From Lepidodermella squamata (lineage: Eukaryota > Animalia > Gastrotricha), in the NCBI GenBank assembly GCA_047495785.1, contig JBLDXI010000046.1, positions 1,302,001-1,366,000 on the forward strand: a DNA stretch of 64,000 nt. The letters run 5' to 3'. This document shows, piece after piece, positions 1 through 64,000 of this stretch; the stretch's first letter is position 1; each line of letters opens with the position of its first letter. A model generated the notes under the pieces. That model did no database searches, was not told the origin of the DNA, and worked only from the letters and a program-made list of their open reading frames with translations. The translations under genes were made by a program, and so were the position numbers.

Positions 1-224
1 CCAGTTGTGATCTTCAAGTTTTATCTTTTTTGAATTATTATAATAAAAAAGCTGCGAGAAATCACGATTCAATTGCATTTTTTATTGTCACATGCTCTCG
101 GAATGATGAATGGTGTTTGAAACGAAGTCGAATAATTGTGCGAGTAGCAGTTGGTTTTTTGTCGAGTAAAAAGCACCGTGAAACAACAATATAATTTACA
201 GCAGTAGTAGTAATCTAATTATTA

Positions 225-1804
225 TCACTGCAAGCGAGTCCAGTTGCGGCGTTCGATGCTGCGCATACAGATAGCGGCGGTGATGAACGACCAGCCGATG
301 AGTTCGATGGCGCCGCCGATGATTGCGAATATGTTGATGAACGAGACGACGCAGTAGTCGACGCGAGATGCCATAGGGTCAGCGGCAACAGCTCGGATGA
401 TGGCGGTTTTGTTGTTGTAGTCGGCGGTCAAATCGCTGCAATAATCGCTCGTTGTTTCCATGTACAACACCGAACCAGCGATGCATAGCACGCCTAAGAA
501 AATTAGCAAATTTAATTATTTAAAACTGAAATTTAGAAGTCGGAAAAAACGTTGATGAGAAAGTTATAAAATTTTCAGTAGAACAGTCAAGATATGATAA
601 ATTAAAATGCTGGCCTTATTTAGTAAATTCCGTTAAACAACGGTAAAAAGGATTTAATTTCATTTTTTTCTGGCTTGAAACTTGAAAATTAAAAAGGCAA
701 CAACTCTCGGGAAAAACAGCCAGCCGCCTTGAATTATTTGAAGTTTTAAGAGAACAACAATCCTACTGAGAAAACAAATCAAACTTCAAAATCTAGAGGA
801 TCCAAAACTTGAAAAGTAGGCTGAAATAACTGAAATTCGAAGATTTGACGATAGGTTGTTCCAAGTAAAAACTTAAATTTAGGGTTCCAGCACTAAATTT
901 GAGGGTCCAACAACAGATTTTCGAGTTTCACGTCTTCCCCTGAATCGAAATTTTTTATAACCACAGCTAACAGATAGATCTCACCAATACGCGTATTTGG
1001 AGCCAAGATCGATCAGTTAAGGATTTTTACTTGAAGAGCCAATATCGATTCAAATTATCGATTTTAAAAATCACTGATGCTTGAACAATTTTTGACATCC
1101 ATTTTAATTTTAAATTTACATTTCTGGAACCAAAAATGTAAAAAAATTCTACCTAGCTGAGGGTACCGTGTATCTAAAAAACCCAGGGTTGTGCAGGCGG
1201 CAGCAGTATCAAATCTGAAAAATTAATTTTGTAGAGATCTCAGTTTTAGCGGTGAATAACTCGAGGACCAAAAAATAGTTTCCTAAATTTGATGAAAAAA
1301 TTGGAAATTTTTTTCAGGAAATTTACCTGCTGCGAGCATTCCAATTGAGAAACCGACCAGAAAAAGCATGTTCTTCTCGAGTTGGGGAGCAAACTTGTGC
1401 AGGGTCAAGCCGATAGCGATGAAAAAGCAGAGAGCCATGCCGATACTGACTAGAACCTCAGCAGCCAGTAGACTGCCGTGTCGATTCTCCAACAAATTCG
1501 GCCGAATTTCGTTGACATACTCCGCACCCTCCGTCCAAGTGTCAGGCGTGTGGAACAATTTCGCCGACGTAAAATTCGAATGATTGCCAATTTGTTGCGT
1601 GACGCCAATTTCCCACAAGCCGAATTTAGCTGTTACGGTTACATTTTGATCTGCCGGCTCGTATTGCGATGTATTAGGCGGTAAAATGATTGAAATGCTG
1701 AGCCATTCGTCGAGCGCAAAACTGATTGTTTGACACAAGAAACCGGCGATTGAAATCAGGGTGGCAATAAGTAGGAGAGTAGGCACGGATAGTTTGACGC
1801 CCAT
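225..1804 (-). CDS. Claudin/PMP22-superfamily tetraspan membrane protein, 2 exons (1804-1327, 493-225), 248 aa
   Basis: N-terminal TM followed by W, then a GLW motif (KFGLWEIG), with four hydrophobic helices. A phase-1 GT-AG intron (GCAG|gtaaat...cttag|GC) joins ORFs 1283-1804 and 225-509. Confidence 0.75.
870..1260 (+). repeat. Copy of a ~400-bp dispersed repeat family (non-autonomous TE-like)
   Basis: Blocks AAATTTAGGGTTCCA, TTTTCGAGTTTCA and GAGCCAATATCGATTC..TATCGATTTTA..AATC recur at 13090-13500 (inverted); the last block also recurs at 33310-33480 and 46520-46910. Confidence 0.7.
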
Positions 1805-2504
1805 AGTTTTTTCGCAACCAAAAACTTGAGTATATAAATTATACGATGAGTAAAAAAACTATTCAAATATTTGAATAAAATTATTTCGTGTTTAGCACGC
1901 GATTTTCTCGGAAAAACAAAATTTCTACGCTACTACTACTACTATTCAAGCTCGCCATATGTACTAATATAAGGCTGATGCTATATAGCAGCATGTTGTA
2001 TGGTCTAATACACAGTCGTGAAAGCACAACAAGTGTGTGTCTGAGGCATAAAAGCTAGATACGACAGTGCAGTTCTCTGTACGTAGGCATGGCGAGATAT
2101 AATAGGCAAACTAGGATTAGCCTCATCGCCAGTGAATAACCGGCCGTTTTATCTCGACTTTTTGCGCGCAACATCCTGCTATCGTAATAAGCCTTATAAA
2201 CCTGATAAGAACTATGAAGGAGGCTAATTGTTATAACATATTTTTCAGTTCCCACAGCGACCTAATTTTTCTCAGTATCGTAACGGTGATTAAATTTGGA
2301 CAATCTGGCATTTCGTAATTTTTTGCTCTCAGCTGGGAAAGCTAAGAAAATTTCGTTGCAAATCAGCTGGTAGTCTGAAACAGTTTCCCAGATTTTAAAA
2401 ATATTTTGAATTTTTTCTATTTTTAAAAAATTTGTAACGTCTCTCAAAACGAGATCCAGTCAACTCGAATTCTCATTTCTTCGAAATTTTCCTCAAGCTA
2501 ATAT

Positions 2505-2792
2505 AGGGGCGTAACCAGGAATATATTTTGGTAATTTTTATGGACATCTGGGCGAAAATTTCATTTTCCCCATTCCCCAGGAGAATCCAAGGTCGCCGAG
2601 TGCCGATTTTCAGTAGGAAATATCGACAATATCAGGATTTCGAGCGGAGCGAGAAAAATGTTGGAAAAAATTTCCTCCACGTTACATGCAATTTGAGCCA
2701 TTTTCTAGAGGAAATGGGCCGAAAAGGGGATTTTGAAATTATCAGTTTGGTAGTTCTTTGAACAAGCAAAACAACCAGCTGGTTACGCCCCT
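2505..2792. mobile_element. MITE, ~290 bp, with 14-bp perfect terminal inverted repeats
   Basis: AGGGGCGTAACCAG (2505-2518) and CTGGTTACGCCCCT (2779-2792). Flanks gctaatat/gctaacaa could be a decayed 8-bp TSD (hAT-like). Confidence 0.7.
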
Positions 2793-3582
2793 GCTAACAA
2801 CACCTTGAACTGTCCACAGATGAAGAAAAATGAAGCGTTTTTCGCCTAGAGTTCAATGAAAAGGATTCGTTAAGGCTACGGTCAATTTGGAAGCGATAAA
2901 TGCTTTGAAATCAGTTGCTGGAAAAGAATTTGAAGTGAGCTCTAATGACGTCATTAGTTTCATGGATTAAATAACTCATTAAAATGTCAATAAAACGGTG
3001 CATATGCTAATGAACCGACCAAATTTACTCATACCTTTTTTTTATAAAATCAAGGTAAAATTTGAAAATTCGCAAATTTCGAAAATTCATTGGATTTATG
3101 CTCTGGAAACGTCAAATTTTGGCTGATTTTTCTCCGAAGCTTTTACGATATCTAAGCAAAAATCGTTTAAATTACGCAATTCGCAAATTTTTATTTCAAT
3201 TTCTGCCGACAAATATAGAATTTTTTTTATTCCTGTAACAACCTTAAAAAATCCGATTTTCTATCAATCATCAGACAAAAAAAGAAAAGAAAGAGTAGTA
3301 AATATATAGGCTGCTTTATGACATGTCTAGGCTCTCTACAAAAAAGGAACATTGAGTCTCAATAGCGAGAGGAGATTCAGAGATGATAAGCATTTGCACA
3401 AAATAGTAGTAATATTTTTTTCAAAATCAAATACGACCGAGATTCAGCGGTTGAAATTTTCTGTTAATGCGCTGAGAGAGATTGAACAAATATCAATATT
3501 AGACAAGAAGATGGAAGATGTTGTAAAGAGCCTAAAATCGAACGATTCATTTTTGTTTTGCATCACAAATCACCGCGATAGC

Positions 3583-5912
3583 TCAAAGCTGCTGATGCGT
3601 CGTTGCCGCAGCCGCATCGTCATGAAAATTATTGCCCGCAAATGTCGCGGCGAACCCGCCGGCTGGAGTGTTGTTGTTATTCGACGCCAATAGCTGGCTG
3701 TAGGCAGGCGGTGGGGCGATCGGGGCTGATTGGTGGAGGCGATGGCCAGGCAAGTCAGAGTCGTCATGGCACGGCGAGACGGCTAGAATTTCGAGCCGAT
3801 CATCGGCCATACCCTCGGCGTCGTGGCCTAGAATAGCCGCGGCGCCACCCCCGCCGCCTGACATGGAAATTCTGAGACGTTGCACGAAAGACACGCCGCC
3901 GCCGCTGTTTGACGAGGAATCGTCTCGCCGGTTCAGGCACGAATGTTCAGTCGCGGCTCGCCACCGGTCGAACAGGCCGTTGACGTCGAGGCGTGTTGCA
4001 GGCCGCGTTGTTGCGGTTACCAGCGGGATGGAGGCGAGGCTGATGACGTGTAGCGTGAGAACGAGGTCGAAGTGGATGGTTCGCAGGGCGAGCCGGTCGT
4101 CGGTTGTGTACAGCTCGATCAGCGCGAATAGACTGTCGACGAAAACCGGAGTTGCGTACGTGAATAGCACTAGCATTACGGCAAGGCAGTCATCCCTATA
4201 ATTTCAAATAAAAAATTAGACAATTCGATACATTTGAAGCCGAAAAACTAAAATTGAATCTAAAGCGTGGAAAAATATTGGAAAAGGCCATAATTCTGAA
4301 TTTTTTGGTTAGAAAATTTGCTCGAAGCGGAATAAAATGGCAATTAAATTGCAATAAGTATTGTACATTTCCAGGCCGCTTTGTAAGCCTAAGAATCCAT
4401 CTTATCAAGACTCAGTCAAGTTATTAAAATTATTTTTTACTATGAATTGGGTTCAAGTTTTGGAATTGGGCCATAAAATGAAATCCAGTGAAAAATCGGG
4501 TTAGCAGCCTAGCAATCCCTTGCAGCAAAAGCACAGGTTATTTTTTTCATAAAATTCCAAGTCTTACCAGCTTTCGAATGGTGTAAAGCTCAAGGTAATT
4601 GGAGTGATAACATATTTTTTGAAAAATGTTATAATCAGAGGAATTTCCTAAGCGAATCCCAAGTTAGTTAGAAACCAGCTCCATTTCTAACGCAGAAATG
4701 AAAAACTTTGGATAAAATTAGGGAAAGGCATTGCCTAAGCATTTTTCTATCTATAATCGAAAGAAAACAAAAAACCCGGAAAAACAGTTTTTGCATTGGC
4801 AAAATTTTGGCCTATATCCCAAATTTAATTTTTTTTTCAAAATTTGACCCAAATTCTATGGGGGATCTTGAAATACAGTCGGCTGTCGCATTTGCAAATG
4901 AGCGTCCAACGTTACCCGCCAATTATCCAAGGTTAGGCAAACACTCTTTAAATTAAAAAAAAATCAGGTAAATCTAGAAAAATTCTCAAAAATTGCCGGA
5001 AAATCAGAAATTTTTTGGGCTCGAATTTAAATTGTTTTCAAGAAAAAACTGGTTTTTTTCAGAAGCTATACCCCTCGCTCCAGTTGGTTTCAAAAATAAA
5101 ATTTTTATTTAAAATTTTCCGAATGTTTTTTCGGTTGAAAAAATGTACCTTAAAAGATGCCGATCGGGTAGATGAGCCGAAGCAGCTCGAATGGCGATAA
5201 GCGTTCGCACGAGGAAGAAAAACGCGAGAACGAACGCCGAGCCGTCGACGAAAACAAACTTGAGCCATACGGTTTTAACGTACTCAATGTACAACTGATA
5301 TTCGAAAGATCGACAATGGACTAGTAGAAAGTGAATGTTGACGAGGAAAGAAAACGCCACGATAACGACAACAAACGCGACAATGTGCCGCGGCCGTAGC
5401 GCATACTGCGGCCACGCAATGTTCAAATACTGCAGCGCGGCTACGAGGGTCAGTATGTAGAAAACAGCCATGTGAACGCTGGCATAGGCGTACGGCAGCA
5501 CGCATACCATCATTTGCGAGCTTTGATACTCGACGTACTGCTGGTGCGTTGTCACCATGAATTGCAGGTGAAACGACGATAGGCTGCGAATTAGCAGGAA
5601 CAACACGGCTAGGTAGATGCTGATCAGCCCAACGTCGACGGTTAGGCACGAACGGCGGCGGAAGCAAAACGCAGTTATGCATAGCAGATTGCCGATAACG
5701 CCCGCGCAAAACGCGAGAATGCACAGGAAAACTAGAATGGCGTCGAGGTGCGTTTTCGGCGACAGGTACCAGGGCGTTGGCGCGTCGTTGTTTGGCGCCG
5801 AATTCGACGACCAGCCAGTTGAGACCCATGTATTTGAAAAATAATCGTCCTCGAACGGCGGCGCGTGTTCTTCATTGCTCGTCAATAGGCTGGAATCTAA
5901 CGTCCCAGGCAT
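3583..5912 (-). CDS. Orphan 7TM (class-A-like) receptor, paralog A, 2 exons (5912-5149, 4195-3583), 458 aa
   Basis: TM1 GN motif, seven hydrophobic segments and family motifs CVLPY..HM, LVNIHFLLVHC and KFVFVDG. Phase-2 intron AG|gtacat...tatag|G is in frame. Confidence 0.75.
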
Positions 5913-6086
5913 AAAAATCACTCAATTTAACATTTCTAAAAACAATTAAATGGAAAATTATCAAAGACGTTTTTTTTTACTTCTCGAATTTTCTCATTTC
6001 TCAACAAATTTGAAATTAAATAATTGATTGTATAATTTTTGGTGATAATTAGTATAATACATTTTCATTGTATGATTTTTTTAGAT

Positions 6087-6181
6087 TTTAGCGGAACCAA
6101 ATTTCGTGAAAAATTTCAAAATTAATTTCGAAACATTTTTAAATCAAATTTTGAATTTTTTCAAATTTGGTTTTGCTAAAA
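6087..6181. mobile_element. Small decayed inverted-repeat element (TTAGCGGAACCAAAT family)
   Basis: ttagcggaaccaaattt ... aaatttggttttgctaa. The same motif bounds 20393-20635. Confidence 0.45.
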
Positions 6182-6637
6182 TTTCAATTTTTTTTAAGGT
6201 GTATAACGCACAGTCGAGACACCGGTAGGACGCGATAGTTGAATTTTTTAAGCTATATTATTTTGGATTTTTTTTCCAGGATAATTATCACCACACAAAC
6301 TGCGTCCACCTTGAAAAAAAGAAGTTGCTTTTTCTCCATTATAAATGTCTGAGTAGAGGATTATTTGAAGTCGAAGCGAAGAAATAAAACGAGACAATGA
6401 GACGACTCAACATAACAAGCTACTTTGAATAGCCGCGAGAAAAAAAAATAATAACGAAAGAAAGGCAACAAATGATAGTAATATTCAAGTCGCAGTGTAA
6501 AAAAGACATCGAGTCTACGATTTTAAAACATCAAAGGCTTTTTAAAAGTGATTTATTACCAATATAAACACGAGCAAAATTTCTCAAGTTTTGAGGAGGC
6601 ACAAATTTACGATGGATGTAAAAAATATTGATAATAA

Positions 6638-9600
6638 CTACAGTCCGTCTTCGAAGCCGCCCTGCGAGTCTTGGCATATCGACAGAATTTGAACCTGGTC
6701 GTCGTCCAACCGGCGGCTCGACGACCGGCCCATGCCACTCGCCGGTTCGTGTAGCCCAGCTGTCGGGTTACTCGCGGCTAAAAAGTACCGATTTCCAGCC
6801 GTGGCCGACGACCACCTCACGCCGTTGATCGACCGCGCCGATGCGGCTGTGAATCGGTTGAAATTTCGCGAACAGCACGATTTCATCGCGTCGAGTAGAT
6901 TGTGGCAATCCGAGCGTGACAGCGGCCTGAAACGCGCGAGAACAGCCGGGATTGCGCAGTAGGCAACTTCGCGAACTGCTACGGTTAAAATTCGATGCGA
7001 CGTTAGCGTCATTCGCTCCTTCGCCAGGGCTGACATAGCGTCGACGATGATCGGCATTGAATAAGCGAGGAGTATCAGTAGATAGCCGACGGCTTCGTAT
7101 TTCAGGAGTAGCCGATCTGGGCTGTCCGAATGGATGAGATGTGCGATTGTTCGAGCCAGCATTATTAGCGACATAATGAAAGCCGTTCCATCGACGATGA
7201 TGAATTTTATCTAAAATAAAAGAAATGAATTATAAAAATCAACCCGTTTCATTTTGAAAATAGCTAAAAAAAGTCAAACGTCCCAAAAAATCACAATTTT
7301 TTTCAAGAATCGTGAAAAATAAAAAAAAAGCAAGAATTTTCCAAAATTTAAAAAAACCCATTTCCTTGACTGCTTTTCCATAAGAAATCGCTTTAAAATT
7401 CGACCGGGCGATCCCGTTTCTCTTGGCGCATCAACTAACAACTTCGAATTATCGAAGGCCTAGCCGAACGCTCAAGCAACACCGAGCCCCGAATTTTTCA
7501 TTTTTTTCACATTTTAGCTTCGCCAACGAGCAATTTCACGGCTCGGTTCAGAGACAAACTTTGTTCAATTTAAGCGACGACAAACCAAGTCATCTTGCAA
7601 TCTACAAAGGTGTTGATTAGCACTTCGCTGAACTGGGTTGGCTAATGGTACACGGGTTAAAGTAAAAGGCTGGCAATTTCCTCAAGGAACGACATTTGAA
7701 ACGCGCATCCATCCACAATCTGAAGCGACGGTTAGAATTCCCAACAAGCTAATATAGATGCAGTTTTCGTCGAAATCGTGAACGGTCTAGGCAAACAAAA
7801 TACTGACTGGACAACCACCTGGGTTACCCCATAACGTCATCGCCCTAACAAGATTTGGAGCTCGAACCTTTTGATTTCGGCTCTGCCCATAAAATCGGTC
7901 TGATCATCAATGCGCTACCACTTGCTAACCGCTATCTCTATGGTTCACGGTTCGCGGTGTTAAATATGGTGGTGATTGTCCTTGTCAAAATTGTAACAAC
8001 AAATCATGGATTTGTGTTTGAGTGTAACATTAACATTTGAGTGACAGGCGCATGGAATGCTGGGAATTATCGATTCTTTCAACAATTTTCTGGATATATG
8101 TTACTTCAGTTGGCCAAATTCTTATCTCATTACATTGAAAATTTCGACCTGCTCTCACTCGCGCAGTACTCAGTGATTTCAATGGCTTCATCCCGGAGGA
8201 AATTGAGGCCATGTTCTGCAAATTTGTCGACTCCATCGAACTTTGAAGTTGAATTTTAACGCAAAAATTTCACGAGCTCTGTCATATCTCAACGAAGTTT
8301 GAGGAGACATGGACCATTGTACAAGTACACTGCTAATGAATCTGTGATAATGATGATCGGTCAAGCTTTTTGCACATCCCTGTCAATCCTGAATTCAAGT
8401 CAACTTCCTCTCAAATGTCGCAAGTTTTCGCCCCTGTCGTAGCCGTGCCTAATATCGTTCGCAAAACGATGCATCTGGAAGTGTACAGCATCTGCTGGAC
8501 ACAACTTTCAAAACGAAAATTGAAAAATACAAGTTATGCACTTTCGTGTATCTATGCTTTCCCCCTACTCTGGTCATTGCTGATCTTAGCATCCCAAGCG
8601 CGTTTTCGATGGCTATTACAAGCAACTCGAAAAGTTGGCTGATATTATCCGAGCTGGGAAAGCTTTCAAAATAATCGAAAAGGTCCGCTACAATTGCAAA
8701 ATTAACCAATTGGCGCATGGAAACTGATCTCTAAATTTGCTAATTTTTAAAGGAAATTGAAACTTAAACTAGTTCTTTGAAACTAAACCATACGGGGAGA
8801 ATCTTCCATCCTTTATCCGCGATTTAAATCCCGATGGTAACTGGTTCGCTAATTTTCGGCATTCGACCAGGCATGACTTACTTTCTTGGGATTTTCATAT
8901 TTTTTATTGACGATTACTTTTCGAATTTTTCCAAGATTTTTCTAGATAATAGATAATGAAATTTCCATAAATTTAAAAATGCCAGATTTGAACGGCTTAA
9001 TTATTCAAAATTTGCTTTCGCTAAATTTACGAAATTTACGGAGCTTTTAAACCAACAGAATTTCAAATTTAGAAATGAAAATTATTGAAAATCGAATTCA
9101 CCTGAAAATTTTTGATGCAAAAAAGTTAGTAAAACTACTTACCCAAACGTTTGAAACGTATTCCATGAAATACTCGTAATCAAATCGATCGCAATGCGCT
9201 AACAGGAAGTGAACATTGACCAGAATGCAAAACGTCCATATGAAAATGAGCGCCATTGCAACGTTGCGCATACTAGCGATGCGCGACAGCGGCGAATGAA
9301 CGACGGTCATAAACAAAATCGCCGCGAGTACGGTGATACAGCCGAACAGGCCCATGTGAAACACGGCGTACAAGTACGGCATGGCGCAGTTTGTAAACGG
9401 GTTCGACATGTAAAACACGCTGAAATCAACACTCGGCTTCGGCGTGACGAACAACTCGTTGAACATAACCAACGAGTCTAGAAACAGGTAGTACAGGCAA
9501 AAGTGCATGTTCGAAACAACGAGATCTGACGGCGTTGATTGGCGTTTTCGTCGCATGAGCGCAACGACTAGAAACGTGTTCATAACGAGGCCGGTGATGA

Positions 9601-10093
9601 AAGTTGTCAGAAATAGCGCGATTAATATGTCGAGAATAACTGGGCCGAGGCCTAACGACCGGATGTAAGGGTTAGCGCGGTACTCGGGCGGGAACGACGA
9701 GTTTGCGTTGAAAATCGCCCTCGCCAACGATTCGTTGATCGGCAAACCGGGCCGGCCGGTGAACGGCGGTATCATCGATGTTGAAGTTGTTGAAGTTGAA
9801 GTAGTCGAGGAGAATAAGCTTGAAATTGCTGTTGTTGTTGTCGATGTCTGAAAGCGCCGACCGCCTGATGGGAAGGATCGCGTGCTTTGAGCAGGACTGA
9901 TAGCTCGACTAGGACTAAATGATGATGAAAGAACGCTCGAGTAAGTTGTCGACGAATCAACAACCGCCGAAGTTGTCGATAACAGGATTGAACTCAACGG
10001 GGAGCTCGGCGAAGTTGTTGCCGTGAGTAGTAAAGTTGTTAAATTAGCAGCCACGGTGGCTACGGTCGACGTTGTTAACACCGCGTCGGCCAT
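6638..10093 (-). CDS. Orphan 7TM receptor, paralog B, with a Ser/Thr-rich mucin-like N-terminus, 2 exons (10093-9143, 7210-6638), 507 aa
   Basis: CAMPY..HM and LVNVHFLLAHC motifs. The splice TGG|gtaagt...tttag|ATA restores WIKFIIVDG, matching paralogs A and C. Confidence 0.8.
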
Positions 10094-13089
10094 TTTTCAA
10101 CCAATATAATCACCCATTGCCGAAGAATACTAGAAAAATTAAATTAAAATGCGTTATTTTAAGGTGGAATTTTTATGTTTTTTCTTAAGATTTTTCGCAA
10201 AAATTCAACACGCAAAATATGGCCCGATTCTCTTGAAGTAAGAATCACCAAAAAATTAGAAAAGAATTTTCGGCAAGTGGAAGTTATCTCTAATGAATCC
10301 AAAAAATTGGTAGAAAAAATCTAATTTATAAGAAAATTATTTTAAAAAATCACCCTAGAAAAAGCAGAATCACAAAATTCGTTTCGCTTTCTATTTCAAC
10401 TGCAAAAATTGCCAAAAATACGGAAAAAATAATTCAAAGGCTTGAGAATCTAAAATACCAGTTGGCTTGTGTAATTTAAATCCGCAAAAATTTAAAATAT
10501 TCAAAACTAAAAATTCGCGAATATTCCTAATATGGCCGTAAACTGGGCTACCGAACGCGATGAGGTTCCTGAACCAAATGAGCGATTATTTTAGGAATCA
10601 ACGGCTCTCAAAATTTGCAAAAATTTGCAAAAAAAACTCGAAACCTAAAAATAGGCTCCAAGCTAAAAATTCAGCTTACTTTCCACTCACTGCAGTCGAA
10701 TTAAAGCTATATCAATTTTATTAAATAGGTAGAAGAGGTCAGGTTCAATTTATTCCGCATGAAAATTGATCAAAATATTAGAAAATAAATAAAAAACGGC
10801 TAGTGATAATCTGTGTGATAATATCAGATATCTCGCATATTCATCTTAAAGCCGCACTGTTAGATAGAAGTGCGTTGGTCAGGTGGGCCGATCTATCGTG
10901 TAGAGGTAATGATAGGGCGAGAATACAGCGAAAGCAAACAAACAAACATGTAATCTACCTATACGAGAATCGCTTAGTTAGCACTGATGCACTTATATGT
11001 ATACATAACAGCAAATATTTCAACAAGCTGCCATTTTTTCGCTATACTGTGTATTATCTCGGCCTTCTTCTAATATAAAAGGCGATCGCGGCCGGAATAC
11101 CGACCGACCTGATAATACATACTAGTAATTTTCTACAAATGCTGCTACATGTTTTTTCAAGGCTCATTTGCCTGTAGTAGTCAAGGTACCAGAAGTGCAT
11201 ATTATGGAGTAGAAAAATCGGCGGCGTGGGGCGAAGCTTAACTGAGCGAAAATTGCTATCATTTCGGCGCGCCAGATGGACGCAAAAATATTCGACGATA
11301 TTTTTAGTAGAGTATATAATAATTTTACAGGGCCAGCCGAAAAACGCACCAGCTAAACAATAAACAAAAAAGGACAAAAAATAATCTAACGCAATAATTT
11401 CTGCGGCTGAACTGAAAAATCGAATGATAATAAAAGCAAATACCAAGTATAATCCACTATTATCCGAGTATAAAAAAAGAAGCGAGCGCATCCGAACTCG
11501 AGTTGATGCTTCGTTCTCGCTTTAATAGCATAGTAGAGCGCGCGCGATTTTTCCGACGACATATATCGTAAAAATTTATATTAGGCCCCATATATAGCAT
11601 GCGAAAAAGCAGCTGAAGAAAACGACGATGTATGTCTAGAGAACAAAACTATATATGCGAGCGCGACAGGCTCGATCGATGCGAAAAACACAACACAGGG
11701 TGAGAGAGAGACAGCAGCGCGCAAGAGGCGGTACTGCCTATATTATACTGCATTTTCGCTTATATATTATATAAATATAACGGCAATGTTGTGCGTGTAA
11801 TATTTTTGCGTATGAAAGACACAATGAATCATATTTCCACAGCGCGCGCGCGCTCACATTTTTAGCGAAAAAGACGCGATACTTGTGAGGTAGACCTAGA
11901 CCGCGTGCTGAAAAATAGTGGTCCGCAATTTGACGCGCAAACAAACAACAACAACGGCGGCGCCGCCGCAGTGGTATTATTATAATAATAAAAATAATGC
12001 ATATCTCCTTCTAAAAAATAGAGCCAAAATTCATTTACACTCGCTGAAGGTCATCGTTAAAAGCATATAGCGCTTCTGTAGTATATTATATCTGTCAATA
12101 AAATGTTATTATCTCAGCGAAAAATCAGCGTGAAAAATAAAATTTGATACAAAGTCTTTATGAATACAAAGTGTTATTAAGGTGGCAACAAAATGGTGCC
12201 GAAATGTGATTATGTACGAAAGCCGCTAAGACGCGCGCTGAATTTGCGAATGACAAATGAAGGCAAGGAGGAGGCGCCCGCAGCAGAATCGTCTCTGAGC
12301 TTCCCTATAAACGTCAACAACAACAACAACAATAACAATATTCAATCGTAATGAAATGAAAATATACAACAGCAGCGTTTTGCGATTTTGTGCGACAAAC
12401 GCGTACATCATGTAAGTACAACGCGGCTGCTTGACTTTATTAACTATTAGCTTTGTCGCCATTGAATAAAATCCTGTGTGTGTTGTCTATCTAACGCTGA
12501 ATAACAAGCACGCGCGCGCGTGTTGGGGAAAAATCGAAACTTCAGCGGCGCTCAAATTTGAATGAATGAATGATTCACAAACAAATCAGGTGCGAAGGTA
12601 GTCGTTTATAAATCAAGGTGATACAAGCTGAAATTCCGGGTAGAGGAAGACCTTAAAACCTAGCTATAATCCTCACGTGATCAAAGAATCAACATTTCTC
12701 AGTAAAACTCTCAAGTTGATCTTCCTGAATCTCTTGTCGTCTCAGCTCAATCAAAATCCGAAATTTGAACATTTTTTTTAATTTTGCGAGAACAATTTCT
12801 GAAGAGAAGGACATTTTTACTCGTTCTACATAATTTTCTAAAATAAATGGAAATTCGAATCTCCTGTGAGAGAACACTATCATACCACTAACCGCCTTTG
12901 TTTAGCTTTAAAATGTAATAAAGCGAAGTGCAAACAGACCATAATAAATCAAATTTATGCAATTTTATGATATTTCGCAGCGGTTAAATACTTCGGGGTC
13001 TTAGTATTAGCGGAAACCGGAAGCGGAACAAATTTTTGAATAATTAATTCAACCAAAATTTATTTGCGAATGGGTTAGCGCCACAAAAA

Positions 13090-13500
13090 ATGAGGTTCCA
13101 GCACTGAAATTTTCAGATTCTTTGCGATTTCGGGGTTTTCGTTTTTTTCGATCGATACTAATCCCTAAACCAAGGATTTTTAATTTTAACCACATTTAGC
13201 CCCAAGGTGAGTAAAAAAATTGGCGCTATTGGGCTCCAAGACGGTTTATATCGGAAAAAATCACGGATTTGTAAAATCGATACTTAGAATCGATATTGGC
13301 TCTGCAGGCTCAAGTAAACTGACCGCTCATACCGCAAAATACGCATAATATGACGATCTATCCGTGAGGCATGAGGGCAAAAAATTAAGATTCTAATGAA
13401 GACATGAAACTCGAAAAACCACATTTACGGGAAATCTAGTGCTGAAATCTCAAATTTACGTGTTGGAACCCTAAATTTATGGTGCGCACTTGGCACACCC
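13090..13500 (-). repeat. Inverted copy of the dispersed repeat at 870-1260
   Basis: The reverse complement contains CTGCAGAGCCAATATCGATTCTAAGTATCGATTTTACAAATCCGTGATT and AAATTTAGGGTTCCAACAC. Confidence 0.7.
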
Positions 13501-15164
13501 CTTGAGAATAATTCAAACAAAAGGAAAAAAATTACGATAAATTCTGCGCGATTTTCAGTATAGGCCTCATCATGAATCTGAGATCACGGCTTAAAAAGAA
13601 ATATTCAAAAAAAATTAAATCATGAAAATTTTGCGGTTAGTGCCAAGTTTTGCGGCATTTTTGCGGCAAAATGATCCGATCAATTTGAAAAAAATTGCGA
13701 AATCCCATAAAACAGAAATAATAGCTAAAATTTCTTCACGAGATAATATTAACCTGCCGTGTAATACATATTGGTGAAATAAATAATTTCAAATTTATTA
13801 TAATGTAAAAAAAAACGAATTAAGGCCGGAAAATGAATAGGTCTTATGCCAGAAAAAGCGAAACCCTGAATAAAGGCGTATGACAAGCGAGCGCAAATAA
13901 ATGGCTTTGTAAAGGCGGATGATATTATTATTGTGTCAAGCAGCAGCCGTCGCTTTTTCTGGATTACATGTGTCGGCAAATGTCAACGGAATGTAATAGT
14001 TAGGCCACCCTGTTGGCAGGTATATAAGCGCAGTAATAATAATATCAACAACAACAGGCGAATAGCGACGCAACAGGATGCATCACAATCGGCAATGATC
14101 GCATTATTAAGGCAGCGCTAAAAAGCAGATCACGGCATCACAGACTGCGAGAATGGTGGGCGGAAGTGGGCGCGCATTCAAGAGGCTCGGACGCGCAACA
14201 AAAGAGGCACGAAGCGCCACCTTAAAGCCATTGTTATTACTGCTATCATGATTGCTTTGTATGCGGCCGCAGAAAAGTTGTTCTATTTTCTGCATATATA
14301 TAGCGGCAGTGGAGCTGCTTGAGTTGCTCATCACGTTCTGAACTCAATACTTATAGTACTTGGTAACAGGGGTCGGCGGCGGAAACTCTCGCTTGTATTG
14401 TATATGCCGGCCATCAACTCAAAACGTGAAACGAGAAGTGTTTCGTATACAACCTAAAGTAGTACCCACCACCGGATCCTATACTAATGTAATATATTAT
14501 ATATTTTTCGCGCTCTGATCATTCATTCATTCATTCATTGAGCGGGTCCGAGCGAGCAACAAAATGATTTATAAACAAAACGCAAGAAAAGAACAGCGGC
14601 AGCTTTACTACGCCCTATTAGACCGCTGGCTGCTATATCCACAAATAAAAACAATAAACAACGCGCTAATAATACCTTGATAACGTCATTTCCGCCTCTC
14701 ATCAACAGCTGAAGCAATACATATGATATAGCCATCTCACCTTTTTTCTGGTCCGGCGTTTCATTCGCTGCTGTCAACGCACAATAAAACAGCCGCAGCG
14801 GCGTCGGGATTCCTGTCATCAATTAATTATTATTTATTCTCTAATTTTAATAGGCCAAGAAAAATTATGTCATTAAAACAACAACAATGTGTGAGAAAGA
14901 CCCAGCGCGCATTATTTTTGATGTCATGGCAAGAGATATACAAAAGCCGAGATTGATAACAAAGGTCAAGTTTGATAATAATTATAAAAAAAAACACGAA
15001 ATTTCTTTTGATTGAGCATCGCAAAATTTGATTCTGAGCAATAAACTAACAAACCATGATAATAATTCTCTGAAAGAAAGATCACGTGATAATATAAATT
15101 AATTGGAAAATGGCGCCGTTTTTTCCTGTAGCGGCAAAACGGCTTCCATTTTTAGCGGCAACAA

Positions 15165-17962
15165 TCATGCGAAAGACAGAATTATTACAGCTGAAATTAG
15201 CGTAAGAATAAAATTATTGCAGCTCATCGATCGAGTCGCGTGATTTTCTTCATGAATCGAGTCGTAATCAGGGTCGTCGAAAATGACATTATTTTCACTG
15301 TAATCAAGTTCATTCCGCGAAATCGGAGGCGGCATATTTACAGGTAATTTCATCCCTCGCTTCAGCGTTACTACAGCCGCTTTTTTCGTCGTTGAAGTGA
15401 CCGGGATGACTTTCTTCGTCGTAGTTTTCGGCGGTAAGGTGATTTCGTCGGATCGAACGGCAAGTTCGGTGACGTATTTTTCGTAGATCGAGGCGAGTAT
15501 AACGGGGTCCGTTTCTTTGTCGACTTCGCATTTACTGCCCACAGCTTCGGATTGGATGTTGAAAAAATCGAGGAGAAAATGAGCGGCGTGCACGCCTTGA
15601 CCGCGCGGACAGTTCGCCAACAAAACACGGGCGCGACAGCCCAAAATTAGCTGAAAAAAAAAGAAAATATTTTACAAATTCGACTAATTAAGTCTAAAAA
15701 AGCAGGACCATACATACGAGAAATTAAATGAATTTTTTAATTTATATGGATTTTTGACGAAAAAATAGCGATCGATCCAACCTAATTATTTTCGAATTTT
15801 TCTGAATTTCTTGTATTTATAATGGACTCATTGATTTCGACGTATTATTTCGAGATCGAAGCTGAAATTTGAACTGAAAAATTGAATTGAATCAACCCTA
15901 ACGAACCGGCCAGCCCTCGCCCATCTAACTTTCTCGCCGAATATTCATCAGGAGAAAAAGTTGATTTGACATTAGAAAAGTTTTCTGTTGCTCCTGATTT
16001 GTCAATCTTAAAACCGGTTGCTGGTATGGCATTACTTGAAGTTCCTGCTACTTTGGTCGGAGGATTGTGCAACATTGGCGACAATGTGTATAAGTACATC
16101 TTGGGATGTAAAGGCTTAGCATCAAGTGCTTGTCTTAGCTTCACACACGGTATCGTTGCCAGCAATTCTTATGTTGGCGCTGATATTTCACTAACCGCTC
16201 AGAGTTTTTACTCATAGACTTTTAAAATGACTTCTATCGATGTCAAATCTTCTGTTGAAACAGTGGCTGCGGTGGAAGCATTACAAGGGCACCGTCGTGA
16301 TGTATATCATAAACTAAGACCTCACGTTTTTCGTATTGCTGGCGAATTTAATGGTGCCGGGCAACTAGTTTTCGCCCGTACCGCGATCACGATATCATAA
16401 TTTCTGCTGGGCACATTAACAACCCTAACAACACTGCCAAATCGGTCTACGGCGACAAGCTCACTGAAATGACGAAAAAGGTCGAGCACTGACCGCCGGG
16501 TGCCAATCACTCGTTAGGTTGCGCCCAGAACGCTGGTTTCAGTCGGCTCGAAGCTATAACAATCGGCAATCCGAGGCAGGAGGAGGAGGAGAACCCGACA
16601 AGGAGAGGGAAAGTCTACACGATCTTCACTCAAAGCTGCGCGAGGCAGTTCCGAAGTTGAAGGAACGAATCCATACGTGAAACGGTTGGGGAGATTTCCG
16701 GCGAAATCCGGTCCGAGCAAGGAACACAGGCAACGCGACGTCATGGTTAAACTGCCACCGGGCTTCACCAACATCAAGCTGGTTCGGAAGCTTGTCGCGT
16801 GAAAAAAACTGAAATTGATAGGCTAATTTTTTGCAATATCTGCACCATTTTATGTATCTCCGAATCGTGGCACTCTGCTGATGATATTAGCCATATTCCT
16901 GAATTAATTATTCTCAAAACTTTTCTATTTTTGAGTTCCATGGTGTTCAAAATGGGGCATTTAGGTATAACCCGATTTAAAAATCGAAGTTGAAATTGAA
17001 AATGAAAAATCGGACGAGATCAGACGAGATCGGATCATAGAAACGAAGTTAGGCTTAGGATTCAAAAGTCAATTTGTTGATCAATTTTAAATTTTTTAAG
17101 TTTTAAATTCCGGTTTTTTTATTTACCTAAAAATCTCCGATCGAATTATTTTCTGAGGTTTCGGAATTTTTGAGATGAGGTTTCGGAATTTTTGGCGTTT
17201 GGGGGATCTATTAAGTTGCTGACGGTCCTTGACATCTTTTGAAATTGAATTTCATCTTCAGTGAAAGTCCGTTTAGCACCTTTTCAAAGATATCAAATTC
17301 CCCTTCCTCTAAAATTCGGAAAATTAACATTTCAATTTCTCTTATATATTTTGACCCAGCAAAATATGTACTAAAGTTATTTTTTTAGTTTTTACCTTAA
17401 ATTTACTGCAATCAGCTTCAGTCATATTTTTCGTGACAGTCGTATTTTCGAAATCGATGCCTAAAACGGGCGCGAATTGGCGGCACTCGTTGTTGGCCGA
17501 TTCCGCAACTTCACGCCTGCAAACAATGTGGCTCTCGAGCCGTGACCACATATTGTTATCGCAGATGTAATTCCACTGGTTCAGGAAAAGATTCAGCCCA
17601 AAAACTTTGAACACGTCATTGCACTGCTCCCGAAACGGGTTGACGCACGTATCGATCTGCTTAAACGCGCCGCAATCTGTTGTGACCTCATTTTTCAGCG
17701 CCTGGGTGTCGATTTGCGGCTCTTGGAGCCATTTCGTAATTTTCGTCGCTTGCATGCACCGTTCACGATTGCCAACGCCTTTTTTGGCTAGCTCAAAAAT
17801 ATTCTGAGACCCGCAAGTTTGGCGGGGTAGGCCGAGTTTCGACGACGTGAAGCATCGCACGATGACTTTCATAGCGCAAAAATCGCTAGCGTTGAACGTG
17901 AACGGGGCCAAGCGACCATCGACAAGAATCAGCGAACTGGTAAAAATGAGGAGTAACAACAT
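15165..17962 (-). CDS. Secreted, probably GPI-anchored Cys-rich protein (DUF19-like helical Cys repeats), 2 exons (17962-17396, 15650-15165), 350 aa
   Basis: Signal peptide MLLLLIFTSSLILVDG, spaced Cys pattern, Thr/Lys stalk and hydrophobic C-terminus. Phase-0 intron AAG|gtaaaa...ttcag|CTA. Confidence 0.7.
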
Positions 17963-20392
17963 TTTTCTAAATAAAACCTATATACTAAAAAGAAATGAAA
18001 TTAGATTACAATTCGATAGAAGGTCCCAAATTGACCAGTTTCGATGATAGTGATAAGAAAAAATTAAAGAAAATTTGAATCGGACCAATGCATCAAAGTC
18101 TCGAAATGACCCGTACGATTGTTAGCCCTGTCTATTTAAGAATAGGCAATAATAATTGCGACAAAATACTTGAATCGGACATAATCAATGTCGACGAATC
18201 AGGTGAGAAAAAGAACAAAGAATTTCAAGTTGAAGTCAACTTTATATTACTGTTCGCAGAGTGCGATGTGCCGGTGGAAAGATGTCAAAGGAACGCGTAA
18301 CCATTCTCATTGGATCGATTATGGTCGGAAACGAGAAGACTCCCTTGCTAGCCATCGGAAAGCCTGTTTATAGAGGCATTTGGCTGAGCGTAAAACGTAC
18401 GGGCCAAGCCAAGGCTTGGATGGTAGGTCCTACTTGAACGAGGTATCTTCTTTCATGAGAGAACGACTTATTCGAGCTAATCGCAAAATCTGTGTTCTCC
18501 AGCCTCGCATAATTTACGGTCTGAAGAAAAGATACAGCAGGGCTCTGTTTTCAAGGCAGATAGCGTTCTTGGACGATAATCCTACTGAGAGGCTCGACGA
18601 AATACCACACGACTCAGTTCGGTATAACCAGCCTATTTTGCACGGCTTAGAAAACTCTGATTTCAAATATTGAGGATTTAAAATTCAAAAAAAATAAAAA
18701 AACAAAGCAGTTAATTTTTTTAAACCACAAGAAAATGGAGTTCGAATTTTTCAATTTTAGAATAAAATCGCACATTCCACGATTCACCTCAATAAAAATT
18801 ATGATATAAAAAATTACCATACGAATCCTTAGCCGGAAGTTGACCAAGCGTATAAATTCTCACTTTTATCGAATTCAATCAAGTGAAACTAATTTTTTGT
18901 GAAAAAAAATCCACTTGAAAAAAACGAACGTGACCGGTTAAAAAAGTGCGAAAGTCAACGAAGCGTGATGGCTATCAGATGGGTCAAAAATGCGCGCGCG
19001 CTTTGTCAAACAGGGTTCATTTGCTTTGTCAAGTATATGATGTCACAGGGGTTGTCGTCAAAAGATGATAGTAGTGGTGGTTGTAGTGGTAATAACAGCA
19101 AACAACAAGACGACAGGAGTTGCACAGCCGCCACTTAGCGCAAACAAAGGCATTAGCCGTGTCTTCAATCACGCGCGCGCAGAAATGCCGCCGCCGCAGA
19201 GTTTTTCTCCTCCAGCCATTCATGCAAACACATGAAAAAGGTGGATATATACCCCGAGACCGCTACGTTATTACTACTACTAGACAAGCGTGTGTTGTCA
19301 AAGGCAAAAGAAAGAGCCACTACATGAAGTATAGGTACGTATTCTGCGCATATTTATACAGGTAATATACGAGGCCTAGAAACCATAACAAACACAGCTA
19401 TAACACGATGACGGGAACACTACTTCTTGTACATGCCTGCTTGCATTTTACCTGCATACAGAACACGTTTAGGTAGTATTTGGTGGATGCCGTTGTTGCA
19501 TGAAGGCAATAGAGAAATAGTAATCATGATGATGATATTACATCGGCGGGGGTTTCTGATTATATTACAAACGGCTGGTCCAAACTAGCGTTTCCAAACG
19601 TTTATTACCTACCATCAGCTTATAGTCACAATTTAGGCCCCTGGCTCATTCAGAATCCACAATATCAACATTTCTTAAAATATAATGAGTTCTTCTAGAT
19701 TCAACTGTAAATTTCGATGTGTAAGATTTTTAGATTATCTATTCTAAATGCGGGGTTGGGTTACTCCGAAGCCGGAAGGACATCCAAGCTTGCTGGCAGG
19801 GATGAAAATTGAAACTTCGCATTATGATTTTTTTAGTGACAATTTTTTCCAGCATCGATTCCAACTTACAATTTACACAGAAATCAATCAAACTTTTCAG
19901 ATAATTTAGTGGGTTGGATCATTCGAAATTGCATTAAAATGTTTAGAAATCGAGTAAATTTGTATTTTTTCAATATAATTTTTGAAAATTATTTTTTTCG
20001 TTAGAAAGTTACGATGTAAAAAAGACTCAAATAGATGGAATCGCCAAATATTGTTTTACTGTAGACCTTTTAGGATCGTCTTGCATTATTCCCGAGCCAC
20101 TTTTAGAGAAACCAGGAAATATCGAGTATTGAATTCGCCCAATAATTATTTTTCAAAATTGTACAATATTTCATTATTAATTATTGGAAATTCAAATCAA
20201 TAACCGTAAATTAAGATCGACTTAAGGCCTCATCTTCTCTTTGAGAATACAGTGTAATAATGATTTTTCAAACTATTCAAAATGGCACCTTTCAAGTTTT
20301 GAAATTTGGTTCCGCTAGGTCATATTTTCATTTTTTAGTATTAATATTAAAAAAATATTTATAATAATAATATTAAAATTTGGGTCCTACTG

Positions 20393-20635
20393 TTAGCGGA
20401 ACCAAATGTGCTGTCAGCGGAACCTAATTTTAGACTTTTCTAGTAGCCTGAAATCGTTTTCGAATGTATATCGCAGGTCAAGATTGGCCCCAATAATTCT
20501 GGAAAATTCACCAGTGAATTCAGGGCAATATTCTCTATAAGACGGAGTGTTCAATTCAGACTTTATGCTTAGCCTAAAATTCGTAGAAATATTCAAAAAA
20601 CGACTCTTGGCATATTTCGAATTTGGTTCCGCTAA
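20393..20635. mobile_element. MITE-like element with TTAGCGGAACCAAAT inverted termini
   Basis: ttagcggaaccaaat at 20393 and atttggttccgctaa at 20621-20635, with a further copy at ~20303. Confidence 0.55.
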
Positions 20636-20717
20636 AAGATATACCGTTAAAATTTTCACACGAATAAGTAATTAATTTCCATTTCTTGAATGTTGTAGTT
20701 ATGATTTTTTGAAAAAA

Positions 20718-21839
20718 ATGGAGGATCCCTCTTCATTTGACAACGACACGTTGGGCATTGCCTCGAATGAGCTGCCAATGGAGGATATAATAAACTACGC
20801 CCATCAACACCCGCAAGTATCAGCCGGCCTGACCAATCTACTCGCTTTCATCGTAACAACCAGCGCCTTATCAGCAATTATCCAAAGTTCGGTGCTTCTT
20901 TTCGGATTTGCGACCAGGCATCGCCAAAGCCTATCCGCCGACTACGCCTATGCAATAATCCACCTATCAACCATCACCCTCGCCCTAGTTGGCCTCAGTT
21001 ACATGGGCCCGTTATTCAAAGACGCGTTAGGCGCGGTTAGGATGACGAAAATTCATTTGGATAAGTCAGTTTTGACTCAGTCAGCGACTAATTCCTACAA
21101 CTGCTTCGTGCCTTTCGTTTTCCAAGTCTGCCACATGTTGATGTTTTATACAATTTCACTGACAGCCCTCGCCAATTATCTAAACATCGCCTTCCCGCGA
21201 TATTCAATGTCGACTAAATCTATGGTAGTCGTCTGCCTGGCTATTTCCATTTTCTGCACCCTGGTCAATATGCACTTTTTGCTGGCTCATTGCATCAGCG
21301 AGACATCTGAGGCGCTTTTCGACGTCGATGACTCAAGCGTGGTCGTTAAATACGTGATAGTCGACGGAATGGCGTTTCTACTCACCCTACTGCTTTGCGG
21401 CCACTCGTTCTCGTTGATCTCGGCGACCCAAAACGCGCCAGACGCGAAGATCTGGAAGCGGGAATGCGTCGCCTCAGTCACGGTCGCGCTTCTTTTCGGA
21501 ATTAACACCGCTTTAACCTTCGTTATCAACGTAGCCTCCTCCGGGTCTGTTGCGTTCACCCTTCACGCGACTCATATAACAATGACGGTTAACATGGTGA
21601 CTTTAGCGATGATTCCGTTGAGTTTGACCATCCTACGCCCGGCGACTCATGCGGATTTCGAGAATTTTTTCGAGCGAATTCGGGTGCGAATTTTCTCGGG
21701 CGAGGACGATCTGCCGAGCTGCTGCTCCCGCTGCTTGTCCCACCCCAGCCCGCAACAGGTCGACATGGAACCGTACTGGGTGTACGCCGAATCTCACGAC
21801 ACGGCTCAACTGGTCGCCGCGAATAACCCTTCAAAATAA
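20718..21839 (+). CDS. Orphan 7TM receptor, paralog C, intronless, 373 aa
   Basis: Single ORF with seven hydrophobic segments. CFVPF..HM, LVNMHFLLAHC, KYVIVDG and RPATHAD motifs are shared with A and B. Confidence 0.8.
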   Translation: MEDPSSFDNDTLGIASNELPMEDIINYAHQHPQVSAGLTNLLAFIVTTSALSAIIQSSVLLFGFATRHRQSLSADYAYAIIHLSTITLALVGLSYMGPLFKDALGAVRMTKIHLDKSVLTQSATNSYNCFVPFVFQVCHMLMFYTISLTALANYLNIAFPRYSMSTKSMVVVCLAISIFCTLVNMHFLLAHCISETSEALFDVDDSSVVVKYVIVDGMAFLLTLLLCGHSFSLISATQNAPDAKIWKRECVASVTVALLFGINTALTFVINVASSGSVAFTLHATHITMTVNMVTLAMIPLSLTILRPATHADFENFFERIRVRIFSGEDDLPSCCSRCLSHPSPQQVDMEPYWVYAESHDTAQLVAANNPSK

Positions 21840-22058
21840 AGGCGAACTTTTCTAATCACGAATAATATTGTAATAATAAATCTGATTTTTTTGCCAATTT
21901 TTATTCCCTGTTTATATATCACCTGATATCTGGAATACAAGTATAAGCGACCACAACCCCGGCCAAGGAACAAAAAATAATCACAAGACAAACAAATTTT
22001 GTACACAATAAGCACATAATGCACTAATACATAGAATATTTAACGATTTTAGATCGGC

Positions 22059-23508
22059 CTAGTCTAAATCGTTATGCTGGTTCGAAGCCGGCCGGTTCGG
22101 CATAGATGGCAGCGATTCCGAGGCTACTTCGTAGAACTCCCCGTCGTCTTCTTGCTGCTCGCCTTCTTCATCATCGTCATAGTCGTCTTCCTCCTCGCCC
22201 GGTTCGGCGAATGATGAGAATATGGTGTTCATCAAACCGCCAAGGAAACCGCCTGGTTGCGACCGTGATGAATTGTCAGCTGGGGGCAAGCCGAAAAAGA
22301 GCTGTCCAATACGATCAAGGTGCTAAGCAACAAATATAAAAATAATTATTACAAAATATGCCAGTAAAAATCTACCTTAAAATAAACCGGATCTCTCCTT
22401 AGAACAACAGCATACTGCTCGCAAAGGACAGTGAAAAGTGGCAAGCGTTTTCTGTTGAAAAATATTGAGAAAATTCTGTTGCATTTTCAGTGCCAACTTA
22501 CTGCTCTACTGTGAGTATCAAATAGTGCAGAAAGTTAAGTAGTGGATATTGAAAAGGAGGAGTCGATGTCGCAATTGCAGGGTGCTGAGAGGTGTATGAT
22601 TTCAAGGCCTGTTTTGCAATAGCCGTCCGTTTCATACAAAGATAACTATTAAAAAAAATTTAGCCGCGATTTTAAAACGAGAAACAAACAAACTGTAACA
22701 CAGCTTGAGCAATGAATAGATCGACTTCTGTTCGAAATCCGAGCAATCGCTGAAATTCAACAAGCATCGTTCCGCAAGACGTCCCGTCACTTGACATAAG
22801 AAAATGGTGTCGACTCTCCGAGTAATTTTTCTCTATTTAGACCTTCATTACAATTGAGTTAATTGAAATGAACAAAAAGCTAACCTTTCCATAAATTCAT
22901 TGCGATAGCTTGATGGATGTCAGGGTGGCCGTATTTCACCGCAAATGACAATTCAACCCCAGCTAAAGCGTCTGTGGTAGCTTGTGGCACTTGGGTTGAG
23001 TCACCAGCTCGAGCGTGTTTAACTCGCTTGCAAGCTTCGGACGACCATTTCACAGAGCCGTTTACGAAATTGACTCTGTCAGGGTGATCATTGCGAATAA
23101 AACCATGCAGTTTACCAATACGATCTAAAGTGATACGAATACGAAAATTAAATTCAAAATGAAAAGCTCTTCTGTCATACCTATCGTTTCTTTATTGATC
23201 GGCGCCTTGTGGTCCATCAAAATAGTAAGGAATAGCAGGGATAAATCAGTTCCACTGTCGACCTGTTGCTTCGCGAACAACTCGCTAGCTCCATTGTATA
23301 GCAGTGTTAATGCTTCAGGAATGCGGTCTTGAGAAACGTATCTACATGGTAAATAGTAATTACAACAAATCTACAAAGTTAATACACGAATTTCCTACCT
23401 GAAGTGTAAGGCCCGGTATCGCTGATGTGCTTCATAATAGTCTCCTTGTTCCAATGAAGAACGAATGCGTTCCAGAATCTTAGCTTCTTGTCGTGCGTTA
23501 ACAGCCAT
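22059..23508 (-). CDS. GET4: Golgi to ER traffic protein 4 (TRC35/CEE), 7 exons
   Basis: Spliced product contains [76 protein letters not shown] and GGFLGGLM followed by an acidic tail. All introns are short GT-AG. Confidence 0.95.
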
Positions 23509-26179
23509 TATCTTTCAATAATTTCAAATCTATGAAAAAAGAGTATTCAAACTTGCGCTCGAAGGTGATTCGAAATTCATGATTCATAATGATCTCCAGT
23601 CTGGTCTTGGCGTTCAGCCATCAGTTCGCCCAATTTAACCACAACATAATAAGGGCAAAACCTGGGAAAACTACAAGGTAAGAAATTAAGGATCCAGCAC
23701 ACGTTTAAAATGTAGCTGAATTGGACACGAGAAAATCGGTAAATTGGGTTGACACTTTCATCAGTCAGCTTTCCAGCCTTACGAAGGTTTTAGGCTACGG
23801 TGACGCGGTTCAGAAGATAAGGCAGGGAGCGAAGAGCAGAAACAAAACTGTTCGCTCTATTCCGTCGTTGAGCACCAACCGATTTGCTCACTGCTCCCTA
23901 CGCTCATTGAGTGTTAGAATCGATTCGACACAACTTTCCTTACATGAACACTGTTTTACGAAACGATAAACACGAGTGTCAGAAAGTCACGGATGCTATG
24001 TTCTTGCTACGCCTGTCTCTGCTACACTGGATCCGAAGCGGCAAGCTTTCCTAGACGGCATGGCCTCCTTACGGAAGATAAACCAAATGCACTACTTCGA
24101 AACGGTCGCAAACACCTTGCTGGCTAAGGGTAATTTTGATGATGTACCCGTTCAGATGACGGATCGGTTACAAGACACCCGTAATGCGTCATCGGCTAGA
24201 GAGCTAATCATAAGGAATTCATTGGAAACGCCAAGGGCGACTTGCGACTTCACGAATTTTTGTTCGACTATAGTGACAAATGAGTACGAGCGCTTTGACG
24301 AAGTTCACGCTAACGAATGAGGCACGTCAATATTCACTATGGCTTCTGGTAATATCTAATAAAAGAAAAGTTTCTTATCGCGTCTCTGTGCGGTATTGAG
24401 TCTGTCTTTGAATCGTATGGTTCGGCGTTAACGATGACTTCGCCGATTCTCACAGCTGGGCACCATGAACTCAGAATTAATGATTCGGTGAAATGACCCA
24501 TACCCGGCTAATGCTACTGCTGCTGCTACTGCTACCGATGTGAAATTCGGTAGTCGCAATGCGTGGCACTTCGCAACACAATACAGCTCGTTAGTCGAGT
24601 CTAAAACCTTTTCCAACGCCAAATCTGAGAAAAACATGTTGAAATACCAGCTTTCACTATTTTTGCCCAAGTTTTCGTTAATTGCCTTAAAAGAATGAAG
24701 AACTTGAGGAAGACATGCACACATAGTTGCGGCCGGGCCAATTTTTGACCCGGTTTGCATATAGGTCGGTCGCTGAAAAATACCTTCTTCTCTACTAAAC
24801 AATGCCATTAAGAACAATGTCAACTTGTGGGCCTCAAGGGGTACCTCAACCTTCAACTGTTGGCCGTTGACCATTCACTTGCGCTGAAAGACCGGCTGCC
24901 AATTACCAAGAGCCAAACGGCAGGCTTAAGTTTCGAACATACTTATCCGCCGTCCAAGACCCAAGATCCAAGACCCAAGCTAAAAACCCTCTCGCGCTTG
25001 TGGCAAAAAACTGTTGCTTCAAAAAATTTCCCGGCTGTCGGTCAAGGTGAACATAATTTAAACATATTATATGTTAATATTGATATATCACAATATTACT
25101 TATATTTACAAGAGATGACTATGATTAAATGATAATTTCAATTGCATTGTAAAGCTGTTCGACGCTTCTCGAGTTTTTCGTTTTTCGTTTTGTTCCCCTT
25201 TATATCTTCAGTGTTTTTTCTTGCCCCTGAGTCCAAACGATCACTTGAATCTCAGGGCTAGGCTTAAACAACTCAAAAAGCGGTTTGCAACAGCAAACTT
25301 GGTGCAACAGGTGTCAGTATCATGCTAGAGCTGTGTGTTGGGAACGCGGTCCGTCGGGGCTCGGGTTCGCAGCCAAACTCGTTAAACCCCTTAGTCCAGC
25401 ACATTTAAGTCCTTATAATCATAATCAACATCCTCCTAATTTATTCAAGTTGCCTTTCGACATCTAGCATTTGCTGTCAGACACATGCCATAGTCACAAG
25501 GCTTTTGTGTAAACTATTCCCATGATTGCTTGTCGAACCACGGTCCCCAGGCTTTGCGGGCTGAGTAGCTATTTCTTGATGCCGGTGAGTGGCGCACTTC
25601 ATCGGAAGGGGGTTGCGGTCTCGGGAGGAGTTTTTGGCGGTGCTATCAGCATTTACGCTCTCGAGGATTGTGCCCTCGTCGCCGTGTCGTCGACACATCT
25701 TCGTTTTCGTAGCCACCGTAGCCACCGTAGCCAAGTTGCAAAAGCTATCCGAGACTTATGCAAGGTTGGCAAGCCTGAAGTAATGAATAGAAGGGCCTCC
25801 AAGATTATAGTGCATTCTCATGGTGCCCACTTTGCAATCTCCGCTAAAGCGATTGAATATCGAATACGAGTTTCGCTACAGCTGCGTCGTACAAAATTGG
25901 TGAAAATTCAAGGAAAACACCTCCGCAAGGCTTTTAGCGGAGCGAAGCATAAACATGATAAACATAGCTGCGATATTCACTGCTACCCTTGTTATTTCGC
26001 AAATTGCCGAGGAAGACTGCAGACACTGGAGTGGATAGGGTGTCACATCCTTGCGACGACCCTTCACCGATTAACGATTATCCTTTCCCCAAAATAAATT
26101 TGGCGCGTCAACATAAAGATTTTCATTTTACAGAAGAGATTGGAAAATCCAGATTTTCACTTCAATTTTATTCTTCAAC

Positions 26180-28519
26180 TTAAATATTTGACAAAGCTGA
26201 AAACTTGTCAATGCATGATCTAAACTCGGATACAACGAGATGATGCGATTTCATCTTTCGAAATTTCTCCGGGACAGTTTCATCGCACTTTGCTAGTGCC
26301 GCCAACAGAATGCCAGCGGATAACGAAATCGTCGCAGCTAGCATTTCGTTCTCTTTACACCGAGACTTGGGCGGAAGTGGAGCGCGAACAGTGACACATA
26401 AATGAATAATAAACTTATCAGGTTCCCATTTGAACTCAGGTTGCAGGGCATAGGGTACGAAACGAACCGGCTCGAAAATCGGCTGATTTCCCCCGATCAT
26501 CGAAGCCATGCACAGCAGAATGTTGGCGTAGTCGAACATGCTAGCACCCTCCTGCAGGCCTTCGTACAAAATGAGGCGAGCAAGCTCGGCGAAAGTTCGA
26601 GCCATTATCAACTTATTAGAACCTGATGCTAATCGCTTCCTATCATTGACATCACAGCCAGATCGTAAAAGAACAGCCAATAGACGGAAAGTTCCTAGAC
26701 GGTATAAGTCGTGCTTGATAACGCTTAATATCAGCTGACTCGCAGATCCACTAGCTGCGATCTGTTTCGCTAAGAACGGCTTCGAAGCCAAGCAAAGGAT
26801 TGAGCTGACCGACAGAACGTTTTGGAGTAGATTCTCCTTCAACGACCCCCATTTAGCATCGTCGTAATTGTAGTAGGTGAAAATAGAATTGAGCGAACGG
26901 GCAAGTCTATCGGCCACTTCGGGACATTCCTTGACCAGCTGTTCAAGTCGACCAGGTGTATATCGATAGATCGTCAACGGCAGCATGAATGATTGAACGG
27001 CATACATCAAACTTTCACATCCGGTTTTATTCAAATTAGCCAAATTTCCACTGAGAAATTCCAAACGGCAGGCGAAATGGGAAAAGGCAGGGTACATGCC
27101 GACTACACCACCTGGCAGCTTATCAAACTTGCCCTGGAATGCGACAAACAACTGACACCACCATTCAATGTAGGCTTTCATCAAGTTTTCATCGACAAGG
27201 GCTTGACGGGCATTGGCCGATGGTTTTTTCAGCAGTAAATGCTTGTGATCCGCAAAAGCTACAGCGGTTTGAAGCGCCATCAATTCCAGAAATTCTGCAA
27301 CTTCCTCAGCAGGGGTTTTCAGCAAATTATCTTGAAAATTAACATCCCGCACCACTAGCTGAAGCATCATCAGCATGAATTTAGCTGGATTAGGTTCGGA
27401 GGAATCTGTGTAAACAGCGCCTGGTTTCTTCAAAAACGGCTCGAAAAGGCAGATTTTCAGCAATCGAGCATACCAAACAGCTTTCTCGAATGGCTGCTGA
27501 TGGCTCGCTCGAATCGAGCCTGAATGTAGGTCTTTAAGCGTCATCAAATAGTCTGAGACCAAGTTGAGCCATTGATCGTAGAGATGGACCAAAGAACCAG
27601 GCTGGCTTCGAGCGATTCTAGCCATCATTTTGTCAGAAACAGCTGATTTACTTGAATTCTCGATAAAAGGCATCACCCAGTTGCCTTTTCTATAGAAAAA
27701 CTCGTTCATGCGCTGGTTTTCCGCGGCGAGAAACGTCCAGTTCGAGAGAAATTGGATGAATTCTTGAAGAAAATGAGTCTCAACCAGAGTAAGCGATTCG
27801 AAATTCACATTCGACAAGAAACCTGTCAACGTTTCGTTCGCTTCTAACATCTTCATGTAACGAGTTGAGTTCTTTTGAAACAACTTCTTCGACCCAGAGC
27901 GTCGTAGTGCAATGTGCATTGTTACATGTTGGCACAGGAACGTGAAAGCCGGCATTCGATCAAGCAAATCCTTGCCAGTTACCGATAGAAATCGTTCAAT
28001 CGTTCGATTCAAATCAGCGTCATCATGGCGGTACGTGACATCGCTCGGTTTCGTCCAAGGTTCCATTATTTTCCGCAGAACTTTGTCCGATTGTTCCATC
28101 TGGCGAAGGTAGGTTAGAGCGTAGTCGCAATGGCCGCCTTTGTACAAAACTTCGGCAACAGCCTTCAAATATCGGCACTTGGCGTCATCGTCCGAATCGT
28201 ACATAACGCGGCGAAAATTCATGTAAGCAAAGGCGCCGGCCTCCTCAAATCGCTGAGCAGCCGATAAGACTTCGACCAGCTTGTCAAGAATTTCATGAGT
28301 GAAATCGCCGGCGATTTCGGCTGATTTCAGCAGCAGCTGATAAGCTTCCTCGAATTTGCCTTCGTTGAGCGCGACTTGGCTTTGTTTGATAGCCTCAGAT
28401 GAATCGCTAAGCCGCTGATGCTTTTCATCGTCCGATATGAATTCGCGACAAAATTTCGCATAATATTGATGGACGTCTTCGCGAGTCTTTAAAGAACAGA
28501 TATCATCAATAATTCCCAT
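26180..28519 (-). CDS. Uncharacterised 779-aa alpha-helical protein with N-terminal TPR-like repeats, single exon
   Basis: 2.3-kb uninterrupted ORF with TPR-like segments (GKFEEAYQLL, QRFEEAGAF, GHCDYALTYL). No catalytic motif recognised. Confidence 0.7.
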   Translation of the reverse strand: MGIIDDICSLKTREDVHQYYAKFCREFISDDEKHQRLSDSSEAIKQSQVALNEGKFEEAYQLLLKSAEIAGDFTHEILDKLVEVLSAAQRFEEAGAFAYMNFRRVMYDSDDDAKCRYLKAVAEVLYKGGHCDYALTYLRQMEQSDKVLRKIMEPWTKPSDVTYRHDDADLNRTIERFLSVTGKDLLDRMPAFTFLCQHVTMHIALRRSGSKKLFQKNSTRYMKMLEANETLTGFLSNVNFESLTLVETHFLQEFIQFLSNWTFLAAENQRMNEFFYRKGNWVMPFIENSSKSAVSDKMMARIARSQPGSLVHLYDQWLNLVSDYLMTLKDLHSGSIRASHQQPFEKAVWYARLLKICLFEPFLKKPGAVYTDSSEPNPAKFMLMMLQLVVRDVNFQDNLLKTPAEEVAEFLELMALQTAVAFADHKHLLLKKPSANARQALVDENLMKAYIEWWCQLFVAFQGKFDKLPGGVVGMYPAFSHFACRLEFLSGNLANLNKTGCESLMYAVQSFMLPLTIYRYTPGRLEQLVKECPEVADRLARSLNSIFTYYNYDDAKWGSLKENLLQNVLSVSSILCLASKPFLAKQIAASGSASQLILSVIKHDLYRLGTFRLLAVLLRSGCDVNDRKRLASGSNKLIMARTFAELARLILYEGLQEGASMFDYANILLCMASMIGGNQPIFEPVRFVPYALQPEFKWEPDKFIIHLCVTVRAPLPPKSRCKENEMLAATISLSAGILLAALAKCDETVPEKFRKMKSHHLVVSEFRSCIDKFSALSNI

Positions 28520-29545
28520 CTAAATTAATTTATTCTTGAAAATTGTAAAAAGAACGGCGGAGTGTTTAATAAAGTTGAAGAGAATTCAACCAGGTAATTC
28601 ACGGGAAGATATCCGCAGACATCCCGTAACAAAAAAATCAAACTTAAAATGTTTTTCCCAATCTGTGGATACGCTTCGTTGATAACCGAAATCGAAGTTC
28701 TTCATTGATAGACTGCTCAAAATGAATATGGCTAGATATTGATAGCACGTGGTCAATTATTTGCGAACTAAAGCACGCGACCCCAGGCCAGCCGGGCCCG
28801 CCCCATTGATAAATAACTTTGACGTTTTTCTCACCCAAGCTATAAATCAACATTTTTAATGTTGGCCGACAGGAGGACGCAGATGAATGCCTTAATCGAA
28901 CTTTACACGACTTTTCTTCCATGTCAATGTTGCTGCGAATCCGATTGTCTGTATCTGAATTCAAACGAGAAACCATTTGTCTTGAATGTCACAATTAATT
29001 TTCGAAGCAAAATTCGCAATGGGGACAATTCCGAATGTCCCGAAGCCCTAGCCTGTTTATGGGAACTAGAAGAAATGCTATTGGCTCGCGTCCAACCACA
29101 AATCAACTACTACATGGTCAAAGGCGGTCAGCTACGCTACTTGTATCATTGCTCTCATTTTAAAGGGAAAGTGCAATATTTTTCAATAATGAGCTTCCAA
29201 TCGATATTGCTCAAGCTGCAATCGTTTTAGTTCGAAAAAACGTTCGATCTGTCTTGAAGTTCGAGGCTTGGCTATTGAACGAGCAGCTCGCTATTTGATT
29301 ATTGCGAACGACTATTTGGATTCGTACTTTTCAAATTTACCTCGTCTCAATTTAGCCCCGTTTCGGCTTATTATATTTCCGAAAATCTAAGTTGACCAAG
29401 GTCATACAATTTATTTCCACTGGTTTGTTATTCAACGATTGATTTCGTTTTATTTCTTTCAGATTACCACGGTTTGCCATGAAATGAAAAAAGGTGAGAC
29501 AAGTGATTGGTTTCACGTGCATTTTTCTCGATTTGTTCGTGTATT

Positions 29546-31017
29546 TCAACCATCAATCGGTCCATCAGCCGTGTGATCGGCATAATTCGGGTAAGAAGCT
29601 CGAACAACTCGATCGTTAACCGGCATAACCGCCCGATAATTGTGATCAATCAAATGGCCATCTCGCGGCCTGTGCAGGTAATGAAAATGTTCCAATTGCT
29701 CCGAGCTAACAAGCAACGGATCGGCTAGTACCAGCCACGTGATACACTGAGACAACGGCGGCGTAGTTAGCGAACCTGGATACGTGAAATATCGCTCGAG
29801 GTTTTCCGGCATTAGAGCGCGTGGATGAATGCTAAAATGCAGCGGCATTTCATGGTCGTTGTAGTCGATTTCTTTCATATCCTCAATTAGCCGCTGAACT
29901 TCAGGATGCGCAACTTCTTTAGGGTGCACCTTCAAGAAAACGCCAATCACAGCTAAGCCATCTTCGTGCCTATAGAAAATAGATGGAAAATACATATTTA
30001 TTAAATCGAAATTTGGCACTAAATTAAAATTCAATAAATTAATTACTTTAAAAATAAATTAAAAAATTAGTTAATTAATAAAATTTAATTAATTAATTAA
30101 TTATTTAAGAATTAGCCAATAAATTCCTAGTTAATTTATAGCAGATATCACTCACTTGATAGCTTCGCCCATAGTCTTGTATTTGAACTTGTTAAAATGG
30201 ACGAAATGAAGCTGAAATAATTATGAAAATTATTAGAAAATTTGCAATAAAAATTGCGATTTTACTTCAGCTGGATAGCTGTGGTTATTGATGGTATGCT
30301 CACTTCCATGAACTTTATGCGAAGGCCCCCAATGGCCATGAAATTGAACCAGCTGATATTCGTCCTTCAAAGGCCCTCCACCGATCGCTAGCAAAATTAA
30401 TTTAAAAAAAAATCAATTAAATTTGAAAAAATTACTCGCAGGAATATCTTGGCTGAAGTTGACTTGAAACGAATGGCCGCTGTTGAAAATCGTGGTCGCC
30501 TTGCAGCGTTCGTAATTGACGAGAATCGCGCCTAGACTTTCGTCATACCTGACCCATTTCGCCGTCGTATCGATGTTAATTGGACTTTGGTGAGATCCGC
30601 AGCCTTCGGGAAAAGCCTGGGCCCACGATTGCGGCCCGTGTTCGTCGTAGTCCCACTCGGTTTGACGACCCTGAGTCGACAGGAATTTTCTACTATTTTT
30701 CAAAGATAGAAGCGCCGGCAAAATTAGGAACATTTTACTCGAGACTTTTTATCATCGATTCACCTAATAAAATTGCGGTTTTTCACGGCATTGAAGCGGT
30801 TCGATACAGGTGTCGTCGAGGTTAGGACCCTGGCGATGCGGTTTTGGGACTCGTTGGCGCCACGCAAATTGCCACTTGAATGAGAAGGTAATAATTCTCA
30901 CTAGGCGAACGTTGAACTCTTATGAAATGCAAAAAATTAAATTAATTACCTGTTGCCAGGCAGCAAAGACCGCGTTGTTATGAATCGAATCAGCCGCCTT
31001 GCATTGTTCGTAAACAT
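29546..31017 (-). CDS. Alpha-carbonic anhydrase 1, with a putative mitochondrial presequence
   Basis: QSPINI, NSGHSF, QFHGHWG, SEH, ELHFVH, GSLTTPP and NYR motifs across exons. Upstream exons (31017-30950, ~30875-30764) give an Arg-rich N-terminus; the 5' structure is less certain. Confidence 0.9.
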
Positions 31018-31579
31018 AATTCCCACGGTAAAAAATCTAAATTTAACCGAAAAATGGCGTGCAAAAATGGAACTTCATTCAAGAGTAAAAAGATGAAGAT
31101 TGACGTTTCAAAGCCCTAGTTTCAGACAGTATGAGAGTGTGAGCTTTTTCCGATAGCGAAAAACAGGATAGCAACCACGTGCTATAGTGATATGAATAGT
31201 TTCCAGCTGGGATTCGCGTGCAGTTCTGATAATACCTATGAGGACTTGACTGAATTAATTACATGACCTTACATGCACCAGGAATTCATCATGCGAAGCG
31301 TGAAAACCTTATTCCTATTTTTTTATTTTATATATTATTATAAAAAGTTATAAATTATTGTAACGATAGAAAAATCTTTGATTTCGAGGATTAAAAATTC
31401 CAAAATTGAAAACCCAATTTGTCTAGTTTTACCTGATTTTTGGCGGCAATTTAAAAAATATTTTGGGCTGATCCTGGACAATTAATTAGGTCATTAGGTA
31501 ATTTAGACACTAATTTGCATATGCCACGGCCTAGATACTGACAAGATACTGACTTTGAAGAAGGGGTACTAATAAATAT

Positions 31580-32200
31580 AGGGTGCCAACTTTCATACAT
31601 AAATATGTATGAAATTTTTAACTTTCATACATATTTATGTATGACAAAATTAACTTTCATACATATTTTTTTCCATGAAATTCAAGCTGAAAACGTTAGG
31701 GAAATGCCAGATGACTAGGTTTCGGTTTATGTAAAAGAATAAGGGGGTTCCGAAAGCGAAGTCAAATTTTTCCGCATGAAAATGGTTTTTCGGGAAGCAA
31801 AAGGGCCCAAAAATCGAGATTCGTAGAAACTCGAAACTCGAACTATCCTAACCCTAACCTTGACCCTGAACCCTAACCAAATCCTAACCCTAACCCGAAC
31901 CCGAACCCGAACCCTGGCACCTAACCCTAATCCCTAACCCCAATTCCTAATCACAGTTTGGCTAAAAAACAAGATTTTATGAAAAAAAATATGTATGAAA
32001 GTTAATTTTGTCATACATAAATATGTATGAAAGTTAAAAATTTCACACATAAATATGTATGAAAGTTAAAAATTTCACACATAAATATGTATGAAAGTTA
32101 AAAATTTCACACATAAATATGTATGAAAGTTAAAAATTTCACACATAAATATGTATGAAAGTTAAAAATTTCACACATAAATATGTATGAAAGTGCACTT
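31580..32200. mobile_element. Foldback-like element: inverted arrays of a palindromic 32-bp unit around a (TAACCC)n-like core
   Basis: Left arm 31589-31680 is the reverse complement of 31975-32065. TTTCACACATAAATATGTATGAAAGTTAAAAA occurs 5 times (starts 32041, 32073, 32105, 32137, 32169; last copy truncated). Telomere-like tract at 31847-31950. Confidence 0.8.
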
Positions 32201-32596
32201 CGATAAATATATTTTTAAGTGGCGTCTACACTCCAAATTTTCCCGATTTTAAAAGTGAAATTCAGGTTGATGACGTCGATGTTTTCGTTTTATTTTCAGA
32301 CAGCTTTTAGGGGACTTTTATGTTTAGGAAATCCTGTTTTTTTACTGCTCGGCGTTGCAAAGCCAGCAAAAGTGTCCTATAGGAGGTGTCCGCGAACCCC
32401 GCGTTACGCTAGGACACAGACTTTTCAACACCTTCAAAAACTATGCCAGACCACAAGATTTATTCGGTATTATTTCTGGTCAACAAGCACAAGGTACCTA
32501 TCAAAAATACAAAATGAAAGTCGAAATATGAAACATTAAACAATGATACGGCATCGAAAATTCGAGTGAAGAACATGGTGGTGAAACGTGTTTTTT

Positions 32597-34163
32597 TCAG
32601 GGTAGGGGTAATATGCCATTTTTGCGGTAATAGTCGGCAAAAGATGCTCGAACAACGCGATCGTTAATAGGCTGAACAGGTCTGTAATTGTGATCTATCA
32701 AATGGCCATCGTCTGGGCTGTGCAAATCGTGAAAATGCGCCAGCTGCTCGTCACTCACCTCAAGCGGTTCAGCCATAACGATCCAGATGACACTCTCCGT
32801 TAAAGGCGGCGTCGTCATCGAGCCAGGATACGTGAAATAGCGAGAAAAGTCGTTAGGCAGCAAATTGATAGGATTAACGTCGAAATCAATTGCTACGTCG
32901 TGATTGTCATAGTCGATTAAATTGAAATCTTGTAGTAGATTTTGCAGCTCGGTATTTCTGTACTTCCTGTTTGCGGAAATTTTGAGAAAAACGGCGACGA
33001 CGCAAATACCATCCGGGAACTCAGCGGCTTCGTCCGCATTCAAATACTTATCGCGATTAAAGTGGACAAAGTGCATCTGAAATTAATTGAAAAATCAGTA
33101 AAAAATATTTTAAAAAATTCAAAAAATTCAAACCTCAGCCGGAAAAGAACGACCATCAATCGTGTGCTCACTCCCGTGAGAAGTATTAGATTCGCCCCAG
33201 TGAGCATGTATTTGAGCCTAAAAATCAGAAAAAAATTTAAATTTAAAATTTGAAAAATTCTCAAAAATATTCAAATTCTCCAAAAATACGGATTTTTGAT
33301 GTCTCGATATTACAGGTCAGGCCACGCGCGAGACTGCGGAGCCGATATCGATTTCAATTATCGATTTCACAAATCAGTGATTTTTCGAATTCGATTTCCA
33401 GAAAAAAAAAATTAAAATTAAAATTTATCGATAAAACCTCCAAGTACAATGAATTTGGACTCGACGTTGAAGTAAATAAATTAACAAATTTTTTGTTTAC
33501 TAACCAGTTGATATCGGTGTTGTCCTAATGGGCCGCCAAAAATCACTGAAATTGCGAGAAAAATTATTCTTCCAGCAATTTTTGTGTGTAAATATTTACG
33601 TGCAGGAGCGTTGATGTCAAATTTGACTTGAAACCCATAGCCGGTATTCCATATAGACAGCGCCTTGCATTTGTCGTAGCCGAATTTCAGCGGCGTGTGA
33701 ACGAGCGTAGCGTCGAATTGCGTCGTAAAGGCGTTCGTATCGATGTTGATCGGCGATTGGTGCGTGCCACGCCCGGCCGGGAAATAGTTGGGCCACAACT
33801 CGGGACCTTGACTCAATTTACGATAAACAGATACACGACTAGTTGTCAAACCACTCGCCGATAATCGGCGAGCATTCATTTTTTTGGCTAAAAGGTATCT
33901 TGAATTTTTTTCGCAGTGCACAAAAAATCCTAATTTGTTGTGATGACCATTTTTTTAAGGTTGATTAAAATTAATTTCCGCGCGGGGAGATTTTTATTAA
34001 TTTTTTGCTTACCATCCGTAGGCGAATATCCCCAGCAAGGTTTTTGTTTATTGTTCCGGCTGACGTGTTGATAACCCGGACGGGAACAATTCTGATCATC
34101 ATCAGCACTGACGCAACGATCAACGCCGTGTCGTCGGGCGAAAACTCCGAAAACACACGACAT
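32597..34163 (-). CDS. Alpha-carbonic anhydrase 2 (Tyr at the His64-equivalent position), 5 exons
   Basis: WGY, QSPINI, WNTGYGFQV, QIHAHWG, SEH, EMHFVH and GSMTTPP. All junctions are GT-AG and in frame. Confidence 0.92.
33310..33480 (+). repeat. Partial copy of the dispersed repeat, in a CA2 intron
   Basis: CTGCGGAGCCGATATCGATTTCAATTATCGATTTCACAAATCAGTGATT. Confidence 0.6.
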
Positions 34164-34526
34164 CGAGGATAAAAGTCCGTAAAATATTGAAAATTCAGCT
34201 GTTTTGCTGAACACTTATTGCTATTAAGATTTTCGCGTAAAAAACGAAAAGCATGTTCGCCAAAAAGTGTGTAGGAGAGGATAAGATCCGGGCCGATATA
34301 GCACGCAAGCGCGAATGTCCTCTCGAGTTTCAACATCGATTTTTTTCCTTCGAACGTGCGTAAAAAATGTCTCCTGCGGCTCGTTTTTTTTCAATAAACT
34401 CGCTTTAATGACCATAAATACAGGCAAAACATTAAATTAACAGAACGAATTTGCATAAAAACATCTCTAAAACTCTCAACAAAGCCAAATTCACGGGGTT
34501 GGAACAGCAAAGAAATAATTGTTTCT

Positions 34527-35610
34527 TCAATTTTTTTCGTCGATCGCTCGTTTAACAATGTCGCAATTTATGTAGTCCTGAAACGCCGCTCTAACAACGC
34601 GTTGATGCAGCGGTTGGACGGGCCTGAAATTGTGATCGATGTGATGCCCGCTGTGTAAATCGTGCAAATCGTGAAAATGGCTCAGTTGATCGGCGCTAAC
34701 TTCCAACGGTTCGGCAATTAAAATCCACGTGACGCACTCGGACAGCGGCGGCGTAGTCAGCGAGCCTGGGTAGGTGAAATACCGCGTTAAATCGCTAATG
34801 GGTATAAAATCGCGCGGGTGAACGCTGAAATCGAGCGGAACGTCGTGATTATCGAAGTCGATCAGTTTAAAGTCTTCAATCAAGCGCTGCAGCGTTGGGT
34901 GTTGTTTGTTGCTGGTCACCCTGAGAAAAACGCCGATAACAGCCAGGCCGTCCGGGTGTTTAGCGGCTTCGCTTACGCAGCCGTATTTTTTGTTGTAATG
35001 GACAAAATGCAGTTCGGATGGGAAAACTCGGCCGTTAACTGTGTGCTCTGAACCGTGATCGTGAGATCCGTGGCCCCAGTGTCCGTGAAACTGGGTCAAT
35101 TGGTACTCCTCATCTTGGAAAGGCCCGCCGCTCAAGACTAGGGAATTGAAAAAAATTGAAAAATTGAAATATTAAAATCGAAAATTGAAAAAATTCAATA
35201 AACTATTCAAAAATTTTTAAAACTTTAATTAAATTTAAGAAGGTCGTTTGCGTACTGGCTGGTGAATTTTCGTCGAATCGAACTTGAAATCCATGGCCTG
35301 AATTGAAAATGGACAACGCTTTGCAATGGTCGTAGTCGATAGTTAGAGGACCCAATGAGTGGTCGAACTTTGTCGATGAAGCCGTAGTATTAATGTCAAT
35401 GGGTGACTGGCGATGGCCACGGCCCTCCGGGAAGTGCATAGCCCACGAGTGTGGTCCTATGAAAAATTGAACCAACGTAAATGCGGCAAAAAATGGTACC
35501 AAAATGGACCTACCGTCTTTGCCTTCATAGCCCCATTCGTGCTTATTAGGATTTGAATGCTTATGCAAATATTTCGACATTTCCTCCTGATCTAAAGATT
35601 CCCTACTCAT
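34527..35610 (-). CDS. Alpha-carbonic anhydrase 3, cytosolic type, His-rich, 3 exons
   Basis: WGYEG, QSPIDI, NSGHGF, QFHGHWG, SEH, ELHFVH, GSLTTPP and NFRP. No signal peptide. Confidence 0.95.
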
Positions 35611-36816
35611 CGCGTATATGCACAGAGCAAAAAAATATTTTCAGAGCAGGAAAATATAACGCAAAGCGCTATACTGGCTTATTAAATATTTCAAGAGAAA
35701 AGCAATGGAAAAAATATTGGATTTTTCATTTTCCGATAGCTGCTAATCACCATTTTTTCATTTAAAAGCATCAAATGGCAGCTTTGTATGACTGAAATCA
35801 TCTCAGCATGGATAATGTGAGGAATATGATAATAGCATGCTAAAAAACTACAAATTTAATTTTTGCGGTTTTATTTATAGCTTAAAGGCGAAATATCCTC
35901 AAAATTATGTAAAATACGGCGAAAATCATGAATGCTAGAATGATTCTAGAAGAAATGGGAGACAGCCCAGGTAAGGAATACGAGCTATGATTTACAATCA
36001 CAGGTGCGCCACAATGTATGTAATGATGTAAAAAACACGATGAAAATATTGTAATGCTATAAAACGCACGGATGCGAATAAAAAGAACGCGGAAGTTTAT
36101 TGTTGCGTTCACTTTTGCGACTTCGTTATTCGATAGCTTCAAGCTATAATGAGCAGCGTTGGCTACATTCTCAACCTTATTAGAGGGAACAACTTATTTG
36201 AAAATTTTCCAGAGCTATCAGTACAGCCTAGCTAATTTAACGCGTTATAACAAGAAAATTTATGAACAGGTTAAGTTATATAGCTTCCTTATCTTAATAC
36301 ATTCAGAGAAATGCCGGTCATCAGCTGTATATAATATAAGAGGGGAAAAGTTGAGGGGTCACGTTTCAGCGACTTGTAGTTTGTTTTTTTTTCCTAAATT
36401 CAGCCTGTATTTTGAACATATTATAATATATACGTGACATTTTTACGGCCATAATAATGTTTTTTTCAATCAAAATGACGAGACATGATTTTTTAATTTT
36501 CTTTATTGCGCTAAAAAGGTAGTTTTTTCACCTATAACACATGTTCGAAGACCGGTTTACTCATTTTAATCATTATATCAACAAAAATTGCTCGATATAT
36601 AATACGCATATATTTCGCTATAAAATTAAAGAAAATTACAATCGGTATTCTCGTAAACGAGAAAAACTCGATATATATCATCCATCATGCTTGATAACAG
36701 AACGAAAGTTTTGAAAAAAACTGAAATGGTATGCAAAACTAGACAGAGAAGGAAAAGTACGAGACATTTCTTGTTATTCTCGATGCATGTTTTTCTTGCA
36801 TGAATTCGCATCCATT

Positions 36817-39049
36817 CTATTCGGAACAGGCGTTGACGTGCCGATGGTCGTTGAGTGCAAGATCGGCGGGCGGGAACGAGGCGCGAACAATGCGGCCGTT
36901 CAACGCGCACGGTAAACGGATATTATCGTCGACGCGTTCGAAGTTTGGCGTGCGGCGCATTTCACGCAACTATAATAAAATCATCAAAATTATTTGAAAA
37001 AATGATTCTTAATTTTTTTACCTCTGCTAATTGCGCGGCTGTGAAGGTTACCGGGTCGGCTGTTAACAGCCAAGTGACACACTCGTGAAGCGGTGGCGCC
37101 GTCAGCGAGCCGTCGTACGTGAAATAGCGGTCGAGTTTCTCGTGGTACATGTCTTGAGGCCGGCTGGCACTCGCCGGCATGGCAAGGTCGTACGTGCGAT
37201 AGCGAATCAGTTTGATCTGATCGATTGCGGTTTGGAACGTGGCCGCTGCTTTGCCGGGTTCGCCGATTTGCACGAAAAACCCAAGTACGGCCAAGCCATC
37301 AGGGTGGTTAATACTTTCCAGGAATGTGCCGTACTTCGCTTTATTGAAGTGGACAAAGTGAATCTAAAAAATGGAAAAATTAATTTTAAGATTGAAATTA
37401 AAATTTCAAAATAATTTTTTTTTATAATTTTGAAACTTTTAAAGAATCTTCAATTCTCAAATTAAAATTGAAATTTCAAATTTTATTAACATTTCGAATC
37501 TAAAAAATTTCATGACATTTCGAAAATTCATAAAATCGATTTTTTTTACCTCTGCTGGGTAAATTTTGTTATTCACGACGTGTTCGCAGCCGTGGCTAGC
37601 ATCATCCGCACCCCAATGTAGATGGTACTGAACGAGTTGATAGGAACCAGTCAAAGGTCCTCCACTGATTGCTGAGAAAAAAAATCGAAATTGTTTCAAA
37701 AATTACTGAAATTATTGCTAAAATTACTCGCTGGGCAGTTAGGGTCGAAATTGACCTGGAAGGCGTGGCCGTTGTTGAAAATAGTCGTGACTTTACACTT
37801 GTCGTAGTCGATTTTCAACGGTCCCAACGAAGCGTCGTGTTGCACATTCGGCGCCAGCGTGTCGATGGCAATAGGCGACTGGCGTTTGCCGTTGCCGCTC
37901 GGGAACGACTTGCACCAACTGTGTGGACCTATAGCGATTAGCACTTTCGGGAAACAATGAACATAAACGAAAAATTGCAACCATTATCACAGCCGTAGCC
38001 CCACGCCGGCGGGTCTTTCTTCAAGTTTGAACACTGGGCTCGAATTGCGGCTTCTTCGTCACGGGCCTTCTTCAATTCGGCGTCGACATCGGCCGCGGCT
38101 AGCCACGGGTCGGCGACTACTTCGCTGATTGTCACGCTCGAACGGTTTGCCAAAAGACGTTGAGTAAGTGCTGCGAAACCATTAGAGTAATTGCTAAACG
38201 AAGCATCGCTATTTGGCCTAAATTAATCATGGAATAATTGATATTTTCAACAAAAATTCAGAACATACCATTTCGATGATTCATCGTCAATATTTTCATA
38301 GGTAACACCGTTCTAGAAAAAAATGAAATTATTTTGCTGACTCGAAATTCATTTTAATCGAACCGGTAGATGCTGAGCTGCTAAATGGAATAAAAGAGCT
38401 CCGAGGGAAAAAATGTCATCCGAGGCACTTCGGGGTCTAAAATCGGAAATTAAAGTTTTTTATTTTTCCAGGTTAATTTTTCATACCGATTGGCTTGATT
38501 TTGCAAGACGCCGACTTTGATGATGCGGCGCGAGAGCGACAGGAAAACAGTCTAAAAAAATCAATAAAAATTCTAGAAAAATTCGAGAAAATAATTTTAC
38601 CTTGGCATTAAGATTCCCGTGAATAATCTCGTTATCGTGAAGGTATTTAATAGCTCGGGCAGTTTGGGCGATCCAGCTTCGAATCGTGTCTTCGGCAAAA
38701 GGTTTCGCCACTGATTTCTGCTTCGAAATCGCATGATGCAAGCTGCCGCCGTCGTGAAAATCCAGAACGGCAAACGCCTTAGTAACATCGCTGCTATCAT
38801 CCAAAATTCCAACGACTCGGACCACATTTTCATGGTTCAAATTCAAGAGTTTTTGCTTGGATTTTCCGGCCTGGAATTATAATATAAAAAAATAGGAGAA
38901 ATTTTAAATTTTTCCTATAATTTTACCTCATCAGCCGAAATTTGTTTAATGGCAAAAAGCTCGCCGTCGGTCTTCCTGCGAACGATCATAGTTCGATTGT
39001 GGTGTGGCCCATCGATATCACGCACGACAGCATAATCTCCGAATGACAT
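36817..39049 (-). CDS. NEK-like pseudokinase / alpha-carbonic anhydrase fusion, 10 exons, 542 aa
   Basis: Exons 39049-38927, 38870-38601, 38551-38487, 38436-38364, 38312-38269, 38217-37982, 37928-37728, 37671-37550, 37363-37022 and 36969-36817 total 1629 nt, all GT-AG and phase-compatible. Kinase motifs: FAIKQ, HENVV, YLH..IIHGNL, DIFSLG, DPWL. CA motifs: WGY, QSPI, NNGH, QYHLHWG, CEH, EIHFVH, GSLT. Confidence 0.85.
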
Positions 39050-42000
39050 AGTTATTTATTAAAATTCACAAACAATCCTAGATTAAAAATAGCGTTGAAT
39101 TGCGTGATGATTTTGCTCGTTAAAAAAATCCAACTCTGATGATGCGATCATGTCCTAAAAATTCGGTTCGTGACGACGAAAGGAGAGTAGACGACGACGG
39201 CTATACACTCGACGAACATCGATTTTGCGCGTGCCCGGGTAAAAAAAACGCGCATAAATCGATTGAGAGAGAAAAAACCCTCTCGCGGCTATCGAGTGGA
39301 AAAAACAGAACCACGCATGCATACGACTGACGAGATTGCAGTGGAAATAACGGCGGATTCAATTTGTCTAAAAAATGTGAAATATGAGCCGTTAGTTTGC
39401 CTTTCACAGCCAGGCAGGGTGGCTACGAGACGCGGGCTGCTGTAGAATATAATCTCGCGATAAAAAGCTAGTTGAGCTCTGAGATTTTACGACCAGACGT
39501 TTTTTAGTTACTTATCTTATATCCTTATAATATAAGGAAATAAGCCTGTCATAAACGCAAAAAAGCGGCGTTCTTGGGTGCTGGTGTGAGTGAGAAGTTG
39601 GAAGAATAATGAAAAAAACTTCTTCGACCTCAGCCTTTATACTACAGTGGCAGTGAAAAAAACGCGCATGGTGTAGAAATATAGCCTCGAGGCCATTGGC
39701 AACACGAATCATCTCAGCTAATACGTCAGTAGCTGGTGTTTGTCATTAACTTTGAGGCCGTGTCGAGTGTTCCCGGTGGTTTTTCTGATGATATAACTTG
39801 TAGATATTGTGATAAGATTGCGATGATAATGGTGATGATTAAACAACTTGTAAAAAGCATGAGTCAACTAGCCACATCATTAACGCAGGTGGAGTTTTTT
39901 TTACCCGCCCTTGAATAGGTATATATCATAGCTAAAATAGCAATGTTAAACATATTAGCGGTAGGTTATTATTCCGTGAATGATCATGTGACTGACGTAA
40001 ATGCCGTCTGGCTATGTTTGTTGTTAAACATTCTCGCTTACCACAAGAATTCTAGAAAATACTCTTTTGTGTAGTAGTACTTAACTGCATAATATGCTAA
40101 GCATCATGAGTGTAGAGGATGAACGCATAAATAATCTATTTGCCGTTCTATTTGCAGCGACGCGTGTTTATTTTTTGTGGTTTATTCATAGGCCCATGTT
40201 TTTCTTTTACTAACTTTTAACCTCAAAAGCGAGACATGATTTAATTGCATTATTAAAAATAAATGAAGGTGAAGAAAAGCCTCGGAGAAAAGGAATATTT
40301 TAACAAAACAAATCGGTGTAATTTGTTGAGGCTACCAATAAAGGGGTATGATTGAGATTCTGATCTGCAAATCAAGCTGAGTTCTATTTACGGCTGTTTC
40401 GCTTCTTTTTGAGGCTATTATCAACTGGAGACTGAACACTTCAAAATGCAAAGTTGATAAAACAGAAACGAGATATCACGTGAATTTCTAACATTTCTCA
40501 AGTCTTCGCCCTGACGATTATTAGTTTCAACAATCCTTAGAATTAGAGGCAGCCAAGAATTCACCAGCGGAGAATTATTTTCGCGACACGAAAATAAATC
40601 TGGCAATCAATTGCGGCTCTCTTTACATAGCTTATGGATTGTAGCGTTCAATTCAATTTGGCAGAAAGCACGGCGTGGACGATCTATCAGACCGATGTGC
40701 AGCTGATTTGAACCATGGGAGTGTGGAGATGGGAAAAATGGCGTCTCGCTCACTTTCTGAGCTCCTGCTTTCGTACTCCTTGCAACTGATTGAACATTGA
40801 TATCTTACAGTGAGCAAGCTAGTCAGAGAGGATTAAAACCTAGTCAATGTCACACGCCATACATTTTCCAACGACTCGGTAACGCGTCAGACTTGAAAGA
40901 ATTTAATAAGACTCCTCATCATGGTGCGATAATCCTCAGTATTTCATAAATATCTGGCAAAATCTGAGAAAGAAGATGCGGTTCTAAAATGCAAAATCTG
41001 ATCATTTTACCCGAAATCGCCTTATTTATGGCAAATCCGTGGCCAAATCAACCACCGTTTTCATAAAAATCGATCAGAATTTTCAGTTTTCAGATTAATG
41101 CAAAGAATTACACTCATAAAATATATCAAAATTGTCATTTATATTTTGAGTTTAATTTTTGTTACTGATTTTGGAATAATATGTATTTAACCTTGACATT
41201 ATTTTCAAATTTTGTTTGCGCGGCAAATGAGGTTTGCCAGTGCGTGCAGGCTGGCCTATTCGGTGTGTGTACGGAAATACTTTTGCCACCACTTGTTGAT
41301 TCCCAGAAATATGTAAATGCTGTAAATGCTAACAGATCGCGTATATCATCAAGCAGATCGTCTTCTCTTCCCTTCTAGTAGTTCTCCTATATTTGTTGCG
41401 AAGCTAAGGCTAACCAATCTCTCGTAAGCTTTTTTTTAAATCAAGTCGTCACTTGGTCTTTGTTTTATCGCGTTGTTTGTTGTGGCCCCATGGCCCTCTT
41501 ACCACTTACTTTCTCTGTTCTTGAAAGTGTTCGTTTCATTCCGCAATTTTGTACGTAATTCATCTCTGTGATCCACGCAGTCTATTGTCGATTGGGTACT
41601 GCAATATTGTCAGTTCTATTAGCTTCCATTCGAAGAGTTGTAAAAATCGCGACTGCTTTTTCACACAAAAATTATTAAGAAAAATGACTGAGAACCGTCC
41701 CTTTCATTTTGTTCTCATTGCCAGCAGAATATTGTAGTTGTAGTTGTGTGTGATGAACATCGGCATTCGGCATTCGGTAGTCAAATGAATCACTGCATGA
41801 TCTTTTGGTTTCTTGAGGATGTATTAAACAACTGTTATTGACAACTGCTCCAAATGCGAATTGTTCGCATTAAAAGTTCTCCTGTACTGGTGTTATCTCC
41901 CCTAACTAATATCTAATATTCCGTGATGTTGTCTATTTTTCAGTTTTATTAAACATGAAACGCGTGAATAGCCTGGCTACTGGCTACTCATTCAGCTGCA

Positions 42001-42978
42001 TATTATTTCATACCCGTTTTGCAAGGGGCTCCATAAGGAGAATTGATTCTTTTCTCCTCCTAAAGATATGCTAACAGTAATAAAATGTTTCAAATTAAAT
42101 TCCTCTACTCTGCATTATGCGAGATCTAATTCATGTAGTATCCTAGTTATGTTCACTCGAACTTGCCTCTTGAAAAACTCGCTCGTTTAATGTGTAGCCA
42201 GTAGTCTGTTGAGGGTTTACATGGCTATTAGATCTTTGCAAAGTCTCGTTTTCCTCCATTCTCTATAAGCGAAATACAACCATCTGCTTTACCATCACTA
42301 AAATCGAAGGATGAAAAAGCTCAGATTAGGCCTAAACCTTTGTTTTCGTGGTCGAATTTCGGGTGGCATGATTACTTTTTATGAGCAATCAGTTTTATCT
42401 GCATAGATGATTTTACTGGCTGTCATTTGAAATTTATGACGGTACATTCCAACCATCATTCCTGGGTGCTGAATTTGTTCAATAATTAGATTAGATAACA
42501 AATTTTGATGATATCTTTAGCTTGCCACGTATCAAGTTTGATAAGGAATATTCCTCAGGGCCATTTTCGCTTCATAATTCCAGGGCCTTCGATTTCTTCA
42601 GTTTTCTCTTCCGTTCTAATGCCGTAATTTCAGCAAGATGTATCGCCTTTAGATGATCCCAATTGATCTCGCTAGCTTTTTTCGCCGCCGCAGCGTAGTT
42701 TTGCATTCTACTAACGCGCTAATCTGCCGTAAAAACTTTTATCAGATCGATTTTTCCGGCACTAATTTACACAAGCATTTGTCACTGCATTGACACTAAA
42801 TGATGCATAGATCACTCCCTGAGCGCACGCAGCGCCGGAATGATCGATCACAGACACTACAATGAGCTCTGGAACTGTAGCAACATTTGATTGTCGCTCT
42901 TTTTCCGCTTCGTCACTTCCTAACAGACGACATTTGTTTGTTTTTCTTCATAGGTCTTAGCATTTTAAAGCGAATTCC

Positions 42979-45900
42979 ATGGTGCTACGACCACTTGAGT
43001 TTGTGGACTGCTTGCTGGATAGTCCTTACTTCCGCGAGAATCTTCACAACCACGAATTGGAAGTCGAGGACACCAGTAAAGCTATTAAATTGATTGTTCA
43101 ACAATGTAAATCGCTGATTGATCGAACGCGAGGTGAGTTATATTTTTTCTTCAGTCTAACACTGGCTCTGCCGTAATTTCGTTGCTTTTTATGGGGCTGT
43201 GATAACTAAATAATAGCGCGGCTCATCAGCCGACGTTTGTTTGATTGATGATCGTGAAAGCGAATAATATCGACGATCGCTTATAATATCGTGTATCTAT
43301 TAGCATGCTCACTGCGCATTATAAGCGCTTTATTCCGGCTGCGTAAGTTTACTCACGTCCAAAACCAACGTGCATCTTCTGACACGTTTATTGTTTTTTA
43401 CTCATGAGCGCTTCTGATTGCCACATCAGCGTTGGGCTGCTTTCTAGCCTTCGCTGCTGAAACAAGCGAAAATGTGTCTCAGCTGTTCGTTTTTTCTCAC
43501 CGCACAGCCGCGGTGTTGGTTGTACGCCGAAAAAAGTACTTGCCTAATTAGGCGTCCGTTGGCTGTGAAACCGTTTCGTTTCGGTTCGCAGCAGTGGGCA
43601 CTGTGCGCGCGCGAGAAAAAAACCCGCGCGCTGTCACTTTTTTGCAGCGCTGATTTATACATCAATATACCTGAGCTATTTCTTTGTGTTGAAACAAGAT
43701 TACATCATGATAATAGCCGTCAAATTGAAAGAAACACGAGATTTAATGCAAATATAACCAATTTGGACGATCTAGATTTCTGTAATTTCAGATCTATCGA
43801 AAGCCCACCGTCTGTTCGCCACGTCGCTGTCGAATTTCCAGACGCATTTCTCAGTGTTAGGCAGCGATCAAACGGACGATGAGGCGGATTTAGAGTGTTC
43901 TCTAAAGGAAATCAGCTCGTTGTTGATTCAAATCGAGGACGAGCGCGAGCAAATGTTGAGCCAGCTCGAAGAATCATTCGTCAAGCCGATGGAGCGTTTT
44001 CGTAAAACAGAAATCGGAAACGCTAAGGAAGAGAAGAAAAAATTTGACAAGCAAACGGCGAAATATTGCGCATCTCTCGAGCGATATTTGGGTGCTAAGG
44101 CTAAAAGTTTAGGAGACGATAAAATGCTTGAAGAGGTAAGAATTGATTTTGTCTGAAAAAATTCTGAAAATATTGGATTTGCGGTAAATGCCAGACGACA
44201 GATGCGCAGTTGAGACAAGATTACGCTGCTTTTGTAATGTCATCGATGAATTACGTAAAAATCGTGCAAGAAGTCCAGGAGCGGAAAAAATTCATCGTTT
44301 CAGATTGTGTTCGTTTAAAAAAGCGCATGTCTCAGCATTTGCCGTTGAAATTTTACAGCATCCAGCCTATATTAGTTACTATCGAAAAATAATATAAATA
44401 TATTGAATGATTATTAATAACCCGATTAATTTAATTTCTGTTTTTTTCTGTCTTTTCTGTGTTTTTCCGGACTAACAAACAGCTGCAGGTTGAGTACACT
44501 AGTTACCGCGAATGTGCCATGTCATATACTCAAAAAGTGCAACTAGTTCAGCTTAGCAAACGCGTCGAAATTTTGGAAGCGGTTAGTATGCAGCCTTTCT
44601 ATTATTTACATTGTTTATTTTCTTCATTAAAAGCATGCCGATTTTTCAACAATAAATGTGAAAATAATTCTATTTTTTATGTAAATTTCAGCTACTTCGA
44701 TTCATGAATCAGCAAATGGTCTTCTATCACCTTGGTTATGAAATTTTTGAAAATTTCAAACCTTACACCACATCGCTTCAGTCGAAAATTCAAAAATTGC
44801 GAGCAGCGTTTGAATCCACGACAACAGAAGCCGAAAATCTGAAGCGAAAAATGCTTCTGGTATAGCTAAAAATTCCGAAAAATTATCGATAAAGTTGAAT
44901 TTTTCAGAATCCAAAAGAGTACATGAGAACTTCTCAGTACAAAGGCTCGACGCTAACCGGTTATTTGTTGGTGATGAAAAAGCAGAGTTTGTTCAATTTT
45001 TGGAAATTTTAAGGCGGAATTTTTTATTTTTTTTTTCGTTTTATTTTTTAGAAGCCGCTGTGTTGAATGCGGTGTGGTCGAAGCATTTTTGCGAATATTC
45101 CAAAGACAACCGGGTGTTTAAAATGGTTCAGTACAGCCAGTCGAACGGGTTGCCGAAAATGTTGCAAAACATGGAGCCATTTATTATGAAGAGCTGCATT
45201 CGAATCGGCGCGGAACTTTACGACCGCCGATTTTGTTTCACGGTCGCGCTTGAAGATTCACAGCAGAAGCAAACGCAACTCGTGCTTCAAGCGCCTGACG
45301 ATAACGAACTGCGTCTATGGCTCGATGCTATGGAGGGCAAAGAACCGATTGAACAAGCGATTTCTGTGATGGCTGCTTCGCAAGGAACTTGTAAGAAATC
45401 TTAAAATTTCAGAATTTCCGCAAACTTTTTTATACTTAATTTAGACCGCATTTCCAAAGAGGGACATCGTTTCATCCAGCAGTGTATAAACGCTGTCGAA
45501 AGTCGAGGACTAACCGAAGCAGGTCTTTATCGAGTTGTTGGTTTGACTTCAAAAGTTGACAAACTGCTATCAATTGGCATCGGTTTGTTTCGATCCAGCT
45601 TAAAATTAATTGTAATTGAATTTTTTAATATAGAAAAAGACATCAGCGTTGAATTGATGGATCCTGAAACTGATCTGAAAGTGATAACCAGCGCTATAAA
45701 GCAATATTTCCGGCGGTTAAACGAGCCTCTAATGACATTTGAGCTTCATTCTGGTCTCATTCAAGCAGCAAGTAGGAATTTTCATTAACAAATTTATTTT
45801 CACTTAATATTTTTCTAATTTTTTCAGAGCAAGATTCGCCCCAAAAACGAGCATCAGCCGTTCACGTTTTAGTTCACCGCCTTCCTGAGCCGAATTTCGT

Positions 45901-48900
45901 GATGCTTAAACTCCTGATGCAACATTTATACAAGTTTGTCATCGAAATTGTATTCAATTTTCTTGAATTTTGAGTTCTTAATTTTTTTGCAGAGTTGCGT
46001 GTCACAGTTCTCAGAATTTGATGACTGTGTCGAATTTAGGCGTTTGCTTCGGGCCGACGTTGATGCGCCAGCGTGAAGAAACCATGGCCGCCATTATGGA
46101 TATCAAATTTTGCAATGTTGTCGTCGAGATTTTGATCGATAATTATCATCAGATTTTCGAAACGGCGCCGTCTAGTGCCAGCATCGACCAGATGCGCATC
46201 AGCTCACCTGTCAACAAGCCAGCTGCTGATGAAGTACTAGCAGTGACCGCAGCCGGGGCAGGTAAGAAAAATGGTTGAGGATTTTCTGGTGGAAAAATAA
46301 TCGCAATTTTTCTTTGATGATTTGATTAAAGCTCCCTATTCTAGTCCGATGAATGCTTTTCAGGCCTATTTTAAGGTGGCTTATCGTGGCTTTGTGATGT
46401 TTTGCGCTGTTTTGAGCTGCGAAATTGTTTTCATGTTGTAAATGTGTGACATAAAAGTCATTTCACCTTGCTTCACAGGGTTTTGGTAAAAATTGATAAA
46501 TTATTTTTGAAAAATTGGGAATAGTTTCTGCAAAACCGATATTGAGTTCCGGATTCGATTTTACAAATCTCGGATTTTTCGATATTTAAAATCTTGGTAG
46601 CCAACATTGAAATTTTTTTCACTTGCCTGGGAATACCAGGTAGTCCATTTTAGCGGTCAGTTAAGGAGTTCTACTTTTGTCTGCAGAGCCGATATCGATT
46701 CCAAGTATCGATTTTACAAATCAGTGATTTTTCCGGTATCAATAGTCTTGGAACTCGACATTTATAATTTTGCTACATAGCTTGGGCACCATGTAGCTAA
46801 AATAAAAAATCCTAGGTCCAGGTAGGACATCGGTATCGATCAACAAACAAAAAAGACGGAATCGCAAAGAATTGGAAAAATGAAACATTTAATACTGTAT
46901 CCTCGATTTTAGCCGTGCCAAGATTTTTGTCTTTTGTCGTATTTTTGCTATACCTATTTCGTGGCTTTAATTGTATTCAGTGTTAATTGGATTGAAAATT
47001 GGCGTAATTGTCTAACATTTTGTGTTTTTCTTTAGCTGCCCTGGCGAACCGACAACCGGTAGCGATGGCACCGTCTCGCACCTCGAGTACACCCGCGCAC
47101 GTGACCAGCCGGTTTTTCCCCGCCTCGCCGCCCTCATACCGCGAAGTGCCCATCGAATGCGACGGCCTGGCGCAGCACCACCTCGAATCTTCCTCCCCGC
47201 CAACAACAGCAACCGGCGGACGATTAGCATCAGCCACTTCGACTCCAACCTCGAGCACAGCCCGGCTACTATTCGCCGGCGCGGCTGACGTGAAACCTCT
47301 ATCGCCAACGTCTCCATCGTCGAAAAATTTGAGAGAAAGCGCTGATATCCTGCCTTTCATCGGCATGGCTCTGCTGAGACCCCCAGCTGAAACGACCGTG
47401 ACTAGTACCAGTAGTAGTACGTCGACTACTACTACTGCTACGGCCGAAATCCGGCAAACCTCGGCGTCATTCTCCGGCGGCGTAGTAGTCGGGTCGGTGG
47501 TTTCTAACGCATCGTCGCCTGAGGCGCAACGGCGGCGCAATTCCAACTCGATGAGCGTAGCGTCGGTGGATTCGGCGAATTCGTCGCCGTTTGCGCTGCG
47601 GCGGCAGGCGGGTCATGTTGCGCGCATGGGCCGGCGCGTTGTCGTGCCGGGGCCGGGCGGGCGGCGGGCGCGGGCGCTCTACGACTGCGTGGGTGACACC
47701 GAGGGCGAGCTGTCGTTCAACACTGGCGACGTCATTGAAAACAGTAAGCCATGAAATCATTTTTTTTACGATTCGGCAAATTTGGGTCCAAATTTTGTTA
47801 GAACCTGGGAATTTCGGTACAAAACCGGGTAAAATATCGAAATTTATCGATGTTAAATTATGGTTATGTTCATGGTTAAATTAGGAGGCCTTTGGGGAAA
47901 TCGAAAAGTTAATGGATAGTGCTTTTCCTAGGTTTTTTTTGTGAAAATGATAATAATTGCGAACATTCTTGAAATCTCGAAAATTGATTGCAAAAGAATT
48001 CAAATGGCGGATTCATTAATTTCTTATGGAAAATATCACGGCACATCTTTAAAGAGCAATATTTTATACATTGGAATTTTTCATATTTACTATTGAACTG
48101 TATGACAAAGCGCATGACAAGCGAAGACGAACGTCGACTAAATGTCAGTCAAATGAGATGGCTTAGGAATATTTGTGGTATTACAATTAGGGATAAGGTG
48201 AGAAATGACGTGATTAGGACGCGATGTGGAACTGAACAACTATCGACCAAATTAGCGAGACAGCAATTAAGGTGGTACGGCCATGTGGCTCGCATGGACC
48301 CCGGACGCCTAACACGCAAGGTTCGATACTGGGAGGTCCCTGAAGGATGGAAACGTCCTAAGGGAAGACCTAAATTAAGGTGGACAGACTGTGTTAGGAA
48401 AAATTTGGGACGGTTGGGTATAAAATCTATCGAGGAGGCGGACAGTCTAGCCCAAAATAGGAGAGAGTGGCGGGCTAAAATTCATAGTTTGGGTCATTTA
48501 ACTTCTTCGTCTCGGGACTTCGGGGATTTCTTTCTTGATTCTCTATTCAGATGATTTTGGGCTGATTAGGATCGGTCTCCGACTGGTCCTCCTCCGACAC
48601 GCGCCATGCTTGGCCCGTTACCACAGTAACGGACCCGGCATGGCGTGTACACCGGAGTGAATTTTATTCTTTAGCACACTCTTGTTGTTTTGTTTTGTTT
48701 TGTACCTCTTTTGTAACTGTGCTCAAAGAATAAAGAAAATGTAATGTAATGTAACTATTGAACTGGAATTTATTTTTAATTCCTACCCGGGCTAATGTCT
48801 TTTTTTCTCATACGACTGGCCGGAGACTTCGAAGAGCAAAACTCGAAAATATTTTTTTTGCCTCTTGAAATACTAAGGGGAATGATATTTGGGAAAATCT

Positions 48901-49387
48901 TACGCCGACCAAATTTCATTTAATTCAATACCTAACCATTTTATTCGTTTTTTAACTGGTTAGGGTTAGGCTAGGGTTAGGTTAGGGTTGAAGACTGGGT
49001 CTTCAAATTGGGGATTTGGAACTGTTTGGAATAATTTGGTACGGAATTCAATGATGTTTGGTACTGAATTCAATAATTTGGTAATGATTTCACTATATCC
49101 CATGATATTTTAGTTCCTCTTTCGCCCATTTTTGAAATAAGAAATGTCGTCAATATAATTTTTCAAAGCGAAACTATTTGGCGAATCCTTCCTAAATTTT
49201 TTCTGAAATCACCAGTTTTCCCTATATTTTTCCAATATTCCCAATAGCGGAAAATATCGAATTTATTTATAATATTTTTGAATATTTTCTGTTTTTAGTT
49301 CGAGAATCGGCGGAAGAAGGCTGGTTGGAAGGAACGCTGAATGGGCGAAGCGGTCTCGTGCCAGCTAATTTCGTTGTCTTTTTGTAG
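42979..49387 (+). CDS. Graf: GRAF/oligophrenin-family Rho GTPase-activating protein (BAR-PH-RhoGAP-SH3; ARHGAP26/10/42-like), multi-exon
   Basis: [42 protein letters not shown] motifs DRRFCF and [13 protein letters not shown] motifs GLYRVVG and [12 protein letters not shown]3 motifs ARALYDC..ELSF and [21 protein letters not shown]. Confidence 0.95.
46520..46910 (+). repeat. Copy (partly tandem) of the dispersed repeat, in a RhoGAP intron
   Basis: CTGCAGAGCCGATATCGATTCCAAGTATCGATTTTACAAATCAGTGATT at 46681 and a diverged copy at 46529. Confidence 0.65.
48101..48753 (+). mobile_element. 5'-truncated non-LTR retrotransposon (RTE-like LINE 3' end) in the last RhoGAP intron
   Basis: ORF2 C-terminal motifs [19 protein letters not shown] and [16 protein letters not shown] followed by an (ATGTA)n tail. 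Perfect 12-bp TSD ACTATTGAACTG at 48089-48100 and 48754-48765. Confidence 0.92.
48875..49100. repeat. Degenerate repeat with a (TTAGGG)n-like core and short ATTTGGTA tandem units
   Basis: ttagggttaggctagggttaggttagggttg at 48960-48990, followed by repeated tttggtac.gaattcaat. Confidence 0.5.
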
Positions 49388-50369
49388 CCAAGAAATGTGG
49401 AATATATACATATATTACATCCACAGCTTCGATAATCTAGCAATATTTTGTATTTTTATTCATTTTACAATCGTTTCTCGCTATCGTTTATTTTCTACCG
49501 CAAGCAAACAAATATTTCAACTCCACGTGCTATATATCGATCGCGATGCCTAAATAATGACAAAGAACGAATTACTCAACGACAAAAAGTCACAGCGTTA
49601 ATTGCCCTGCTGTTTTTGCTCTACTTGCTATTGACAAGGCATCAATTCAGAAATGTTATCTATTAAGACTGCTCGCAAGATTTTTAATCAGGGTATAAAT
49701 AAATGTTGTATGTTCAACGTTTTGATGCAATTTTTCCTCCAATCGTGCTGTTTTTTTCTTCTCTTCGTTTTTCTGGCCACCTTCCTCTTTTTCCTGTTGT
49801 AAAACAGTCTTTGTTGCTTTTGCCTCCTCTGTATCGCAGCTCGTAATAATATATCGAAAATGAATTATAGCTGCATCGAAAATTCTAAACGGGCAGTTTG
49901 TTATTTGTTATCAAATCGGTGCGTTTCCTCGTAAAAATAATAAACGCATATTTCTCTTCGTTTTTACATATTATTTCTGATCTTTTCGCTATACTACTTA
50001 TATAAATAATAATTGTATGAGAGAGAGCTTCCGTTGTATTTTTTCTGGTTATTCGCGATCTTGAATAAACATGACCCCGTGTTTCGGGCCGTTCAACCCG
50101 GAGAAATACCTGCGAAAATATTGCTGTTATAAATATTAATAATTATTGTTCAAAAAAATTGCGCACATGACGAATTTATATTCGCAAAAAATTTATACGA
50201 TGCCATTAAAATTGAATAATACGCGTAAATAAAAAATATAAATGATCGTATCATTTTTTCAGTTTTTCTCAAATGGCCAGTACAGTTGCATGAGTCACCC
50301 TGTGGTTACATTAAAAAATAATAGCAATTTGTTGGTGTAAAATGCAGTTGAAGCACCTAACGTATAGTA

Positions 50370-52405
50370 ATGAAAGACATGCATTCAAGGTGCAGTTTCG
50401 CATTAATATGCTTGACAATTGTCAGCCCATGCCTGGCTGCAAAACCGTTGCGGTACTCGCGGCCTGGCGATATCACCCTGGGACTGGTCACCCCGATACA
50501 CAACATGAACCCGGCACGGTCGAGTGACTTCGACATGGCCACAGCTTGCGGCCGTCTCATCCCGAGCTGGGCCATGCAAGTTGTTCATTTCGTGCGAGAA
50601 ATCGAAGCTATCAACGCTGATGCGAAGTATCTCGGCGGGCTGAACTTGGGCTTCGAAATCGTCGATTCGTGCGCTTTGCCAAGCGTGGCGATAAATCAAA
50701 CCTACGAATGGGCGATGAAGCGTGACCAGCTTAAATTAGCCTTTATCATCGGGGCGAGGAAAAGTAGGGTCAGCGTTCCAGTTGCCAGTTTTTTCCAGGA
50801 AATCAACCTACCAATCGTTAGTATTTTATAAATTTTCTATAAAGGGTATAAGGATCCTTCTATAGATTGATTTCGGTGCTACAATGCCAGAATTGAGTGA
50901 TCGCAATCGATATCGATTATACGCAAGAACGTCACCGAGTGATTTCTACCAGGCCCGGGCTATAGCCGGTCTAGCTAGCTCATTCTACAACTGGACCTGC
51001 GTTCACTTGGTGCATAGCAGTGGCTATTACGGTGATAACGGAGCGGTTGAAATGCGCCGCGCGCTGTCTGGTCAAAATATTTGCAGGGTGACTGATACCC
51101 GTGTGCCGGACGACGCGGGCGATGCTTTCTTTCAAGACTTAGTGGAGAAAAAATTGGAGCCAAATGCGACTGTTTCAGGGGTGATATGCTTTTGCGAGGA
51201 AAACACCGTGATATCACTCCTCACCGCACTTCGAAATTCCCACGAACAGGGTAAGAAAGTGGGGATGAAAAAGCCGAAATTCTTAATAATCGCAAGGTAA
51301 AAAATATTGAACTTTTAAGCTGGATTTTTTCACTTTCAATTTTAGTGATTCCTTCGGAACTTCACCAGCTCATCTTGAAAATTTGATTTCGATAGCTAAT
51401 GGCATGGTTACTACTTCGATGAGTTCAGCTCAGCAAAATGTGTTAGACTCATTTACTGCTTGGTTTTCGTCTAAATTCCGTGAAATTGCAACGGTCAATC
51501 AACTGGACAATCCTTTCCTAGCTGAGTTTGTCGAAGACAAATTTGATTGTCGACTGCCTAATTCAACTTTCCGATCTACTTCGGCCAGAAAAGATTGCCA
51601 AAGTAAGTTATATAAAATTACGAAATTCTCACATTTTTTACACATTTTTTGCGAAGAAATTTCGATGAAGCAGGAGGAGGTTGGTGTATCTCACTATCTT
51701 GGAACGATAACCGCCGCAATCTACGCAGCTGTTTTTGCGATTAAGGCTGCCCTAGCAAAAAACGGCGGCTATATTACCCGTGACCTAGTTAACGGAACTG
51801 AAATGTACCGCCATCTTCGCCAGGTCGCCTTCGAAATGCCCTACAATAGCGGTAAATTCGCGTTTGATAAAAACGGCGACGGATCGCCGTTTTATCGGTT
51901 CTACTCGTATCGGCGTGATCCGAAAAATGCCGCGTTCGAATTTCGGCCTTTTGCTGAATTTAGCGACAACAAACTACACGCGATATCGTCCAGTTTTTCG
52001 GAATTTAAGAATTGGCCTTCTGCGACAGATTTCGCAACGGACGACCCGATTGAGTCAAAATGTTCGGAATCGAGCAATGCTACAAGCTATTGTTTACCTG
52101 TTGAGGGATATTCATGCGACTCGCCGTTAATCAACGCCGATTTTGATGAGGAAAACAGCGAAAAACGGTTTTATTTGATCATTATTGCCGCATTAGGCGC
52201 TGCTTTGTTACTGGTGACAATAGTTGTAATTGCCGTGATTATTTCGTCGAAAACTGCGAAACGACGCAGTCGCCGTCGCCAGCAGCGTGAGGCGGCTGAG
52301 AAGGAGGATGAAATTCAAGCCAATTTATTCGGACGAACGTATTACCGAAGAACTACGTCAGCTCGAACTAATAATACCAGCTCAGTAGCAACAAGTGCGT
52401 TATAA
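50370..52405 (+). CDS. Metabotropic-glutamate-receptor-like Venus flytrap ectodomain with a single TM and a short tail
   Basis: Signal peptide; PGDITLG, LGFEIVDSC, IGARKSRVS, ATMPELSD..Y..YARTSPSD, YNWTCV and FDKNGDG. Exons 50370-50816, 50866-51296, 51346-51602, 51657-52405. One TM (FYLIIIAALG...) followed by a stop codon. Confidence 0.85.
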
Positions 52406-52534
52406 TAAAATAATGTAGGTCATCAGACTGCGCCATTAAATTTAATCTTTCGTTAAATGACATTTTTATGAAAAATAAAACAGCTTTAGATCATGAATAT
52501 GATAAAATTGAAGGCATCAGAAAAATCAAAGTTT

Positions 52535-54339
52535 TTAGGAGGTCTTTTCCAAGGTCGCTGATATTTGAGCCATAACTCTGAGCACGACTTCCTCGCGAAA
52601 CTGCGGCGCAACGATTTGAACGGCAACCGGTAGCCCTTGGCTGTCAGTTGACATGCCCTTCTGAATCGCCCGATGAAACAAGTCTCGCTTCGCTGGGTAA
52701 TCCGCCATTTTCGCTTCGTCCTCAGCGGTGACGTTAGTAACCGGGCAAACTCCCGCTGGCCAGTCGAGCATGTTGAAAAGCACGGTGTAACTAAGCGCTG
52801 CTAGCGTGTCCCTCGGAGCGTTGAGTGGTAAGGCCGGGCAAGCGAAAGCCGGATATAGCAGCGCGTCGAACGACTGAGCTGCGAAAGCTTTACCGAATTC
52901 TCGCCTGTAGTGGCGAACCTTGACAAACTCTCGATTTGCGTCGTGCGGGTGGTCACCGACGCGGACAGATCTCAGGATATCAGCAGGTAAGTCTCCGATG
53001 AAAGGCCTCGCAACCATGCCGATGAAACGTTTAAACCAAAACGGCCATTTCGAAGTTCTGATTGTCATCATGTTCTGATAGCAGACTTCAACGTCTTCTT
53101 CGATAGCTCGGATGACTTCGACTGTCCCATCGACTGTCATAGTTCTAAGGTAGAGTAAGAAAGCGTCTCGAACTTTCGGTGGTTGCCATTCCACGAGTTT
53201 GTGCCCCTGCTTTTCCAACGCCTCCTTCGCTAGAAGAACAGCTCGTTTCATCGCTGGAACTGTTTCGATAACTTCGTCTGATAAACAGTAGCCAATTGTT
53301 AGTGGCTTCTTAGCTTCGAACAAATCTTCGCGGAACGGGACAGGCGCCATGTTGTTGTAGAGAAATTTATCGAATGTAGCTTTCGAGTAAAGCAGCCGGT
53401 GCAGAGTGACTAGGGTTGAAAGGTCACGAGTGATGAAGCCCAATGCGCCGAAATCGCGAACAATCGACCGCGGGAAGTAGACTTGCGACGGGAAGGTTCC
53501 GCCATGCAGCATTCGGGCTGAAGTCGGTTTCAGCGTGAAACAGCCACACCATGCAGCCTATAAAATTGTTAAGACATTGGTTTGTAAAAATAGGGAAAAA
53601 TTACTGGAATTCTTAGGCTTCCACCTGCGTCAGAGCCAACTCCTAAAATAGACGCTTTCGCCCCTACAAGGGCTCCTTCTCCACTTGTAGAACCGCCAGG
53701 TGATCGTTCTGGGTTGAAAGGATTGCGAGTGATACCATGAACGCCATTTCTCGAGTCGAACGACATCATAGCTTGTGGCAAATTTGATTTGACAAAAGGG
53801 ATGCATCCAAGTTGCTCCAGAAACTGTACGATTGGAGCTGTTTCATGGCTGATGAATCTGCCTAAATATTGGCCATGGCCTTCTGTCGACTCTGTGCCAT
53901 CGATAAAGCAGCACTCTTTCACGCTGATCGGGATGCCATGTAGCGGTGATTTGTCGCTAATTTTAGCAAGAGATCTAGCTTTTTCCTCAGCACTTGCGAT
54001 GAACTCTGTGACTGCATTAGTTTCATCGCTGTTGTGCAGCGCAGCAGTTTGATAAGCATGGAGGACATCAACAGGTGATAATTGATTGGCAAGAAGTTTG
54101 CGGCGCAACTCATCGAAAGACAGCGATGTAATTTCAGCAGCGTTTTTGCAATCAAGCGAGCGAATCTTATCCCGACGTTTGTTTTCACTCGACCGGAAGT
54201 CGTTGATTTTCCGTCGAAGTTCAGCGCGTCTTCGATTGCGCCTAAGAGCCTTTTGAGCGAAGTACATTGCATAGATTGCGCCGAATGCCCAAATTATCGG
54301 CTGACATTGGTCAATTAGTAAATAGAAGTTATCCAACAT
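52535..54339 (-). CDS. FAAH: Fatty acid amide hydrolase-like amidase, copy 1, 2 exons (54339-53605, 53557-52535), 585 aa
   Basis: N-terminal TM; amidase signature PLHGIPISVKE, PGGSTSGEG and GSDAGGSLRIP|AAWCG with the Lys-Ser-Ser triad; C-terminal GLPVAVQ. Confidence 0.92.
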
Positions 54340-54959
54340 CTTTCGGCCTAATATGAATGAAAAGTGGTATGAAACTGCTCACATATGAGTAGTATTTTTG
54401 ATAAGGCCAAAAACCATGCACAGGTTGTATACAGCGTTATGCGTGGCTGCACCGGCGTGCCTAAATAATATGAATAGAGCAACCCACTACGTGTTTTTGG
54501 TAGAAACTACAAAATACTATATACGCAGCACACATTTTATACATAAATAGTATATGCGTGCGAGTACGCGCGTTGTTTTCGCGCGAAATATCCCAACTCC
54601 ATCATCATCATCATCAGTACCGCATCATGTCCGCTGCTAAAAAGCGATAATAAATTGATATATATTATTATAATATATTCGTACTGACCATACAAAATAG
54701 CCGGGAAATTACTGCTGTAGTAGTAGTGATAGTGTGGGATGCTACATCGGACCACGCAGCAGTAAATAACGATTATTTTTTCACGCACAAAAACATATCT
54801 GGTCAAATTCTACAACTATTTACTACAACAACTTTTATTCATATAAATGAAGTAATGCATTTCCTGTATATCGCATCGATGTTTGTCCGCCGACACATCA
54901 TCATTTGTCGCAATCAATTACTATCGAATTTTCGGCCAAGCGTAACAACTAGCTGTTAT

Positions 54960-55901
54960 TCAGTGACCATTCTTCGCACCGCATGACTTCTCGGCAGTTT
55001 TCAGAATTTCGAGAATATCCGGGTTTTCCAGAATAGATTGATTGCCCTTCAAAAATGAGACACATTTCTCGTATCGCTGCAAGGCATTCAGCGCCTTAGC
55101 CTTTCGGAAGATGAGCTTAACATTTTTTCGATCAATTTCAAGACCCTTTTCCGCATCTTCCAAGGCCTCGCTCGGTTTGCTGTCAGCTAAAAACGCTGCC
55201 GATCGATTTGAGTAGTGAACTGCATTGTTCGAGTCAACTCTAATAGCCTTCGAGTAACATTCGATGGCCTTTTCGTAATTACGAGCGTTGAAATAGCGAC
55301 CTCCAGCGATTCGAAATTCGTCAGCCTCTTTGACTTCACTCGGGAAGGGCAGTTCAGCGGGCCATGTCACGTTTGCTAGAATCGGATGGGTTCTTTCGAG
55401 GAGAACCACCTGTTGAGCCGTGTTGTCGATTCGCAAACTGGCCGAACCGGTCATCGAAGTTTTCAACCACGGATTCATGATGGCAACGATCGATCCAATC
55501 GGCAATGACGCCTTGAAGTTGTAGAGGATTAAACATATGACTTTATCCCCGGTCGGATCGTCAACCAGCGCATAGTTCGAATGAGCAATGCCCCAAATCG
55601 GGCAAAGCGATCGGCAAAGCAGAAACTTGCCGTCATGAACCTGATTCGGCCCCTTTCGGAGGATGTCGTTGATAGTGATCTGGTTCTCGGGGATCAGCTC
55701 GCAGTTTGGCAGCGCGGCGTTCAGCGACTCTTCAGGGTAGTAAGGCATTGAGCTGAACGTTTGGTTGTATTCAGGATCAGTTTCACGCATTTGCTTCGAC
55801 TGCATGTGGGCCATAATGGCAAACTCGCGGTTGTAACACATCTGTGAGATTTCAGGCGACTGCATCATCTCTTGCATAGCTTCAACAATCAACGGATCCA
55901 T
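54960..55901 (-). CDS. Intronless protein with an N-terminal OB-fold-like domain and ~3 TPR repeats, 313 aa
   Basis: TPRs: RNYEKAIECYSKAI, HYSNRSAAFL, NVKLIFRKAKALNAL. The N-domain HDGKFLLCR..LILYN..NPWLK..LRID resembles the N-terminus of TPR-SET proteins. Confidence 0.8.
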   Translation of the reverse strand: MDPLIVEAMQEMMQSPEISQMCYNREFAIMAHMQSKQMRETDPEYNQTFSSMPYYPEESLNAALPNCELIPENQITINDILRKGPNQVHDGKFLLCRSLCPIWGIAHSNYALVDDPTGDKVICLILYNFKASLPIGSIVAIMNPWLKTSMTGSASLRIDNTAQQVVLLERTHPILANVTWPAELPFPSEVKEADEFRIAGGRYFNARNYEKAIECYSKAIRVDSNNAVHYSNRSAAFLADSKPSEALEDAEKGLEIDRKNVKLIFRKAKALNALQRYEKCVSFLKGNQSILENPDILEILKTAEKSCGAKNGH

Positions 55902-56283
55902 TTTGCAAATCAAAAGTATCAATTGTAAATTCTATCAGAGAGGTAATGCGGAAACATAGAATGCAGGAGTTTGAGATTCAGAAATCGAACCAACAAATCG
56001 AGATTCGATATATTTTGAATTAGGACGAGTAGGAAAGACAGAGATCGCGTGCACTGGAACTATTCACGCGCCTACTATAAAAAACCATCAATGAGTCAAA
56101 AAGTGAACAAAAAAAACCAAAGAAAACAAGCAAAAAAGTAGAAATTTTTCTACTTTAAGGTGGAAGTTATAAAAAGTGAATTTTCAGCAGCATTTACTTC
56201 CAACGGTGATGACCATGAAAACAGACACATTTGAAAAATGTTAGCTTTTACTTGAAATCGGCGGAACAAAAAATCACGAATGG

Positions 56284-57084
56284 TCAACAAATCGAAGTGG
56301 CATTATCTTTTTTAGCTGAGAAAAACATAGAGAATAAGAATTTGTCCTTGTCGTGATAAAGCGGCATCATTCCCATCGCAAACGCCTGGTAGTCTTCGCT
56401 TGTCATCGCTGCGTAACTGTCCGGGTCTCCTTTGAGTTGATCGAAAGCGTCCACAAAATTCTCGCTGATCACAACATGATGAGACGCACGGCTGTATCCC
56501 AACTTCTTCAGCCATTCGGTTGAACCCGGAAATGGCTCGGAGTTCGTTGATTCAACGTACTTGTCCAAGCTTTCCAGAGCGGCGTCGTTGAACAGCGCTT
56601 CGTCAAAACAAAGTGGTTTCAAATTGGCATCCGTCCGAAATTCGTTGATAAGCCGTAGCATTCGGTAAGAAAACCGCATTTGCGTCACTTTTGTCGCGAC
56701 CGGTCCACTGTTGCCGACGAGAAATTGACGATCGAGATTGGAAAACCTAGCGAGTGCCGGCGTGTTCTCCTTACCGCGTACAACCCCGCAAACTTGCGTA
56801 GGGTCGCCATTTTTATCTGAAACACTGATCTTCGACTTGGGTTGGCCTCGCATCAGGTGGCAATACGGCTGTTGATGGCCTTGCCAGAAGAAATGGGTAC
56901 AGCGCGGATCGTCGATGCAGAGATCGAGACACATCGCCGAACTGATTTCATTCAGCTTCCCATAGGCTTCATCGCCGAATGAACAGCCGGAACTCCAGAG
57001 GCGACGAACCCAGATAGATGGCGAAATTTCTACAGCCTGAGCCTCAAGAATTACAGCTAATAACACAACAACAAAAGCTAGCAT
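56284..57084 (-). CDS. Secreted PAN/apple + CAP (SCP)-like protein, intronless, 266 aa
   Basis: Signal peptide; PAN pattern CLDLCIDDPRCTHFFW..CHL; CAP start MLRLINEFR..LKPLCFDEAL and MTSEDYQAFAMG. Confidence 0.75.
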   Translation of the reverse strand: MLAFVVVLLAVILEAQAVEISPSIWVRRLWSSGCSFGDEAYGKLNEISSAMCLDLCIDDPRCTHFFWQGHQQPYCHLMRGQPKSKISVSDKNGDPTQVCGVVRGKENTPALARFSNLDRQFLVGNSGPVATKVTQMRFSYRMLRLINEFRTDANLKPLCFDEALFNDAALESLDKYVESTNSEPFPGSTEWLKKLGYSRASHHVVISENFVDAFDQLKGDPDSYAAMTSEDYQAFAMGMMPLYHDKDKFLFSMFFSAKKDNATSIC

Positions 57085-57683
57085 GTTGTAGAATTAAGAT
57101 GAATCGAAAGATGATATCAAGATGAAATTTTCCATCTTTTATACCACCCGATGTAAGAGGCACATGTTAGATTTCGCATCGATGGTTATGCTGAGAAATT
57201 GGGTCAGCTGATTACTGATCATAGCGTTTCTTTTGTAACAAAGTAAAAACGCTGTTCATTTTATATAAAGGCAAAGTACTTGCTCATCGATTAAAAGGTG
57301 AAATAATCGAAAGATGGCCCTAACAGTAACTAAAATAAGCATAATAAGCGCCGACCTAGAAAGAATGCAAGCTTTTATTGATCGGGCTGTACTCGAACGA
57401 CCTAGTTCACGTCATCAAACATTGTAAAATGCGAAGGCAACATTTTATCGGCTTCGACCAGGTCATTGCAGTTAAAGCAGCTAACTGGTGAACATGAATA
57501 TGATCAGATCATTGGCAAAGCCCAAATACGCGTATTGTTAAGATGTCGATCGTTTTATTGAAAACAATAGAATAGCAGAGGTCATTGAATAAATTCGATG
57601 CTATAATCATTTGAAATGTCAATAATCGATAAAAATCAAGAGTTCATAATGTCAATAGCGCAGCCCCGAAAATAATGAAGAAT

Positions 57684-59499
57684 TTATTTTTCGGAAATTT
57701 CGGTCATTACTCGCAGAATGACTTCTTCGAAGTATTGCGGTGCAACAACTTGAACAGCCAGTGGCAGGCCGACAGTTCCGCTAATGTTAGACTCGTACAT
57801 AAATTTATGAAAACGGTCCTTGTCAGCTGGATATAACGCCATCAGCTGTTCATCCTTCTCCGTCACTTTCGTCACCTGCGAAATGCCAGATGGCCAGTCC
57901 AGGAAGTTGAAAATCGCCTCATAGCAGAGTGAGCCTAAAACTTCGCGCGGCATGTCCAAAGTCAAAGCTGCAGATGGGTACGACGGGTAGACCAACGCGT
58001 CCAGTTTCGCGTTATGAAAAGCCTCGGCAAATTCCTGGCGGTACTTTCGCATAGCCCGGAATGCGACGTTGACGTCATGCGGGCGGCTGCCAAAACGCAG
58101 ATTTTTGATCACGTCAGCCGGGAAATCGCCGATAAAAGGCCGTGAAAGTGCAGCAATAATCAACTTCAACCAGTAAGGCGTTTTCATGGTAGCCAATGAG
58201 TAAACGTTCGGGTAAGCGATTTCGATGTCGTTATCGCAGGCTTCTATTGTTTCGACATAACCATCTACTGCTATTATCCGGAAATACATCAGCATAGCCT
58301 CAAGGCTTCGAGGAGGCCTCCATGCGACAAGACGATGTCCACGTTTCTCAAGCGCTTCCTTAGCTTCTTTAACAGCTCGCTTCATCGCAGGCGTCGTTTC
58401 GAACGCTCCGTCAAAGTCGCAATAGCCAATTGTCAGCGGCTTCTTAGAGGAATACAGCTCCTCTCGGAAAGGAATTGGAACCAGCGAACTGATCGGGAAT
58501 CTTTTAAACGTCTCCTCGCTGTACATCCTTCGGTGAACGGTTACAAGCGTCTCGACGTCCTGAGTGAACAGGCCCATGCATTGGAAGTCTCGAACTGCGG
58601 CTCTTGGGTAGTAAGCTGTCGGGAACGTTCCGCCATTCAACATTCGGGAAGAAGTCGGTTTCAGGGTGTAACAGCCACACCATGCAGCCTGTAAAGAATC
58701 GGAAAATTACGAATAGATTATAGATTATCGAGAGATTTGTCTATATCCTTACTGGAATTCGAACACTTCCTCCGAGATCCGATCCAACACCTAGAATTGA
58801 TGCTTTCGCACCGACAATCGCACCTTCACCACTTGAAGACCCACCAGGACCTCGTTTCAAGTTATGCGGATTCCGGGTCATACCGTAAATCGCGTTCCTA
58901 GAGTCGTAAGACAGCATAGCCTGCGGGATGTTGGTCTTCGCGAATGGAATGCATCCCAAGGCCTCAAGAAATTGAACTATCGGCGACGGTGGCATGCCGT
59001 AGAAGTCGCCGAGGTATTGCGAAAACCCACCCGTCGCCTCAGTATTCGGATAGAAGCAACACTCCTTAATGGTAATCGGAACGCCGTGAAATGGCAGTCT
59101 CTCCTCAACAGGGATAGCGTCAAGCCTTGCCGCCGTGATCTCAGCCCTGTCGAGGATGAACTCCGATATCGGGTTAATCGTGTCGCATGTCGCTAGAGCC
59201 GCGTGTTGGTAGGCATGAAGAACCTCAGTTGCTTTCAATTCGCCTTTCCTCAACTTCTCGGCGAGTTGGCCAAAAGACAGGGCTAGAATCGCTTTCTGAT
59301 TCGCCGGAACTTGCCGCGTCTTGAGTCTGTCGCGCCTCTGCTTTTCGGCCTGTTGAAACGCTCGAATCTTAGCGCTGAGTCGCCTTCGTTTACTGAGGCC
59401 ACGCAGGGCTCGGAGCAGGACTAAGGCACCTACAGACCCTGCAGCGGCTAAAGCAAGAGACCGCCGGTCGATTCGCTGCACAAGCTCCCTGATGTCCAT
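57684..59499 (-). CDS. FAAH: Fatty acid amide hydrolase-like amidase, copy 2, 2 exons (59499-58753, 58688-57684), 583 aa
   Basis: PFHGVPITIKE, PGGSSSGEG and GSDLGGSVRIP|AAWCG. Same intron position as copy 1. Confidence 0.92.
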
Positions 59500-59626
59500 T
59501 ACGCGTCGATGATAAAATGAAAACCTCAGTCCAGTATCCGGTACATAAAAATATTACTACTGCGCATTGATTATTTGCTTACACTATCGTATTCTGAATA
59601 CGAGATAACATCATTTGAACACTGCT

Positions 59627-60900
59627 TTATTGAACCTGCGAGAAAAACACGGCATTAATGACGAGAAAAGCGGTTAGAGTTGTCAGAAATGCGATAAGAT
59701 CTAATAGATTGATCAAAGTTGTTCTGTAACCAGTGGAAACTTGAACGATTCTTTTATAAGTTTCGGATCTTTCGCTAATCATGCGGCATGAGAAAAGTGT
59801 CCACATGGTGACAGCAACTGAAACTGTGTTGTGAACTTCGTAGTAGATGATAATGTACATAACCTCAGATGTTTGAGGTATAGACCCCATTATCGCCGAT
59901 TGCAGGAATATGAAAGCGAGAAATACTGTCACCGTGAAGCTAGCCCTATCAGGCATTTCCGCCGGCATGGCAAATACACTCATAATCAGTATTTCTAAGA
60001 GAATAGTCGGAGCGATGAACTGACTGACAAAATAGGCCGAGTTGCGTTTGAAAGCGAATCGAAACTTGATAGAATCGGACGTGCTGAGGATTTCGACTTG
60101 ATCTTTGACTGGAATTTCTTGCCAGATGTCGCCACCACTCAGCAGGGTCGATTCATCCAGCCGCAGCTGGCTGGATTTGTCGCTGAAGCTAACCTTGGCG
60201 AAACAGTCGTCATAGCATTCATAGGCTTTTATCTCAACTTCGCAAGTTTGAATATCGAAAGGATACCTGTGAATATCAAGGCTATCGGGGCGAAGGTATT
60301 ATATATAACGAGGAATCTTACTTGAGAAAGGACAGTCCACAAGCTGTATCATATTTATTCGAATAACTCAGGACAGCAAAGCCTTCCTTCTTCACTAAAA
60401 CCCTGCCTTCTCTGATGATTAAATTTGATTTAGTTAAACATTTCAAGTTTTAACTCTTACTGGGAGAAGGGGGATGAAATATCTCCCATTCCATTCCAGA
60501 TCGTCAAACTTGGTCGCCAAATTCGACGTGTCGAGTACCAGCATTCCGATATCAGATCCGAGTACGTTATGCTGTCGTTCCACCTGGCACATGGCGGTAG
60601 TTGCCATTGAAATTCAAACGTCGCCTGTAGGCTCAATTTCTGCTCTAGATCACTGAGGTCTACAAAGTCGAAAGGAGTCATCGAAACTACAACTTCAACT
60701 TTTGTCGACTCGTTCGGAGCAGGCCGGGCTGTTTTGCTGTTCAAATACGGGCATGTTGTAGCTAAATTGTTGCAGAATAAGTCTGGAAACGCCAGTTGAC
60801 CTATAGGGTAAGTACGATTGTTGTAAAAAGGGTCTCCAATGATCGAACAGATGGCCCCTTTGACCACCGAGGAGATAATGATTAGAGAAAATTTTCGCAT
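59627..60900 (-). CDS. Divergent Cys-loop ligand-gated ion channel subunit a, 3 exons (60900-60461, 60411-60322, 60266-59627), 389 aa
   Basis: Signal peptide, RP, IWRPSL, Cys-loop C-GLSFLKYPFDIQT-C (13 intervening residues), FKR preceding TM1 and four TMs. Confidence 0.9.
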
Positions 60901-61950
60901 ATTGTATTAATGCTGAAATCTAACTTTTTGATTGAATTAATTTCAGTGGATTGAATTTAATTCAGTGGGCTAGTTTGTCGTCAATGCTGAATATTCCTCG
61001 ATGGGAATGAGTGGTTTCCTGTTCGCGGAACAGGATATTTCTGTTTGCTATTAAATTTTATGTATAAATTAGAATTTTGAACAAAAAATTTCAGATATAT
61101 AATGATACCTAGCTAATTACTGCAAAATCACTAAATAAATTTATTTTATGACTCAGAGATGGTATCGAATTAAGATCGAGCTCACATTTCATATCCAATT
61201 TGGCGTCTTGTTGGCTATATAAGCCCTAAGTAATAACACATAAAGATATCAGTTGATCTGCTTTACTGAACTGCCTTTTGTATTATTCAGTCTAATTGCT
61301 GTTATTGGTTTGCCCCCGAACCAGGTCAGGGATATCAACCCTTCATCCAAATTCAATTTTTCGACCACACGCCTCGCAGCGCTAGGCGCAATAACTTAAT
61401 GCCGCTACGATGAATTTCATAAGTGTAAAATTTGTGTGTAAATAAACACGAGATCATGGCTGAAGTTCGGTGGTGGTTTTGATTGTTTTCGAATCGTTTA
61501 TATAGTCAAGAATCAAATTGGAGGCGGTAGTCGAGTTCTGGTAGCTGTTTGATATGCTACGCTGGGCAGCGTTTTTCCAGTTTTTTGACGATTGAGTCAG
61601 TGACGGTTGTTCGCTATGCGTTAGATATATTGGCCAGAACAACAGCTTAGCTGTTGCAGTAGCGCCGGGGGAACCTTTGAGACTGATGAGAACAGTACTA
61701 GTAGTTCTACCTGTACACTGCTGGGACGGGCTCGAACTGCTACTCGATGCTCGATACTGGTCGCGCGCTTTTTCTTCCGGAATTCTGCCCAATTTTCACC
61801 CCATTTTTTTTTATTTTCAACTTTTGCTCGCTGCTTTAAGAGGGCTATTCACATCGTTACATATCGTTATTCACCATAAACAATACAATTCGAAATCTAG
61901 GCTTCCTACCTAAGGTGCAAATCTGTCACTAATATCTTTTGAACACTGTT

Positions 61951-63663
61951 TTATTGAACCTGAGAGAAAAACACGGCATTAATGACGAGAAAAGCGGTTA
62001 GCGTTGTCAGAAATGCGATGAAGTCTAATAGATTGATCAAAGCTGTTCGGTAATACGTTGAAACTTCAACAATTCTCCCGTAAATTTCGCATCGCTCGCT
62101 GATCATGCGGCATGAGAAAAGTGTCCACACGGTGACAGCGACGGAAACTGCGTTGTGAACTTCGTAGTAGATGATTATGTACATAACTTCAGATGTTTGC
62201 GGGATCGAGCCCATTATCGCGGATTGTAGAAAGATAAAAGCGAGAAATACTGTTACGGTGAAGCTAGCCCTATCCGGCATTTCCGCCGGCATGGCGAATA
62301 CACTCATTATCAGAATTTCTAACAGAACAGTTGGAGCTATGAACTGGCTGACAAAATAGGCCGAGTTGCGTTTGAAGGCGAATCGAAATTTGATAGAATT
62401 ATACATGCTCATGACTTCGACTTGATCTTTGACTGGAATCTCCTGCCAGATATCAACTTCGTTCACTAGTTTCAATCCTTCGAGGCGCAACTGGCTGGAT
62501 TTGTCGCTGAAGCTAACTTTGGGGAAACAGTCGTCGTAGCATTCATAGGCATTTATCACGACTTCGCAGGTTTGAATGTCGAAAGGATACCTGTAAAATT
62601 AACATAGGAATGATAGGGTAGATAAGATTTAAGGCGGAACTTTACTTGACAAAGGATAGTTTGCAGCCTACATCGTATTTATTCGAATAACTCAGGACAG
62701 CAAAGCCTTCCTTCTTCACCAGAACCCTGCCTTCTCTGAAAATCAAAATAAATTATTAAATTATTAAAATATTATAAAAAAATTAAAATTCGTGACGAGG
62801 AAAGTTTGACAAAATCCATGTTAAAAAACTAAAACTAATTAAATTTCAGAATTTGAAATTTTTTAAATTTCAAACTTCGAAAATCATAATTTCAAAAATT
62901 CTGAAATTTCAACCAGCATTTGGCTGGTTGATCCCTGATTCTCCAGCGAATTTACAGAATTTTTCCAGTTTTACATAATTCTTGATTTTTTGCTGACATT
63001 GGATAGCTGTAGGTTAATTAGGACGCTCATTTGCATAAGCGACGGCATTGTGAGTTCCAACAATATTCACCCTCAAATTTGGGTCAAATTTTGAAGAAAA
63101 TTAATTAGCTATTTTTGTTCGGCAAATCACTTGCAAACCAAATGATATAGTCCTCGATATAGTCAACATTACAAATTATTAATTATTAAGCTAAATTAAT
63201 CAAAATTTTCATTGAACTCTTACTGCTGAAAGGGGGTATAAATGTCTCCCACTCCGTTCCAGATTGCCAAACTAGGTCGCCAGATTCTATGAGTCGAATA
63301 CCAGCATTCCGATATCAGATGCGAATACGTTAAGCTGTCGTTCCACCTGGCACATGGCGGAAGTTGCCATTGAAATTCAAACGTCGCCTGTAAGCTCAAT
63401 TTCTGCTGCAGATCATCGAGAGTTACAAAGTCGAACGGAATCATCGAAACTGTCACTTCAACTTTAGTCGACTCATTCGGAGCCGGGCGGGCTGTGTGGC
63501 TGTTCAAATACGGGCATGTCGTAGCCAGGTTGTTGCAGAACAAGTCGGAAAACGCCTGCTGACCGATCGGGTATGTTCGGCTGTTGTAGAACGGGTCGCC
63601 GATTGTCGAACAGACGACCCATTTGATCATCACAAATCGAATTATTTCAGAAAAAATTCGCAT
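61951..63663 (-). CDS. Divergent Cys-loop ligand-gated ion channel subunit b (tandem paralog), 3 exons (63663-63224, 62735-62646, 62590-61951), 389 aa
   Basis: Exon lengths identical to copy a (440/90/640), near-identical TM region and YPFDIQTC. Confidence 0.9.
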
Positions 63664-64000
63664 TTTTAGTAGGTAAATTTCAATAATATTGCCAACGTCA
63701 GATATAATTTGATTAAATAAAATGTCAGGGTTTGTTTGTTTTTAATACAGAAAATTTCTCGAGGGATATGGAACGCGATCGCTTTCCTGCGCCGGAACAA
63801 GGTTATTGTGTTTGTTTTATAATTCATTAAAAATTGGGTAATAAAATCAGCGCCAGGCCTATACAGCAATTTTCAATAAAAAATTGATGAAAACGAAAAA
63901 CGAAATAAAATTGCAATAAAATTGCAGACGTCAGATAATAAATCGATTTTATTGTCAACATGGACTTGGGAAATCAGGATAACGAAAATCCAGATCCAGC

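What the first reader, a model, noticed from the sequence alone, without database searches (positions are those of the whole stretch)
36817..39049. Pseudokinase-carbonic anhydrase fusion gene
Seen: ten phase-compatible exons give one 542-aa ORF. The kinase C-terminus (RSSVTISEVVADPWL), a helical linker (DAELKKARDEEAAIRAQ) and the CA start (WGYGCDNG) all lie in a single stop-free exon (38217-37982), so the fusion does not depend on a guessed long splice. The CA half keeps the three Zn-binding His (QYHLHWG, EIHFVH) and the equivalents of His64, Glu106 and Thr199, so it should be active. Known: alpha-CA domains are fused to receptor phosphatases (PTPRG/PTPRZ1), where they are extracellular and inactive; I know of no described cytosolic kinase-fold-CA fusion. 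Inference: a scaffold or allosteric module that localises or gates CO2/pH catalysis, or couples CO2/bicarbonate sensing to signalling (NEKs are often ciliary or centrosomal).
Basis: partly seen in the sequence, partly recalled or inferred. Interest (0 to 1): 0.92.

Follow-up and report, generated by a model that had tools for sequence, protein, structure and literature searches.

The report
Dead kinase fused to carbonic anhydrase
One expressed animal gene joins a catalytically dead, NEK-like kinase domain to an apparently active carbonic anhydrase; two other organisms carry the matching enzyme type, one of them showing the whole fusion, and no paper found here describes this arrangement, whose role is still unknown.

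Summary
On the minus strand, 39049-36817, ten exons give one 542-aa ORF. All nine introns appear as GT..AG spliced joints in the contigs of a cDNA run, and one 325-nt contig runs from the end of exon 2 into the linker in exon 6.

- **No separate CA product:** kinase end, linker and CA start share exon 6. An in-frame stop lies just upstream of the ATG. No in-frame ATG lies between codons 22 and 439.
- **N-terminal half:** it is a kinase fold (Pfam Pkinase 3e-12; best solved match NEK1). It lacks the HRD and DFG aspartates, the catalytic Asn, the Gly-loop and most of the activation segment.
- **CA half:** it is CA II/XIII-like with His94, His96, His119, His64, Glu106 and Thr199 intact.
- **Conservation:** a distant relative in metagenome contigs carries the same architecture with kinase-like domain, linker and CA start in a single exon. 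Its N-domain also best matches NEK1.
- **Phylogeny:** the fusion-type CAs form a clade (99/98). It is sister to three CA-only paralogs that lie in tandem just downstream.
- **Selection:** polymorphism suggests purifying selection on both halves, stronger on CA, from small counts.

Function is inferred: an active cytosolic CA with a non-catalytic targeting or regulatory domain. Database and literature searches found no description. The scan also noted this same stretch once before (s1-405038).

The parts
36817..39049 (-). Coding region of the pseudokinase-CA fusion gene: 10 exons, 542 aa plus stop.
   Evidence: ORF assembly. All 9 introns seen as spliced joints in cDNA contigs.
38097..39049 (-). 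Pseudokinase domain, aa 1-232, exons 1-5 and the start of exon 6. It keeps the beta3 Lys (FAIK) and the alphaF motif DIFSLG. It has HGNLNAKT in place of HRDxKxxN and KVGVLQ in place of the DFG motif. The Gly-loop is degenerate. Only about 11 residues stand where the activation segment and APE motif should be.
   Evidence: Pfam Pkinase 3.2e-12 on exon 2. NEK1 is the best solved match, E 4.6e-8. Motifs read.
38004..38096 (-). Charged linker of about 31 aa (aa 233-263), probably helical, inside exon 6. It has a conserved Cys (C254) and the pattern K-x-P-x-x-W-G.
   Evidence: Sequence. Alignment with the relative. The low-confidence model of the relative shows a helix here.
36871..38003 (-). Alpha-carbonic anhydrase domain, aa 264-525, from the end of exon 6 to exon 10. 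Zn ligands His94, His96 and His119, the proton shuttle His64, and Glu106 and Thr199 are all present.
   Evidence: Pfam Carb_anhydrase on exons 7-9. Alignments to CA II and CA XIII.
36820..36870 (-). C-terminal tail of 17 aa ending in Cys-Ser-Glu-COOH. All three fusion-type CAs share this ending; the CA-only paralogs lack it.
37982..38217 (-). Exon 6, the junction exon: kinase C-terminus, linker and CA start in one stop-free exon.
   Evidence: Bounded by joints 38217|38269 and 37928|37982 in cDNA contigs. A 325-nt contig runs from 38081 through exons 5, 4 and 3 into the end of exon 2.
39050..39079 (-). Short 5' UTR behind a TAG splice acceptor. The cDNA contig continues upstream with 23 letters found nowhere in the window, probably a trans-spliced leader.
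   Evidence: loose end at 39079. (no match in the window). Earlier notes on trans-splicing in this genome.
36500..36816 (-). 3' UTR. cDNA depth falls off between about 36520 and 36410.
   Evidence: table 2, and the loose end at 36570.
34527..35610 (-). CA-only paralog 1, next gene downstream on the same strand. It has its own ATG and shares the intron site after the DPNxPA motif.
32597..33921 (-). CA-only paralog 2. Tyr stands at the His64 position. The start coordinate is approximate.
29546..30733 (-). CA-only paralog 3.

Best explanation
This is one genuine, expressed, evolutionarily retained gene for a soluble protein of about 60 kDa. No signal peptide or membrane span is visible in the sequence.

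The C-terminal half is a CA II/XIII-type alpha-carbonic anhydrase with every catalytic residue in place. It is expected to hydrate CO2 at a high rate.

The N-terminal half descends from a NEK-like Ser/Thr kinase. It has lost the catalytic Asp, the Mg-binding Asp, the catalytic Asn, the Gly-rich loop, part of helix C and nearly the whole activation segment. It therefore cannot phosphorylate and probably does not bind ATP.

A short, probably helical linker inside one exon joins the two halves, so the CA can only be made as part of the fusion.

Inferred: the dead kinase fold acts as a non-catalytic module. It may dock the enzyme to a partner or a place in the cell, or control it, and so give one member of a four-gene CA cluster a specialised role. 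The fusion predates the split between this animal and a distant relative.
For: Shown:
- **Gene model:** all nine splice joints are in cDNA contigs, at similar k-mer depth (about 450-650) across the kinase and CA exons. A 325-nt contig links exons 2 to 6.
- **Translation:** an in-frame stop lies three codons upstream of the ATG. No in-frame ATG lies between codons 22 and 439.
- **Domains:** Pfam hits to both domains. NEK1 is the top solved match for the window N-domain (4.6e-8). It is also the only significant solved match for the relative's N-domain (0.0014).
- **Active site:** CA residues aligned to CA II and CA XIII.
- **Conservation:** the relative on L004/L005/L003 has N-domain, linker and CA start in a single ORF, with its one intron at the site of window intron 7. 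The N-domains alone align at E 9e-10.
- **Phylogeny:** the fusion-type CAs form a clade (99/98) sister to the CA-only paralogs (96/90).
- **Selection on CA:** 14 synonymous to 0 nonsynonymous differences in this species and 11 to 0 in the relative.
- **Selection on the N-domain:** 6 to 4 in this species and 5 to 2 (N-domain plus linker) in the relative. The pooled 11 to 6 gives p = 6e-4 against an assumed neutral 75% nonsynonymous.
Against: - No activity, binding or localisation data exist.
- The structure model of the relative's N-domain was poor (pLDDT 42.5), so the kinase fold of the C-lobe and any interface with the CA are unconfirmed.
- The N-domain is only about 24% identical between the two taxa, and its polymorphism includes nonsynonymous changes, so constraint on it is modest.
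- The polymorphism counts are small. 16 further variants were not listed by the reads tool.
- Contigs cannot exclude a minor transcript that starts inside the gene.
- Only three taxa are known, one of them seen for the CA half alone.
Confidence: 0.7

Rival explanations
1. Two neighbouring genes, a kinase and a CA, have been wrongly joined, or are joined only in read-through or polycistronic RNA. The CA would be made on its own.
For: The genome trans-splices and has operon-like clusters. Three CA-only genes lie just downstream. Contigs cannot prove one molecule.
Against: The junction lies inside a single exon with an open frame. No in-frame ATG occurs from codon 22 to 439. A cDNA contig runs from exon 2 to the linker. 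The relative has the same join in one uninterrupted ORF.
Confidence: 0.03
2. The N-terminal domain is a decaying relic with no function of its own. Only the CA matters, and the leader is merely tolerated.
For: All kinase catalytic motifs are lost. The N-domain is 24% identical between taxa against 49% for the CA. It carries 4 nonsynonymous differences against 0 in the CA.
Against: An open frame of about 230 codons is kept over a divergence of about one substitution per CA site. Pooled differences are 11 synonymous to 6 nonsynonymous, p = 6e-4. Motifs are conserved: DGGSL, F-x-E-D-x-I-x-x-W, TVF, SLG and the P-W/F-L-A motif at the domain's end.
Confidence: 0.12
3. The N-domain is an atypical but active kinase or nucleotide-binding sensor that signals in response to CO2, bicarbonate or pH produced next to it.
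For: The beta3 Lys is retained. Some kinases work with unusual motifs. Known pseudokinase-enzyme fusions such as receptor guanylyl cyclases and RNase L use nucleotide binding (background knowledge).
Against: HRD Asp, catalytic Asn, DFG Asp, the Gly-loop and the substrate-binding activation segment are all missing. The relative lacks even the His of the catalytic loop.
Confidence: 0.1

Closest known systems
Cytosolic alpha-carbonic anhydrases CA II and CA XIII
   Same: These are the best solved matches for all CA exons. The motifs NNGHAFQV, QYHLHWG, EIHFVH and SLTxPP match, the Zn ligands and proton shuttle are present, and there is no signal peptide.
   Different: This protein carries an N-terminal extension of about 263 aa (pseudokinase plus linker). 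It has clade-specific cysteines at C254, C268 and C366 and a C-terminal Cys-Ser-Glu. Thr200 is replaced by Ala.
NEK family Ser/Thr kinases (NEK1), including the catalytically dead NEKs that are abundant in Giardia (from memory)
   Same: NEK1 is the top solved match for both the window and the relative N-domains. The FxEDxIxxWxxQ...HD motif around helix E is shared.
   Different: There are no catalytic residues, helix C is truncated, the activation segment is deleted, there is no NEK C-terminal coiled coil or other tail, and the domain is fused to an enzyme. NEK membership rests on weak scores (36 and 21 bits).
Receptor tyrosine phosphatases PTPRG and PTPRZ1
   Same: They are the only well-known fusion of an alpha-CA domain with a phospho-signalling domain.
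   Different: The logic is reversed. There the CA-like domain is dead, extracellular and ligand-binding, and the phosphatase is live. Here the CA looks live and cytosolic, and the kinase is dead.
Pseudokinase-enzyme fusions: receptor guanylyl cyclases (kinase-homology domain, helix, cyclase) and RNase L / IRE1 (from memory)
   Same: The order is a dead or regulatory kinase fold, then a helical linker, then a catalytic domain. In those systems the kinase fold controls the enzyme allosterically or by dimerisation. Mouse GC-D works with CA II in CO2 sensing.
   Different: The downstream enzyme is a CA, which is normally an unregulated monomer. There is no receptor or membrane part. Nucleotide binding is unlikely. 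No homology beyond the kinase fold was shown.
Slob / PXK pseudokinase-like proteins
   Same: They are the nearest clusters by language-model features for the relative's N-domain (score 0.91). They are non-catalytic kinase folds that modulate ion channels or pumps.
   Different: This is a lead only, with no alignment or E-value. The solved-structure searches point to NEK1 instead.

Membership tests
Alpha-carbonic anhydrase (Pfam PF00194) | Domain match above the curated cut-off over the whole domain | tested here: met
   Exons 7, 8 and 9 score 44.5, 42.6 and 94 bits against a cut-off of 27 and cover profile positions 3-218 of 254. Exon 10 aligns with the CA C-terminus in relatives.
Alpha-carbonic anhydrase (Pfam PF00194) | Three Zn-binding His (94, 96, 119) | tested here: met
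   HLHWG and IHFVH align to CA XIII and CA II.
Alpha-carbonic anhydrase (Pfam PF00194) | Catalytic Glu106 and Thr199 and the proton shuttle His64 | tested here: met
   GCEH, SLTAPP and NNGHAFQV align to CA II and CA XIII. The relative on L004 has Asn at position 64.
Alpha-carbonic anhydrase (Pfam PF00194) | CO2 hydration activity | not testable with these tools
   Needs an enzyme assay.
Protein kinase superfamily (Pfam PF00069) | Domain match above the curated cut-off | tested here: met
   Exon 2 scores 46.9 bits against a cut-off of 31.7, E 3.2e-12. The relative's N-domain scores only 15-16 bits, below the cut-off.
Active protein kinase | HRD Asp, catalytic Asn, DFG Asp, Gly-rich loop and an activation segment with APE | tested here: not met
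   HGNLNAKT, KVGVLQ and DGPHHNRT are found in their place. About 11 residues lie between the DFG position and helix F. It is therefore a pseudokinase.
NEK kinase family | Closest to NEKs rather than to other kinase families | tested here: inconclusive
   NEK1 is the top solved match for the window (36.4 bits against 32.3 for the next family). It is the only significant match for the relative. No kinome-wide tree was made.
Single fused gene (Rosetta-stone fusion) | One transcript and one ORF across both domains | tested here: met
   Spliced cDNA contigs support every junction, the domain junction lies inside exon 6, and there is no internal ATG. A single full-length molecule was not seen.
Single fused gene (Rosetta-stone fusion) | The same architecture in another lineage | tested here: met
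   L004/L005 carry a 343-aa ORF holding N-domain, linker and CA start, followed by the rest of the CA.

The most novel reading that the evidence does not exclude
The dead NEK-like domain is an allosteric or dimerising switch for the attached carbonic anhydrase, or a docking module that places it beside a transporter or sensory structure. That would be the first case of a carbonic anhydrase regulated in cis by a kinase fold. It would define a small new family of signalling-type CAs in a group of microscopic invertebrates. The clade-specific cysteines (C254, C268, C366 and the C-terminal Cys-Ser-Glu) might be part of such a switch.
Probability: 0.2. Interest if true: 0.8.

Novelty: new variant of a known kind. 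Interest (0 to 1): 0.62.

Why it matters
Alpha-carbonic anhydrases are usually treated as fast, constitutive, stand-alone enzymes. The one familiar fusion to signalling domains, PTPRG/PTPRZ1, carries a dead CA. Here a live-looking CA is tied to a dead kinase fold, and the join has been kept across a deep divergence. This suggests that CO2/bicarbonate/pH catalysis can be targeted or controlled through a pseudokinase.

It also gives a clean natural experiment. Three CA-only paralogs lie next to the fused gene, so the effect of the extra domain can be compared within one genome. For pseudokinase biology, it adds an unusually compact example, with the activation segment deleted, attached to a readily assayed enzyme.

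Tried and rejected
- **Exhaustive protein search with exon 9:** the top 150 were mostly multi-CA proteins. None carried a kinase-like N-terminus (Pfam on 10 of them; phmmer of the N-domain against all 150). It did yield the fragments P0006 and P0011, which led to the relatives.
- **Word-index searches:** exon 6 found nothing. The relative's 343-aa ORF and alignment A2 found only that ORF itself. The window's own protein is therefore apparently absent from that collection, and the family is rare.
- **JGI metagenome scan with the CA start:** it returned only GC-rich loci with the CA alone.
- **AlphaFold2 on the relative's ORF with a 5-row alignment:** pLDDT 42.5. The order of secondary structure fits a kinase N-lobe, but the model is too poor to use, so no fold search was run.
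- **Profile alignments of exon pieces (A1, A3, A5):** these misaligned and were dropped. A profile search of solved structures with A2 was swamped by CA hits.
- **Other blanks:** Rfam found nothing in the window. The 23-letter 5' extension is not in the window. The atlas search of a neighbouring gene gave no taxon for the relative. Six literature searches found no kinase-CA fusion.

Full report
**1. What is there**

Reading the minus strand from 39400 to 36500 and translating all frames gives ten stop-free pieces. They join through GT..AG introns of 49-56 nt, plus one of 186 nt, into a 1629-nt coding sequence of 542 codons plus a stop. The exons are 39049-38927, 38870-38601, 38551-38487, 38436-38364, 38312-38269, 38217-37982, 37928-37728, 37671-37550, 37363-37022 and 36969-36817. 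A TAA lies in frame three codons upstream of the ATG, so the ORF cannot start earlier.

**2. Is it transcribed as one unit?**

Two public runs hold the stretch. Laid on 36300-39600, they behave differently.

- **Run X2** covers exons and introns alike. It is DNA of a strain or haplotype about 2-3% different from the window.
- **Run X1** is cDNA. Its contigs skip exactly the nine predicted introns (all CT..AC on the plus strand). Its depth in the long intron is 1.4, against roughly 220-2250 in exon-containing bins. Its loose ends carry what I recognise from memory as a SMART-type cDNA primer.

One 325-nt X1 contig runs from 38081, in the linker, through exons 5, 4 and 3 into the end of exon 2. 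The contigs that cross the other junctions have similar k-mer depths (about 450-650). The contig chain breaks inside exon 6 only at heterozygous sites (38022, 38076, 38080), where both alleles are assembled.

The junction between the two domains lies inside exon 6 with an open frame. The protein has Met only at positions 1, 21, 440, 450 and 496, so the CA cannot be started separately at an AUG. Contigs cannot prove single molecules, and that remains to be shown with long reads.

The 5' contig ends at a TAG acceptor (39079/39078), 29 nt before the ATG. It then continues with 23 letters that occur nowhere in the window. Other notes of this scan report spliced-leader trans-splicing in this genome, so this is probably the leader.

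**3. The two halves**

Pfam on single exons gave Pkinase 3.2e-12 for exon 2 (profile positions 52-122). It gave Carb_anhydrase 1.9e-11, 7.5e-11 and 1.5e-26 for exons 7, 8 and 9 (profile positions 3-218).

*The kinase half* (aa 1-232), read:
- It keeps the beta3 lysine (FAIK), the helix-E region and the helix-F motif DIFSLG.
- It has HGNLNAKT where active kinases have HRDxKxxN, and KVGVLQ where they have the DFG motif.
- The Gly-loop is degenerate (DGPHHNRT).
- Only about 19 residues separate the beta3 Lys from beta4, which implies a truncated helix C.
- Only about 11 residues stand where the activation segment, the substrate-binding P+1 loop and the APE motif should be.

It is therefore a compact pseudokinase that very probably cannot phosphorylate. 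Its best solved match is NEK1 (E 4.6e-8), ahead of a MAP2K-like protein and ULK1/2.

*The CA half* (aa 264-525) best matches cytosolic CA II and CA XIII. The alignments place:
- NNGHAFQV, giving Asn62 and His64;
- QYHLHWG, giving Gln92, His94 and His96;
- GCEH, giving Glu106;
- EIHFVH, giving Glu117 and His119;
- SLTAPP, giving Leu198 and Thr199, with Thr200 replaced by Ala.

Nothing needed for catalysis is missing. No signal peptide or hydrophobic span is visible in the sequence, so the protein should be soluble and intracellular. This last point is a reading of the sequence, not a computed prediction.

**4. Relatives**

An exhaustive search with exon 9 gave mostly multi-domain CAs. None of the 150 best hits had a kinase-like N-terminus. 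The two closest single-domain hits were fragments from raw assemblies, and their contigs were decisive.

- **L001** (Logan contig, 998 bp, 56% GC) encodes a CA that is 67% and 50% identical over its two aligned segments. It begins exactly at WGY, at the contig end, and finishes with NACSE, like the window protein's ACSE.
- **L004/L005/L003/L002** (metagenome assemblies of one species, 38% GC) carry a 343-aa ORF starting at an ATG. It contains a kinase-like domain, a helical linker and the CA start (WGFGCTNGP...FQVNFDPNARA). A single 64-nt intron follows, at the position of window intron 7, and then the rest of the CA, ending in PCSE. The spliced relative is 523 aa.

Compared with the window protein, the relative is 24% identical in the N-domain, 29% in the linker and 49% in the CA. 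The N-domains alone align with E 9e-10. The relative's N-domain misses the Pfam cut-off (E 0.006). Its only significant solved match is again NEK1 (E 0.0014), which independently supports a NEK-like origin. The relative lacks the kinase catalytic motifs too, so the domain was probably already dead in the common ancestor.

**5. Genomic context and history**

Three further alpha-CA genes lie just downstream on the same strand, at 35610-34527, about 33900-32597 and 30733-29546. Each is CA-only and starts on its own. They share intron sites with the CA half of the fusion.

In a maximum-likelihood tree with 19 outgroup CAs:
- The three fusion-type CAs (window, L001, L004) form a clade with 99/98 support.
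- The three paralogs form a clade with 99/97 support.
- The two clades are sisters with 96/90 support.

The fusion-type lineage is therefore older than the split from the L004 organism.

Fusion-type CAs share features that the paralogs lack: Cys at the WGYGC and GCEH positions, a linker Cys, the C-terminal Cys-Ser-Glu, Tyr93, and Ala or Gly at position 200.

**6. Selection**

Synonymous (S) and nonsynonymous (N) differences:

| Comparison | N-domain | Linker | CA |
|---|---|---|---|
| Window against the X2/X1 variants | 6 S, 4 N | 1 S, 2 N | 14 S, 0 N |
| Among the L004-species contigs | 5 S, 2 N (linker included) | counted with N-domain | 11 S, 0 N |

Pooled, the N-domain shows 11 S to 6 N. 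If 75% of random changes were nonsynonymous, so few would be unlikely (binomial p = 6e-4). The numbers are small, and 16 variants were not listed by the reads tool. Even so, they argue that the dead kinase domain is under purifying selection, weaker than on the CA.

**7. How it most likely works**

Shown: a real, expressed, conserved gene; a CA with a complete active site; a kinase fold without catalytic equipment; covalent linkage through a short charged linker.

Inferred: the pseudokinase is a non-catalytic module that localises, scaffolds or regulates the CA. This would give one member of a CA gene cluster a specialised role. I rate a targeting or scaffold role as most likely, cis-regulation (allosteric, by dimerisation or by redox) as possible, and real kinase or nucleotide-sensor activity as unlikely.

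A structure would help, but the only model I could make was too poor to use (the relative's ORF with a 5-row alignment, pLDDT 42.5).

**8. Comparison with what is known**

- The CA half is an ordinary member of the alpha-CA family.
- The N-half is a member of the kinase superfamily and fails the test for an active kinase. NEK membership is suggested but not established.
- The known CA fusion with signalling enzymes, PTPRG/PTPRZ1, has the opposite logic: a dead extracellular CA and a live phosphatase.
- In layout, the closest analogues are pseudokinase-helix-enzyme proteins such as receptor guanylyl cyclases and RNase L. This comparison is from memory.
- Six full-text searches found no kinase-CA fusion.
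- The large protein collections held no full-length member.

I could not query InterPro architectures, so I cannot exclude scattered unremarked predictions elsewhere.

**9. Verdict**

The structural reading (a pseudokinase fused to an active-looking CA, with no dependence on a guessed splice) is supported and strengthened by cDNA and by a distant relative. The functional ideas remain untested.

This is a new domain architecture built from two well-known domains and known from three taxa, only two of them shown to carry the N-domain. I rate it a new variant of a known kind, of moderate to high interest. The same stretch was noted once more by this scan (s1-405038).

Noticed in passing
window 29546-35610, minus strand: Three CA-only alpha-carbonic anhydrase genes lie in tandem directly downstream of the fusion gene. 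They share its intron sites and form the sister clade of the fusion-type CAs. Paralog 2 has Tyr at the His64 position.
   Followed up: partly
window 39050-39079, minus strand: The cDNA contig ends at a TAG acceptor 29 nt before the ATG. It continues with 23 letters (minus-strand reading TCTGCGAATTTGATTTGTGTCTA) that are absent from the whole window. This is probably the spliced leader of this animal. It does not match the rotifer or nematode leaders I recall from memory.
   Followed up: partly
window protein aa 254, 268, 366 and 540; same positions in L004; last three in L001: Four cysteines, including a C-terminal Cys-Ser-Glu-COOH, are conserved in all fusion-type CAs and absent from the CA-only paralogs. 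They may form a redox or metal site. Their role is unexplained.
   Followed up: no
window 37822-38080 in run X1: The cDNA run carries two alleles or haplotypes of the gene. About one third of the depth has the X2-type variants, so both copies are expressed.
   Followed up: no
window 39100-43400: About 4 kb upstream of the gene holds no ORF of 70 aa or more on either strand. The part laid (up to 39600) has almost no cDNA depth. The next gene, from about 43850 on the plus strand, points away from the fusion gene.
   Followed up: no
L004:1883-1946 and L001 about 349-407: The relatives have far fewer introns in this gene (one each in the parts seen) than the window gene (nine). The L004 intron sits at the site of window intron 7 and the L001 intron at the site of window intron 8.
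   Followed up: partly
L002:5768-6556, minus strand: A guanylate-cyclase-domain gene lies a few kb from the fusion gene in the relative's contig. It was not examined.
   Followed up: no

What the first reader, a model, noticed from the sequence alone, without database searches (positions are those of the whole stretch)
38100..39049. The fused kinase domain is a compact pseudokinase with the activation segment deleted
Seen: the Gly-loop is replaced by DIDGPHHNRT, the VAIK Lys is kept (FAIKQ), the alphaC Glu appears absent, HRD becomes HGN, and DFG is lost (KVGVLQ). Only about a dozen residues separate subdomain VII from IX (DIFSLG), with no APE. Known: HGN catalytic loops typify JAK JH2, NRBP and guanylyl-cyclase kinase-homology domains, several of which regulate an adjacent enzyme domain in cis. 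KPFAEDTIRSWIAQTARAIKYLH is NEK-like. Inference: an independent origin of the pseudokinase-regulates-adjacent-enzyme design; the intact frame over 6 exons argues for selection.
Basis: partly seen in the sequence, partly recalled or inferred. Interest (0 to 1): 0.7.

Follow-up and report, generated by a model that had tools for sequence, protein, structure and literature searches.

The report
Shortened dead kinase fused to carbonic anhydrase
A transcribed gene of a small invertebrate joins a catalytically dead, shortened NEK-type kinase domain that lacks its whole activation segment to an apparently working carbonic anhydrase, a domain pairing I found nowhere else, though what the dead kinase does there is untested.

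Summary
A 10-exon minus-strand gene (39049-36817, 542 aa) encodes a kinase-like domain (aa 1-230), a charged linker and an alpha-carbonic anhydrase with an intact active site. Spliced contigs of one public run confirm all nine introns. This includes the exon 3-exon 4 joint, so no hidden exon restores DFG/APE, and the exon 6-exon 7 joint that ties the kinase part to the enzyme. The Gly-loop reads DGPHHN and the beta3 Lys is kept. The alphaC Glu position is Ser, HRD is HGN, the Mg-binding Asn is Thr and DFG is VLQ. About 25 residues are missing relative to more than 40 kinases. The nearest solved structure is NEK1. NEK-like paralogs in the same genome share the two introns flanking exon 4, so the deletion sits at the 5' end of that exon. 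Differences to a ~2% diverged sample give pN/pS of about 0.2 for the kinase part (4N:6S) and 0N:14S for the enzyme, with no coding indels. No orthologue and no other kinase-carbonic anhydrase protein turned up. A regulatory role in cis is plausible but untested. HGN domains with equally short activation segments occur elsewhere, so I class this as a new variant of a known kind. The scan's index lists this stretch twice; that follow-up was withheld.

The parts
39077..39079 (-). Trans-splice acceptor region. The mRNA carries a spliced leader 5' of about position 39077, followed by a 28-nt 5'UTR with an in-frame TAA 9 nt before the ATG.
   Evidence: Loose end at 39079 in X1. The 23-nt loose sequence occurs 33 times in the genome in tandem arrays. 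One copy is followed by AG|GTATGT. The sequence was read.
38927..39049 (-). Exon 1 (aa 1-41): beta1-beta3 of the N-lobe. The Gly-rich loop is replaced by DGPHHN (aa 13-18, 39013-38996). The beta3 Lys35 is kept in FAIK (38956-38945).
   Evidence: alignment; joint 38870|38927.
38601..38870 (-). Exon 2 (aa 42-131): shortened alphaC (Ser45 at the Glu position), beta4-5, hinge, alphaD-alphaE and a catalytic loop reading HGNLNAK (HGN at 38621-38613).
   Evidence: Pfam Pkinase E 3.2e-12; NEK1 best solved-structure match, E 4.6e-8; alignment.
38487..38551 (-). Exon 3 (aa 132-152): beta7-beta8. Thr132 sits at the Mg-binding Asn position, and VLQ (38509-38501) sits at the DFG position.
   Evidence: Its 3' intron is at the same place and phase as in paralogs L002, L006 and L008.
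38437..38486 (-). Intron 3 (50 nt). It has no room for a hidden exon, and the deletion abuts its acceptor.
   Evidence: Joint 38436|38487 at depth 523 in X1, with no alternative joint listed there.
38364..38436 (-). Exon 4 (aa 153-177): a truncated exon. A short bridge (RPRSASD) runs straight into subdomain IX/alphaF (DIFSLG at 38417-38400). The equivalent paralog exon encodes 50-52 aa that include the activation loop, P+1 loop and APE.
   Evidence: L002, L006, L008; for the size of the gap.
38269..38312 (-). Exon 5 (aa 178-191): C-lobe segment after alphaF.
37982..38217 (-). Exon 6 (aa 192-270): C-lobe end (..ANRSS..DPWL), a charged linker (aa 231-262, 38102-38007) and the first residues of the carbonic anhydrase (AWGYG). 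It is a single open exon that spans both domains.
   Evidence: It is unique in the genome. The joint to exon 7 has depth 523.
36817..37928 (-). Exons 7-10 (37928-37728, 37671-37550, 37363-37022, 36969-36817; aa 271-542): alpha-carbonic anhydrase domain. His64, His94, His96, Glu106, His119 and Thr199 equivalents are all present.
   Evidence: Pfam Carb_anhydrase on exons 7-9. Best solved structures are CA XIII and CA II, with HLHWG, EH, HxVH and SLTxPP aligned.

Best explanation
A single, spliced-leader trans-spliced mRNA encodes a 542-aa cytosolic protein.

Shown:
- The N-terminal 230 residues descend from the NEK-like kinases that are expanded in this genome.
- Every catalytic element except the beta3 lysine is gone: Gly loop, alphaC Glu, catalytic Asp, Mg-binding Asn and DFG Asp.
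- About 25-27 codons at the 5' end of exon 4 were removed. That deletes the activation loop, P+1 loop, APE and alphaEF.
- The C-terminal 280 residues are a cytosolic-type alpha-carbonic anhydrase with a complete zinc and proton-shuttle site.

Inferred:
- The hydrophobic core elements persist: the His of HGN, Leu at the DFG-Phe position, the alphaE, alphaF and alphaH-I signatures, and the alphaF Asp.
- The domain therefore probably still folds as a small rigid kinase-like body that cannot phosphorylate and probably does not bind ATP.
- It most likely serves as a non-catalytic docking or dimerising module. It would place, or allosterically modulate, the attached enzyme so that CO2/bicarbonate/pH handling is local to whatever the NEK-derived surface binds.
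For: - Gene model and motifs.
- All nine splice joints are in RNA-derived contigs. Intron and upstream bins have depth of about 1.6, against several hundred to about 1,900 in most exon bins.
- Spliced leader.
- Pfam Pkinase on exon 2 and Carb_anhydrase on exons 7-9.
- NEK affinity: NEK1 is the top solved structure. The closest paralog, L002, is an active-looking NEK-like kinase whose own top hit is NEK1. Other paralogs carry HRD(L/I)K and DFG. The best single-domain database hit is named a NIMA-related kinase by its source.
- Deletion size and position.
- Constraint: 4 nonsynonymous against 6 synonymous differences in aa 1-235 (pN/pS 0.20, binomial p 0.013). The enzyme domain has 0 against 14. 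All indels in X2 are non-coding.
- Intact enzyme active site.
Against: - No experiment or structure model bears on folding, ligand binding or any effect on the enzyme.
- Selection rests on 10 coding differences to one close sample, and only 40 of 52 differences were displayed.
- Two of the four nonsynonymous changes fall in the degenerate loops (H16N, S156N). That fits relaxed constraint there.
- No orthologue was found, so long-term conservation of the pseudokinase is unknown.
- The contigs are short, so no single record spans the whole mRNA.
Confidence: 0.6

Rival explanations
1. Tolerated relic. A read-through fusion of an upstream NEK-like gene to the first gene of a carbonic anhydrase array left a decaying kinase remnant. 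It has no function of its own, and the protein works simply as a carbonic anhydrase with an N-terminal appendage.
For: - Loss of nearly all catalytic motifs plus two deletions.
- Nonsynonymous differences occur only in the kinase and linker part (6), against 0 in the enzyme part (Fisher p 0.006).
- There is no paralog or orthologue of the domain.
- Exon 6 is a chimeric exon, as expected from a read-through fusion.
Against: - The frame is open over six exons with canonical splice sites, all used in RNA.
- pN/pS of 0.2 is significantly below neutral.
- Core hydrophobic signatures are retained.
- The enzyme domain is only 36-62% identical to its tandem neighbours, so the locus is old. That leaves ample time for an unconstrained 690-nt frame to break.
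Confidence: 0.25
2. Ligand or pH/metal sensor. The remodelled pocket, with Lys35 retained and two histidines in the former Gly loop (DGPHHN), binds a small ligand, a metal or protons and passes this to the enzyme through the helical linker, as receptor guanylyl cyclase kinase-homology domains do.
For: - The beta3 Lys is retained while everything else is lost.
- There is a His-His pair in the loop over the pocket.
- A charged, helix-like linker lies between the domains.
Against: - One of the two histidines is polymorphic (H16N in X2).
- There is no Gly loop, no alphaC Glu and no Mg ligands.
- There is no binding data.
Confidence: 0.1
3. Annotation artefact. This would mean two separate genes wrongly joined, or a normal kinase whose activation-segment exon was overlooked.
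For: None found. Before the read data this was a reasonable worry for a hand-built model.
Against: - Joints 38436|38487 and 37928|37982 are present at the same depth as all the others, and no alternative joints are listed.
- Intron 3 is 50 nt.
- Exon 6 is one open frame across the domain boundary.
- Only one spliced-leader site is seen, at the 5' end.
Confidence: 0.03

Closest known systems
NEK (NIMA-related) protein kinases, e.g. human NEK1 (PDB 4apc)
   Same: - NEK1 is the best sequence match for exon 2.
- The alphaD-alphaE signature (F.ED.I..W..Q...A.KYLHD..I.H) is shared.
- The genome's own NEK-like paralogs are the closest relatives and share the introns flanking exon 4.
   Different: - NEKs are active kinases with GxGxxG, alphaC Glu, HRD, DFG and a full activation segment.
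- Here only the beta3 Lys remains and about 25 residues are deleted.
- Identity to the best paralog is only 43% over the most conserved exon.
JAK JH2 pseudokinase domains
   Same: - HGN catalytic loop (HGN/DPG/APE rows in PMC2754085).
- From my own knowledge, JH2 reads HGNVCAK, close to HGNLNAK here.
- The dead kinase fold sits in the same chain as a catalytic domain that it regulates.
   Different: - JH2 keeps a full-length activation loop with DPG and APE, and binds ATP (own knowledge).
- It is of tyrosine-kinase origin, and its partner is a kinase.
- It is not among the top sequence matches here.
Kinase-homology domains of receptor guanylyl cyclases
   Same: - HGN, HGR or HGS catalytic loops (PMC2754085).
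- The pseudokinase lies N-terminal to a non-kinase enzyme domain, with a helical linker between them (own knowledge).
   Different: - They are transmembrane receptors and keep DYG..APE and a full-size domain.
- The partner is a cyclase.
- They come from a different kinase group.
VRK3 pseudokinase
   Same: HGN with neither the DFG nor the APE motif recognisable (mouse VRK-family entry in PMC2754085). It cannot bind ATP and acts as a scaffold (abstract of PMC2639636).
   Different: VRK3 keeps a full-length kinase fold (295-aa domain). It is a stand-alone protein, not fused to an enzyme.
Short HGN-type domains in tandem-kinase proteins (Drosophila 'zak2-like' proteins P0001, P0002, P0052; metagenomic P0069)
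   Same: HGN/NGN catalytic loops, with only 15-17 residues from the DFG position to the subdomain IX Asp. The spacing here is the same.
   Different: - Identity is about 25-33%, so they are not orthologues.
- Their partners are further kinase domains, not a carbonic anhydrase.
Carbonic-anhydrase-like domain of receptor tyrosine phosphatases PTPRZ/PTPRG
   Same: A carbonic anhydrase fold and a phospho-signalling fold in one polypeptide (PMC10178973; details from my own knowledge).
   Different: It is the mirror image. There the carbonic anhydrase fold is the dead, ligand-binding part and the phosphatase is active. Here the carbonic anhydrase looks active and the kinase fold is dead.

Membership tests
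Eukaryotic protein kinase-like fold (Pfam PF00069) | Significant match to the Pkinase profile above the gathering score | tested here: met
Exon 2 alone scores 46.9 bits against a cut-off of 31.7, E 3.2e-12, over profile positions 52-122. Exons 1, 3 and 4 are too short to score alone.
Catalytically competent protein kinase | GxGxxG loop, beta3 Lys, alphaC Glu, HRD Asp, catalytic-loop Asn, DFG Asp, and an activation segment ending in APE | tested here: not met
   Only Lys35 is present. The other positions read DGPHHN, Ser45, HGN, Thr132 and VLQ. About 25 residues including APE are absent.
NEK family | Closest to NEK kinases by sequence, ideally confirmed by a kinome-wide tree or group HMMs | tested here: inconclusive
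   Best-hit evidence is consistent: NEK1 is the top solved structure, and NEK-like paralogs share intron positions. A NIMA-named protein is the best single-domain match to the kinase-like part in the local re-scoring. No labelled kinome tree or group HMMs could be run.
JAK JH2 / receptor guanylyl cyclase kinase-homology domains | HGN-type loop together with DPG or DYG, APE, a full-length activation loop, and TK or RGC sequence affinity | tested here: not met
   HGN is present. There is no DxG and no APE, the segment is deleted, and the best matches are NEK, ULK, CASK and Aurora rather than JAK JH2 or RGC.
Active alpha-carbonic anhydrase (Pfam PF00194) | Three zinc histidines (94, 96, 119), Glu106, Thr199 and the proton-shuttle His64 | tested here: met
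   Pfam hits on exons 7-9. HLHWG, EH, IHFVH and SLTAPP align to CA XIII and CA II. NNGHAF gives the His64 equivalent. Enzymatic activity itself was not tested.
Pseudokinase that regulates an adjacent enzyme in cis | Demonstrated effect of the pseudokinase domain on the activity of the tethered catalytic domain | not testable with these tools
   Only the tethering in one transcript is shown.

The most novel reading that the evidence does not exclude
The truncated NEK-derived pseudokinase is a functional targeting or allosteric module for an active cytosolic carbonic anhydrase. That would be a first natural coupling of a kinase fold to CO2/bicarbonate/pH chemistry. It would have arisen independently of JAK and guanylyl cyclase designs, and it would show that a kinase fold stripped of its entire activation segment can still serve as a regulatory body.
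Probability: 0.3. Interest if true: 0.65.

Novelty: new variant of a known kind. Interest (0 to 1): 0.45.

Why it matters
Pseudokinases tethered to enzymes, such as JAK JH2 and the guanylyl cyclase kinase-homology domains, are textbook allosteric regulators. This would be an independent, NEK-derived instance with an unreported partner, an alpha-carbonic anhydrase. It is also an unusually minimal fold that lacks the activation loop, P+1 loop and APE. It offers a natural test of how much of the kinase fold is needed for a non-catalytic role. The shared intron positions show how the compaction happened, by loss of the 5' half of one exon. If the domain proves to be a mere relic, the case is instead a dated example of slow domain decay after gene fusion.

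Tried and rejected
- **Word search.** The word-index protein search with exon 2 found nothing in the allowed length range.
- **Exhaustive search.** Exon 2 against 1.84 billion cluster representatives gave 720 kinase hits. None exceeded about 43% identity, and none of the best 150 carried a carbonic anhydrase domain. No orthologue is therefore available for dN/dS.
- **Database depth.** The collection seems to lack this organism and its close kin. A 779-aa single-exon neighbour found nothing, and an amidase neighbour's best hit is 59% identical, from an unnamed ENA metagenome contig. Absence of orthologues is therefore weak evidence.
- **Organism.** It remains unidentified. An Rfam scan of one locus carrying the leader sequence found nothing. 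The leader sequence is in no searchable paper.
- **Literature.** Searches for a natural kinase-carbonic anhydrase or pseudokinase-carbonic anhydrase protein found none. The GCN2 pseudokinase paper was not a precedent for a deleted activation segment. The pseudokinase survey PMC6997932 is not held.
- **Failed call.** One findings look-up failed.
- **Not done, by the operators' rule.** No family scan, database search, structure prediction or fold search was run on the joined 542-aa or 230-aa model. The joined translation existed only inside scripts built from the window file. There it was used for numbering, for local alignment to sequences already fetched, and for codon classification.
- **Rejected readings.** A hidden exon and two separate genes. 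Membership of JAK JH2 or the guanylyl cyclase family.

Full report
**Gene model.** The stated stretch lies on the minus strand of a eukaryotic gene with introns of 49-56 nt, plus one of 186 nt. A hand-built model with ten exons, all GT..AG, gives an open 1,629-nt frame of 542 aa. The exons are 39049-38927, 38870-38601, 38551-38487, 38436-38364, 38312-38269, 38217-37982, 37928-37728, 37671-37550, 37363-37022 and 36969-36817. Scanned exon by exon by reference, exon 2 passes Pfam Pkinase (E 3.2e-12) and exons 7-9 pass Carb_anhydrase. It existed only inside scripts built from the window file.

**Transcript evidence.** Two public runs hold the stretch.
- Run X1 behaves as RNA. Its contigs skip exactly the nine predicted introns with CT..AC ends, at word depth of about 370-650. 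Intron 8 and the upstream region have depth of about 1.6.
- The joint 38436|38487 links exon 3 directly to exon 4, and intron 3 is 50 nt. No unrecognised exon restores DFG/APE.
- The joint 37928|37982 links the last kinase-like exon to the first carbonic-anhydrase-only exon. Exon 6 is one open frame across the domain boundary.
- A 23-nt loose end 5' of 39079 occurs 33 times in the genome, partly in tandem arrays spaced about 680 bp. In one copy it is followed by AG|GTATGT, so it is a spliced leader.
- An in-frame TAA lies 9 nt before the ATG, so the protein starts at the kinase-like domain.

**The motifs.** Numbering is and alignment.

| Canonical element | In this protein |
|---|---|
| GxGxxG | DGPHHN (aa 13-18) |
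| beta3 Lys | kept (Lys35 in FAIK) |
| beta3-alphaC stretch | about 10 residues shorter |
| alphaC Glu | Ser45 |
| HRD | HGN (aa 125-127) |
| catalytic-loop Asn | Thr132 |
| DFG | VLQ (aa 146-148) |

- Eleven residues later comes subdomain IX, DIFSLG (aa 160-165). There is no APE.
- Across 44 split HMMER alignments to database kinases the shortfall is almost always 20-35 residues, with a mode of 25.
- Core elements persist: the His of HGN, Leu at the DFG-Phe position, the alphaE and alphaF signatures, the alphaF Asp, and an ..R....DPWL end. I infer, but have not shown, that the hydrophobic core can still assemble.

**Origin.**
- NEK1 is the best solved-structure match (E 4.6e-8).
- The genome (121 Mb) has no close paralog. 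The best is 43% identical over exon 2.
- That paralog (L002) is an active-looking kinase with GRGGFG, AIKQ, HRD and DFS, and its own best hit is NEK1.
- Most other paralogs carry HRD(L/I)K, and those whose alignment reaches that far mostly carry DFG or DLG.
- L002, L006 and L008 have introns at the two positions that flank exon 4 here. One follows the DFG position by 6-9 residues, in phase 2 where I checked it (L002). The other follows '..LP' in alphaF, in phase 0.
- In L002 and L006 that exon encodes 50-52 aa, including the activation loop, P+1 loop and APE. Here it encodes 25 aa.
- The deletion is therefore the 5' half of exon 4, abutting intron 3. That fits a shifted acceptor or an in-frame deletion.
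- Exon 6 has no other copy in the genome.

**The partner domain.**
- The carbonic anhydrase part best matches cytosolic CA XIII and CA II. It keeps HLHWG, EH, IHFVH and SLTAPP, plus the His64 equivalent.
- It heads a tandem array of four alpha-carbonic anhydrase genes on the same strand and is 36-62% identical to the others.
- The intron after WGY..G is shared with the next gene. I infer that the fusion joined a kinase 3' exon to the enzyme's first coding exon.

**Selection.** Run X2 is a DNA-like sample about 2% diverged.

| Region | Nonsynonymous | Synonymous | pN/pS | Binomial p |
|---|---|---|---|---|
| Kinase-like, aa 1-235 | 4 | 6 | 0.20 | 0.013 |
| Linker, aa 236-262 | 2 | 1 | 0.56 | not tested |
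| Carbonic anhydrase, aa 263-542 | 0 | 14 | 0 | 7.9e-10 |

- These counts come from the 40 displayed differences of 52.
- All six displayed indels are non-coding.
- Two of the four kinase changes hit the degenerate loops (H16N, S156N).
- The domain is constrained, but less so than the enzyme. The data are few and come from one close relative.

**Relatives elsewhere.**
- The word search found nothing.
- The exhaustive search found no protein above about 43% identity, and none of the best 150 has a carbonic anhydrase domain.
- The collection appears to lack this lineage, so absence of orthologues is weak evidence.
- Among the hits, Drosophila tandem-kinase proteins and a metagenomic protein contain HGN/NGN domains with only 15-17 residues between the DFG position and subdomain IX. 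Such compaction is therefore recurrent.
- PMC2754085 documents HGN in JAK-type and guanylyl cyclase pseudokinases, and HGN without DFG or APE in VRK3.
- No paper describing a natural kinase-carbonic anhydrase protein was found.

**Verdict.**
The third, dN/dS near 1, comes out against neutrality, but on thin data.
This is an independently derived, NEK-type pseudokinase covalently joined to an intact enzyme, but regulation in cis is untested.
- I rate it a new variant of a known kind, with moderate interest.

Noticed in passing
window 39077-39079; L013:1501-1530; 33 sites in G000 (e.g. C17:1137309-1142026, C19:1472966-1476087, C54:2837689-2839197): A spliced leader ending ..TCTGCGAATTTGATTTGTGTCTAAG is trans-spliced onto this mRNA. 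Its genes form tandem arrays spaced about 680 bp. It matches no Rfam family in the one locus scanned and appears in no searchable paper.
   Followed up: partly
window 29588-37928, minus strand: A tandem array of four alpha-carbonic anhydrase genes: the fusion, then about 35610-34527, 33921-32597 and 30655-29588. They are 36-62% identical to the fusion's enzyme domain. The first intron position (after WGY..G) is shared between the fusion and the next gene.
   Followed up: partly
window 36700-39300 in runs X1 and X2: The X1 RNA contigs carry both the window's haplotype and, at many sites, the X2-like haplotype. Two alleles about 2% apart are therefore both transcribed.
   Followed up: partly
P0001, P0002, P0052 (Drosophila busckii, D. 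grimshawi, D. subpalustris) and P0069 (ENA metagenome): These proteins have 2-5 tandem kinase-fold domains. The upstream domains carry HGN/NGN loops and very short activation segments. The last domain looks complete in P0002 and P0052. This is a JAK-like layout multiplied.
   Followed up: partly
window 26180-28519, minus strand: A 779-aa single-exon open frame with no detectable homologue in the 5.8-billion-cluster collection.
   Followed up: partly
window 52535-54339 and 57684-59499, minus strand: Two tandem fatty-acid-amide-hydrolase-like (amidase, PF01425) genes. The best database relative is 59% identical and comes from an unnamed ENA metagenome contig.
   Followed up: partly
window 47988-48554, plus strand: An open frame whose sequence (..[10 protein letters not shown]..) looks to me like the tail of a non-LTR retrotransposon reverse transcriptase. 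This is a reading by eye; no tool was run on it.
   Followed up: no
L002:781-1400, minus strand (G000:C19): In the closest active-looking NEK-like paralog, the exon after '..SLP' seems to continue directly into subdomain XI, so it may itself lack the alphaG region. Alternatively I missed a small exon.
   Followed up: no
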